A DNA stretch of 42,221 bases, from assembly GCA_045643625.1 (NCBI GenBank), contig JAZULD010000080.1, positions 1 through 42,221 of the forward strand, read 5' to 3'. Numbering within the stretch: position 1 is the stretch's first letter; every line of letters begins with the position of its first letter. This document shows positions 1-42,221 of the stretch, in pieces. Origin of the DNA: Acetatifactor sp. (GTDB lineage Bacteria; Bacillota; Clostridia; Lachnospirales; Lachnospiraceae). The notes beneath the pieces were generated by a model that saw nothing but the letters and a program-made list of their open reading frames with translations, made no database searches and was not told the DNA's origin. The position numbers and the translations under genes are program-made.

Positions 1-16
1 CTCTTTCGGAGTTCGG

Positions 17-1111
17 TCAGTTTTCATGAACTCGCCCCTTTCGGGGACTCCGTCTCCACATGGCGTCAACACAAAGAACGCGCACTCTCTCTGCAGCGAT
101 GCCGACGATCAGCATGCAGAGGGCTGCCACGAGGCTACCCAGAATAAGTCCCGGACATGACGAGATCTTTGACAGCGGGAACAGTGCCTGCCACTTGTAG
201 CGAAGACCGATGTTTTCCTGGATCAGGTACGCGCCCAGCACATAGGGAGATACTTTCACAAGCAAGGCCGCAAACTTACCCTTGCATTCCACCTTCAGGA
301 AGAAGGCAAAAAGACCTGCTGCCGCAAGGAAGGGCAGAATGTGGTTGTATTCGTAGAAGACCTTCAGAAGCAGTCTTAAGCTTCCGGTCTTTAAATAGAC
401 GGTATGCAGGCACATTGTGCCGCCGAAGATAAGCAGTACGCCCGCCAGATAGGTGAGCATTGCGCGGGTCTTAGTCTTTACAAAAGGCAGACCAAAGCGC
501 GCTGCGTAAGCACCGGTTAAGAACATGCACAGATACCACAGGCAGTCGTAGCCCTTCTGATCCAGCTCTAAGCGCACGGGAAGCACGGACTTCAAGACAC
601 AGAAGGCGATGAGCAGCAGGATCAGGGAAGTGCGCAGCTGCTTCTCACTCATCTCGCGCACTGCTCTGCCGACAAAGGGCAGCAGCAGGAAGAGGAACAC
701 ATAGGCTGTCATAAACCAGTAGTGTCCCATGGAGATGGGGAAAATGAGCATCAGGAAGTAGTGGAGACCCTTTTCGGAGGCTTCCACAAGTCCCGCAAAA
801 TAGGCAACAAGACCAAGCACCACAGAGTAGGTCCACACCTGGATAAGCACTTTAATAAGCTTCTCGAGGCGGAATTCGGACTTCCAGAGGAAGTAGCCGC
901 TGATCAGCATATAGCAGTTGACTGCCACGATGCAGAAGGCTTCAAGCAGCCATGCGCTCACGCCCACAGCACCCATATCCGCGCTCTCCAGATTGCCTAA
1001 GAGATTGCCCTTTCCCAGGAAATGAAGCACGGTCACCATCATCATTGCGATGCAGCGGAGAAGCTCCGGTCCTGTTTGTCTTGTATTTGTACGCTGTAAC
1101 TGTTCAGTCAT
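17..1111 (-). CDS. Acyltransferase family 3 (OafA-like) polytopic membrane O-acyltransferase
   Basis: 364 aa, ~10 hydrophobic segments; N-terminal R..G.ELLR.IAM..V..LH, AVNCYMLISGYF and YWF...Y motifs of Acyl_transf_3; AAGGAG RBS. Confidence 0.85.
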   Translation of the reverse strand: MTEQLQRTNTRQTGPELLRCIAMMMVTVLHFLGKGNLLGNLESADMGAVGVSAWLLEAFCIVAVNCYMLISGYFLWKSEFRLEKLIKVLIQVWTYSVVLGLVAYFAGLVEASEKGLHYFLMLIFPISMGHYWFMTAYVFLFLLLPFVGRAVREMSEKQLRTSLILLLIAFCVLKSVLPVRLELDQKGYDCLWYLCMFLTGAYAARFGLPFVKTKTRAMLTYLAGVLLIFGGTMCLHTVYLKTGSLRLLLKVFYEYNHILPFLAAAGLFAFFLKVECKGKFAALLVKVSPYVLGAYLIQENIGLRYKWQALFPLSKISSCPGLILGSLVAALCMLIVGIAAERVRVLCVDAMWRRSPRKGRVHEN

Positions 1112-1146
1112 CTCGCAGCTCCTTTTTTACAAAGTAAGTCATATTA

Positions 1147-1175
1147 ATCATATCATTTCGGGTGTGATAAATCAA
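1147..1175 (-). promoter_or_regulatory. Putative sigma-A promoter of the acyltransferase gene
   Basis: Minus strand TTGATT-N17-TATGAT with extended TG. Confidence 0.5.
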
Positions 1176-1270
1176 TGGCTACCGTTTTCGCAGGGGTTCG
1201 CTGTGTTTCTCATCGTTTACGACGTTCGCCGGAGGTTCGTGCAGGCGTAAGTCCCGGCGAACCCCGGCGC

Positions 1271-1318
1271 AAAAAAATACACGACAGCGGATCTTCATCC
1301 GCCGCCGTGTTCTTTTTT
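1271..1318 (-). terminator. Rho-independent terminator after the oxidoreductase pair
   Basis: Minus strand ACACGGCGGCGGAT-gaag-ATCCGCTGTCGTGT followed by a T7 run; G-U pairs work only on the minus strand. Confidence 0.85.
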
Positions 1319-1342
1319 ACACAGTTCGTTTTCGGAACGGTC

Positions 1343-2515
1343 TTATTTGTTGTCGTAATTACCTACGGTAATTGCTTCGTTGTTGAAATCTGCAACGCTT
1401 GCAGCCTTCTCATAGAAGTGAACAGCGTTCTTTAAGATACCGTCGAAGGTGTAGTAGTCGTCATCCTTAGCAAGAGGAAGGGTAACGTTGATCTTCTTGC
1501 AGCCTGCCTTGTAGATAGCGGTGATGAGCTCAACGGTCTTTCTGCCGTCCTCACCGGTGATCATAGGTCTGGTGCCGTTCTCAAGAGCGTTGTAGTAGTT
1601 GTCGATCTCACCGGTATGACCCTCGTAGGGAAGATCTGGCATTCCGTTGTAAGCATCTTCGATCTTCTTGATCAGCTCAGCATTGCGCTCGGGAATAGGG
1701 AAGCCGTTGGGCTGAGCGAGCTCTGCCTTTACGCTGAAAGGAGCGGAGATCTTAGCGTCTGCACACATCAGATCGAGACCCTGCTCTTCGCCGTGATGAA
1801 CAACGGAGCTGGTGATCTGAGCGATGCTGCCATCGTCATAGGTAAGAGCTGCGAGGGAGATATCCTCAACCTCGGAGTTGTCATGCATGGTGTTAGCCAG
1901 TACAGCAACAACTTCCTTGGGAAGACGACCTTCGATCCAGTTCAGCATGTCGATGTGATGAACAGCGTGGTTCAGAGTACATCCGCCGCCTTCCTTCTCC
2001 CAGGTACCTCTCCACCACAGATCGTAGTAGCTGTGGCCTCTCCACCAGTAGGAGTTGATATGAGCACAGCAGAGTTTTCCGGGAAGACCGGAATCATATA
2101 CTGCCTTTAACTTATAGATAGAGTTGCGGAAACGGTTCTGAGCGATACAACCCATGGTAACGCCGTTGCGCTTCTCAGCCTCGAGCATAGCGTCACACTC
2201 TGCCAGGCAGGTAGCCATAGGCTTCTCAACAAGTACGTTGCAGCCTGCGTTCATAGCGTTGATAGCGATCTGTGCATGCACATAAGGAGGGGTGCATACA
2301 TGAACAGCATCGATCTTGATACCGGATGCAAGCATCTTCTCATGATCGTCAAAGATAGCTGCGTCCTCGATGCCGTGCTTCTCGGCAAAAGCCTTAGCCT
2401 TGTCGGGATAGATATCACAGAGAGCAACAACTTTTACTCTCTCGGGGAAAGTCTTAAGACCCTCGATGTGGAGTCTTGCGATACCGCCGGTTCCTACGAT
2501 TGCAACACGTAACAT
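1343..2515 (-). CDS. Gfo/Idh/MocA family NAD(P)-dependent oxidoreductase
   Basis: VAIVGTGGIA Rossmann motif, CTPP..H, VLVEKP, GGG...NHAVHHID; start moved to ATG 2515 behind a GGAGG RBS. Confidence 0.9.
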   Translation of the reverse strand: MLRVAIVGTGGIARLHIEGLKTFPERVKVVALCDIYPDKAKAFAEKHGIEDAAIFDDHEKMLASGIKIDAVHVCTPPYVHAQIAINAMNAGCNVLVEKPMATCLAECDAMLEAEKRNGVTMGCIAQNRFRNSIYKLKAVYDSGLPGKLCCAHINSYWWRGHSYYDLWWRGTWEKEGGGCTLNHAVHHIDMLNWIEGRLPKEVVAVLANTMHDNSEVEDISLAALTYDDGSIAQITSSVVHHGEEQGLDLMCADAKISAPFSVKAELAQPNGFPIPERNAELIKKIEDAYNGMPDLPYEGHTGEIDNYYNALENGTRPMITGEDGRKTVELITAIYKAGCKKINVTLPLAKDDDYYTFDGILKNAVHFYEKAASVADFNNEAITVGNYDNK

Positions 2516-2565
2516 TTTTTTGTCCTCCAATTAGTCAGGTATGTTTTGTTGTAGTGTTTTGTTTA

Positions 2566-3657
2566 TTAGCCCTTGATTCTCTTAGCCTGCATCTCTGCCT
2601 TTACGCAAAGCTCAGCTGCCTTGAAAGCGTGCTCCTGAGTCATAGCGTTCTCGGTACGGTTGATGCAGTCAAGGATCAGGTCGCCGAAGTAAGGATAGCC
2701 AACCTTGCCGTTAACCTCGAAGTGCTGCTCGCCGTCCTTGTTAACAAGGTATACATGCTGAGAAGAACCGTCGTTAGCAGCAACGTTAACGTACTTACGA
2801 AGCTCGATGTAACCCTCGGTACCGATGATGAAGGTTCTGCCATCGCCCCAGGTGGAAAGACCGTCGGGAGTGAACCAGTCAACACGGAAGTGCTGGGTAG
2901 TACCGTTGTCGCCGAGAAGAATTGCATCACCGAAGTCCTCAAGCTCGGGGAAATCGGGATGACCGTAGTTGCCTACTTCACTGTACTGGACGGTAGCATC
3001 CTTAACGCCGCAGTAGAAAAGGAACTGCTCGATCTGATGGCTTCCGATATCGCAGAGGATACCGCCGTACTGCTCTTTCTTGAAGAACCAGTCGGGTCTG
3101 CTGGAAGGATTACCTACTCTGTGAGGGCCGAAACCGTCAACGTGGATGGGAGTACCGATAGCGCCCTGCTCGATGAGCTGGCCTGCGAATACTGCGGACT
3201 CGGTGTGGATACGCTCGCCGTAGTATACCATGTACTTTCTGCCGGTCTTAGCTGCCATTTCCTTAGCTGCGTTTAACTGCTCAAGGGTGGTTAAAGGAGC
3301 CTTATCTACGAAATAGTCTTTGCCTGCTGCCATAACGCGAAGACCAAGTGCGCAGCGCAGATTGGTGATTGCTGCGGAACATACCAGCTTAACTTCGGGA
3401 TCGTTTAAGATCTCTTCCTCGCTGGAAGCTGCCTTTGCGGTGGGGAACATGTTGATGAACTTCTCCATCTTTGCGGGATCTGCATCATATACCCACTTTA
3501 CAACTGCACCTGCCTCGGTCAGGCCGTTGCACATGCCATAGATGTGGCCGTGATCCAGCGCGATCGCTGCGATATAGAATTCGCCTTCTTTCACTACGGG
3601 AGCGGGCTTGCCCTTAGGTGCGTAGTTCATTCCGTCTTGTTTGTTTACTTCGCTCAT
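2566..3657 (-). CDS. Gfo/Idh/MocA family oxidoreductase (YteT-like)
   Basis: LDHGHIYGM, YFVDKAP, GGILCDIGSHQIEQF, RVDWFTPDGL.TWGDGR motifs; start ATG 3657 behind AAGGAGG. Confidence 0.88.
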   Translation of the reverse strand: MSEVNKQDGMNYAPKGKPAPVVKEGEFYIAAIALDHGHIYGMCNGLTEAGAVVKWVYDADPAKMEKFINMFPTAKAASSEEEILNDPEVKLVCSAAITNLRCALGLRVMAAGKDYFVDKAPLTTLEQLNAAKEMAAKTGRKYMVYYGERIHTESAVFAGQLIEQGAIGTPIHVDGFGPHRVGNPSSRPDWFFKKEQYGGILCDIGSHQIEQFLFYCGVKDATVQYSEVGNYGHPDFPELEDFGDAILLGDNGTTQHFRVDWFTPDGLSTWGDGRTFIIGTEGYIELRKYVNVAANDGSSQHVYLVNKDGEQHFEVNGKVGYPYFGDLILDCINRTENAMTQEHAFKAAELCVKAEMQAKRIKG

Positions 3658-3796
3658 TGTTGCCTCCTTGCAATGTTGCATATAAAAATTTGTGTTTATA
3701 GTAGGCTGCATATCGCAGCGAACTTACTCAGTCAGATGCCGCCTTCCCATGTTCGGAGTCCTGCGGCTCGTCTGCCTTTTAAAAAAGGCTTCGGTC

Positions 3797-4600
3797 TTAC
3801 TGCTTTCCTCTCATGCGGTACACCGTATCTGTCAGCTTGTGGTACGCCGCGGAGAAGGTCCTGCTCTCAGCCAGGCGTCTTCTTAAGGGCGCCAGGGTGC
3901 AGGCGAGGATCGCCTTGTATTTAAAAAGTTCCCCGGGAGTCATGTAGATCTTTGTGATGGCTTCATGCTCCTTTGCAGAGCGCTTCAGATTCTCCGCAGT
4001 CTCGGAGAAGCCGCCGCCCTCGTAGTCGGCCACGGTCATGTCGAGGTAGACACATTTTGCATGGCCCTTATAGTAACACCAGAGAAAATGCTCATAGTCC
4101 GCGCGGATCTTGTAGGCGGGCTCATAAGGCTTCTCCCTGCAGAGAGATGCATCATAAATGCAGCTCTGGTGACAGGGCACGTTTCGATAGCAGGTAAAAC
4201 CGTTGATCACCGGGGAAGGGGTGATGAAACTGTCCTGTTTTTCATTGTAGATGCGTCCGTAGAGAAGGAGTCTGCCCTCTCCCGCGTGCTCCTCTGCCGC
4301 CTTGGCAGCCCCCGATAAGACATTCTCATCGTGGAAGGAATCACCGCAGTTTAAGAAGATCAGGTACTCTCCCTTCGCGTAAGCCACCGCCTGATTCATG
4401 GCATCGTAAATGCCTGTGTCGGAGCTTCTGTAAAGGTGGATGCGGGGATCGTCGGGCAAGTTATCAACGGATCCGTCGGTGCTTCCGCCGTCCTTGACCA
4501 CGATCTCGTAGTCCCCGTACTTCTGCATCAGAATACTCTGTATGGTGTCTTTCATTTTGTCGCCCGGATTCAGGCAGACAACGATCACAGAAAATTTCAT
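3797..4600 (-). CDS. Glycosyltransferase family 2 (WcaE/WfgS-like)
   Basis: FSVIVVCLN, DGGSTDGS, DTGIYDAMNQ, FLNCGD, CHQS, ADYE motifs. Confidence 0.9.
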   Translation of the reverse strand: MKFSVIVVCLNPGDKMKDTIQSILMQKYGDYEIVVKDGGSTDGSVDNLPDDPRIHLYRSSDTGIYDAMNQAVAYAKGEYLIFLNCGDSFHDENVLSGAAKAAEEHAGEGRLLLYGRIYNEKQDSFITPSPVINGFTCYRNVPCHQSCIYDASLCREKPYEPAYKIRADYEHFLWCYYKGHAKCVYLDMTVADYEGGGFSETAENLKRSAKEHEAITKIYMTPGELFKYKAILACTLAPLRRRLAESRTFSAAYHKLTDTVYRMRGKQ

Positions 4601-4616
4601 GCAAGACCTCACAGGA

Positions 4617-6152
4617 TTACATTACGTTCTTCTGTCTCACAAGGTACCAGAGGGTGATGCCTGCGAGAGCCATGAAGAACAGACAGGTTGCGGAATTCAC
4701 GAAGCTTCCCGCAAACAGGCCGAAGCGGCCTAAGATAAAGACAAGGATGTTGGCTGCCATATGCATGACAACGGGCACCCTGAAGTCGCCGAAATACTCG
4801 TAGGCATATGCCAGCAGACAGCCCACGCCGAATGCGTATACAGCCTGCACACCGTTCATGTGGAAGCCGCCGAAGAGCACTGCGGATACAAAGATCGCAA
4901 CTCTCACGTTGAAGAATCTGCGCAGGTAGTTGAAGATAATGCCTCTGAAGACGATCTCCTCACAGACGGGAGCCACGAGACCGTATACCAGGATTCCCAG
5001 CAGGAAAGCCACGGAAGCCTGATTCTCTGCTGCCTGAGCGTAGCTCTCGGAAGCGGAAGTCATGCCGGAGAATGCGCTGAAAATATTAAGTCCGATGACA
5101 AGGCCTACGGTTGCAAGTGCCAGGAAACCGTAATTGCCCAGGGGCTCTCCCTTGATGTGGGTCAGCTCCATGTCCTCTTTGGTCTTGCCGAGAACGAACT
5201 TTGCGGTCTTCAGCACGCCCAATACACCTGCGATGTTGGCGATCATAAGAGAGATCAGCTGTGCGTTTGCGGAAAGTCCCGCGCCCACACCGGTCTCATC
5301 TCGTAAGAACAGGAACCTGTCAAAGGCTCCGCCCACCATGGCGCCGCCCTCCACCATGCCGCCGATCTCAAGGAAGACCAGGTTCACCAGGTGGGTGACA
5401 AGGGTGCGTACCACGATAAATACCAGCAGGTTCCAGACAACCAGCCATGCCTTCTGGAAAGGTGTTGCCTTGGAGCGGTCATTCTCGTAACCGCGAAGCA
5501 GGAATCTCTGAAGCTCCTCAACGGTGGTCACAAGATAATCGGCATGTGCCTCGCAGAGTTCCTCCCTGCTGCCGTAGCCGTAGGTCACGCCGAGGCTGTC
5601 GATCTTCAGCTGCTTGGCTGCCTCGATATCATACTTGCGGTCGCCTACCATCAGGATCTTGTCTCTGCTGATAGCCTTGCCCGCAATAGTGGAAAATCTG
5701 TTCAGGACCTCGCTGATGACTTCCTTCTTGGAAGCTCTTCTGCCGTCCAGCTCGCTGCCGATGACAACATCGAAGAATCTGTCCATGTGGAAGTGCTCGA
5801 GGATGCGCTTTACGTATACGGTGGGCTTGTTGGAGGCTACGGCCATGTGAATGCCCTTGCCCTGCAGAGCTGCAAGCATGGGGATAATGCCCCGGTAGAC
5901 CTCGTTCTCGAAGAGTCCCACGGTATTGTAGCGCTCTCTGTATTTTTCAACAGCCAGATCGGCTGTGGCGTCGTCCATATTGTAGTATTCCTTAAAGCTG
6001 TCCTTTAAGGGGGGGCCGATAAAAGGCTCCAGTTTGTCGCGGTCGGGCTCGTCGATGCCAAGCTCCTTAAGGGCGTGCTGTACGCAGGTCGTAATACCCA
6101 GCTTGGAGTCTGTCAATGTGCCGTCCAGATCAAAAAGAATATACTGTCTCAT
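4617..6152 (-). CDS. Fusion: HAD-superfamily phosphatase (Gph/5'-nucleotidase-like) + CPBP/Abi (CAAX-type) intramembrane glutamic protease
   Basis: N-terminal FDLDGTLTDS, ASNK, MVGDRKYD; C-terminal TM domain with EEIVFRG, FGGFH and HMAAN motifs. Confidence 0.85.
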   Translation of the reverse strand: MRQYILFDLDGTLTDSKLGITTCVQHALKELGIDEPDRDKLEPFIGPPLKDSFKEYYNMDDATADLAVEKYRERYNTVGLFENEVYRGIIPMLAALQGKGIHMAVASNKPTVYVKRILEHFHMDRFFDVVIGSELDGRRASKKEVISEVLNRFSTIAGKAISRDKILMVGDRKYDIEAAKQLKIDSLGVTYGYGSREELCEAHADYLVTTVEELQRFLLRGYENDRSKATPFQKAWLVVWNLLVFIVVRTLVTHLVNLVFLEIGGMVEGGAMVGGAFDRFLFLRDETGVGAGLSANAQLISLMIANIAGVLGVLKTAKFVLGKTKEDMELTHIKGEPLGNYGFLALATVGLVIGLNIFSAFSGMTSASESYAQAAENQASVAFLLGILVYGLVAPVCEEIVFRGIIFNYLRRFFNVRVAIFVSAVLFGGFHMNGVQAVYAFGVGCLLAYAYEYFGDFRVPVVMHMAANILVFILGRFGLFAGSFVNSATCLFFMALAGITLWYLVRQKNVM

Positions 6153-6172
6153 CGAATCAATTACCCTTTCGA

Positions 6173-6676
6173 TTAAAAACTCCTGATGGTGTCGTTGGAG
6201 TCGTCAACGGTATTCTCAAAGCTTACGATCTTCACATCGTAGCCGATTGCGTCATTCACCTGTACGTGAACCGTATCGCCCTGTTTTCTGCCAAGGAGTG
6301 CCTTGCCCAAAGGGGATTCGTTGCTGATAAGACCTGCCAGGGAATTGCCCCTGACGGTGGTCACGATGCGGTAGGTCTCCTGCAGGCCGTCCTCTAAGAA
6401 TTCCACGGTGACGGTGTTGTTCAGGCCGATCTCATCGTCCGCGGACTCATCGGAGATGACCTTAGCGGTCCTGATCATTCTCTCCAGATAGCGGATCCTC
6501 GACTCGTTCTGGTTCTTCACCTTCTTGGCTGCATGATACTCGAAGTTCTCGCTCAAGTCGCCGTGGGCTCTGGTCTCCTTGACCTCCTCAAGGGCCTTGG
6601 GACGCACCACCAGCTTGCGGTACTCGATCTCCTCCTGCATCTTTTTGATATCGCTTTGTGTCAGTTCATCGTACAT
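6173..6676 (-). CDS. greA: Transcription elongation factor GreA family
   Basis: HGDLSENFEYHAAK with both acidic residues; ISNESPLGKALLG. Confidence 0.92.
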   Translation of the reverse strand: MYDELTQSDIKKMQEEIEYRKLVVRPKALEEVKETRAHGDLSENFEYHAAKKVKNQNESRIRYLERMIRTAKVISDESADDEIGLNNTVTVEFLEDGLQETYRIVTTVRGNSLAGLISNESPLGKALLGRKQGDTVHVQVNDAIGYDVKIVSFENTVDDSNDTIRSF

Positions 6677-6704
6677 AAAAATTACCTGTCAGTGCTCACG
6701 CACT

Positions 6705-7643
6705 CTATGCCAAAACAGCGCCCAGTCCGTAGATCACGCCTGCTGCCAGAACGATCTGGATGATGGCAAAACGGAAAACAGTCTGGGTATTGGACCAGCC
6801 CCACACCTTTCTCACATGATCGTGAAGAGGAGTTCGGACATTGGTCAGAATGTGTATTTTCAGGAAACGGATCAGGCTGACCTTCAGAAGTCCGAGGCCG
6901 CCGTCCAGGAATAAAACAAGTGCCAGAGGCAGGTACAGGAAAGGTGCACCTGTCTTCAGAACAGCAATGCTGATAAACAGTCCCATTGCTCTGGAGCCTG
7001 CGTCGCCCATCATCAGGATGCTGGGAGTTGCGTTGAACCAGAGGTATGCCAGGATGCACATCACAAACAGCACGATCAGGTAGGAGAACTCGCTGGCTCT
7101 GCCGAGCTGCCCGGTGACAAAATAGATGCTCATCAGCGTAATGATGGTCAGGGTTCCGGAGAGACCGTCCACACCGTCCGCGCAGTTGGTCACGTTCACG
7201 CTGGCCCATACAAGAAGCACGATGGCGATGCCGTAGAGAACGGGGTGTAAGGCGATGCCTGCGCCGAAGAATGCAAAGTTCACCACATTGGGGTTGTAGA
7301 CTAAGAAGGTGACAGCCACGAGGACCGCAACGATCAGGTCAAGCAGACCCTTCTTGTATTCGCCCCAGGACTTCTTGGCTGCGTCGTCAAGATAGCCTGT
7401 GAGCATGGACACCACGATCAGTACGAGGTAACAAATATTCTCAGCCTTCACAGGTACGAAGAGCAGTGCGCTTACCGCGAAGCAGAGCACAAAGATGATT
7501 CCCGCGCCTCTGGGCTTGCCGGCGGAGAGCTTGCCGTCATGAGCGAACTCTCTGCCGCCGTCCTTGGGAAGGCGGTTCTTCAACAGTGCCGTCGCGATCA
7601 CGGTTGCTGCAAAGGCAAACAGAATTCCGAATAAAGATACCAT
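6705..7643 (-). CDS. mraY: MraY-like polyprenyl-phosphate phosphotransferase (glycosyltransferase family 4/PNPT)
   Basis: ~10 TM; GYLDD, N.TN..DGVDGL, MGDAGS, PLHDH motifs; start ATG 7643 after GGAG. Divergent and outside a dcw cluster, so the symbol is tentative. Confidence 0.75.
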   Translation of the reverse strand: MVSLFGILFAFAATVIATALLKNRLPKDGGREFAHDGKLSAGKPRGAGIIFVLCFAVSALLFVPVKAENICYLVLIVVSMLTGYLDDAAKKSWGEYKKGLLDLIVAVLVAVTFLVYNPNVVNFAFFGAGIALHPVLYGIAIVLLVWASVNVTNCADGVDGLSGTLTIITLMSIYFVTGQLGRASEFSYLIVLFVMCILAYLWFNATPSILMMGDAGSRAMGLFISIAVLKTGAPFLYLPLALVLFLDGGLGLLKVSLIRFLKIHILTNVRTPLHDHVRKVWGWSNTQTVFRFAIIQIVLAAGVIYGLGAVLA

Positions 7644-7670
7644 AGGATCTCCGTTCTGCACGAATCGTGC

Positions 7671-10600
7671 TTATTTTTTCTCAAAAACGAATGCTTCCAG
7701 GTCGAAATCACTGCCGGGCAGGAAGATCACTTCCACCTTGCCGCTGCCGGCAAAGCCCTCAATGGGGAAGGTCTGCTCGGTGTACTCGCTGCCTTCGCCC
7801 TTAAACTCTGCGATGCAGTTCACCGTCTCCTCTCCCTCGGGAGTGAATCGTACATGGATGGTATTCATAGTAAGAGGGGTACGTCCCTTGATGGTAATGC
7901 TGTCGGGACCTTCCTCTCCGAAGTTCATATTCTCGTACACGAGGGTAACATTGTTGCCGATCTTCTCGACCGCATTGCCGTTACGCTCAAAGCTGTCGCC
8001 GTAGACGCTGTCAGCCTCGCCTGCGAACAGTCTGCCGTAGGCCTTCTCGGTGTACTTGAAGACAAAGCCCTTGATGTGTGCCTTGTTGGTCAGGACAAAA
8101 CCGATGGTCTGAATGCCCTTCAGTCTCACGGGCAGCTTCCAGGTCTCCTCCTGATAGGTGTTCCACTTACTGATCTTCTGATAGACCACTGTGGTGATCA
8201 GGCTGCTGCCCTCAGCGTAGGGCTTGCCCTGCCAGATCTCCATGGGATAGGCATCATTGGAAAGGGTAAAGATGGGCATGGTGATCTCATCGGAACCATA
8301 CTCACCGAAGTCGATATCCTCGTAGTAGGCACCGCTCTTCTCTGTTCTGGAGGTGGCGATACCCTTCTCGTTGCCGTTGGTGACCTCACCGATCAGTCCC
8401 GCGTGAAGTCCCGCGCTGATCAGCTCGTAGGGATTTAAAAATACCTGACCAAGGTCCTCCGCCCTGCACTCAAGCTGGGAGATGACAGTGATCCTGCCGC
8501 CTCCGCCCATGCAGCGCACTCTGAAGGAGCCGTCGCCCTTGGCCTTCACTCTCGCAACATGTCTGCAGCCGTTGCTTACGATCTCTTCCACCGATGCAAA
8601 GCCGACCTCGATGCCGGCGTCGTTCACGACCTTCCACACAACATCTGTTGCGGATGCATTCTCGGGAAGGATCTTCGCCTCAATGAGAAGCTCGGGAACA
8701 TCCTCTGTGATCACTGCGCCGCCCTCGGTGGCAAGTTCGATCTTGCGCACGGGAACAGGGTCGTTTGCGCCGCTCTCGCAAGGCATGCCGGAGAGATTCT
8801 CAAGGTAGTCATACTCTTCAGCATTCTCTGCGGGAAGTGCTTCGATCTCCACACTTGCGGGGATCAGTCCCTCACCGCTTACGGTGACGGTGATCTTACC
8901 TGCCTGCGCTGTGCTTCCGATCACTGCCAGCAGTTTGCCGGAGAAGAGCTTGCGTGTGCAGCCCTTATATGCGTCGTAATCGGTGCTGTCTCCGTTGTCC
9001 AGACCCAGTAATCTTCCGGGGCCTTCCACCTTCACAGTCACGTAGTCGGACGCGTTCTCAACAGGATTGCCCTGCTCATCCTTCGTCTCGATCGTCAGGA
9101 AAACAAGGTCTCTGTTATCTGCAATGATTTCCGGTCTGTCGACGGAAAGTGCCACCTCTCTGCTCTCGCCGAAGGAGGTTCGCACGTCTCTGCAGACCTC
9201 TTTTCCGCTCTCGTCATAGGCGATGGCGGTGATGGTACCGGGGGTATAAGGCACCTGCCAGTTGCCGGACAGTACCAGCCCCTTCTCGTGATCGATCTTC
9301 TGCACGCCCTGTGATACACCGTTTACCAGGAGCTCCACCATGGGGGCATTGGTGCATGCGCGCACGTCGATCAGCTGACCTTCGTTAAAGTCCCAGTAAG
9401 GGTAGAGATGCACCATGGGTGCCTTCTCGAAATCGGTCCATTCCGCCTGAAAAGCGTAGAATGAATCCTTGGGGAAGCCTGCGGTATCGATCTGACCAAA
9501 ATAGGAATTCTTGGTGTGATAGGGGGTAGGCTCTCCGATATAGTCGCAGCCGGTCCAGAGGAACTGACCGAAGGTAAAATCAGCATCTCTGTCGTCTGTA
9601 ATGTCCTTCTCAATACTCTTCGCACCCCAGCTGGTGGAGGAGTTGCCGAGGGAGGAGCACTGCTCGTCCTCGTCTGCCAGGATGGACTGTGACATGGGGA
9701 AGTGATAGATGCCGCGGCTCTGTACAACAGAGGCGGTCTCACTGCCGTAGATCACCCAGTCGGGATGTTCCTCCTGGTGAGGAGCGTAGTATTTTTCACC
9801 GTAGTTGTAGCCTGCGATCTTCACGATGTCTGCACATTTTCTTGCATTTTCCCAGGCCATATAGTTGGAGCCGATGGTGATGGGCGCATTGTTCTTGGGG
9901 TCGTGGGTGCGCACAAAACCGATCAGTCTTCTTGTGATCTCCTGACCGTACTCATCGGCGTGAGTATCGTAGATCTCGTTGCCGATGGACCAGAGGAACA
10001 GGGAAGGGTGATTGCGGTCCCTGCGGATCCAGCTCTCCACATCCTTCTCGGCCCAGTCCTTGAAGAAGCGGGCGTAGTCGTACTTGTTCTTCGGTCTCTC
10101 CCACATGTCGAAGGCCTCGTTCATCACGAGGAAACCCATTCTGTCAGCCAGCTCCATCAGCTCGGGAGCGGGCATATTGTGGGCGGTTCGGATCGCATTC
10201 ACTCCCATGGCGCGAAGAGTCTTAAACTTCCTTGCCATAGCGGCGTCATTCCACGCACTGCCGAGGCAGCCAAGGTCGTGATGCTCGCAAACGCCGTGGA
10301 TCTTAAGTTTCCGGCCGTTTAAGTAGAAGCCGTCTCCTGCCTTAAACTCCTTGGTGCAGAAACCCACGGTGATGCGCTGTGTATCGTAAATTGTATTATT
10401 GTCTTTGTCAGTTAAAGAAACGACCAGCTCGTAGCATGCGGGATCGTCGATCTCCCACAGCTTAACACTGTCCGTCTCTGTTTTAAGATGTGCCTTGCCG
10501 CACACATATCCGGGAAGGGGTCCGGCCTTCTCGCCGTCCGTAATGCCCGCAAAACCAAGCTCCTTCACCACTGCGCCGTCCTTAAGAAGGCTGTAGCGGC

Positions 10601-11201
10601 AGCCGAGAGAATCCTCTCTCACGCCTGCGATCTCGGTCTCAATGTCCATGGCAAAGCCCCCTGTCAGATCGTTTTGATCAAGAGGGGAAATGCTTACATA
10701 AGTGCCGTCAAGGGGCAGGAAGGACTTCTTTGTGACCTTCAGCCACACATTGCGGTAAATGCCTGCGCCGGAATACCAGCGGCTGTTGGGAGCCTGAAAA
10801 TCGACCTTCAGAAGAAGCTCGTTGTCTCCCTGCACAAGGTGCTCGGTAAGATCTGCGTCAAAGGTGGAATAACCGTACTTCCACTGCGCGATCTCCCTGC
10901 CGTTTAAGTACAGCGTGGAATTCATGTACACGCCGTCAAAACGGATCTGTACCCTCTCACCGCCTGCGATATCGGCTTTCAGTTCCTCTGCCTTTATCAC
11001 TCTGCGGTACCAGCCCACAGCGTCTGCATAGAAGCCGTGAGTGTCATAGATCAGCCAGTCGTGAGGGATCTCAACGGGCTGAAACTCCGAGGTCCTTGCT
11101 ACGACAGAATCGATCCCGGTTCCTGTATCTGTTTTTAAAAAGGTCCATCGATTGTTAAAAAGGGCCTTGGCAACGCCCTCTTCACTGTTATAAATACGCA
11201 A
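7671..11201 (-). CDS. GH2 glycoside hydrolase (beta-galactosidase-like) with C-terminal Ig-like and CBM6-like modules
   Basis: SRWYSGAGIYR, GVCEHHDLG, NAIRTAHN, RDRNHPS..WSIGNE (acid/base), YGSET (nucleophile), WTG.DY.GEP; start uncertain (TTG 11201 after AGGAG). Confidence 0.9.
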   Translation of the reverse strand: MRIYNSEEGVAKALFNNRWTFLKTDTGTGIDSVVARTSEFQPVEIPHDWLIYDTHGFYADAVGWYRRVIKAEELKADIAGGERVQIRFDGVYMNSTLYLNGREIAQWKYGYSTFDADLTEHLVQGDNELLLKVDFQAPNSRWYSGAGIYRNVWLKVTKKSFLPLDGTYVSISPLDQNDLTGGFAMDIETEIAGVREDSLGCRYSLLKDGAVVKELGFAGITDGEKAGPLPGYVCGKAHLKTETDSVKLWEIDDPACYELVVSLTDKDNNTIYDTQRITVGFCTKEFKAGDGFYLNGRKLKIHGVCEHHDLGCLGSAWNDAAMARKFKTLRAMGVNAIRTAHNMPAPELMELADRMGFLVMNEAFDMWERPKNKYDYARFFKDWAEKDVESWIRRDRNHPSLFLWSIGNEIYDTHADEYGQEITRRLIGFVRTHDPKNNAPITIGSNYMAWENARKCADIVKIAGYNYGEKYYAPHQEEHPDWVIYGSETASVVQSRGIYHFPMSQSILADEDEQCSSLGNSSTSWGAKSIEKDITDDRDADFTFGQFLWTGCDYIGEPTPYHTKNSYFGQIDTAGFPKDSFYAFQAEWTDFEKAPMVHLYPYWDFNEGQLIDVRACTNAPMVELLVNGVSQGVQKIDHEKGLVLSGNWQVPYTPGTITAIAYDESGKEVCRDVRTSFGESREVALSVDRPEIIADNRDLVFLTIETKDEQGNPVENASDYVTVKVEGPGRLLGLDNGDSTDYDAYKGCTRKLFSGKLLAVIGSTAQAGKITVTVSGEGLIPASVEIEALPAENAEEYDYLENLSGMPCESGANDPVPVRKIELATEGGAVITEDVPELLIEAKILPENASATDVVWKVVNDAGIEVGFASVEEIVSNGCRHVARVKAKGDGSFRVRCMGGGGRITVISQLECRAEDLGQVFLNPYELISAGLHAGLIGEVTNGNEKGIATSRTEKSGAYYEDIDFGEYGSDEITMPIFTLSNDAYPMEIWQGKPYAEGSSLITTVVYQKISKWNTYQEETWKLPVRLKGIQTIGFVLTNKAHIKGFVFKYTEKAYGRLFAGEADSVYGDSFERNGNAVEKIGNNVTLVYENMNFGEEGPDSITIKGRTPLTMNTIHVRFTPEGEETVNCIAEFKGEGSEYTEQTFPIEGFAGSGKVEVIFLPGSDFDLEAFVFEKK

Positions 11202-11231
11202 CCGCAATACTCCTCTGCGCACAATAACACA

Positions 11232-11257
11232 CTGCCGGCCGACTTCCCGACCGGCAG
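11232..11257 (-). other. Intergenic GC-rich hairpin between aguA and the GH2 gene (mRNA stabiliser or weak terminator)
   Basis: CTGCCGGTCGG-gaag-TCGGCCGGCAG, 11-bp stem with no strong U-tract. Confidence 0.6.
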
Positions 11258-11282
11258 CATATTTTGCTTTCTTTCGTAAAAA

Positions 11283-13277
11283 TTAGTAGATCTTTCTGCC
11301 CTTCTCGTCTGCGATGTTGGACTTGCGGAAGAAGTAGGAGTTCACCTGATCTCTCCACTCCTTAGCGTTGTGAAGCATCTCGTCGAAGCGGTCTCTTACT
11401 AACTTGTAGGTCTCGGGGCAGATCTTGCCGTCCAGAGTCTCCCAGTCAGCGATCATCTTCTCAACTTCCTCAACACCCTCGAAGTGAGAATCGTAGATAT
11501 GCTGGATCACGGTCTTGCCGCTCTTGAGCATATGGTTGTAAGGGGTGTGATGGAAGAACAGGATCAGCTCTTCGGGGCAGGTATTGATATCGTTGTACAT
11601 GGAAGCGTTGGGCTCATAGTACTGCTGAGCATAGCCGGTACCCTTGTCGGATCTGTCTACGCCGATCGCGAAGTGATCTGCTCTGTGGTAGGTACCCCAA
11701 CGGGAATACTCATAACCGTCAACGCTTACACCGTAGTGTACGTGAGGGGTGCACATCCAGCCTACACCGAGAGGAGCGGTATACTTCTCGTAGGTAGCTC
11801 TGGAGTTCAGCATAATGCCCTTAACGGTAGCGATGATCTCGGGATCGGTGGAAATGCTCATGCCGATCCACTCCTCTAAGATCTCCTCTGCGGAGAGAGC
11901 GGGAGTAAATGCGAGACGACCGAAGCCGTAGAAGTTAGCTGCTGCAAGGTCGGAACCGGTCCAGTTCTTGTCGTTACCGGTGTTGATAACTGCTGCGATA
12001 CCGGTGTACTTGTTGCCGTGGGTTCTGCCGGAGATGATATCCGCAACGGTATCGTTCTCTTCTGCGCAGTAGGTCTTGAAGTCCAGAACCTCCTTGTACA
12101 GAGGGATCAGGTAGCAAACGTCGATCTGGTGACCGGTGTACTCCTGAGCAACCTGTACCTCAAGCATCTGGTTGGTCTTCTTTAAGCCGCCAAGCAGGGG
12201 AGAAATAGGCTCTCTGATCTGGAAGTCCATGGGACCGTTCTTGATCTGAAGGATAACGTTCTCATGATAATCACCGTCCATCTCGATGAAGTTGTCGTAA
12301 CCTGCTCTTGCACGATCGGTCTTGTAATCTCTCCAGTCCTGGGTGCAGTTGTAAACGAAGCATCTCCAGATCAGGATACCGCCGTAAGGCTTGATGATGT
12401 CAGCCAGCATGTTAGCGCCGTCTGCCTGGGTTCTGCCGTAGGTGAAGGGACCGGGTCTTCCTTCGGAGTCAGCCTTTACAAGAAGGCCGCCCATGTTGGG
12501 AATTACACGGAATACCTCTTCCATCTTCTTCTCCCACCATGCGATAACTTCGGGATCCAGGGGATCTGCGCTGTTGGGGCCGCCCAGCTCGATGGGAGCT
12601 GCGAAGTTCAGGCTTAAGAAGAACTTGATGCCGTAGTCTGCAAAGATCTCTGCCATTGCTACGACCTTATCAAAATATCTGTCGGTGATCAGATAGGTAG
12701 CTGCGTCCTTAACGTTTACGTTGTTGATAACAACGCCGTTGATACCGATACTTGCAACCATACGTGCATAGTCAACGGTACGCTCGTCAACGATGACTTC
12801 GTTGTTCTCGAAGAAGAAAGAGTCACCTGAGTAACCTCTCTCGATGCTGCCGTCCATGTTGTCCCAGTGATTGTACATTCTTAAGGGGTTGTCGGGATTA
12901 ACAAGAACGCTTACGCCTGCTAAAGACTTCTCTAAAGAAACATTGCGCAGTACATGGAAAACGCCGTATAAGAGACCCTTGGAGTCCTTAGCTGCGATGG
13001 TGAGAACGCCGTTCTCCTCGCTGATGCAGTAGCCTTCCTCCTTGATAGAATCGCAATCGGACTTTACCAGTACGCAGGTTGCATCTGCGTCAACGATCTC
13101 GCATGCTGCACCGAGCATACCCTCTGTGCCCTTCTTCAGTTCTGCCAGAGCACTCTTAACCACTCTGCACTCTGTGCTGAATCCCTGCAGGGCAACCTTG
13201 CCGAAATATGCAGCATTACCGCAGTCTTTCTTGGGCTGATATTTCAGCCAGAGCTGTGTCCACTTTTCCTGTGCCAT
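11283..13277 (-). CDS. aguA: Alpha-glucuronidase, GH67
   Basis: LRM.NHWDN.DGSIERGY.G, VKADSEG.PGP, QIKNGPMDFQ.REP, QEYTG, PEELILFFHH; no signal peptide; GGAGG RBS. Confidence 0.95.
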   Translation of the reverse strand: MAQEKWTQLWLKYQPKKDCGNAAYFGKVALQGFSTECRVVKSALAELKKGTEGMLGAACEIVDADATCVLVKSDCDSIKEEGYCISEENGVLTIAAKDSKGLLYGVFHVLRNVSLEKSLAGVSVLVNPDNPLRMYNHWDNMDGSIERGYSGDSFFFENNEVIVDERTVDYARMVASIGINGVVINNVNVKDAATYLITDRYFDKVVAMAEIFADYGIKFFLSLNFAAPIELGGPNSADPLDPEVIAWWEKKMEEVFRVIPNMGGLLVKADSEGRPGPFTYGRTQADGANMLADIIKPYGGILIWRCFVYNCTQDWRDYKTDRARAGYDNFIEMDGDYHENVILQIKNGPMDFQIREPISPLLGGLKKTNQMLEVQVAQEYTGHQIDVCYLIPLYKEVLDFKTYCAEENDTVADIISGRTHGNKYTGIAAVINTGNDKNWTGSDLAAANFYGFGRLAFTPALSAEEILEEWIGMSISTDPEIIATVKGIMLNSRATYEKYTAPLGVGWMCTPHVHYGVSVDGYEYSRWGTYHRADHFAIGVDRSDKGTGYAQQYYEPNASMYNDINTCPEELILFFHHTPYNHMLKSGKTVIQHIYDSHFEGVEEVEKMIADWETLDGKICPETYKLVRDRFDEMLHNAKEWRDQVNSYFFRKSNIADEKGRKIY

Positions 13278-13390
13278 GTGATACCTCCATTATAAAAGTT
13301 GTTATTGTTCCGCCGCTTCCCCCACTGCGGAGCCAACAACCTCCCCTCACGGGCCGAAACAAGCGTGAAATCCATATTTTCCTGTATATC

Positions 13391-13418
13391 AGTATATCAT
13401 GACTCCCTGAAAATTCAA
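13391..13418 (-). promoter_or_regulatory. Putative sigma-A promoter of aguA
   Basis: Minus strand TTGAAT-N16-TATACT with extended TG. Confidence 0.5.
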
Positions 13419-13473
13419 TGGAGGTTTGCCCATCTTTACAAAAAATAACAGGTTTTTGCCAAAATAAGACATG

Positions 13474-13512
13474 AAAAAACAGCCGCTTCGCAACTCGTGC
13501 AAAACGGCTGTT
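13474..13512 (-). terminator. Rho-independent terminator after the GH3 gene
   Basis: Minus strand AACAGCCGTTTTGC-acgagtt-GCGAAGCGGCTGTT ending in a T6 run. Confidence 0.8.
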
Positions 13513-13569
13513 GATATTTGGTTAATTCTGTGTAAGATCCTGTCAGAAGATCGCCTGAAGCTCAGAGAG

Positions 13570-15720
13570 TTATGCTAACTTCTCGGGAACGGTAAGTTCG
13601 ATCTTGCAGGACTTCTTGCCGGTGAGCTTCTCGCTTCTTGCGTCGGGACCCTGGCCGCCGATGTATACTTCTACGCAGCCTTCCTCGATGCGAAGCTTGC
13701 CTTCCTCGTCAAAGAGACCGAATGCCTCCTTGGGAAGATGGATGCATACTTCCTTGCTCTCGCCTGCCTCCAGGTAGAGCTTGCGGATACCCTTGAGCTG
13801 TGCGTTGGGGGTATTCTCTCTGCAGACCTTAACATAGACCTGAACGGTCTCGCCGCCTGCAACCTTGCCGGTGTTCTTGACAACTGCCTTGACATCGATA
13901 CCGTCAGCACCGATCTTGTCGCTGCTTACAGCAACATCGCTGTAGGTGAAGTCGGTGTAGGAGAGGCCGTAACCGAAGGGATACAGAGCATCGCTCTTCA
14001 TGTAACGGTAGGTTCTGCCCTTCATGCTGTAATCGGTAAATGCGGGAAGTTCCTCGGTGGAACGATAGAAGGTCACGGGAAGCTTACCCTCGGGGTTCTT
14101 CTCACCGAAGAGGATATCAGCCATAGCCTTGCCGCCCAGTGCGCCGGGATACCAGCCCTGGATGATTGCGGGAACGTGCTCATCAGCCCAGTTCACTGCA
14201 AGTGCGCTGCCGGAAAGGAGGATCAGGATCACGGGCTTGCCGCTCTCGTAGATGGTCTCCAGTACGTGCTGCTGTAAGCCGGGAAGATCAAGACCGGGCT
14301 TATCGCCGCTTGCGAACTCGTTGCCCTCATCGCCCTCTTCACCTTCCAGACCGGAGTCCAGACCCATGACAGCGATGACAACATCACTTTCGGCACAAAC
14401 GCCCTTAACCTCGGAGATACGGTCATCTTCGATACCAAGGTTCTGGGACTTCATATGGCAGAGGTGGCAGCCCTCGGAGGTCAGTACGCGAACATCGTCG
14501 CCCAGGTAATCCTGGAGACCTTCCAGAATGGTCCAGTATCTGGAAGCAGTACCCTCGTAGTTACCTACCAGTGCTCTTCTGTTGTTGGCATTGGGACCGA
14601 TCACGCCGACGGTCTTTAATGCCTTCTTGTCTAAAGGAAGCATGTTGTTCTCATTCTTCAGAAGAACGATACACTTCTCTGCTGCCTTGCGGTTCAGCTC
14701 CTGCATGGGAGCGCTGTCTACTACGGAGAAAGGAATCTCATCGAAAGGATTCTTGCCCTTCTCATCGAATACGCCCAGCTTCATTCTGGTGGTGAACAGG
14801 TTTACCAGAGCCTCGTCAAGGCGGCTCTCTTCAACCATGCCCTGCTCAACTGCCTGCTTCAGATAGTGGAACAGGTTACCGCAGTTTAAGTCACAGCCGT
14901 TGTTCATAGCCATGGAAACGGACTCAACGGGAGTATCGGTCACATGATGACCCTCATGGAAATCCTTGATCGCCCAGCAGTCGCTGACAACGTGGCCCTT
15001 GAAGCCCCACTCATCGCGGAGAATGTCCTTAAGCAGAGTCTTGTTACCGCAGCAGGGAGCACCGTTGGTACGGTTGTAAGCGCCCATGACTGCCTCTACG
15101 CCTGCTTCCTGAACACATGCCTTGAAAGCGGGAAGATAAGTCTCAAAAAGATCCTGCTTGCTTGCGACAGCATCGAAGCTGTGACGGATATCTTCGGGAC
15201 CGCTGTGTACTGCGAAATGCTTGGCGCATGCTGCTGCCTTCAGATAGTTCTCGTCATGACCCTGAATACCCTGAACGAAACGAACGCCCAGACGGGAGGT
15301 CAGATAGGGATCCTCACCGAAGGTCTCATGTCCGCGGCCCCATCTGGGATCACGGAAAATATTAACGTTGGGAGACCAGAAGGTCAGTCCCTTGTAGATA
15401 TCGGTATCATCATATGCCTGCTGCATATTGAACTTTGCACGACCCTCTGTAGAGATCGCATCAGCGACTTCCTCGATGAAATCCTCATCAAAAGTTGCCG
15501 CAAGTCCGATGGACTGAGGGAAAACGGTTGCAACACCTGCTCTTGCGATGCCGTGAAGCGCCTCGTTCCACCAGTTGTACGCCTTGATGCCAAGACGCTC
15601 GATGGCGGGTGCCCAGTTCAGAGTCTGTTCAACCTTCTCCTCCAGAGTCATCTTTGCAACCAGCTCGGCTGCACGTGCTCTGTACTCTTCTGCTTTAGCC
15701 TGGTTCTTTACAATTTCCAT
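13570..15720 (-). CDS. GH3 beta-xylosidase (XylA/Bxl-like)
   Basis: WWNEALHG, WSPNVNIFRDPRWGRGHETFGEDP, KHFAVH, VVSDCW (nucleophile Asp), LEGEEGD, PFGYGLSY; start ATG 15720 after AAGGAG; no signal peptide. Confidence 0.92.
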   Translation of the reverse strand: MEIVKNQAKAEEYRARAAELVAKMTLEEKVEQTLNWAPAIERLGIKAYNWWNEALHGIARAGVATVFPQSIGLAATFDEDFIEEVADAISTEGRAKFNMQQAYDDTDIYKGLTFWSPNVNIFRDPRWGRGHETFGEDPYLTSRLGVRFVQGIQGHDENYLKAAACAKHFAVHSGPEDIRHSFDAVASKQDLFETYLPAFKACVQEAGVEAVMGAYNRTNGAPCCGNKTLLKDILRDEWGFKGHVVSDCWAIKDFHEGHHVTDTPVESVSMAMNNGCDLNCGNLFHYLKQAVEQGMVEESRLDEALVNLFTTRMKLGVFDEKGKNPFDEIPFSVVDSAPMQELNRKAAEKCIVLLKNENNMLPLDKKALKTVGVIGPNANNRRALVGNYEGTASRYWTILEGLQDYLGDDVRVLTSEGCHLCHMKSQNLGIEDDRISEVKGVCAESDVVIAVMGLDSGLEGEEGDEGNEFASGDKPGLDLPGLQQHVLETIYESGKPVILILLSGSALAVNWADEHVPAIIQGWYPGALGGKAMADILFGEKNPEGKLPVTFYRSTEELPAFTDYSMKGRTYRYMKSDALYPFGYGLSYTDFTYSDVAVSSDKIGADGIDVKAVVKNTGKVAGGETVQVYVKVCRENTPNAQLKGIRKLYLEAGESKEVCIHLPKEAFGLFDEEGKLRIEEGCVEVYIGGQGPDARSEKLTGKKSCKIELTVPEKLA

Positions 15721-15792
15721 GTTGTCTCCTTCCGAGATAATCATAATATATATTCTGCTATATTTTACTACAAAGTGATTTTATTCACATTG

Positions 15793-15826
15793 CAAAAATT
15801 GCTATACGATACCCAAATATTGCTTT
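15793..15826. promoter_or_regulatory. Direct repeat CAAAwATTGCTwT with 21-bp period upstream of the GH3 gene; candidate activator site
   Basis: caaaaattgctat at 15793 and caaatattgcttt at 15814; TAAAAT -10 at 15762-15767 (minus) with a poor -35. Confidence 0.45.
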
Positions 15827-15828
15827 TA

Positions 15829-18510
15829 TCAGGAGGAATAATTTTCCCTGATCTCCCTGTTCACGCGCTCGATATCCTCCAAAAGGCCTCGTGCCGACAA
15901 TCTCTGTGCGCCGCTGCCCCAGATGATCATCTGCTCCAGCGCGTCGGAGGTCGCAACCGTCACCTGATAGTTGGGGATCATGGTGTGGACCGCCTTCTCG
16001 ATGTACTGGTCCGCGGTCTCCGCCTCCTTGGTGTAGACCACGTGCACATTGTGATACTGAAGCACCGAACCCGAGCCGCCGTGGACCTTGTAGGCGTCGA
16101 AGACGATGATGACTGTATTGCCCACATAGCCCTGGTAATTGCCCATGATGTCGATGAGCTTGTCGCGGGCGCTGTCGATGTTGCGTGCCGCAAGCTCTCT
16201 CAATTCCTCCCAGGCAAAAATGATATTGTAGCCGTCGACCAGCAGGTACTCCTCGGGCTTGTTCTTGCCTCTGACCACCACGGACTCCCTGCCTCTGTAG
16301 GCAGTTCTGACGGTGGGTGCCGCCTCGGGTCTTCTGGTGACGCCGTGGTAGCGTCTGTAGTGTTTTTTATCCTCTTTGCGTCTGCCGTAGGTGTTGGCAA
16401 AAATAGCGTCGATCTCCTCCTGGGAGATGTAGTCGCTGCCGGAGCCTCTCACCTTCTGCATGCTGGCGCTGACCTCGGTGGATTTGATGGCAAAATCATC
16501 CAGCAAATACCTTCCGGTGTAGTGGTTCTGAGAAGTCTGCGCACTCTCCACATGCCAGCCGCTGTCCACGTGGGCATAGGCGTCCACGCGGTCCCAGTCC
16601 ACAAGGAATCCGGCTCCGTGGGAGCAGAAGACGGAGCAGGTGGGATTGTCGAAGTCCGCCTCGGGATCGTAAAACATCTGCTCGACCACCTCTGCCGCAT
16701 TGTGGCAGGGTTCGTAGCCCTTCAGGGTGCAGGATAATCTGCCGAAGCCTCTGGTGTAGGCGTTGAAATCGCTCTGGTAGCCGCGCATGGTGGATACGGG
16801 CGCGGAGCCTGTCAAAATGCATTTGTCACCGTAAGTTCTCGGCGGATCGAACTTGCCCTGCATCCTCTGGACGTCGGACATGGCGCGTCCAACGCACTCC
16901 GCAGGCATCTCCATGGTGAAGGCAAAATGGGGCTCCAGCAGTACGCTCCTGCTCTTTCTGAGTCCCTGGCGCACCGCACGGTAGGTTGCCTGGCGGAAGT
17001 CGCCGCCCTCGGTATGTTTCAAATGGGCTCTGCCCGCGATCAGGCTGATGCGCATATCGGTGATCTCGCTGCCTGTGAGCACGCCCACATGATGCTTCTC
17101 CTCAAGGTGGGTGAGGATCAGTCTCTGCCAGTTTTTGTCAAGTAAGTCCTCGCTGCACAGGGAGACGAACTGCAGTCCGCTGCCCCGCTCGCCGGGCTCA
17201 AGAAGCAGATGCACCTCCGCGTAGTGACGTAGCGGTTCAAAATGGCCGATGCCGATCACCGGCTCCGCGATGGTCTCCTTGTAGACGATGCTGCCTGCGC
17301 CGAAACCGACTTCCACGCCGAAGCGCTCGTAGATCACGCTTTTTAATACTTCTATCTGTACTTCACCCATGACCTGCACGTGGATCTCTCCGGAGAGTTC
17401 CTTCCACACCACATGAAGCATGGGATCTTCTTCCTCCAATTTCCTGAGATGCCCTAAGAGCACCACAGGATCACAGTCAAAGGGCACGATGACCTGATAG
17501 GTGAGAACGGGCTCAAGCATTGGCTGTTCGTTGTTCTCCTCATAGCCCAGACCCTGTCCCGCGAAGGTCCGCGTCAGACCCGTCACAGCCAGAATGCCGC
17601 CGGCCTCCATCTCGTCCACAGTCTTAAACTGGGCGCCGTTGATCACGCGCAGCTGGTTGACCTTCTCCTCCCAGGTGTCCGCCTCGTCCGCGGCACTGCC
17701 TGCGTTTGAGATGAGCTGTCTGCTGCGGATGCTGCCGCCGGTGACCTTTAAATGAGTCAGTCTGTTGCCCGCGGAATCTCTTGTGATCTTATAGACTCTG
17801 GCACCGAACTCCTCGGGATAGTCCGCCTGCAGGGAGTACTCCGCGATACCGTTTAAGAGTTCCTCCACGCCCTCAAGCTTCAGTGCCGAGCCGAAATAGC
17901 AGGGGAATACCGCCCTCGATGCCACCGCGTCGGCGATGTTCTCATGAGCGACCGTACCCTCCGCAAGATATTCTTCCATCAAGTCCTCTCTGCACATGGC
18001 GAGAGCGTCGTAAAAACCATCCGTTCCGATCTTGTCGCCGAACTCCACACAGCCCGGATCGAGCTTCTCCTGAAGCTCCGCAAGAAGCGCCTCCCTGTCA
18101 GTGTCAGGCTGGTCCATTTTGTTGACAAAAATAAAGACCGGCACCTCGTACCTTGCAAGCAGTCTCCACAGAGTGCGGGAATGTCCCTGGACTCCGTCGG
18201 AGCCGCTGATCACCAGCACCGCATAGTCGAGGACCTGCAGCGTTCTCTCCATCTCGGCAGAGAAGTCCACATGTCCGGGGGTGTCGAGCAGAGTGATCTC
18301 AAGGTCCTTCCAGTCCACTCTTGCCTGCTTGGAGAAGATGGTGATGCCCCTTGCTCTCTCCAGCGCAAAGTTGTCTAAGAATGCGTCCTTGTGGTCGACT
18401 CTTCCCATGGTGCGGATGGTTCCGCATGTATATAAAATTCCTTCCGACAAGGTGGTCTTGCCGGCGTCTACGTGAGCTAAAATTCCAAGTACCAGCTTAT
18501 TGCTGCGCAT
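15829..18510 (-). CDS. TetM/EF-G-like translational GTPase with C-terminal NYN (YacP/Rae1-type) RNase domain
   Basis: G1 AHVDAGKT, G2 RGITI, G3 DTPGH, G4 NKMD, G5 GSAL, EF-G-like domains II-V; C-terminal YLLVDGYN..IVFDA..ETADQYIE..VATSD; start ATG 18510 after AGGAGG. Confidence 0.9.
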   Translation of the reverse strand: MRSNKLVLGILAHVDAGKTTLSEGILYTCGTIRTMGRVDHKDAFLDNFALERARGITIFSKQARVDWKDLEITLLDTPGHVDFSAEMERTLQVLDYAVLVISGSDGVQGHSRTLWRLLARYEVPVFIFVNKMDQPDTDREALLAELQEKLDPGCVEFGDKIGTDGFYDALAMCREDLMEEYLAEGTVAHENIADAVASRAVFPCYFGSALKLEGVEELLNGIAEYSLQADYPEEFGARVYKITRDSAGNRLTHLKVTGGSIRSRQLISNAGSAADEADTWEEKVNQLRVINGAQFKTVDEMEAGGILAVTGLTRTFAGQGLGYEENNEQPMLEPVLTYQVIVPFDCDPVVLLGHLRKLEEEDPMLHVVWKELSGEIHVQVMGEVQIEVLKSVIYERFGVEVGFGAGSIVYKETIAEPVIGIGHFEPLRHYAEVHLLLEPGERGSGLQFVSLCSEDLLDKNWQRLILTHLEEKHHVGVLTGSEITDMRISLIAGRAHLKHTEGGDFRQATYRAVRQGLRKSRSVLLEPHFAFTMEMPAECVGRAMSDVQRMQGKFDPPRTYGDKCILTGSAPVSTMRGYQSDFNAYTRGFGRLSCTLKGYEPCHNAAEVVEQMFYDPEADFDNPTCSVFCSHGAGFLVDWDRVDAYAHVDSGWHVESAQTSQNHYTGRYLLDDFAIKSTEVSASMQKVRGSGSDYISQEEIDAIFANTYGRRKEDKKHYRRYHGVTRRPEAAPTVRTAYRGRESVVVRGKNKPEEYLLVDGYNIIFAWEELRELAARNIDSARDKLIDIMGNYQGYVGNTVIIVFDAYKVHGGSGSVLQYHNVHVVYTKEAETADQYIEKAVHTMIPNYQVTVATSDALEQMIIWGSGAQRLSARGLLEDIERVNREIRENYSS

Positions 18511-18548
18511 GGGCCTCCTGCCTTTCGTTCGTCTATAGTCTACCTTTA

Positions 18549-18577
18549 AGTATTTCATGACGGGAGGAAAAAGTCAA
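18549..18577 (-). promoter_or_regulatory. Putative promoter of the GTPase-NYN gene
   Basis: Minus strand TTGACT-N17-AATACT with extended TG. Confidence 0.4.
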
Positions 18578-18611
18578 ATAAACTCCGCCAAAAGATTCTC
18601 TCTCTTTTCCC

Positions 18612-18640
18612 TTGACGCGCATGAAGGTTTATTGTATATT
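18612..18640 (+). promoter_or_regulatory. Sigma-A promoter of the TPP riboswitch/thiT transcript
   Basis: TTGACG-N17-TATATT about 20 nt before the aptamer. Confidence 0.65.
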
Positions 18641-18657
18641 GTTTTTCGAAAAACAAA

Positions 18658-18750
18658 TAAACCGCTAGGGGAGCACATCGCTGAGATTGAACGCCACGCG
18701 TTCTAACCCTCATTACTTGAACCGGTTAATGCCGGCGTAAGGAAGCTTAT
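18658..18750 (+). ncRNA. TPP (THI-box) riboswitch
   Basis: CTAGGGGAGC...GCTGAGA...ACCCT...ACTTGAACCGGTTAATGCCGGCGTAAGGAAG matches the TPP aptamer consensus; lies upstream of thiT. Confidence 0.95.
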
Positions 18751-18818
18751 TAAAGTACTGCAGCCATGCCGCAGTATACGATGTGGTCCTCCTCGCGCAA
18801 ACGAAGGAGGATTTTTTT

Positions 18819-19508
18819 ATGAACAACTTTTTTGCAGCACCCACCGACGTGTGGGGCGATGACGCAGTCATGCTGACACCCACCGGCGTGGTGATCATCT
18901 CCGTCCTGATCGCAATTCTGATCTTCGCGGCAATGATCGTTCGCAGCCGTCAGGTATCCGGCCAGACCGGAGCAACCAAGCTTACCACCAAGCAGCTCGC
19001 ATTCTCCGCAGTTGCACTGGCTCTGGCTATGGTAACTTCCATGATCAAGCTCTTCTCCCTGCCCATGGGCGGCGCAGTAACTCTGCTCAGCATGCTCTTC
19101 ATCGTGCTGGTAGGCAACTGGTTCGGTCCCTACATCGGCCTTATGACCGGTGTCGCTTACGGTCTTCTCCAGTTCGTCATCGAGCCCATCTTCTACACCC
19201 TTCCCCAGATGATCGTTGACTATCCTCTGGCATTCGGTGCACTTGGTCTTGCAGGCTTCTTCTGGAAGAAAAAGAACGGTCTTCCCATCGGTTACATCGT
19301 GGGCGTTATCGGCCGTTTCATCTTCGCCTTCTTATCCGGCGTACTGTTCTTCGCAGCATACGCTCCCGAAGGCATGAGCCCCTACGCATACTCCGCAGTT
19401 TACAACGGTTCCTACCTTGCAGCTGAGGCAGTGATCACCCTGATCATCATCGTGATCCCCCCTGTTGCCAAGGCACTTGGCGCAGTCAAGAAGCTGGCTA
19501 CCGAGTAA
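18819..19508 (+). CDS. thiT: Energy-coupling-factor thiamine transporter S component ThiT
   Basis: LPMGG.VT..SML, G...GL.TG.AYG.LQ, Q..VDYPLAF, SGV.FFA.YAPEG, YS.VYNGSY; TPP riboswitch upstream; AAGGAGG RBS. Confidence 0.92.
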   Translation: MNNFFAAPTDVWGDDAVMLTPTGVVIISVLIAILIFAAMIVRSRQVSGQTGATKLTTKQLAFSAVALALAMVTSMIKLFSLPMGGAVTLLSMLFIVLVGNWFGPYIGLMTGVAYGLLQFVIEPIFYTLPQMIVDYPLAFGALGLAGFFWKKKNGLPIGYIVGVIGRFIFAFLSGVLFFAAYAPEGMSPYAYSAVYNGSYLAAEAVITLIIIVIPPVAKALGAVKKLATE

Positions 19509-19581
19509 GGCGCAAAGCACAACTGTTATCTTCAGTGAAAGATAAAAAAACAGGCATCCATGCCTGTCACCACACCAAAAG

Positions 19582-19619
19582 AAAAACCGGAAGAAGGCAT
19601 TTGCCTCTTCCGGTTTTTT
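19582..19619. terminator. Bidirectional terminator between convergent thiT and the esterase gene
   Basis: AAAAACCGGAAGAaGGCA-tt-TGCCTCTTCCGGTTTTTT. Confidence 0.85.
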
Positions 19620-19694
19620 ATATGCTTTTTTATGATCTGCTTATCGCTCTCTTCCGCCGGTTTCTGAAATGCAGCCGAATACGGGATCTGATGT

Positions 19695-20690
19695 CTATAT
19701 CACTCCGAAATGCTTCAGCACTCTCTCGGGCCAACCTGCAAGCTCGGTGCAGTTGCCGAGGCCGAAGCCGTGACCGCCGGTCTCTGTGATCTCCTTCACG
19801 TAAGGAATTCCCGCCTTGTCAAGCGCCGCAAACAGGTGATCTGCGTTCTTCACATTGACGAAGGGATCGTTCTTCGCCTGGATGAAATATACATCCGGGT
19901 AATCGGGTCCGATATGCCTTGTGATATCGTACTCTCTGACATCCTCAAGGGTGCAGCCCTTTCCGAGCACTCCCTCGATGAAGGCTCTGTTTTCAGGCAG
20001 CTCGTCGCCGATGTGGAAGGCAACCGCGGGGTACATGAGGATCGAGAACTTAGGGCTTGAAATACCGTAAGTCTTTGCGCCGTGATTGTCCGTTCCCCAC
20101 TCGCCTGCGAGGTGTCCGCCTGCGGAGAAACCTGCAATAAAATAATTGTCGGGATCGACGTTAAATTTCTCTTTGTTGTCTTCGATGAAGCCCATGGCCT
20201 TTGCCAGGTCATCGATGGGTCCGGGTAGAAGCTTTCTTCCGTCCTGTTTGGTGGTTCTGTAATTCACCGCAAAGCAGGTAATGCCAAGCTCATTTAAGCG
20301 CGCACCCACAGAATACGCCTCGGTCAGGGAGCAGACGGTTCTGTATCCGCCGCCGGAGGTAAGGACCGCGTAGGGTCTGGAAGGATCGTGGTCATATGCG
20401 GGCATATAGACGACCTTCACCTCTGCCTTGTCGGGATCTTCCTCGATCTCCTCCTCTGTGTACAATTCAAAAACATACTTCTCGCCGCTCTTCTCAAGCT
20501 CTGCAAGTCTGTCAAGCGCAATGTACATCTCGGGGATCGCCCAGTGAGGATGCTTGCGGTGCAGGTCCTCTAAGGTGTCATCGATATCTTCGCTGTAAAA
20601 AGTGCCGCCGGTCAGAAGATCTCTGCCGATCTGCTTATACTCGGAACTAAGGCTTAACTCCCTGAGTGTTGTTTTTTCATTGATGGTCAT
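19695..20690 (-). CDS. Alpha/beta hydrolase (HSL/BD-FAE-like esterase)
   Basis: SGGGY oxyanion motif, GFSAGG nucleophile elbow, DPFV Asp, GGHGFG His. Confidence 0.85.
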   Translation of the reverse strand: MTINEKTTLRELSLSSEYKQIGRDLLTGGTFYSEDIDDTLEDLHRKHPHWAIPEMYIALDRLAELEKSGEKYVFELYTEEEIEEDPDKAEVKVVYMPAYDHDPSRPYAVLTSGGGYRTVCSLTEAYSVGARLNELGITCFAVNYRTTKQDGRKLLPGPIDDLAKAMGFIEDNKEKFNVDPDNYFIAGFSAGGHLAGEWGTDNHGAKTYGISSPKFSILMYPAVAFHIGDELPENRAFIEGVLGKGCTLEDVREYDITRHIGPDYPDVYFIQAKNDPFVNVKNADHLFAALDKAGIPYVKEITETGGHGFGLGNCTELAGWPERVLKHFGVI

Positions 20691-20705
20691 AGCCAAAACC
20701 TCTCA

Positions 20706-21563
20706 CTACAGTTCCAGGAACTTCATGATCTCCTCGATGCGTCTTGCAGCCTCATCGTAGCCATGCTTGTAGTATCTCTTAAGCTCATCCACGCGGCTCT
20801 CCTTGTTCTTCAGAGTGATGTCGGTGGGACGGATCACAAGGGCTCTGCCCTCCTTCTCCATCTGCTCAAGGGTCTCGATGGCTCTGTTGTACTTAGCCGC
20901 TCTCTCGTCAACTACCTTGAGGAAGTTGGGGAACTTGCGGTAGATCATATGGATGGCGCGGACATAGGCTGTGAGGCCTTCTTTTTTGCGGTAGACGCTG
21001 TCTCTGGTAAGCACTGCCAGGATCTTGTCCCAGCCCTCGGCAATTGCTCTCTCAACGGGGATGGCATCTGCGATGCCGCCGTCCAACATGGGCACCCCGT
21101 CCACATAACAGATCTTCGCGGTGATGGGCAGGGAGTTGGCCGCTCTGCACACCCGGAAGAAATGCTTCAGGTCTCTGAATTTCTCGTGGTAGATCAGCTC
21201 GCCGGTGTTCATGTCAACGGTACTTGTGACGAATCTGCCGGGGTAGTTTAACATTGCCTCGTAGTCAAAAGGAGACTTCTCCACGGGCACAACGTCAAAA
21301 AGGTAGTCCATGTCGAACACGGTGCCCTTCTTAAGCAGCGGTCCCAATCCCACGTAGCGGTACTCGCCCAGGGGCTCCACCAGAGCCGAAATGATACGGC
21401 CCTTCTGGCCGGACACATAGTTCATGCCGGCATACGCGCCTGCGGACACCGCCAGTACATTGGGGATCTTGATACCTTTATCCAGAAGGAAGTCGATCAC
21501 GCCTGCAGAGAATACACTTCTCATGGCGCCGCCTTCCAGTAATAAGCCTGTCTTGTCGTTCAC
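20706..21563 (-). CDS. Patatin-like phospholipase (YjjU/DUF6363 type)
   Basis: LEGGAMR...SAG, AVSAGA nucleophile motif, LDGG; GTG start after AGGAG at the end of addA. Confidence 0.88.
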   Translation of the reverse strand: MNDKTGLLLEGGAMRSVFSAGVIDFLLDKGIKIPNVLAVSAGAYAGMNYVSGQKGRIISALVEPLGEYRYVGLGPLLKKGTVFDMDYLFDVVPVEKSPFDYEAMLNYPGRFVTSTVDMNTGELIYHEKFRDLKHFFRVCRAANSLPITAKICYVDGVPMLDGGIADAIPVERAIAEGWDKILAVLTRDSVYRKKEGLTAYVRAIHMIYRKFPNFLKVVDERAAKYNRAIETLEQMEKEGRALVIRPTDITLKNKESRVDELKRYYKHGYDEAARRIEEIMKFLEL

Positions 21564-21565
21564 TG

Positions 21566-24500
21566 TCAGTCTTCTCCTGTCTGATTTTTTGCATCATTAC
21601 GACTATTATACACGCCAAGGCTGAAAGAGTACAGTACTTTCTCTTTCACGGGGCGAAGGAGCAGTCTCTCAAGCGCCTCGCTGTAGTAGAGAAGCTGGGT
21701 CTCGTAGCGGTCCCAGAGGGCTTCCATGGAGGCGATCGCGTCGGTCTTGTAGTCCAGAAGCACAAGTCCGTCCTCCTCCTCAAAATACACGTCGATAATA
21801 CCCTGGATCAGCACAGTCTCGTCCGCAGGGTAGTCTTTTTTAAGTCTGGATGCACTGATACCGAGCACAAAAGGCTGCTCTCTGTGCAGTTTGCCCGCAC
21901 GAAGCGCCCGCCACATGCGGTATGCGATCTTGCTTTTCAAAAATTCGATGATCTTGCGATTCTTAAGGATTCCGCGGTACTCCTCGGAAAGCCTTCGGCT
22001 TACCGCGCATGCGTCAAGATATGCGGTGAGCGCGCTGTCCAGTTCCTTCGCCTTATCACGCATCAGCTGCTCATAGGCAGAGAATTCTTCGGGAAAACCG
22101 CCCAGAACGGGCAGAAGCAGTCCGTCAAAATCAAGGATCTCCATGATCCTGTGGTAGGCGTTGCCGCGAAGGGCTCCGCTCACTGCCTCCTCGCCGCGCT
22201 TAAAGCCGGGCACATAGGGCGCAGGATCCTTCTGTTCAAAGGTATGGTAGGCGCCCTCGTCCTTCTCCGCCATGGCCTGTATCTTAAGCTCCGATACAGT
22301 GGTCTTGGTGTAGAGGTCCGAAAGAGCCTCGTAGGGGTAGCGGAAGGAGAACTTCTCCGAAAGCTCAGCAAGAAGCGCGGGATCTGCCGCCTTAGCTGAT
22401 TCCTTAAGCGCCTTAAGCTTACCCGCAAGGGTCACCTGCTCCGTAAATCTTCGTCTCTCGTAGGTGTCCGGGGTGCAGAAGCTCACCTTGATATCTGTCT
22501 TGTCAAGAATGGGCAGGATAAAGCCAAGCAGGCTCTGGGCGCCCATAAAGCCCGCAAAGGACAATGTCCTCATGCCGCTCTTTCGCTGCTTCTCCCAGAC
22601 CGCTTCCGCATCCGGAAGAGTCGCCGACAGGATCAGCTTCTCCTTGGGGCGTGTCAGTGCCACGTAGAGCACGCGCAGCTCCTCCGAGAGCATATCCTCC
22701 TTCAGTTTGCAGGCCACGCACTTGTGGCGCAGGGTCTCGCCCTGCATGCGAAGGGCGGTGTCTGTATACTTGGTGCCTAGACCTAGATCTCCGTCCACCA
22801 CTAACGCCTTGTACTCATCCTGATGATTGAACTTCTTGTTCAGTCCCGCAACGATGACGATGGGGAACTCCAGTCCCTTACTCTTGTGGATCGACATGAT
22901 GCGCACAACGTCTGCGTTTTCATCCATCACATCCATCTCGCCGTAGTCCACATTATATTTTTCCAGCTGCTCCATATATCTGACAAAATGGAACAGTCCG
23001 AAGTAACTTGTCTTCTCAAAATCCGATGCCTTGGCAAGAAGCATCTCCACATTGGCTCTGCGCCTGCTGCCGCCGGGAAGGGCGGTAACATACTGCATGT
23101 AATTGCAGTCCTCCATCATCTGCTCGATCAGTCTGCGGATGGGGGTGTAGACGGTGAGCTTGCGGTAGCCGGCGATCCTGTCAAGAAAAGCGGATACTTT
23201 GCCGCGAAGGGCAATGCTCTCGGCGTCTTCCTCCTCTTCCGCGCTCACATATGTCTTAAGAGCACTATACAGAGAACCCTTGATGCTCTTTGCGCGGATC
23301 TTCGCAATCTCCTCCTCGGTAAAACCGCCGAAGACGGAACGCAATGTTCCAAAGAGCGCAATATCCCTGCCGGGATTGTCAAGCACGCGCAGAAACTGCA
23401 GTACCTCTCTGACTTCGGTTGCCGCAAAATAGCCTGCCTTGGAGGTAATGTGGGCGGGAATGCCCTCCTGCTCCAGCACCTCCTTCAAAGGCTCGTCCCA
23501 GTTCTTGTTGGTGCGCACCAGGATCACCATGTCGGAGTAGCGCGCGGGACGCAGTCCCTCCTTCTCTGTGACCATGAAGCTCTCCTTCAGCTCCTTGATC
23601 TTCATGGCGATGCTAAGGGCCTCCTGCCTGATGCTGTCCTCTGCCTCTAAGGGATCCGTGAACAGCATCTCGGTCTCGCAGTCTTCATTCTCCGGGAAGG
23701 TCGCGCCCTTGTAGAGGGCAGCCGCCTCATCGTATTCCACGCCGCCGGCGCTCTCTGTCATCACGCGGGAAAAGATTCCGTTGACGCTGCTAAGCACCTC
23801 GTCCCTGCTTCGGAAATTCTTCGAAAGGTCGATGCGCTTCATGGGACCTTCCGGTCCGTAGGTCGTATATTTTTCAATGAACAGCTCCGGTCTTGCCTGA
23901 CGGAAGCGGTAGATGCTCTGCTTCACATCACCGACCATAAAGAGGTTGTACCGTCCGTCGTCCTGGCCGCAGATCGCCGTGAGCAGATACTCCTGCAGTC
24001 TGCTGCTGTCCTGATATTCATCGATAAAGATCTGATCGAAGTGCTGTCTGTACTCTTTGGCCACGCGGCTGGGCACCCACTTATCCCCATCCCTCTCAAG
24101 AAGGATCTGCAGGGCGTAGTGCTCCATGTCGGAGAAGTCTAAGATCTTCTTCTCCTGCTTCTTCTCCAGGATCCTTCTGTCAAAATCAAGCACCAGATCG
24201 ATCAGCGTCCTGATGGGGCCTGCGCAGAGCGCATCCCTTCTGTTGGACATGGTGGGCTGCAGGAAGAAGAATTTTTCCTTCAGCTTCTCCGCTGCCTTTT
24301 TCACATTGTCACGGATCGCCTTTGCACAGTCCTTAAGATCTGCGTCCACTCCGCTTCCTGCCCTGACTGAGGGCAGTCTGTCGAAGGCGAGCGCAGAAAG
24401 CGCAAGTCCGATCTCCTCCAAGCTCTCATAGGAGGATATCTTTTCAAGCTTCTCGACTTCGCTCTCAAGCAGCGCGCCGTATGCATAGGGTCCTGCAGGC

Positions 24501-25216
24501 AGCTCCGCGATGCGAAGGGCCTCGTGCAGATCCTCGGCCAGACCCTTTGTCATGCGCTTTAAGTGTTTTGCCAGATACTTCTCGCTCTCTCCCGCAAGAA
24601 GCCTGCCTTCTTCAATGACATAATCATTCTGTCTCTCAAGCAGCCACTCCTCGGGCCATGGAAAACCTGCCGCGGTCTTGGACAGCTTCAGGATATTCTC
24701 CTCCAGCACATCCTCGCTTGCTCCCGTGCAGAAAAATTCCACGCAGGCCGCAAAGTCCTCATCGCCACTTGCGTAGCGATCCTCCAGCAGTTCCTTCAGG
24801 ACATCCTGTTTAAGCAGCTTGACCTCGCCCTCATCCGCCACGCGGAAGGCAGGGTCCAGACCGATCTCATTAAAATGATTGCGGATCAGAAAAAGGCTGA
24901 AGCTGTCGATGGTGGTGATCTGCGCGTTGTGCAGCAAAGAAGCCTGTCTCTGGAGATGCTCCGAGGTCGGATTTTCGGAGAGTTTCTCCGCGATCGCTTT
25001 GGAGATGCGCTCTCTCATCTCAGCCGCCGCTGCCCTGGTAAAGGTCACTACCAGCATTCTGTCGATGTCCACAGGGTGCTCCTCATCGCAGATCATGCCA
25101 ATGATCCTGCCGACAAGCACCGCCGTCTTACCGCTTCCCGCCGCAGCGGACAAGAGAAGATTGCAATCTCTTGAAACCACCGCCTGATTCTGTTCTTCTG
25201 TAAAAATTACCGGCAT
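21566..25216 (-). CDS. addA: ATP-dependent helicase/nuclease subunit A
   Basis: SAAAGSGKT, TFTRAAA.EM, DEYQD, VGDVKQSIYRFRQA, MSIHKSKGLEF, LYVALTR, nuclease QGIID..LLDYKTD. Confidence 0.96.
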   Translation of the reverse strand: MPVIFTEEQNQAVVSRDCNLLLSAAAGSGKTAVLVGRIIGMICDEEHPVDIDRMLVVTFTRAAAAEMRERISKAIAEKLSENPTSEHLQRQASLLHNAQITTIDSFSLFLIRNHFNEIGLDPAFRVADEGEVKLLKQDVLKELLEDRYASGDEDFAACVEFFCTGASEDVLEENILKLSKTAAGFPWPEEWLLERQNDYVIEEGRLLAGESEKYLAKHLKRMTKGLAEDLHEALRIAELPAGPYAYGALLESEVEKLEKISSYESLEEIGLALSALAFDRLPSVRAGSGVDADLKDCAKAIRDNVKKAAEKLKEKFFFLQPTMSNRRDALCAGPIRTLIDLVLDFDRRILEKKQEKKILDFSDMEHYALQILLERDGDKWVPSRVAKEYRQHFDQIFIDEYQDSSRLQEYLLTAICGQDDGRYNLFMVGDVKQSIYRFRQARPELFIEKYTTYGPEGPMKRIDLSKNFRSRDEVLSSVNGIFSRVMTESAGGVEYDEAAALYKGATFPENEDCETEMLFTDPLEAEDSIRQEALSIAMKIKELKESFMVTEKEGLRPARYSDMVILVRTNKNWDEPLKEVLEQEGIPAHITSKAGYFAATEVREVLQFLRVLDNPGRDIALFGTLRSVFGGFTEEEIAKIRAKSIKGSLYSALKTYVSAEEEEDAESIALRGKVSAFLDRIAGYRKLTVYTPIRRLIEQMMEDCNYMQYVTALPGGSRRRANVEMLLAKASDFEKTSYFGLFHFVRYMEQLEKYNVDYGEMDVMDENADVVRIMSIHKSKGLEFPIVIVAGLNKKFNHQDEYKALVVDGDLGLGTKYTDTALRMQGETLRHKCVACKLKEDMLSEELRVLYVALTRPKEKLILSATLPDAEAVWEKQRKSGMRTLSFAGFMGAQSLLGFILPILDKTDIKVSFCTPDTYERRRFTEQVTLAGKLKALKESAKAADPALLAELSEKFSFRYPYEALSDLYTKTTVSELKIQAMAEKDEGAYHTFEQKDPAPYVPGFKRGEEAVSGALRGNAYHRIMEILDFDGLLLPVLGGFPEEFSAYEQLMRDKAKELDSALTAYLDACAVSRRLSEEYRGILKNRKIIEFLKSKIAYRMWRALRAGKLHREQPFVLGISASRLKKDYPADETVLIQGIIDVYFEEEDGLVLLDYKTDAIASMEALWDRYETQLLYYSEALERLLLRPVKEKVLYSFSLGVYNSRNDAKNQTGED

Positions 25217-25278
25217 ATCTATCTTCTTTCCGTTGTATTTTTCCGGGTCAATATCATCATTCGTTCAGAGAAGAGACG

Positions 25279-28200
25279 CTACTCCTCATCGTTTCCCGTT
25301 TCGAAGTTCTCCTCGTCCCAGTCCTCTTCCCACGGGAAGTCGCCGTCCTCGTAGTTGTAGTCTGGCATACTGCCATTCAGTCCCGCCTCTTCCCGCATCA
25401 GGTCCAGAGCATCGTCCCACTTTAACTTGCCGTACTTGCGGTAGTTGTAGCCGGGGATGCTGTCGTCAAAGCCGCAGACCTTCTTGAAGGAGCAGTACTG
25501 ACAGGCATAGCTCTTATCGTTCTCATAGGTGGGATTCACCTCGATGTCGCCCTCCAAGATGCGCTTGCCGAAGCCGGCCAGCTTGGCATTCACATGGCCG
25601 GACACCAGGTCGAAATCCTCCTTCGTAAGCACCGCGGAGGCTGCAGTGTAGGCGTCCTTTTTGATCTCCACAGGAATCACTGCGGACTTGCCGTCCAGGT
25701 ACTTATCAAGCATATCGACCACTTCACGGTCGGCATTCACCGCACCTGTGGTGCGAAGCTCCGCAAGCAGCAGGTCCTCCCTGTCGATCTTGTCTGGCTC
25801 GTTATCATTCTTGATCACGGGGTCATCCACGTGATAGTAGAGCATGGCCGCAGGGACCACCTCTTTTCCGGGGTTGCGCTCGGCCATCAGCTTCATGGCA
25901 CTGTCCATGTAGACTGCAAGCTGCAGCTGTTTGCCGCGGTAGACCTCCGCAGGATCGAACTTCTTATTGCCGGTCTTGTAATCCACGACCTTCACAAAGA
26001 GCCGTCCGTCTCTGTCGGCCAGGTCGATGCGGTCGATCTTGCCGACCAGGCGCACGGAAGCACTCTCATCCTGCGCTTGTTTGTTATCAAAGGAGAAGCT
26101 CACCTCGTACTCGTCGGGGGTAAATTCTCCCTGCTCCAGTTGTTTTCTGATGCCCCAGACAGCGCGGTCAAGGATACGGGCCATACGGGTGATGGCATAT
26201 TGATTTCTCGCGCTGCTGTAGAGCACGGTCTCACCGTACTCTGCCGCCACATTCTCAAGAAGCGTGCGCACTTTCTCCCCCGCGTACTCCTCAGGGAAGG
26301 AAAACCAGTTGTAACCGTCCTCGGGAAGTCCTCTTCCGAACTTCTCAAGAACCTCATGGAACACATTTCCAAGGTCCACGCGCTCAAAGCCAAACTCGCC
26401 GCGCTCCTTTAATTTCAGGCCGTACTGCAGGAAATGTCTGTAGGCGCAGGAGGCGTAATTCTCAAGTCTTGAAATGCTGGCAAACAGTGTCTGTCCGTAG
26501 AGTGCCTTGGCCACCGCTTCAGACAGAGGGCTGTTCTCATAGCGCAGGAAGGCCGCGTTTTTGAGGTCCTCCGGGGTCTCCTCGCCGCTTAGCTCATAGG
26601 CATGGTAGACCGTGAGGATCTCCTTTCGCTTTGCTTCATCCCTAAGATCCCCCGACACGAACTCTCTCAGTCCCTCCGCCAGGCAGTCTAAGCCTTCCGC
26701 GTCGGTCTCTATCATGTCGATCAGGCTCTCGGTCTCGGGATGCGATACTTCCGCCCCGGGGAACATCTGCTTCAAGGTCTCCACCAGATAGGCGGGGCGG
26801 AGGCTCTTTCCCTGGGCGTCCATGCGGGCAAAGCTGATAAAAAGCCTGTCCACAGGTCTTGTCATATTCAGGTAGAGATAAAATCTCTGGGTAAACATTT
26901 TCTGCCTGGGCGTGGGTGCAAGCTCTGTGCCGCTGCCCTTCAGGAATTCTCTGTCCATGTCGGAGATGATGCCGCCATTGCCGGATGCCTTAGGGATATT
27001 GCCGTCGTTGACACCCATGAAAAACAGCACCTTTACGCTCTTCAAACGAGTGCGCTCCATGTCTCCCACCAGCACGCGGTCCACGTTCTGCGGGATGGTG
27101 CCCACCTGGATCTCCGCAAAGCCTGCCTCCAGGATCTCCGCAAATTCCTTCAGCGTGATCTCTTCATCGCCGAGCAGCGTGTAGATCTGATCGAGAAGCT
27201 CCATGACAAGACGGTAGATCTGAGCATACTCGCCCGCCTTTGCAAGGTCGCCCTGCTCTGTAAAAAGAGCCTCATACTCCGCAAGCTTCGCAGCCGCCCC
27301 CGTCTTCTCGAGGAAGTCGTACAGGCCCTCCACGTATTTTGCAGCCCTGGCCTTTTTCTCGCTGCAGAGAACTGCGAGCTGCTCCATCATGCGCTCCCTG
27401 ACTGCATTCAGGCGCACAAGGATCTCCTCGTCCTCGCCCATGGAAGCAGTCTTACGCACGAACATTTTGCTGTATTTGGAAAATCCCCGAAGGCCGCTCT
27501 CCACCGCATAATCGTCCAGTTCGTCGGTCTCCTCTGCGGTCACATCCGCCAGTCCGCTCCTCAGATAGTGGAACACAGACTCGTAGGAGAAGTCCTGCAG
27601 GAAGATCTGCAGCGCGCTCTTACAGTACTCCACCATGGGGTTTAAGATCAGGCCTCTGGTGGTATCGATATAGTTGGGAATCTTAAGTTTGTCAAATTCT
27701 TTCTCCACATAGGGCGCGTAGCCCGCAAGGTCGCCGAGGATCACAGCGATATCGCGGAAGGCCAGGCCCTCTTTGCGGACCAGTCTTCTGATGGCCAGAC
27801 CCACCTGGCGCACCTCCTCCTTCACATCGGAGGTCTCGAAGATCTGAATGTTGTCGGCCGCGTCTCTGTAAGGCGCCGCACCGTAGCGGAACAGGGAGCC
27901 CGTCAGATGACGCAGCTCCTTACACTGAAGATCGTAGGCAGGCAGGTACACATCCTCGCCCCGCTTCACATGAAGCTCGTTCGCAAGGCGTGTCATGTCT
28001 GCAACAGTCTTCCCTGTCAGGTAGAAGAGCTCCTGCTCTCCCTTCAGGGAAAATGCATTCTCGCCCTCGCCGAGATTCAATGACAAAATGACCTCGTCAC
28101 TGAGTCTCATCAGTTCCCCAAGCAGTCTGTTCTGCACGGGAGTAAAGCCGGTAAATCCGTCAAGCACCACTACACTTCCGGGAATCAGCGCGGACTCGGA

Positions 28201-28764
28201 AAGGGAGCGTGTCAGCACGTCGAGGGTCTCCTCGGCTGTGACGAATCTGCCGTGAATATAGTCAAGGAAGCCCTTGTAAAGGGTCTTTAAGTCGATAAGC
28301 TTGCCGGACAGAGCACCTCTCTGCTTCGCAAAATCGATCAGTCCGTCGATGTCCTCCGGCTTCAGTCCGTACTGCATAAACTCGGACACCGCGCTCTTAA
28401 CCTCGTGGATATAGCCCTGACGGTGCAGAAGACCTCCCAGCGTGGGAAGCTCGTCTTTTAAGTCTGCTGCCACCTTCTGGAGCACCAGACTCTTGCCCGT
28501 ATCATCAAGCACGGAGAATTCCCTGCCGCCGACCTCCTCGAGGACGCGGTGGCTCAGGCGTCCGAAACTTAACACATCGATGTTCAGAATGCCCCCGCGC
28601 TCGTGAAGCTCCACCAGTTCCTTCTGGGTCTGCATGGTGAACTGGTCGGGCACGATCACGAGAAAGGTGCGATCCTTCTCAACCAGGCTTCGTGCAATGA
28701 TATCCTTGTAAAGTTGTCTGCTGCGGCCCGCGTCTGAAGGGCCAAAATAAAAGCGCAAACTCAT
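25279..28764 (-). CDS. addB: ATP-dependent helicase/nuclease subunit B
   Basis: IVPDQFT, VLSFGRL, DGFTGFT, S.SRLE.YA.C, GKIDRID..VVDYKTG, QL.VY, C.YC.....C Fe-S ligands; adjacent to addA. Confidence 0.94.
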   Translation of the reverse strand: MSLRFYFGPSDAGRSRQLYKDIIARSLVEKDRTFLVIVPDQFTMQTQKELVELHERGGILNIDVLSFGRLSHRVLEEVGGREFSVLDDTGKSLVLQKVAADLKDELPTLGGLLHRQGYIHEVKSAVSEFMQYGLKPEDIDGLIDFAKQRGALSGKLIDLKTLYKGFLDYIHGRFVTAEETLDVLTRSLSESALIPGSVVVLDGFTGFTPVQNRLLGELMRLSDEVILSLNLGEGENAFSLKGEQELFYLTGKTVADMTRLANELHVKRGEDVYLPAYDLQCKELRHLTGSLFRYGAAPYRDAADNIQIFETSDVKEEVRQVGLAIRRLVRKEGLAFRDIAVILGDLAGYAPYVEKEFDKLKIPNYIDTTRGLILNPMVEYCKSALQIFLQDFSYESVFHYLRSGLADVTAEETDELDDYAVESGLRGFSKYSKMFVRKTASMGEDEEILVRLNAVRERMMEQLAVLCSEKKARAAKYVEGLYDFLEKTGAAAKLAEYEALFTEQGDLAKAGEYAQIYRLVMELLDQIYTLLGDEEITLKEFAEILEAGFAEIQVGTIPQNVDRVLVGDMERTRLKSVKVLFFMGVNDGNIPKASGNGGIISDMDREFLKGSGTELAPTPRQKMFTQRFYLYLNMTRPVDRLFISFARMDAQGKSLRPAYLVETLKQMFPGAEVSHPETESLIDMIETDAEGLDCLAEGLREFVSGDLRDEAKRKEILTVYHAYELSGEETPEDLKNAAFLRYENSPLSEAVAKALYGQTLFASISRLENYASCAYRHFLQYGLKLKERGEFGFERVDLGNVFHEVLEKFGRGLPEDGYNWFSFPEEYAGEKVRTLLENVAAEYGETVLYSSARNQYAITRMARILDRAVWGIRKQLEQGEFTPDEYEVSFSFDNKQAQDESASVRLVGKIDRIDLADRDGRLFVKVVDYKTGNKKFDPAEVYRGKQLQLAVYMDSAMKLMAERNPGKEVVPAAMLYYHVDDPVIKNDNEPDKIDREDLLLAELRTTGAVNADREVVDMLDKYLDGKSAVIPVEIKKDAYTAASAVLTKEDFDLVSGHVNAKLAGFGKRILEGDIEVNPTYENDKSYACQYCSFKKVCGFDDSIPGYNYRKYGKLKWDDALDLMREEAGLNGSMPDYNYEDGDFPWEEDWDEENFETGNDEE

Positions 28765-28802
28765 GCTGTTTACATCCTTTCGGATATGGTTGTCGGTTTT
28801 TC

Positions 28803-29555
28803 TTAGTTCAGGTCAAGCTCTACGGGGCAGTGATCGGAGCCCATGATATCGGGATGGATCGAAGCGCCTGCAAGTCTGTCCCGGAGGCTAACGGAGGTCA
28901 CAAAATAGTCGATACGCCAGCCTACGTTCTTGGCTCTCGCTCCGCCCATGTAGGACCACCAGGAATAGGCGCCCTCAAGGTCGGGATAGAAGTGACGGAA
29001 GCTGTCCACATATCCTGCCTCCAGGAGCCTTGTAAAACAGGCTCTCTCCTCGTCGGTGAAGCCGGCGTTCTTGTGATTGGTCTTGGGGTTCTTAAGATCG
29101 ATCTCCTTGTGAGCCACGTTCAAATCTCCGCAGAATACAACGGGCTTCTTCTCATTCAGGCTCTCGATGTACATAAGAAAGGCCTTCTCCCACTCCTGAC
29201 GATAGTCAAGTCTTGTCAGTTCTCTCTGGGAGTTGGGGGTATATACAGTCACCACGTAGAATTCTTCAAACTCGGCGGTGATCACTCTGCCCTCGGTGTC
29301 GTGTTCGGGCACGCCAATACCGTAAGTAACCGCAATGGGCTCCTTTTTTGTAAAAAGAGCGGTTCCGGAATAGCCCTTTTTCTCGGCATAGTTCCAGTAC
29401 TGATAATAGCCCGGCAGGTCAAGTTCCAGCTGTCCTGCGCTCAACTTCGTCTCCTGCAGGCAGAAAATGTCTGCGTCGATCTCATTAAAAAAATCAAGAA
29501 AGCCCTTCTGAAGACAGGCTCTGATACCGTTTACATTCCAGGAAATAAGTTTCAT
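28803..29555 (-). CDS. xth: Exodeoxyribonuclease III / AP endonuclease
   Basis: ISWNVNG, CLQETK, GYSGT, GDLNVAH, YSWWSY, GWRIDY, GSDHCP. Confidence 0.96.
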
Positions 29556-29644
29556 TTTCGATCGTTCTCCTTTTTTGAAGCTAAATTTATTATCTTATTC
29601 CTGCCTGTTTTTGTCCACCCTTTTCGCAATTCATAATACAGACA

Positions 29645-29673
29645 TTGCCCCCAAACACCCCCTGTGATATAAT
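29645..29673 (+). promoter_or_regulatory. Sigma-A promoter upstream of the structured leader and DUF6062 gene
   Basis: TTGCCC-N17-TATAAT with extended TG. Confidence 0.7.
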
Positions 29674-29679
29674 ATCCGC

Positions 29680-29776
29680 AAGGACGGCGGTTCCGGGGGG
29701 AGTACGGCAACGTATCGCCGGTGTCTCGGCTCACACACATATAAAACCCGGAGAACACACGGCGGCCGCCGTTCTT
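29680..29776 (+). ncRNA. Candidate structured 5' leader/small RNA, family not recognised
   Basis: 13-bp closing stem 29680-29692/29764-29776 with 3 G-U pairs; internal TACG-GCAA-CGTA GNRA hairpin; starts at the predicted TSS. Confidence 0.5.
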
Positions 29777-29795
29777 AAGTGAAAGGGAAAAGAAG

Positions 29796-30557
29796 ATGAA
29801 AGAAAAGCTTTATACCATACCCATGAATGACGCGGTCAATGCCGCCGATGAATGCCCTTTTTGCTTCCTGGAGCGCAAACTGGAACAGGACGCTATGGAC
29901 TTCACCTTAGGTTCCTGCTCATCCTACATGGAGGATGATGTGCGCGCCATGACCGACAGTCAGGGTTTCTGCAGAACGCACTTTAACAAGATGTTCGTCT
30001 ACGGCAACACTCTGGGCAACGGTTGGATCTTAAAGACTCATCTTAAGAAGACTTTACAGGAAATGCAGTCCCAATTTTCGGACTTTAATCCCCAGAAGCC
30101 CTCTTTTCGCGCGCGTTTCAAGGGCGGCAGCGATGCCGAGAACTCCATTGCAGCCTGGATCGAAGCACGCGAGAAGTCCTGTTTTATCTGTAATCGCATA
30201 CAGGCAGACTATGTTCTGTTTATCAATACCTTCTTCCATCTCTGGAAGCATGATGCCGAGTTCGTAGCGAAGATCGAGGCAAGCAAGGGCTTTTGCCTGA
30301 CCCACTACGGCGATCTGGTAAAGGGTGCCGACGAGAAGCTCTCCGGCAAGAGCAAGGACGAGTTCTACAGCGTGACCATGCCCCTGATGGAGCACAATTT
30401 TGAGCGTCTCTATGAAGATGTGAGCTGGCTGGTCGACAAGTTCGACTACCGCAACAAGGACGCAGACTGGAAGAATTCCCGCGATTCCCTTCAGCGTGCT
30501 ATGCAGAAAGAAAAAGGCGGATACCCTGCGGATCCGCCCTATAGAAACAATATTTAA
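29796..30557 (+). CDS. DUF6062-like protein with two CxxC...FCxxH repeats (putative Zn binding)
   Basis: MKEKLYTIP..A...ECPFC..GFCRTH and CFIC..GFCLTH, KFDYRN....W..SRDS. Confidence 0.75.
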   Translation: MKEKLYTIPMNDAVNAADECPFCFLERKLEQDAMDFTLGSCSSYMEDDVRAMTDSQGFCRTHFNKMFVYGNTLGNGWILKTHLKKTLQEMQSQFSDFNPQKPSFRARFKGGSDAENSIAAWIEAREKSCFICNRIQADYVLFINTFFHLWKHDAEFVAKIEASKGFCLTHYGDLVKGADEKLSGKSKDEFYSVTMPLMEHNFERLYEDVSWLVDKFDYRNKDADWKNSRDSLQRAMQKEKGGYPADPPYRNNI

Positions 30558-31159
30558 CTGTGATATACAGCCTTCTTCAGCATTTCGAGATAGGCTGTGA
30601 TCTCATCGTAGAGCGCGCGGGGATCGAACTGTTCCCTCGCAAAATGCTCTGTCATCAGGCCCCTGCAGGTCAGGTCCACGGTCTTTAACAGCATATGACC
30701 GTCCACACCCTCGGGAACCTGTGAATAATCGATGCGGCTGTAGAACTTCTCATACGCATCGAGGACTTCCTGTCTCTTGCCTGCGGTCTCCTCCGAGGCT
30801 TCATCAAGAGGTTCGGACATCGCCCGGTCGAGGAAGAGCTTCATGTAAGGATAGCACTTCATGGCACGCATATGTGCAAGCTCCAGCTGCTTTTTTACAT
30901 CGAACAGGTCATTCTTCCTGGGCTCCTCGGCACTGCTCATCTCAAGGAGCAGGTAGCGGACGCTGTAGTCGTAGACGAAGTCATACACGCCTGCCTTATT
31001 CTCAAAATAGTGGAACAGCAGACCCTTGCTGATGGCAGCCTCGCGCACGATATCATCGGTGCTGGCATGCTTGAAGCCCTGAAGAGCGAACACCTTCAGC
31101 GCGGCGTTGATCATGCGATCCTGTTTTTCTTTTCTCAGGTCAAAAAATTTGCTGTTCAT
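30554..31159 (-). CDS. TetR/AcrR family transcriptional regulator
   Basis: AAL.VFA.QGF..ASTDDIV.EA.ISKGLLFHYF.NK helix-turn-helix. Confidence 0.92.
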   Translation of the reverse strand: MNSKFFDLRKEKQDRMINAALKVFALQGFKHASTDDIVREAAISKGLLFHYFENKAGVYDFVYDYSVRYLLLEMSSAEEPRKNDLFDVKKQLELAHMRAMKCYPYMKLFLDRAMSEPLDEASEETAGKRQEVLDAYEKFYSRIDYSQVPEGVDGHMLLKTVDLTCRGLMTEHFAREQFDPRALYDEITAYLEMLKKAVYHS

Positions 31160-31206
31160 ACCCTTCTCCTCCGCGGCAGATACCTGCCGTCTGCGATGTA
31201 TTTAGA

Positions 31207-31235
31207 AGTGTATCACACAATCTGCGGGCTTTCAA
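31207..31235 (-). promoter_or_regulatory. Putative sigma-A promoter of tetR
   Basis: Minus strand TTGAAA-N17-TACACT with extended TG. Confidence 0.6.
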
Positions 31236-31273
31236 GACAACCCATCGGAACAAACACAAATTTGGCAACATCT

Positions 31274-31293
31274 CTTTTCATTTCGATGAAAAG
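31274..31293. promoter_or_regulatory. Perfect 8-bp inverted repeat; candidate operator or 5'UTR hairpin
   Basis: CTTTTCAT-ttcg-ATGAAAAG between divergent tetR and the acidic-protein gene. Confidence 0.45.
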
Positions 31294-31326
31294 GATCAAC
31301 ATATCACACAGAAAGGAGTAATTACT

Positions 31327-31743
31327 ATGGCAAAGAAACTTGGACCCATCCTCATGGCTGCTGCCGCTATCAGCGCTGCCGCAGCTACCGCTGTTTATTT
31401 TTTGAAGAAGAAGGACGCTGAGCCCGAATCAGACGATCTCGACCTTGATGACGAGGACGAGGAAGTCTGCGGACGCACCTACGTTACCATCACTCCCAAG
31501 GAGGATGCTGAAGAGGCACCCGCTTGCGAGACCTGCGAGGAAGAGGATCTCTTCTTTGACGAGGAGACCTGCGAGGAGGCAAAAGAGGTTGCTGCCGAGG
31601 CAGTAGAGACCGTTGTCGAGTTCGCAGAGGACGCAGCAGAGACTGTATCCGAGACTGTAGAGGAAGCAGCAGAGACCGTTTCCGAGATCGCTGAAAATGC
31701 CGCAGCGGCAGTTGCCGAAGCAGTAGAGGAATTCCACTTCTAA
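31327..31743 (+). CDS. Small membrane-anchored, highly acidic protein with 11-residue repeats
   Basis: AGAAAGGAG RBS; Ala-rich N-terminal helix then KKK; D/E-rich body; terminator downstream. Confidence 0.8.
   Translation: MAKKLGPILMAAAAISAAAATAVYFLKKKDAEPESDDLDLDDEDEEVCGRTYVTITPKEDAEEAPACETCEEEDLFFDEETCEEAKEVAAEAVETVVEFAEDAAETVSETVEEAAETVSEIAENAAAAVAEAVEEFHF
31600..31731 (+). repeat. Degenerate 33-bp coding tandem repeat (~4 units)
   Basis: gcagtagagaccgtt (31600), gcagcagagactgta (31633), gcagcagagaccgtt (31666), weaker unit at 31699. Confidence 0.7.
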
Positions 31744-31815
31744 GACAGCTTCCGCCCTTTGGGCACATTCAGGACACAGGAGCAGGCGAAAAGCCCTCCA
31801 TCGTACCAACAGCAG

Positions 31816-31855
31816 AAAACCGGTACCCCGAGTCGATTCGGAGTACCGGTTTTTT
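31816..31855. terminator. Terminator (probably bidirectional) between the acidic-protein gene and mocR
   Basis: AAAACCGGTACcCCGA-gtcgat-TCGGaGTACCGGTTTTTT. Confidence 0.85.
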
Positions 31856-31920
31856 ATTTCAATTAATAATCGTTCTTCAAAATCTTATCCGCTATGGTGT
31901 TCTTCCGACGCGCCGGAGCA

Positions 31921-33399
31921 TCACTTCTTCTCGATTCCCCATGCCGATTCAAGAAGCGTGATTCCTTTCACGATCTCCTCATCCGACAGACCGCCGAAAC
32001 CGATCAGGATGCCTGCCTTGCGATCCTTGACGGGAGGCATTCCCTCGTACATGCCGTAGACCTTGACGCCTGCGGCGAGTGCAGCGCATGTTAACTCCTC
32101 CTCAGACTCATCGCCAATTGCGGTGAGCACCAGATGAAGACCCGCGTTCTCTCCCGAGATCGCGAAGCGCTCCCTGAAGGGCTCCAAGCAGGTAAGCAGC
32201 AGCTCATGCTTGGCGCGATAGAGCTTGCGCATTTTGTTTAAATGTCTCTCGAAATATCCGTCGCGGATAAACTCGTTTAAGATCCTCTGGTCGATGCGGG
32301 ACACCGTGCAGGATAAGAAGTAACACTCCCTGCGGTAGCGCTCCAGAAGCTCCGTAGGCAGCACCATATAGCTCACACGGATGGCGGGGGCGATCGCCTT
32401 GGAAAAAGTACCCATGTAAATCACGCGGCCCTGTTCATCGGAGGCCTGCAGCGCGGGAATGGGCTTGCCGTGATAGCGGAATTCACTGTCGTAGTCGTCC
32501 TCGATCAGGTAACGTCCGGGCTTGTCGGAGGCCCATCTTAAGAGCTCCGCCCTGCGTCCGATGGGCATGACCACACCGGTGGGGAACTGATGTGAGGGCA
32601 TCACATACGCCACGTCTGCGTCCGTTTCGTTCAGTTCTTTGACACGCATGCCGCCTGCGTCCATATCCACGGTCACCACCTCGTACTCCGAGGAGGCAAA
32701 GATCTGTCCCGCACGCTTGTAGGTAGGGTTCTCCATGGCAACGCGAAGGCGTCTGCCCAGGATCTTTGCAAGCAGCATCAGCAGGTAATCGTTACCCGCG
32801 CCCACCACGATCTGCGCAGGGGTACACTCAACACCTCTGGCGGAGTGCAGATATCTGCTGACAGTCAGTCTTAGCTCCGGGTCGCCCTGGGGCTGTCCCT
32901 GACCGTAGAGATCGCGGTTGTCGTCGTCTAAGACATGCTTGGTGATCTTTTTCCAGACGGAGGCCGGGAAGCCTGTCATATCGATGGCATAGGGCGAAAA
33001 ATCAACGACTGCGCCCTCTCCCTTCGCGGTCTCACCGTCATTCTCTGCACCCGGAAATGCATCGCTTTCACCGCCGGGTACAGTTCCGGAGTCACTCTCC
33101 GCGAGACTGTCGTCCGCCCGGTCCCTTGCGGGATATGCGTTAAACACTTCCTCCAATCTGCACACGTAGTAGCCTCTGTAGGGGCTCGCCTCGATGTAGC
33201 CCTCGCTTAAGAGCTGCTCGTAGGCGTAATCCACAGTGCTTCGTGAGACCTGGAGATTATTTGCCAAAGAACGCGTTGAGGGAAGCTTCTCACCAGCGAG
33301 AAGCTTCCCTGTTTTGATTTCATCTCTGATATGTTCATAGATCTGCTGATAGAGGCACTTGGCGTCCTCCATCTTCAGCTGTATGGTCATCTCATACAT
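31921..33399 (-). CDS. MocR/GabR family PLP-dependent transcriptional regulator (PdxR-like)
   Basis: GntR wHTH LYQQIY..LPSTRSLA..VSRSTV..AYEQL..EGYI; aminotransferase-like domain PSHQFPTG, IEDDYDSEFRY, GTFSK (PLP Lys). Confidence 0.92.
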   Translation of the reverse strand: MYEMTIQLKMEDAKCLYQQIYEHIRDEIKTGKLLAGEKLPSTRSLANNLQVSRSTVDYAYEQLLSEGYIEASPYRGYYVCRLEEVFNAYPARDRADDSLAESDSGTVPGGESDAFPGAENDGETAKGEGAVVDFSPYAIDMTGFPASVWKKITKHVLDDDNRDLYGQGQPQGDPELRLTVSRYLHSARGVECTPAQIVVGAGNDYLLMLLAKILGRRLRVAMENPTYKRAGQIFASSEYEVVTVDMDAGGMRVKELNETDADVAYVMPSHQFPTGVVMPIGRRAELLRWASDKPGRYLIEDDYDSEFRYHGKPIPALQASDEQGRVIYMGTFSKAIAPAIRVSYMVLPTELLERYRRECYFLSCTVSRIDQRILNEFIRDGYFERHLNKMRKLYRAKHELLLTCLEPFRERFAISGENAGLHLVLTAIGDESEEELTCAALAAGVKVYGMYEGMPPVKDRKAGILIGFGGLSDEEIVKGITLLESAWGIEKK

Positions 33400-33432
33400 A
33401 GTCCGTCTCCTCTTCCGGGAGGGTCATCCTTT

Positions 33433-35106
33433 TTATGCCTTGGGCAGTACAAAGGAACTCTTCAGGGATACGATACGGTTGAAGACAAGGGAGCCAGCGG
33501 TGGAATCCTTGGCATCCACGCAGAAGAAGCCCTGTCTTACAAACTGGAATCTGTCGTATGCCTTCGCATCCGCAAAAGCAGGCTCCAGATAGCACTCCTT
33601 CAGAACAGTTAAGGAGTTGGGATTCAGGTTCAGGCTGCCGTCCTCATTGTATACGCCCTTCTCCTCATCGATGATGTTCTCGTAGAGACGTACCTCTGCC
33701 TTGACAGCTTCCTTGGCTGCAACCCAGTGAATGGTACCCTTCACTTTTCGTCCGTCGGGGCTGTTGCCGCCCTTGGAAGCGGGATCGTAGGTACAGTGGA
33801 TCTCGATCACCTTGCCGGTCTCGTCCTTGACACAGCCGGTGCAGGTTACGAAATATGCGTTCATCAGACGAACCTCGTTGCCGGGGAACATTCTGAAATA
33901 CTTCTTGGGAGGCTCTTCCATGAAGTCCTCTGTCTCGATGTAGAGTTCCTTGCCGAAAGGTACCTTACGGGTGCCAAGCTCCTCGTTCTCGGGGTTGTTC
34001 ACTGCGTCCATGTACTCGATCTGATCCTCGGGATAGTTGTCGATGACAAGCTTCACGGGATCGATGACAGCCATGTAACGGGGTGCCTTGGGCTTTAAGT
34101 CCTCACGGATGCAGTACTCAAGCATAGCGTAGTCTACGGAGGACTGGCTCTTGGAGATACCGCACAGGTCTACGAAAAGCTTGATGGACTCGGGGGTAAA
34201 ACCGCGCCTTCTTAAAGCGGCGATGGATACCAGTCTGGGATCGTCCCAACCGTCCACAATGCCTTCCTCAACAAGCTTCTTGATATATCTCTTACCTGTC
34301 ACCACATTGGTCAGGTAAAGCTTAGCGAACTCGATCTGCCTGGGAGGTCTGGGATACTCAAGTTCTCTTACGACCCAGTCATACAGAGGTCTGTGGTCCT
34401 CGAACTCCAGAGTACAGATGGAGTGGGAGATACCCTCGATCGCATCCTCGATGGGATGAGCAAAATCGTACAGGGGATAGATGCACCAGGTGTCGCCGGT
34501 GTTGTGATGGGTCATGTGAGCCACACGGTAGATAACGGGATCTCTCATGTTGATGTTGGGAGATGCCATATCGATGCGTGCGCGCAGAACCTTCTCGCCG
34601 TCGGCATACTTGCCATTCTTCATCTCTTCGAAGAGAGTCAGGTTCTCCTCGATGCTTCTGGTGCTGTAGGGATCTTCCTTACCGGGCTCGGTCAGGCTTC
34701 CGCGATACTCTCTGATCTGCTCAGCGTTTAAGTCGGACACATATGCCTTGCCCTTCTTGATCAGCTTCACAGCAGCCTCGTACATATCGCCGAAGTAGTT
34801 GGAAGCGAAGAAAAGTCTGTCCTCCCAGTCGGCGCCGAGCCACTGGATATCAGCCTTGATGGATTCAACGAACTCGATCTTCTCCTTGGTGGGATTGGTG
34901 TCGTCGAAACGCATGTTGAACTTACCGTTGTACTTCTCTGCAAGGCCGTAGTTTAAGAGAATACTCTTAGCGTGGCCGATGTGCAGATAACCGTTGGGCT
35001 CCGGAGGAAAACGAGTGTGGACGGTCTCGTACACACCCTCCGCCAGATCTTTATCTATCATCTGTTCGATAAAATTTTTGGATTCGGGAATTGCTTTTTC
35101 ACTCAT
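33433..35106 (-). CDS. glnS: Glutamine--tRNA ligase
   Basis: [56 protein letters not shown]. Confidence 0.96.
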
Positions 35107-35157
35107 GGCAGTTTAAGCCTCTTTCTTTGAACTTTGTCTACAGGTGTAGCACCTTAC

Positions 35158-35187
35158 ATTGTATAACACTTTCACCCAAACTGTCAA
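35158..35187 (-). promoter_or_regulatory. Putative sigma-A promoter of glnS
   Basis: Minus strand TTGACA-N18-TACAAT. Confidence 0.6.
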
Positions 35188-35195
35188 AAAACTTT

Positions 35196-36374
35196 TTAGT
35201 GATGGAACAGTCTGATTCCGGTGAATGCCATAGCCATGCCGTACTTGTTGCAGCAGTCGATAACTGCGTCGTCTCTTACGGAACCGCCGGGCTGTGCAAT
35301 GTACTTAACACCGCTCTTGTGTGCTCTCTCAATGTTGTCGGAGAAGGGGAAGAATGCGTCGGAGCCTAAGGTCACATCCTGCATCTTATCAAGCCATGCT
35401 CTCTTCTCTTCTGCGGTGAAAACAGGGGGCTTCTCGCTGAAGGTCTTCTCCCATGCGCCGTCTGCCAGAAGGTCCATATACTCATCGCCCATGTAAACGT
35501 CGATGGCATTGTCTCTGTCAGCTCTGCCGAGACCGGGAACGAACTTTAAGTTCATTACCTGAGGGGACTGACGAAGGAACCAGTTGTCAGCCTTGCTGCC
35601 TGCAAGTCTGGTGCAGTGGATCCTGGACTGCTGACCTGCGCCGATACCGATGGCCTGGCCGTCCTTTACGTAGCATACGGAGTTACTCTGGGTGTATTTT
35701 AAGGTGATCAGAGCGATCTTGATGTCGATCAGTGCGCTCTCGGGAATCTCCTTGTTCTCGGTCACGATGTTGGACAGCAGATCTGCGTTGATGTCCAGCT
35801 CGTTTCTGCCCTGCTCGAAGGTGATGCCGTAAACCTGCTTTTTCTCAACAGCTGCGGGCACATAGTTCTCATCGATCTGAATCACATTGTAGCCGCCCTT
35901 TTTCTTCTCCTTCAGGATGGCAAGTGCCTCGGGAGTGTAGCCGGGAGCGATCACGCCGTCGGATACCTCTCTCTTGATCAGTCTTGCGGTATCCTCATCG
36001 CAGACATCGGAGAGCGCGATAAAATCGCCGAAGGAGCTCATTCTGTCAGCGCCTCTTGCTCTCGCGTATGCGCATGCAAGGGGAGAAAGATCGCCCAAGT
36101 CGTTGACCCAGTAGATCTTAGCCAGGGTCTCGGTGAGAGGAAGACCTACTGCTGCGCCTGCGGGGCTAACGTGCTTGAAGGAGGTTGCAGCGGGAAGACC
36201 GGTTGCAGCCTTTAACTCTTTTACAAGCTGCCAGCCGTTGAAGGCATCCAGGAAATTGATGTAGCCGGGTCTGCCGTTTAACACGGTAACGGGAAGGTCG
36301 CTTCCGTCCTCCATGAAGATTCTGGAAGGCTTCTGGTTGGGGTTACAGCCATATTTTAATTCGATCTCGTTCAT
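35196..36374 (-). CDS. purH: AICAR formyltransferase (stand-alone PurH transformylase domain)
   Basis: LKYGCNPNQ, GYINFLDA, SFKHVSPAG, KYTQSNSV, GAGQQSRIHCTRLAG, SDAFFPF.D, QPGGSVRD; no N-terminal IMPCH/MGS domain. Confidence 0.93.
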   Translation of the reverse strand: MNEIELKYGCNPNQKPSRIFMEDGSDLPVTVLNGRPGYINFLDAFNGWQLVKELKAATGLPAATSFKHVSPAGAAVGLPLTETLAKIYWVNDLGDLSPLACAYARARGADRMSSFGDFIALSDVCDEDTARLIKREVSDGVIAPGYTPEALAILKEKKKGGYNVIQIDENYVPAAVEKKQVYGITFEQGRNELDINADLLSNIVTENKEIPESALIDIKIALITLKYTQSNSVCYVKDGQAIGIGAGQQSRIHCTRLAGSKADNWFLRQSPQVMNLKFVPGLGRADRDNAIDVYMGDEYMDLLADGAWEKTFSEKPPVFTAEEKRAWLDKMQDVTLGSDAFFPFSDNIERAHKSGVKYIAQPGGSVRDDAVIDCCNKYGMAMAFTGIRLFHH

Positions 36375-36401
36375 GATAGAGTCCTTTCTTTTCGTCGGTG
36401 A

Positions 36402-37109
36402 TCAGTTGTTCTTGTTGATGATGTTGGTGCGCACCTCGCCGGTTGCGATGTCGATGTAGCGTACAAAGAGAGATACCTTGTTGTCCTCGTTTAAGTTCTC
36501 CCAGAGCATGTTAGTAAACTCATCCATGTCATTGCCGATCGCTACCTTCTTGGGCTCGCCATAGAAGCTGGGAAGGGGATTGCCGTCCTGCTTGTAGGTG
36601 TGGATGAAGTGGCCCTGGCCCTTGATGGGCTTGTCGTAGGTGAAGGTGTAGCGGTTGCAGCAGGAAGGATCGCCGTCGTTGCTCTTTAAGATGGAGATCG
36701 CATAATCAAACTTGCCGTCAGCCACGTTCATAAGACCGGAGATACGAGGGGTGTAGTTGGGACCGTCGGGCTCGAACTCTCTGCTTCTTAAGGACTGCTC
36801 AAAGGTAAGGCCCTCAGCAAGTCCGTCGTAGATGGTGTCGGTCTGATCGCCGTTGGTTACGATGGTCTGATTGCCAAGTACTCTTACGGGTGCGTAGATG
36901 ATCAGGCTGGGATCCTCAAGCTTGGAGGGATCGTATGCCTCGGTGCGGATGCCCTCACCCTCGGTCACGAAGACACGATTGCGGCTGTTAGAGCTTCTGC
37001 CCATGATAAAATAAGCGGTCACTGCGTACTTGCCGTCCTCGGAGAGACCGATCACGATACCTCTTCCGGGATAAGCGTTGTTCTTAAGTTCCTCATTCAG
37101 TAATAACAT
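36402..37109 (-). CDS. IMP cyclohydrolase (PurO-like, Ntn fold)
   Basis: YPGRGI, YFIMGRS.NSRNR, SLIIY, IVTNGDQTD, FEPD.PNYTPRISG; directly upstream of the AICARFT gene and under a ZTP riboswitch. Confidence 0.9.
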   Translation of the reverse strand: MLLLNEELKNNAYPGRGIVIGLSEDGKYAVTAYFIMGRSSNSRNRVFVTEGEGIRTEAYDPSKLEDPSLIIYAPVRVLGNQTIVTNGDQTDTIYDGLAEGLTFEQSLRSREFEPDGPNYTPRISGLMNVADGKFDYAISILKSNDGDPSCCNRYTFTYDKPIKGQGHFIHTYKQDGNPLPSFYGEPKKVAIGNDMDEFTNMLWENLNEDNKVSLFVRYIDIATGEVRTNIINKNN

Positions 37110-37194
37110 GTTTTTCCTCATTTCCGCACCGATCCGTAAGCCTTCCGGCCGCGGCGCCGTCGGTGCCCGCGCCTGCAATTTACCGTTGCCGTCA

Positions 37195-37246
37195 AAAAAA
37201 GCCGGCAACCTGAGCATCACAAAAAAGTGGTGCCCAGGCGGTCGGC
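37195..37246 (-). terminator. Expression-platform terminator of the ZTP riboswitch
   Basis: Minus strand GCCGACCGCCTGGGCAC...GTGATGCTCAGGTTGCCGGC followed by T6; overlaps the aptamer 3' hairpin. Confidence 0.8.
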
Positions 37247-37313
37247 TTTCATCCTATCTGCACTCCCTGTGGGTTCCCCCACCGCATTACATGCTTTCCG
37301 CCAGTTGTGCAGC
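37229..37313 (-). ncRNA. ZMP/ZTP (pfl) riboswitch
   Basis: Minus strand CAACTGGCGGAAA...GTGGG-ggaa-CCCACAGGGAG...linker...GCCGACCGCCTGGGCAC; upstream of IMPCH/AICARFT. Confidence 0.93.
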
Positions 37314-37343
37314 GTGTGTCAAAATATATTCCTACGCGTCAGA

Positions 37344-38912
<1,569 letters not shown>

Positions 38913-38925
38913 TCATGCACTTTTT

Positions 38926-39417
38926 TTAGTCCTTGAATACCTTTCGGGGTGCTGTCATCCACATTGCCTTGTACAGCTCCTCGGAGGGAGTGATGAGCAG
39001 CTTCAGATTGCCCTCGCAGTAAACTGCGTATCTGGTCTCGGGCTTGGTGCGTCCCGCGCTGAAGTTCTTCACCTTTACCTTACGATTCTTATAAGAGTCG
39101 AGCTGATGGGAATCGATGGGCGCAATGATCTCGATCTTGTCCATCTCATAGGTACCCATGGGCACGCGCTTGCTTCTTGCCATGACCTTCTCGACCTGCA
39201 GCTCCTTCTCGATAAAGAGGTACTCAAACTCCACATTGGTGAACATATTGAGCACATAGCCGCCGACGCCTGTGATGATGCCCAGCATCACGCCGATAAA
39301 GCCGGTAATGAGGGCGGACACACCGAAGATAGCGGTCAGTCCGTATAAAAAATAAACGACGATCTTAGCCGCAAGGGGCTGTTTTCTTCTCACGAGGCAC
39401 TCTACATAACCTGCCAT
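38926..39417 (-). CDS. DUF6106-like membrane protein (2 TM + soluble C-terminal domain)
   Basis: YVECLVRRK, two TM helices, VEFEY....EL.V.K.M..SKR, PRKVF C-terminus typical of this clostridial family. Confidence 0.7.
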   Translation of the reverse strand: MAGYVECLVRRKQPLAAKIVVYFLYGLTAIFGVSALITGFIGVMLGIITGVGGYVLNMFTNVEFEYLFIEKELQVEKVMARSKRVPMGTYEMDKIEIIAPIDSHQLDSYKNRKVKVKNFSAGRTKPETRYAVYCEGNLKLLITPSEELYKAMWMTAPRKVFKD

Positions 39418-39449
39418 AATGACACCGTCCTTCTTCATTCTTTTTCATA

Positions 39450-39528
39450 ATCATATAACATCCCGGGGTAAGTTGCAAGGAAGATTTCGCCGCATTTCAT
39501 TGACTTTCCGCCCCGAAACAAGTATCAT
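39450..39528. promoter_or_regulatory. Divergent sigma-A promoter pair
   Basis: Minus TTGCAA-N17-TATGAT (39478-39450); plus TTGACT-N17-TATCAT (39500-39528). Confidence 0.55.
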
Positions 39529-39597
39529 AATCTCACATAAAAAAGTTATTAAAGCAGGGTCAGATCCCTTCTTTTTCATACGAAAGGACCGGTAAAA

Positions 39598-40353
39598 ATG
39601 GCACAGATGGACGAATTCCGCGCAGAGCGCGAAGCAATCAAATCAGCAGGTCTCAAGACGAAGATCGCATATTTCTGGGAGTACTACAAGTGGCACAGCA
39701 TCGTAGCCGTTGCGCTTCTTGCCTCCATGGTCTTCATCATTCACAGCTGCGCGACCAACACCAAATCAGCCCTGTATGTGGCGATGATCAACACCCTTCC
39801 CCACGGCGACGCGGAGGTGTACGCCGAGGAGGTTGCGGAGAGACTTCACGTGAACGCGCCCCGCACCAACGTGGTCTTCGATCTCGGCATGTACATGAAC
39901 TTCGACGACTTTGATACCAACACCGCCTACGCGGCTCAGAAGATGATGGTACTCCTTGCATCCGGCGATGCGGACCTGATGATCACCAACACCAAGTCCC
40001 TCGAGTACTACGCCTACAACGATACCATGTGCGACCTGCGCGACATCATGACTCCCGAGCAGATCGAGAAGTATGAGCCCTACTTCTTCTACCTGGACGC
40101 TCAGGTCCTCAGGGACAAGATGGAAGCCGACAACAATCTGGATATCACCTACGAGGTGCCCTACCCCGAAGATCCTTCCGATCCCACCACCATGGCCGAG
40201 CCCATTCCCGTGGGCGTCTACGTGGACGGCTGCAGCGAGCTTATGGACCGCTTCTACTTCCACGAGGGACGCGTGGCATTGAGCGTGATCGCAAGCGCCA
40301 AGCATGTGGACCTGGGTCTTCAGTATCTGGATCTTCTCTTTGAGGAGCAATAA
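39598..40353 (+). CDS. Conserved hypothetical membrane-anchored protein, solute-binding-protein-like outer domain
   Basis: GAAAGGA RBS; KIAYFWEYYKWH then one TM helix; K.MV.LASGDADL.I and DL.D motifs recall sugar-binding proteins. Confidence 0.7.
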   Translation: MAQMDEFRAEREAIKSAGLKTKIAYFWEYYKWHSIVAVALLASMVFIIHSCATNTKSALYVAMINTLPHGDAEVYAEEVAERLHVNAPRTNVVFDLGMYMNFDDFDTNTAYAAQKMMVLLASGDADLMITNTKSLEYYAYNDTMCDLRDIMTPEQIEKYEPYFFYLDAQVLRDKMEADNNLDITYEVPYPEDPSDPTTMAEPIPVGVYVDGCSELMDRFYFHEGRVALSVIASAKHVDLGLQYLDLLFEEQ

Positions 40354-40372
40354 AAACCGTCAGAATAAAAAT

Positions 40373-40426
40373 AAAGCCCGAAGGGAAACGACCGAAACGG
40401 TCCGCCCCCATCGGGCTTTTCTTTTT
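40373..40426. terminator. Terminator (probably bidirectional) between convergent genes
   Basis: AAAGCCCGA.GGG...GACCGAAACGGTC...CCC.TCGGGCTTTT flanked by A- and T-rich runs. Confidence 0.8.
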
Positions 40427-40456
40427 ATGCTTTTTTACTCTTTAAGCTTTTTCGCT

Positions 40457-41107
40457 TTATGCTTTGGTTGCAAACAAGACTCTGCGGAATAAGTCCGCGG
40501 TCTTCTCCTCGCCGATCGCCTTCTTGAAGACATCGGTGGAGGGACCTCCGTTCTTAAGCAGACCTTCCACATAGACGCCTGCCTTCTCGCGCTTTACTTC
40601 CGCGTCACAGGCGCCGGCATTCTCGCTGTCCTTTAAGAAGCCCGCCATGTAGCGGAGGGTCAGCTCGTCAAAGAAGGGGCTTTCCTTCTTTTTGCCCTTC
40701 TTGGCCAGACTTACGGGAAGCTTGATGGAATCGTACCAGTGACTGCCCACATTGTGCTCGGGAAGAGAGCTGCCGCCAAGCTTTGCACGCTCTGTCTCGG
40801 TCATTGCGGTGCTGCCCACAAAGGTATCGTAGATTTCAAAGATCAGGGTGTCATTGCCCATGGCAAGCACTCTGTCGTAGGACAGAAGGGGCATATCCTT
40901 CACGGTAGGGTTCACGATCAGGGTGTCCATCTTCATCAGTCCGAAGAATCCGCCCGCACGCATCACAGACACAGCTCCAAGGCCCTCAGCCTCGAAACAA
41001 CGTACAACAAACTTCATGCCGTTTGCCTTTAAATGCGCATATTCGCCGGGATCCTTCTCGGTCAGGGGATATTTTTCACCGATCTGTTTTAACAGCTTAT
41101 CGATCAT
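40457..41107 (-). CDS. Hypothetical protein with ferredoxin-dependent bilin reductase (PcyA/PebA/RCCR)-like motifs
   Basis: 216 aa; DTLIVNPTVKDMPLLSYDRV and C-terminal Y...L...GP...VF.KAIGEE.T..LF..VLF; start overlaps the upstream stop (ATGA). CDS confident, family call tentative. Confidence 0.6.
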   Translation of the reverse strand: MIDKLLKQIGEKYPLTEKDPGEYAHLKANGMKFVVRCFEAEGLGAVSVMRAGGFFGLMKMDTLIVNPTVKDMPLLSYDRVLAMGNDTLIFEIYDTFVGSTAMTETERAKLGGSSLPEHNVGSHWYDSIKLPVSLAKKGKKKESPFFDELTLRYMAGFLKDSENAGACDAEVKREKAGVYVEGLLKNGGPSTDVFKKAIGEEKTADLFRRVLFATKA

Positions 41108-41730
41108 ACCTGCGCCTCCACATTACTCTCGCGAAGGCCTGCCTTGTGCAGGATCAGTACACCTGCAAACAGGGCGCCCTGGGACACAATGTTGATGCTC
41201 TGCTCAAGCCAGTTGACCCAGGAGGCGGTGGAATCGAGACGTCCCGCATAGCCCATGCCCATGGATGCCACAAAGGCGATCACGAACAGAAGGATGGGGA
41301 ATTTCTTCTTCATGCGGCCTGCCAGAATACCGAGGCATACGCACATCATGCCAAGTCCCAGCACCATCATGACAAGGAACAGCACGGTGCCTGTAAAAAG
41401 AGGCGGTGCAACTGCCAGGAGAGCATTATCCTTCCTGCGGCATACCAGCATGAGCATGGCGATGCCTGCCATCAGGAAGCCTAAGGACTGGGTGGGCAGG
41501 AATAAGGTATTTAATGCGTGGAAATCACAGATGCCAGCAGCGTAGAGCAGCTTCCAGACTGCCTTTAATAAGCCTGCGCAGAACACGTCGATGGTGCCTG
41601 CGGCAAACAGGGCAAAACAATACTTGGTCATCTTGTGGTAGAGGTCCTTCATCATGAGAACGGTGGACACCGCGAAGAATACCACGGGGATGAAGTCTAC
41701 CAGAGCCATAATTACACTAAACTCGTACAT
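41104..41730 (-). CDS. Hypothetical polytopic membrane protein (~6-7 TM)
   Basis: GGAGGAG RBS, ATG 41730; hydrophobic helices with intramembrane polar residues (D, K..WK, Q, EQ..N..Q). Confidence 0.8.
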   Translation of the reverse strand: MYEFSVIMALVDFIPVVFFAVSTVLMMKDLYHKMTKYCFALFAAGTIDVFCAGLLKAVWKLLYAAGICDFHALNTLFLPTQSLGFLMAGIAMLMLVCRRKDNALLAVAPPLFTGTVLFLVMMVLGLGMMCVCLGILAGRMKKKFPILLFVIAFVASMGMGYAGRLDSTASWVNWLEQSINIVSQGALFAGVLILHKAGLRESNVEAQV

Positions 41731-41748
41731 TTTTTCTCCTCCGGGCAA

Positions 41749-42219
41749 TTACTTCTCTTTCACAAGGTGATAGAGAGGGATAAAGGGAATCAGGATGGGG
41801 GTTGTGCTCACATAGTCGCGGTACTCTTTCTTGTCGCCGTAGTTCTTGTTCTGGCGCTTCTCCAGACGCTGAGCGCCAGAGAACATGATGTACACGATGC
41901 ACACGTAGCCGAATACGGAAACGGCCCACTGCCAACCCTGCAGCACATTCAGGCCGGAGACAAAGCAGCCGGTCCAGACCAGGATCTCACCAAAGTAGTT
42001 GGGGCAGCGGCACAGCTTGAACAGGCCCTGGGTGGCGACCATGTTGGGGTTTGCCTTCTTGGCAGCGGACTTCTGCTTGTCGGCAACGGCCTCCATGGTA
42101 ACGCCGATGGCCATAATGGCAGCACCGACCCAGGTCAGCACATCGCCGCCAATGGAAGCACCGCCGTTGACCAGCCGGTACATCACGGGGGACACCTGCA
42201 TGGGGTACAGCATCGCCAT
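41749..42219 (-). CDS. DUF1295 / steroid 5-alpha-reductase-like membrane oxidoreductase, 5' end outside the window
   Basis: E.VAD.QK..AK, GLF...R.PNYFGE...W.G, LE.RQ...YG...EY..Y...TP.LIP; the frame is open to the window edge. Confidence 0.85.
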   Translation of the reverse strand: MAMLYPMQVSPVMYRLVNGGASIGGDVLTWVGAAIMAIGVTMEAVADKQKSAAKKANPNMVATQGLFKLCRCPNYFGEILVWTGCFVSGLNVLQGWQWAVSVFGYVCIVYIMFSGAQRLEKRQNKNYGDKKEYRDYVSTTPILIPFIPLYHLVKEK

Positions 42220-42221
42220 CA

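What the first reader, a model, noticed from the sequence alone, without database searches (positions are those of the whole stretch)
40457..41107. Protein with ferredoxin-dependent bilin reductase (FDBR)-like signature in a non-phototrophic anaerobe
Seen: residues 61-80 (D-TLIVNP-TVK-DMPLLSY-D-RV), followed by a beta-hairpin ending IYD, a mid-protein LP......W motif, and a C-terminus YVEGLLKNGGPSTDVFKKAIGEEKTADLFRRVLF. Known: PcyA/PebA/PebB/PebS/RCCR enzymes are of similar size and carry H/N-x4-P-x4-DLP.FG.D plus a terminal Y...Q/E.DP/ND...VL...FG.EW...Y...LF helix pair; in PcyA the catalytic His88 and Asp105 are 17 residues apart. Here D61 and D78 have that spacing, with Pro-Leu in register. 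Inference: a remote FDBR-fold radical reductase for a tetrapyrrole (bilin or chlorophyll catabolite) or other conjugated substrate, in an organism with no use for phycobilins. The distal 'DP' Asp is Gly here, so the chemistry may differ.
Basis: partly seen in the sequence, partly recalled or inferred. Interest (0 to 1): 0.8.

Follow-up and report, generated by a model that had tools for sequence, protein, structure and literature searches.

The report
Bilin-reductase relative in herbivore-gut anaerobes
A gut anaerobe carries a real but very distant relative of the enzymes that plants and cyanobacteria use to reduce bile-type pigments; it ends a conserved operon of reductase-like genes and likely acts on a pigment taken up from the gut, most likely a chlorophyll breakdown product, a step that is untested.

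Summary
The 216-aa ORF is real and has the FDBR/RCCR fold: AlphaFold pLDDT 97.8; Z 20.3 to PebA, 17.1 to RCCR, first unrelated fold 5.7. Profiles agree (hhalign 97%). D78 (PcyA Asp105 position) is conserved (122 of 132). Covariation puts D61 on the other sheet face, so T62 is the likelier His88 equivalent. The distal Asp is Gly. The family is a separate, patchy clade of gut Clostridia (7 of 400 family genomes). It usually ends a TetR–flavin reductase–atypical SDR–DUF1295–membrane operon (four core genes in 42 of 53 loci), and that core also occurs without it. No heme oxygenase was found (genome 82% complete). This genome has bilR–bilV, but only 3 of 47 operon genomes have a close bilR. Substrate and activity are untested. 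Best guess: reduction of an imported chlorophyll-derived tetrapyrrole (0.35). Rivals: non-tetrapyrrole lipid (0.25), bile pigment (0.2), non-catalytic binder (0.2). I found no paper on the clade, but could not read the Rockwell 2023 supplement. The scan noted this family before in four other genomes.

The parts
40457..41107 (-). FDBR/RCCR-fold protein, 216 aa (P0001), last gene of the operon
40874..40876 (-). Codon of D78, equivalent of PcyA Asp105; Asp in 122 of 132, Glu in 6
40922..40927 (-). Codons of D61-T62. T62 (Thr/Ser in 119 of 132) is the likelier His88-position residue; D61 is inferred to face away from the pocket
   Evidence: sequence alignments favour D61
40835..40837 (-). Codon of E91 (123 of 132), a second conserved acid on the D78 face, near the Asp of the FDBR 'D-x-x-P' strand
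40736..40738 (-). Codon of W124 (128 of 132), in the family-specific W-Y-D motif
40541..40549 (-). G187-G188-P189, in place of the K/R-D-P motif of PebA, PebB and PebS (distal Asp lost)
41104..41730 (-). Upstream multi-pass membrane protein of no known family (about 208 aa from the ATG); its stop overlaps the start of the FDBR-like gene
41749..42221 (-). 3' part of a DUF1295 (steroid 5-alpha-reductase-like) membrane protein gene, cut by the contig end
   Evidence: (PF06966 E 9.6e-26)
40370..40425 (.). GC-rich hairpins with flanking A and T runs between the converging genes; plausible two-way terminator (hairpin count not above shuffles)
   Evidence: 4 found against 2.1 +/- 1.6

Best explanation
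The gene encodes a protein predicted to have the bilin-reductase (FDBR/RCCR) fold, which ends a conserved operon of gut Clostridia and likely binds and reduces an imported tetrapyrrole, most likely a chlorophyll breakdown product from the host's forage. Shown: fold, conserved D78/E91/W124, loss of the distal Asp, operon order, patchy spread. Inferred: the pigment sits between the sheet and the C-terminal helices as in PcyA, PebB and RCCR; D78 gives the proton in a reduction; glycines at 182, 187 and 188 widen the pocket, perhaps for a bulkier or cyclic pigment; electrons come from a general ferredoxin or flavodoxin, or from reduced flavin made by the operon's flavin reductase. More speculative: the BciA-related SDR and the DUF1295 membrane reductase act on vinyl or phytol-type double bonds, and the often-linked alpha/beta hydrolase removes an ester. 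The protein is an accessory step: the four-gene core also occurs without it.
For: Fold: pLDDT 97.8; Foldseek best E 1.5e-8, TM 0.77; Z 20.3 PebA (rmsd 3.1, 210 aligned), 17.1 RCCR (3.5, 212), 14.5 CPO (3.8, 206), first unrelated 5.7. The characterised enzymes among these hits act on tetrapyrroles. Operon: 42 of 53 loci with 4 kb upstream hold all four core genes, 21 of 53 an alpha/beta hydrolase; divergent copies keep the link (L101, L103). The operon's flavin reductase ends in a PCP_red-like domain (Atlas: PF08369 in 47% of a related cluster; Z 7.2 to 2KRU, rmsd 4.0, 60 aligned). The SDR profile matches a Rhodobacter protein with BciA motifs (motifs recalled; E 7e-18, 25%); a closer Acaryochloris homologue lies just upstream of Rieske/PaO-family genes. 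21 of 80 GTDB titles name a ruminant host, one a human cohort, none a carnivore. No heme oxygenase found. No link to bilR. Pre-3 variants bind cyclic tetrapyrroles (PMC13446030). One homologue is fused to an SGNH esterase (P0486).
Against: No assay or ligand model. His88, Glu76, His74 and the distal Asp positions hold no catalytic-type residue. No small ferredoxin motif in 185 loci. The PCP_red match ties with AAA+ lid domains (Z 7-8), and Pfam does not call PF08369 on this protein. The SDR's subfamily is widespread in non-phototrophs. RCCR and the FDBRs act after oxygen-dependent ring opening (PMC10151467), which a gut anaerobe is unlikely to do. 19 of the 21 ruminant titles are hindgut, which suits bile-borne substrates as well; host counts follow catalogue make-up, and 58 titles name no host. 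This genome has bilR-bilV. 5 of 150 representatives look exported. 10 of 13 family genomes with the flavin reductase gave no match to this family.
Confidence: 0.35

Rival explanations
1. The fold has been re-used for a non-tetrapyrrole lipophilic substrate (steroid, bile-acid intermediate or plant metabolite) handled by the SDR and DUF1295 reductases.
For: DUF1295 also matches Steroid_dh, and the SDR weakly matches 3Beta_HSD and sterol-pathway models below their cut-offs. The core exists without the FDBR-like gene (L207, L209, L210, L212, L213, L218). Most FDBR catalytic positions are changed.
Against: No enzyme of this fold among the PDB hits acts on steroids. D78 is kept in the tetrapyrrole-protonating position. 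The PCP_red-like and BciA-related neighbours lean weakly to tetrapyrroles.
Confidence: 0.25
2. It reduces a bile pigment (biliverdin or a urobilinoid), and the operon may include the missing urobilinogen-to-stercobilinogen step.
For: Bilins are the usual FDBR substrates. This genome carries tandem OYE genes with the HGDR (BilR) and AHAH (BilV) motifs on C101 (motifs from PMC13252198). 19 of 21 ruminant titles are hindgut. Herbivores excrete both pigments, and the stercobilinogen enzyme is unidentified (PMC13526984).
Against: Close bilR homologues occur in 3 of 47 operon genomes and in 9 of 400 family genomes, none shared with the 7 FDBR-like or 13 flavin-reductase genomes. Short-type BilR may be missed, and the genomes are incomplete. 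BilR already reduces biliverdin. Stercobilinogen is described as the main product of carnivores and omnivores, whereas the named hosts here are ruminants.
Confidence: 0.2
3. It is a non-catalytic pigment-binding or carrier protein (or a non-redox enzyme) that holds a toxic pigment or hands it to the membrane enzymes.
For: 5 of 150 representatives and three fetched loci (L104, L105, L111) have an N-terminal signal or anchor, which would put the domain out of reach of ferredoxin. It is far less conserved (53-70%) than the flavin reductase (80-93%). FDBR-fold chains occur in chloroplast motor complexes (8xks, 8xqw). It is dispensable from the core.
Against: Two buried acids (D78, E91) are over 90% conserved across sequences down to 27% identity, which suits chemistry. 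The protein in this window has no signal segment.
Confidence: 0.2

Closest known systems
Ferredoxin-dependent bilin reductases PebA, PebB, PcyA, HY2, PebS (Pfam PF05996)
   Same: Fold over the full length (Z 16.7-20.3); D-x-P-x4-D strand with the central Asp; C-terminal helix pair ending LF; two family members exceed the Pfam cut-off.
   Different: 11-19% identity; separate branch (100/100 against 15 known FDBRs); no His88/Asn, no Glu76, distal Asp replaced by Gly; new WYD motif; no heme oxygenase found; gut anaerobe hosts; some exported forms.
Pre-PcyA FDBRs of heterotrophic bacteria (PMC10151467; PMC13446030)
   Same: Non-phototrophic hosts; Asp105 equivalent kept; Thr at the His88 position as in Pre-3, if the T62 register is right.
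   Different: Pre-PcyAs cluster with heme oxygenase and globin genes; none of these was seen in the loci examined. No pre-PcyA sequence was in my tree.
Red chlorophyll catabolite reductase (RCCR, PF06405)
   Same: Same fold (Z 17.1, rmsd 3.5, 212 aligned); chlorophyll-derived substrate as in the best hypothesis. An Atlas look-alike cluster carries PF06405 in 27% of members.
   Different: 6-10% identity; PF06405 is not among the 25 families listed for the 132 members; RCCR works after the oxygen-dependent PaO, and no PaO-like gene was seen in these operons.
Oxygen-dependent coproporphyrinogen III oxidase (HemF/CPO)
   Same: Related fold that binds a cyclic tetrapyrrole (Z 14.5 and 11.2).
   Different: More distant than the FDBRs; needs oxygen; larger.
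Gut bile-pigment reductases BilR and BilV
   Same: Anaerobic tetrapyrrole reduction in gut Clostridia; motif-bearing genes for both are in this genome.
   Different: Old Yellow Enzyme fold, on another contig, and not co-distributed with this operon.

Membership tests
FDBR/RCCR structural superfamily | alpha/beta/alpha sandwich of PcyA, PebA, PebB, RCCR over the whole chain | tested here: met
FDBR (PF05996) | Sequence homology to the Pfam model | tested here: inconclusive
   Query has no match. 53 of 132 relatives match at E<=0.5; 9 of 63 at E<=0.001, 2 over the cut-off; hhalign 97%. Homologous, but only by transitivity.
FDBR (PF05996) | Central acidic residue (PcyA Asp105) | tested here: met
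   D78: Asp 122, Glu 6 of 132
PcyA/PcyX | His88 (and Glu76 in PcyA) | tested here: not met
   T62 or D61 at the His88 position; M49 near the Glu76 position; residue roles from PMC13446030
PebA/PebB/PebS | Distal Asp of the 'DP' motif | tested here: not met
   G188 in 123 of 132
FDBR | Ferredoxin-dependent reduction of biliverdin or dihydrobiliverdin | not testable with these tools
   needs an assay; no small ferredoxin motif in 185 loci, but a 56-aa two-cluster ferredoxin lies elsewhere in the genome
Pre-PcyA | Gene cluster with heme oxygenase and globin | tested here: not met
   No PF01126 match in G000 (82% complete); recurrent neighbours are other families
Pre-PcyA or RCCR-related outgroup of Rockwell 2023 | Phylogenetic placement inside these lineages | not tested
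   no such sequences on hand; tree lacks them; supplement unreadable
RCCR (PF06405) | Sequence match to the family | tested here: inconclusive
   fold matches; not among the 25 families listed for A2
BciA 8-vinyl reductase (neighbouring SDR) | Orthology to BciA | tested here: not met
   25%, E 7e-18 to a protein with recalled BciA motifs, but E 6e-36 to an uncharacterised SDR: a related subfamily

The most novel reading that the evidence does not exclude
The operon is an anaerobic chlorophyll-processing pathway of herbivore guts. A hydrolase frees pheophorbide and phytol, the BciA-related SDR and DUF1295 reduce vinyl and phytyl double bonds, and this FDBR-fold protein with a widened pocket acts on the ring. 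That would supply enzymes on the route to phylloerythrin (the cause of secondary photosensitisation in livestock) or dihydrophytol, and the first oxygen-independent use of this fold.
Probability: 0.2. Interest if true: 0.9.

Novelty: new variant of a known kind. Interest (0 to 1): 0.6.

Why it matters
Rockwell 2023 (PMC10151467, passage) states that the known enzymes of this fold all ultimately depend on oxygen, and uses this to date the family. A large clade in gut anaerobes with no heme oxygenase found points to an oxygen-independent role. It also offers a compact operon that can be expressed and tested against two gaps: gut conversion of chlorophyll to phylloerythrin (no enzyme turned up in searches) and the unidentified stercobilinogen-forming step (PMC13526984).

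Tried and rejected
Direct Pfam, NCBIfam and PDB sequence searches of the query gave nothing significant; the histone H2B hit is chance. The Atlas label 'Viruses' rests on few records: no match in phages, plasmids or viral contigs. Joining contigs C168 and C80 was rejected: their DUF1295 pieces overlap at only 72.6% over 164 nt, so they are two copies. A D61-R79 salt bridge was not supported (Fisher p 0.2). No co-occurrence with bilR. Fusion search: 2 hits among 7986 scored candidates, both single-member clusters; P0487 looks like a frameshift read-through. The membrane protein has no usable family or PDB hit. The one RNA run laid (X19) gave only short, partly matching pieces, so expression is not shown. 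0 of 400 phylum genomes matched: not found in those searched. Paper searches found no description of this clade. No complex prediction was run.

Full report
Observation. Its start overlaps the stop of an upstream membrane-protein gene (ATGA), which follows a DUF1295 gene cut by the contig end. It has 2459 homologues among 2689 candidates in the 90% collection; a profile finds 630 representatives at E<=0.001, 183 of them at 1e-30. Three animal-gut DNA runs hold closely similar sequence over the gene; one may be the source sample. Expression was not shown. The genome is 1.96 Mb and 82% complete. That it is an anaerobe is inferred from its relatives.

Fold and family. The query matches nothing significant in Pfam, NCBIfam or PDB by sequence. 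An AlphaFold model from 132 sequences has pLDDT 97.8 and pTM 0.93. Foldseek gives 45 matches at E<=0.001; those listed are FDBRs, RCCR and two chloroplast motor chains (best gtPebB, E 1.5e-8, TM 0.77). VIA-align ranks PebA Z 20.3 (rmsd 3.1, 210 aligned), PcyA 19.6, HY2 19.5, gtPebB 19.3, RCCR 17.1, PebS 16.7 and CPO 14.5; the first unrelated fold is at 5.7. Sequence profiles agree. 53 of 132 members match PF05996 at E<=0.5; of 63 divergent proteins 9 match at E<=0.001 and 2 pass the cut-off. The family profile hits gtPebB (E 0.0019), and hhalign against 15 annotated PcyA, PebA, PebB and PebS proteins gives 97% over 199 columns. In a tree of 31 of the 132 rows plus those 15, the gut sequences lie on one side of a long branch (100/100). 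That tree has no RCCR, HY2, PcyX or pre-PcyA, so it cannot say where the clade attaches.

Active site. D78 aligns with the central Asp and is Asp in 122 and Glu in 6 of 132; E91 (123), W124 (128), G187 (128) and G188 (123) are as conserved. G188 replaces the 'DP' Asp, and G182 aligns with a Tyr of gtPebB. Ungapped alignments put D61 at the His88 position. However, the loop between the strand's Pro and the D-x-P motif is one residue shorter than in the FDBRs, the model's strands run 58-67 and 74-82, and covariation appears at i+j=138 and 140 but not 139. So M60, T62 and I64 share a face with S76, D78 and V80, and D61 points away. T62 would match the Thr that Pre-3 enzymes have there (PMC13446030, section 2.4 part 1 read). 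I had no coordinates to confirm this.

Operon. Among the best 80 of 175 GTDB relatives, 53 had 4 kb upstream. 42 of these carry, on one strand, a 308-aa flavin reductase-like gene, a 287-aa atypical SDR, DUF1295 and the membrane gene; 37 also have TetR; 9 have none of them; 21 have an alpha/beta hydrolase nearby. Corrinoid genes lie nearby in 7 of 80. Divergent copies keep the link: TetR-FDBR-like-SDR-DUF1295-membrane in L101, SDR-FDBR-like in L103. In this genome TetR, flavin reductase, SDR and a DUF1295 5' part lie on contig C168, but that DUF1295 is a different copy from the one in the window (72.6% over 164 nt). The flavin reductase is the best conserved gene (80-93%). Its model (pLDDT 67) has a split-barrel domain and a C-terminal domain like PCP_red (Z 7.2, tied with AAA+ lids; PF08369 in 47% of a related Atlas cluster). 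The SDR is related to, but not an orthologue of, a Rhodobacter protein whose BciA identity I infer from recalled motifs. Its Acaryochloris homologue precedes Rieske/PaO-family genes, which may be coincidence. The core also occurs without an adjacent FDBR-like gene in 6 of 13 regions fetched.

Distribution. The family was found in 0 of 400 phylum genomes, 3 of 24 genus genomes and 7 of 400 family genomes. The flavin reductase was found in 13 of those 400, with 3 shared (hypergeometric p 0.0009, overstated because kin are not independent). 21 of 80 GTDB titles name a ruminant host and gut segment (19 hindgut, 1 ileum, 1 omasum), one names a human cohort, and 58 name no host. There were no phage, plasmid or viral-contig matches.

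Context for the mechanism. No heme oxygenase was found in the genome, so a tetrapyrrole substrate would likely be imported. No small ferredoxin motif was found in 185 loci, but the genome has a 56-aa two-cluster ferredoxin. The genome has tandem genes with the BilR (HGDR) and BilV (AHAH) motifs (motifs from passages of PMC13252198 and 10.64898/2026.06.10.731317). Close bilR homologues are, however, in only 3 of 47 operon-bearing genomes, and in none of the FDBR-like or flavin-reductase genomes among the 400. Short-type BilR and incomplete assemblies limit this test. 5 of 150 representatives have an N-terminal signal or anchor; the window's protein does not.

Interpretation. Shown: an FDBR-fold protein with the central Asp, a remodelled pocket and a conserved but optional place in a reductase operon. 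Inferred: it binds a tetrapyrrole and, more likely than not, reduces it. I commit to a forage-derived chlorophyll product at 0.35, because the named hosts are ruminants, two neighbours have weak chlorophyll-pathway ties, a hydrolase is often linked, the bilR link fails, and the fold can take cyclic tetrapyrroles (PMC13446030, passages). Each of these is weak alone, and RCCR's natural substrate needs oxygen-dependent ring opening. The rivals are a non-tetrapyrrole lipid (0.25), a bile pigment (0.2) and a non-catalytic binder (0.2). The analogy between DUF1295 and polyprenal reductase is recalled, not tested.

Literature and novelty. PMC10151467 (passages; supplement unreadable) says all known enzymes of the fold ultimately depend on oxygen, and 'clostrid' does not occur in its main text; the supplement may still list members of this clade in the outgroup. 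PMC13526984 (passages) says the stercobilinogen step is unidentified. PMC13030745 (passages) describes phylloerythrin from digested chlorophyll and names no enzyme in those passages. PMC4836224 (passages) gave the A. marina BciA locus tag only. Eight paper searches found no account of this clade. The scan had noted the family in four other genomes; I read those notes after forming my reading. Verdict: a real, uncharacterised variant clade of the FDBR/RCCR superfamily with unknown substrate; interest 0.6.

Noticed in passing
G000:C101:4523-8473 (L232, L233): Tandem Old Yellow Enzyme genes with the BilR (HGDR, 671 aa) and BilV (AHAH, 637 aa) motifs; the organism likely reduces bilirubin to urobilinogen.
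   Followed up: partly
G000:C168:1-2822 (L087) and window 41749-42221: The two DUF1295 pieces overlap in protein position but are only 72.6% identical over 164 nt: a tandem duplicate, a second operon copy, or two strains in one bin.
   Followed up: partly
L087:1375-2301 (-): Very conserved flavin reductase-like family (at least 8000 clusters) with a PCP_red-like C-terminal domain; probably the core enzyme of the cassette and worth its own study.
   Followed up: partly
L104:7841-8638, L105:6138-7013, L111:1957-2514; P0128, P0256, P0260, P0267: Homologues with an N-terminal signal peptide or membrane anchor; those seen in loci lie outside the operon.
   Followed up: partly
L007, L010, L011, L018, L020, L021 (downstream, opposite strand): Corrinoid protein and methyltetrahydrofolate methyltransferase genes, with a RACo activator in several, flank the operon in Oscillospiraceae.
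   Followed up: no
L030:7500-10424, L039:3392-6394: An Fe-S flavoprotein of about 970 aa lies downstream of the FDBR-like gene in two Clostridia.
   Followed up: no
L089:5439-8277 (Butyrivibrio fibrisolvens D1 plasmid pNP243): TetR-SDR-DUF1295-membrane cassette without flavin reductase or FDBR-like gene, in a cultured rumen strain that could be tested.
   Followed up: partly
L090:4983-8763, L112:4983-7559 (Acaryochloris plasmids): An SDR homologue lies upstream of Rieske/PaO-family genes that are interrupted or split in these strains.
   Followed up: no
P0486: Single-member fusion of the FDBR-like domain to an SGNH/GDSL hydrolase; may be a lost stop codon.
   Followed up: no
window 33433-39438: Housekeeping block (GlnRS-, IMP cyclohydrolase-, AICAR transformylase- and IMP dehydrogenase-like by inspection; a DUF6106 protein); unrelated to the operon.
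   Followed up: no

Follow-up and report, generated by a model that had tools for sequence, protein, structure and literature searches.

A conserved six-gene operon of gut Clostridia encoding DUF1295, membrane and predicted FDBR-fold proteins, with a putative hydrophobic substrate

Genes and signals at the contig end

The window, i.e. the entire stretch of DNA analyzed here, is the whole 42,221-nt contig JAZULD010000080.1 (C80) of an Acetatifactor sp. genome, and three minus-strand ORFs close it off. The features at this end are:

40365..40428, both strands: hairpin flanked on both sides by A/T tracts (folding against shuffles)
40457..41107, minus strand: FDB, soluble protein of 216 aa with a predicted ferredoxin-dependent bilin reductase (FDBR)/RCCR fold (model and family profile)
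41104..41730, minus strand: MEM, membrane protein of 208 aa with six predicted long helices (ORF and model)
41731..41748, minus strand: spacer of 18 nt with the ribosome-binding site GGAGGAG (sequence)
41749..42221, minus strand: 3' half of a DUF1295/steroid 5-alpha-reductase-like membrane protein gene, truncated by the contig end (Pfam)

The stop codon of MEM and the start codon of FDB overlap as ATGA. The three minus-strand genes, the GGAGGAG-containing gap, this overlap and the terminator, all of which had been put forward in the original prediction, are present in the window sequence, and its family assignments are supported by Pfam for DUF1295, the helix model for the membrane protein and the fold match for the FDBR-like protein. 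The hairpin has a folding energy of -34.1 kcal/mol (z -5.3, with none of 200 shuffles equally stable) and folds on either strand. It sits between the operon and a convergent ORF (39598-40353), and is likely to be a bidirectional terminator common to both. A single RNA run (assembled contigs, word share 0.04) covered 4 of 30 bins, and the read contigs gave no sign of transcription.

The window carries the 3' half of a six-gene operon

Gene neighborhoods of FDB were compared in the best 80 of 197 matches in a GTDB scan, with loci of short flanks set aside for each count. Clustering of the ORFs in these loci uncovered the recurring order TetR, FLV (a flavin/FMN split-barrel protein), SDR, DUF1295, MEM and FDB, often headed by an alpha/beta hydrolase (ABH). 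The three window genes are the 3' half of this conserved operon, and the earlier expectation that it runs past the window edge is borne out by relatives, where TetR and two more oxidoreductase-type genes lie upstream. In the genome of origin, TetR, FLV, SDR and the 5' part of DUF1295 are found at the end of another contig, C168, which likely joins C80; the read contigs yielded no such join. The DUF1295 pieces from the two contigs share an overlap of 166 nt, of which just 120 are identical, so they must represent different alleles or copies. As none of the mapped loci carries two DUF1295 genes, and as neither version agrees with a relative's contig in the overlap, our guess would be that the mismatch reflects an allelic bubble. 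ABH was not found in this genome.

FDB homologs form 2459 clusters at 90% identity, and MEM has 2342 homologs. Within the best 80 of the 197 FDB loci, MEM lies upstream of FDB in 61 of 76, MEM along with DUF1295 in 56 of the 70 with at least 1.5 kb of upstream sequence, and all four genes upstream of FDB, in operon order, in 47 of the 60 with at least 3.4 kb. No cassette gene precedes FDB in 16 of the 80, two of which are short of sequence. The ATGA coupling of MEM and FDB recurs in 49 of 63 loci. The neighborhood of MEM, DUF1295 and FDB is conserved beyond chance, the linkage counts including kin that are not independent of each other.

A core of DUF1295 and MEM, with FDB as an accessory

In a draw of 300 genomes of the family, MEM was present in 11 and FDB in four. 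Of the 11 MEM genomes, 10 had DUF1295 and MEM together in a cassette, with FDB next to them in one, and three of the four FDB genomes had MEM (compared to the overall MEM rate of 11/300). This linkage is one-sided, with DUF1295 and MEM above most FDB genes and FDB in one of 10 DUF1295-MEM cassettes; hence DUF1295 and MEM, usually with SDR and FLV, constitute the core, and FDB is an accessory. The three-gene neighborhood claimed originally stands when viewed from FDB, most copies of which follow DUF1295 and MEM, but not as a fixed unit. The check for linked ferredoxin or flavodoxin genes, proposed originally, revealed no such recurring family in the FDB loci. A crude scan of the 80 FDB loci for 4Fe-4S motifs recovered one small ORF near FDB (L082); its other matches were larger proteins and an ORF truncated at a distant locus edge.

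The remaining genes are also distributed loosely. Among 398 other genomes of a class-level draw, 27 have FLV, and just two of these 27 have FDB; FLV stood by itself in 20 of 23 loci of this draw, and no family beyond kin recurs beside the stand-alone copies. Of 80 FLV-led metagenome loci, 28 have 3.4 kb of downstream sequence: seven of these continue as SDR-DUF1295-MEM-FDB, six end at MEM and eight are without a cassette gene. FDB is accordingly found in 7 of 13 SDR-DUF1295-MEM metagenome loci. It occurs in 4 of 36 genomes of the same genus, and was not found in 400 genomes drawn from the phylum, 13 of which belong to the same class or closer. One genome has the set split as FLV-MEM and SDR-DUF1295-FDB (L178, L196), and FLV, FDB and MEM are each also found alone.

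FDB displays the FDBR/RCCR fold

The FDB model (pLDDT 97.8) is an alpha/beta/alpha sandwich that matches PebA along its full chain (Z 20.4, rmsd 3.1, 210 aligned residues), followed by PcyA (Z 19.8), HY2 (19.6), GtPEBB (19.3) and RCCR (17.1). Coproporphyrinogen oxidase scores 14.5, and no unrelated fold exceeds 5.7. The ten PDB representatives at Z of at least 8 are FDBRs, RCCR, coproporphyrinogen oxidases and one subunit of a chloroplast motor complex, the FDBR-fold chain 8xks_P (Z 17.5). Foldseek matches the model to GtPEBB with E 2.4e-8, and a profile of 130 family sequences recovers the same protein (6qwq) with E 0.0025. Similarly, 53 of 130 family members match PF05996 at E of 0.1 or below (best 9.9e-12), with the member P0381 scoring 29.6 bits against a cut-off of 31. 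The window protein by itself has no match in Pfam or NCBIfam, and PDB searches with single sequences and narrow profiles missed the FDBR link, which emerged only with the 130-sequence profile and the fold. Together, the model and the profile assign FDB to the FDBR/RCCR fold. Among Atlas clusters, those nearest to FDB by features are phage PF05996 proteins; a search of viral contigs with a narrow alignment detected no FDB relative. A weak search of proteins of 481-2000 aa returned one longer, fused form of FDB.

In relation to the FDBRs (PebA, PebB, PcyA, HY2, PebS, PcyX and pre-PcyA) and RCCR, FDB shares the whole-chain fold (Z 13.5-20.4), detectable sequence homology and the central Asp, but is just 6-17% identical to them in structural alignments and has a Gly at the second Asp of PebB. 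D78 aligns to residue D101 of the 6qwq chain, which corresponds to Asp99 of GtPEBB in our inferred numbering (offset of 2; the same offset gives Arg215 and Asp219), and this central column is Asp in 119 and Glu in 6 of 130 members. The position of Asp219 is taken by G188, a Gly in 121/130 members in what is a weak profile alignment, with D192 (96/130) lying four residues further on. Both Asp99 and Asp219 are described as essential in GtPEBB (PMC6755814, in part). Judged by these residues, FDB would not be a PebB-type member, and its catalysis is putative. The ene-reductase role originally proposed for it is likewise putative, because it lacks an Asp on which GtPEBB depends. Some forms, namely P0381, P0384 and P0369, have an N-terminal anchor or signal peptide, and 8 of 150 members have a hydrophobic stretch within the first 70 residues. 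The loss of the second Asp together with these anchored or secreted forms points to binding more readily than to catalysis fed by ferredoxin. MEM and FDB gave a co-fold score of 0.00 in a run whose controls were not folded.

FDB further differs from the FDBRs and RCCR in its context: it occurs in gut Clostridia, has no linked ferredoxin, and stands last in an operon of membrane reductase type. No heme oxygenase (PF01126) was found in the genome of origin, which is 82% complete, or in any of 25 hand-picked FDB genomes out of the 80 (MAGs of unstated completeness, with control searches matching in 3/14). Since none was found in these 26 genomes, a tetrapyrrole substrate would need to be imported.

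DUF1295, MEM and the upstream enzymes

The window piece of DUF1295 matches PF06966 (E 9.6e-26) and PF02544 (Steroid_dh; E 1.2e-9), both above cut-off; full-length versions in relatives span about 262-270 aa. In contrast, the ICMT profile reaches 14.6 bits against a cut-off of 24, and NCBIfam methyltransferases fall far below theirs. The sole PDB match of the family profile is the 3-oxo-5-alpha-steroid 4-dehydrogenase 7c83 (E 6.5e-4), over a 27-residue stretch bearing CPNYxGE. The window protein thus shares PF06966, PF02544 and CPNYxGE with the steroid 5-alpha-reductase/DUF1295 family (PbSRD5A, SRD5A3), with just those 27 residues aligning to 7c83. From these sequence matches DUF1295 is a candidate reductase, and the C=C-reducing role originally suggested for it is putative.

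MEM has no match in Pfam or NCBIfam. Its model (pLDDT 85) contains six long helices with invariant buried polar residues (D12, K56, K60, N173, N180 and Q184), and fold searches returned nothing beyond the level of a generic helical bundle: the best match, ACER3 (Z 9.5, rmsd 4.8, 188 aligned residues), ties with GPCRs and a designed barrel. The Atlas neighbors of the MEM homolog P0188 include DUF6962 (0.94) and YhhN (TM 0.59, below the bar). CREST hydrolases have three conserved Zn-binding His residues; MEM does not show this feature, its sole His column conserved at 85% or more being H195 (71/80).

FLV (308 aa) matches Flavin_Reduct in 23 of 24 members, and in five of the 24 its C-terminus matches PCP_red, a subunit domain of proto-chlorophyllide reductase (best E 8.2e-5); we know of no pigment-binding role for PCP_red. 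FLV profiles recover just the FMN-binding protein 1eje from the PDB (E 0.023), and FLV is 80-91% identical among the operon loci aligned. The SDR (287 aa) is of the NAD_binding_10/NmrA type with invariant Asp31 and Lys127. Four residues before Lys127 it has Met123, at what we take to be the position of the catalytic Tyr of classical SDRs. Its solved relatives are NDUFA9, which is not known to be catalytic, SimC7 and epimerase-like proteins. The 8-vinyl reductase BciA, ChuY and biliverdin reductase B belong to a class of atypical SDRs that reduce tetrapyrroles, and the operon SDR is likewise an NAD_binding_10/NmrA-type protein without the catalytic Tyr, the comparison being one of class only. 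An NCBIfam search with the SDR named none of these three. BciA is described as an NADPH 8-vinyl reductase (PMC7242693, in part). ABH is an anchored serine hydrolase, with an N-terminal hydrophobic stretch in 20 of 20 members and GHSLGG in 19 of 20.

A palindrome shared by TetR- and ABH-headed loci

An exact copy of the palindrome TGAAC-N2-GTTCA precedes TetR in 47 of the 62 loci headed by TetR, a number that rises to 57 when one mismatch is allowed. Exact copies are also seen in 17 of 35 ABH-headed, 3 of 53 FLV-headed and none of 18 FDB-headed loci. The genome of origin contains two exact copies, approximately the number expected by chance, and one of these (C168:2838) lies just before tetR. 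Likewise, in Butyrivibrio fibrisolvens D1 (pNP243) the palindrome is followed by TetR-SDR-DUF1295-MEM, with no FLV and no FDB within 16.8 kb; the TetR there is WAA20_RS20600. From its position and symmetry, we infer that the palindrome is a putative TetR operator.

BilR, bile pigments and hosts

The old yellow enzymes BilR and BilV provide a possible parallel, with reductive pigment chemistry in gut Clostridia as the proposed shared logic. The genome of origin has genes for both: a BilR (1041 bits, cut-off 750) adjoins a BilV-like gene with the AHAH motif, which is described as marking BilV (PMC13278186, in part), on a different contig from the operon. The operon, however, is without an old yellow enzyme, and no old yellow enzyme with HGDR or AHAH is among the recurring families of FDB loci. 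Among the FDB genomes behind the first 50 of the best 80 loci, three have BilR, as against 14 of the 300 genomes of the family draw, and it was found in none of the 12 genomes of that draw with MEM or FDB; as it is not enriched and does not track with the operon, we reject a link between BilR and FDB. Another old yellow enzyme common in FDB genomes is part of a separate AcnX locus, and its best match in the genome of origin is 30% identical. The bilR contig, whose end lies 117 nt upstream of bilR, carries no exact palindrome.

By eye, 59 of 80 GTDB titles name no host; a ruminant is named in 20 of the remaining 21 and a human in one, a count of the best 80 of 197 matches to a herbivore-type query with no background rate. 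The site is the caecum, colon or rectum in 18 of the 20 ruminant titles, and 19 of the 20 sites lie below the bile duct. Such hindgut sites fit bile-borne compounds as well as forage.

Candidate substrates

Chlorophyll is one dietary molecule in which a tetrapyrrole occurs with both ester bonds and an allylic isoprenoid. We favor, with a rough probability of 0.35, a reading in which TetR would keep the operon repressed in the absence of substrate, and the encoded enzymes would reduce a poorly soluble pigment imported from the diet, most likely a tetrapyrrole derived from chlorophyll. Such a pigment is ranked first because a single molecule would explain why an FDBR fold, an esterase under shared regulation and an isoprenoid-type reductase go together, and would account for the hosts as well. 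The substrate would bind TetR and release TGAAC-N2-GTTCA, and the anchored esterase, where present under the same palindrome, might strip an ester group outside the cell. MEM might bind the molecule or carry it across the membrane, where SDR and DUF1295 would reduce C=C bonds with NAD(P)H, DUF1295 possibly acting on a phytol-derived part. FDB might hold the tetrapyrrole part via D78 and carry out another reduction step, for which FLV rather than ferredoxin might supply the electrons. The benefit to the cell could be detoxification or electron disposal. Outside the FDBRs, the fold is reported only from RCCR and CPO, both tetrapyrrole-binding (PMC13193486, in part), and pre-PcyA variants are reported to bind porphyrins (PMC13446030, in part). 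Counted in favor of the chlorophyll reading are the fold, the retained D78, the PCP_red matches of FLV, the SDR without Tyr and the ruminant titles. Counted against it are the placement of the main tetrapyrrole clue on the dispensable FDB, present in 1/10 cassettes and 2/27 FLV genomes, the Gly at the second Asp and the anchored forms of FDB, solved SDR relatives that are not tetrapyrrole enzymes, weak PCP_red matches and an FLV that is often alone.

A steroid or lipid is nearly as likely a substrate as a chlorophyll-derived pigment. It is tentatively possible that the core of SDR, DUF1295, MEM and often FLV acts by hydrogenating an activated C=C bond in a lipophile other than a tetrapyrrole. 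Candidates would be 3-oxo-delta4 steroids, derivatives of plant sterols, oxo fatty acids and plant phenolics, with FDB as a drifted accessory carrier. DUF1295 passes the Steroid_dh cut-off and has CPNYxGE as in a bacterial steroid 5-alpha-reductase, the DUF1295-MEM cassette is carried by 10 of 11 MEM genomes with FDB in one, and the palindrome-bearing set of B. fibrisolvens D1 manages without FLV and FDB. The pairing of an SDR with a 5-alpha-reductase-type enzyme has a precedent in DHRSX/SRD5A3 (PMC11250103, in part), and DUF1295 is also seen beside fatty-acid-binding DegV genes (bioRxiv 10.1101/2021.02.16.431466, in part). A lipophile would leave unexplained the ATGA coupling to MEM, in so many loci, of a protein that has a tetrapyrrole-type fold and retains its central Asp, and the SDR lacks the Tyr used by alcohol/ketone SDRs. 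Alternatively, FDB, and possibly the SDR, might be non-catalytic binders in a cassette that sequesters and exports a toxic hydrophobic tetrapyrrole (heme, porphyrin or pheophorbide). The lost second Asp, the anchored or secreted forms P0381, P0384 and P0369, the best single-sequence PDB matches of the SDR to NDUFA9, and the occurrence of an FDBR-fold chain in the chloroplast motor complex would all fit; we regard this as rather unlikely, given that FLV is strongly conserved across the aligned operon loci, DUF1295 keeps its reductase-type motif and no recognizable exporter recurs in FDB loci.

Bile pigments are an unlikely substrate, either urobilinogen, converted to stercobilinogen by terminal ring reduction, or biliverdin. 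Reduction of double bonds in the terminal rings of bilins is an activity of FDBRs (PMC13193486, in part), and the stercobilinogen step has no known enzyme according to excerpts of PMC13278186 and PMC10769871. The genome of origin also carries BilR beside a BilV-like gene, and nearly all ruminant sites lie below the bile duct. Against this, BilR is no more frequent in FDB genomes than in the family draw and is absent from all 12 cassette-gene genomes, humans appear in one of the 21 host-naming titles, and the bilR contig, with 117 nt retained upstream of bilR, has no exact palindrome. Finally, the separate occurrences of FLV, FDB and MEM, and the patchy spread of FDB (4/36 same-genus and 4/300 family genomes), might suggest a loose mobile block of genes with separate jobs and no common substrate. 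This is very unlikely, as the same few families are reshuffled in many orders under one palindrome, including an SDR beside a divergent FDB (L229).

Conclusions

The operon is real, undescribed as a system and made of known kinds of enzymes, with a putative substrate. In agreement with the original claim that no described pathway has this gene set, our literature searches found no paper on it, though supplementary FDBR trees might include an FDB clade. The main texts of PMC10151467, PMC13193486 and PMC13446030, to the extent covered, do not mention Clostridia, Bacillota or Firmicutes; PMC13193486, in part, describes two uncharacterized clades that might include the FDB family.

Phylloerythrin is associated with photosensitization of livestock, and phytanic acid with dairy and meat fat. 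It is doubtful, though worth stating, that the TetR regulon encodes the pathway by which chlorophyll is broken down in herbivore guts, leading toward both compounds. An equally doubtful division of labor for such breakdown would have the esterase cleave phytyl or methyl esters, SDR and DUF1295 hydrogenate vinyl or phytol double bonds, and an oxygen-independent lineage of the FDBR fold act on the tetrapyrrole. The conversions of urobilinogen to stercobilinogen and of chlorophyll to phylloerythrin are gut transformations without an enzyme in the portions of the literature examined. The palindrome and TetR offer a direct route to the inducer, and B. fibrisolvens D1, an isolate from the rumen, carries the core. 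All known enzymes of the FDBR fold are reported to depend on oxygen (PMC10151467, in part); the FDB family of about 2,460 clusters (90% identity) in gut Clostridia, where the genomes searched yielded no heme oxygenase, would be the first anaerobic use of this fold.

Variation in the operon and its surroundings

The two ends of contigs that carry DUF1295 coding sequence in the Acetatifactor genome (window 42056-42221 and contig C168, 1-166) represent the same part of the gene with a nucleotide identity of only 72%, and a more distant DUF1295 (31-35%) is found on contig C6 of this genome. The core of the cassette is present in a named rumen isolate, Butyrivibrio fibrisolvens D1, where its MEM protein is short (174 aa). 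Individual features and their positions:

L198:7383-10277 (B. fibrisolvens D1 pNP243): palindrome, TetR, SDR, DUF1295 and MEM
Window 39598-40353, + strand: 251-aa ORF whose N-terminal part includes a hydrophobic stretch; convergent on the operon terminator, with no family match
Contig C101:4523-8473 of the Acetatifactor genome (loci L202; L199, L200): long-form BilR and a BilV-like old yellow enzyme in tandem, recognized by NCBIfam and the AHAH motif

Old yellow enzymes in FDB-bearing genomes

The BilR on contig C101 scores 1041 bits against an NCBIfam cut-off of 750, its BilV-like neighbor bears the AHAH motif, and the tandem arrangement recurs in another genome (G876). Separately, in 11 of 13 loci from FDB-bearing genomes (L203-L215), aconitase X and a 147-aa gene adjoin a conserved old yellow enzyme of ~690 aa, whose copies are mostly 80-89% identical and whose representative displays an HAVHEGY motif; no close copy of this enzyme was found in the Acetatifactor genome.

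Corrinoid-related neighbors and FDB variants

In six loci (L008, L011, L012, L019, L021, L022) genes for a corrinoid protein and a methyltransferase-like protein are convergent with FDB, often joined by a membrane gene, f12, which has no match in Pfam; several of these loci also contain, upstream of TetR, a gene labeled by eye as a putative corrinoid activator. Elsewhere f12 is co-oriented with FDB or FLV and lies downstream of it.

The FDBR fold also occurs in a subunit of the Ycf2-FtsHi motor of chloroplasts (PDB 8xks_P / 8xqw_H; Z 17.5). On a single contig, FDB is fused to a GDSL esterase domain (P0391), its FDB part being 64% identical to the window FDB. In one FDB subfamily (P0381, which scores 29.6 bits against PF05996, P0384, P0369; L005:1345-2166) the N-terminus carries either a membrane anchor or a signal peptide, and these proteins are likely to sit outside the cell.
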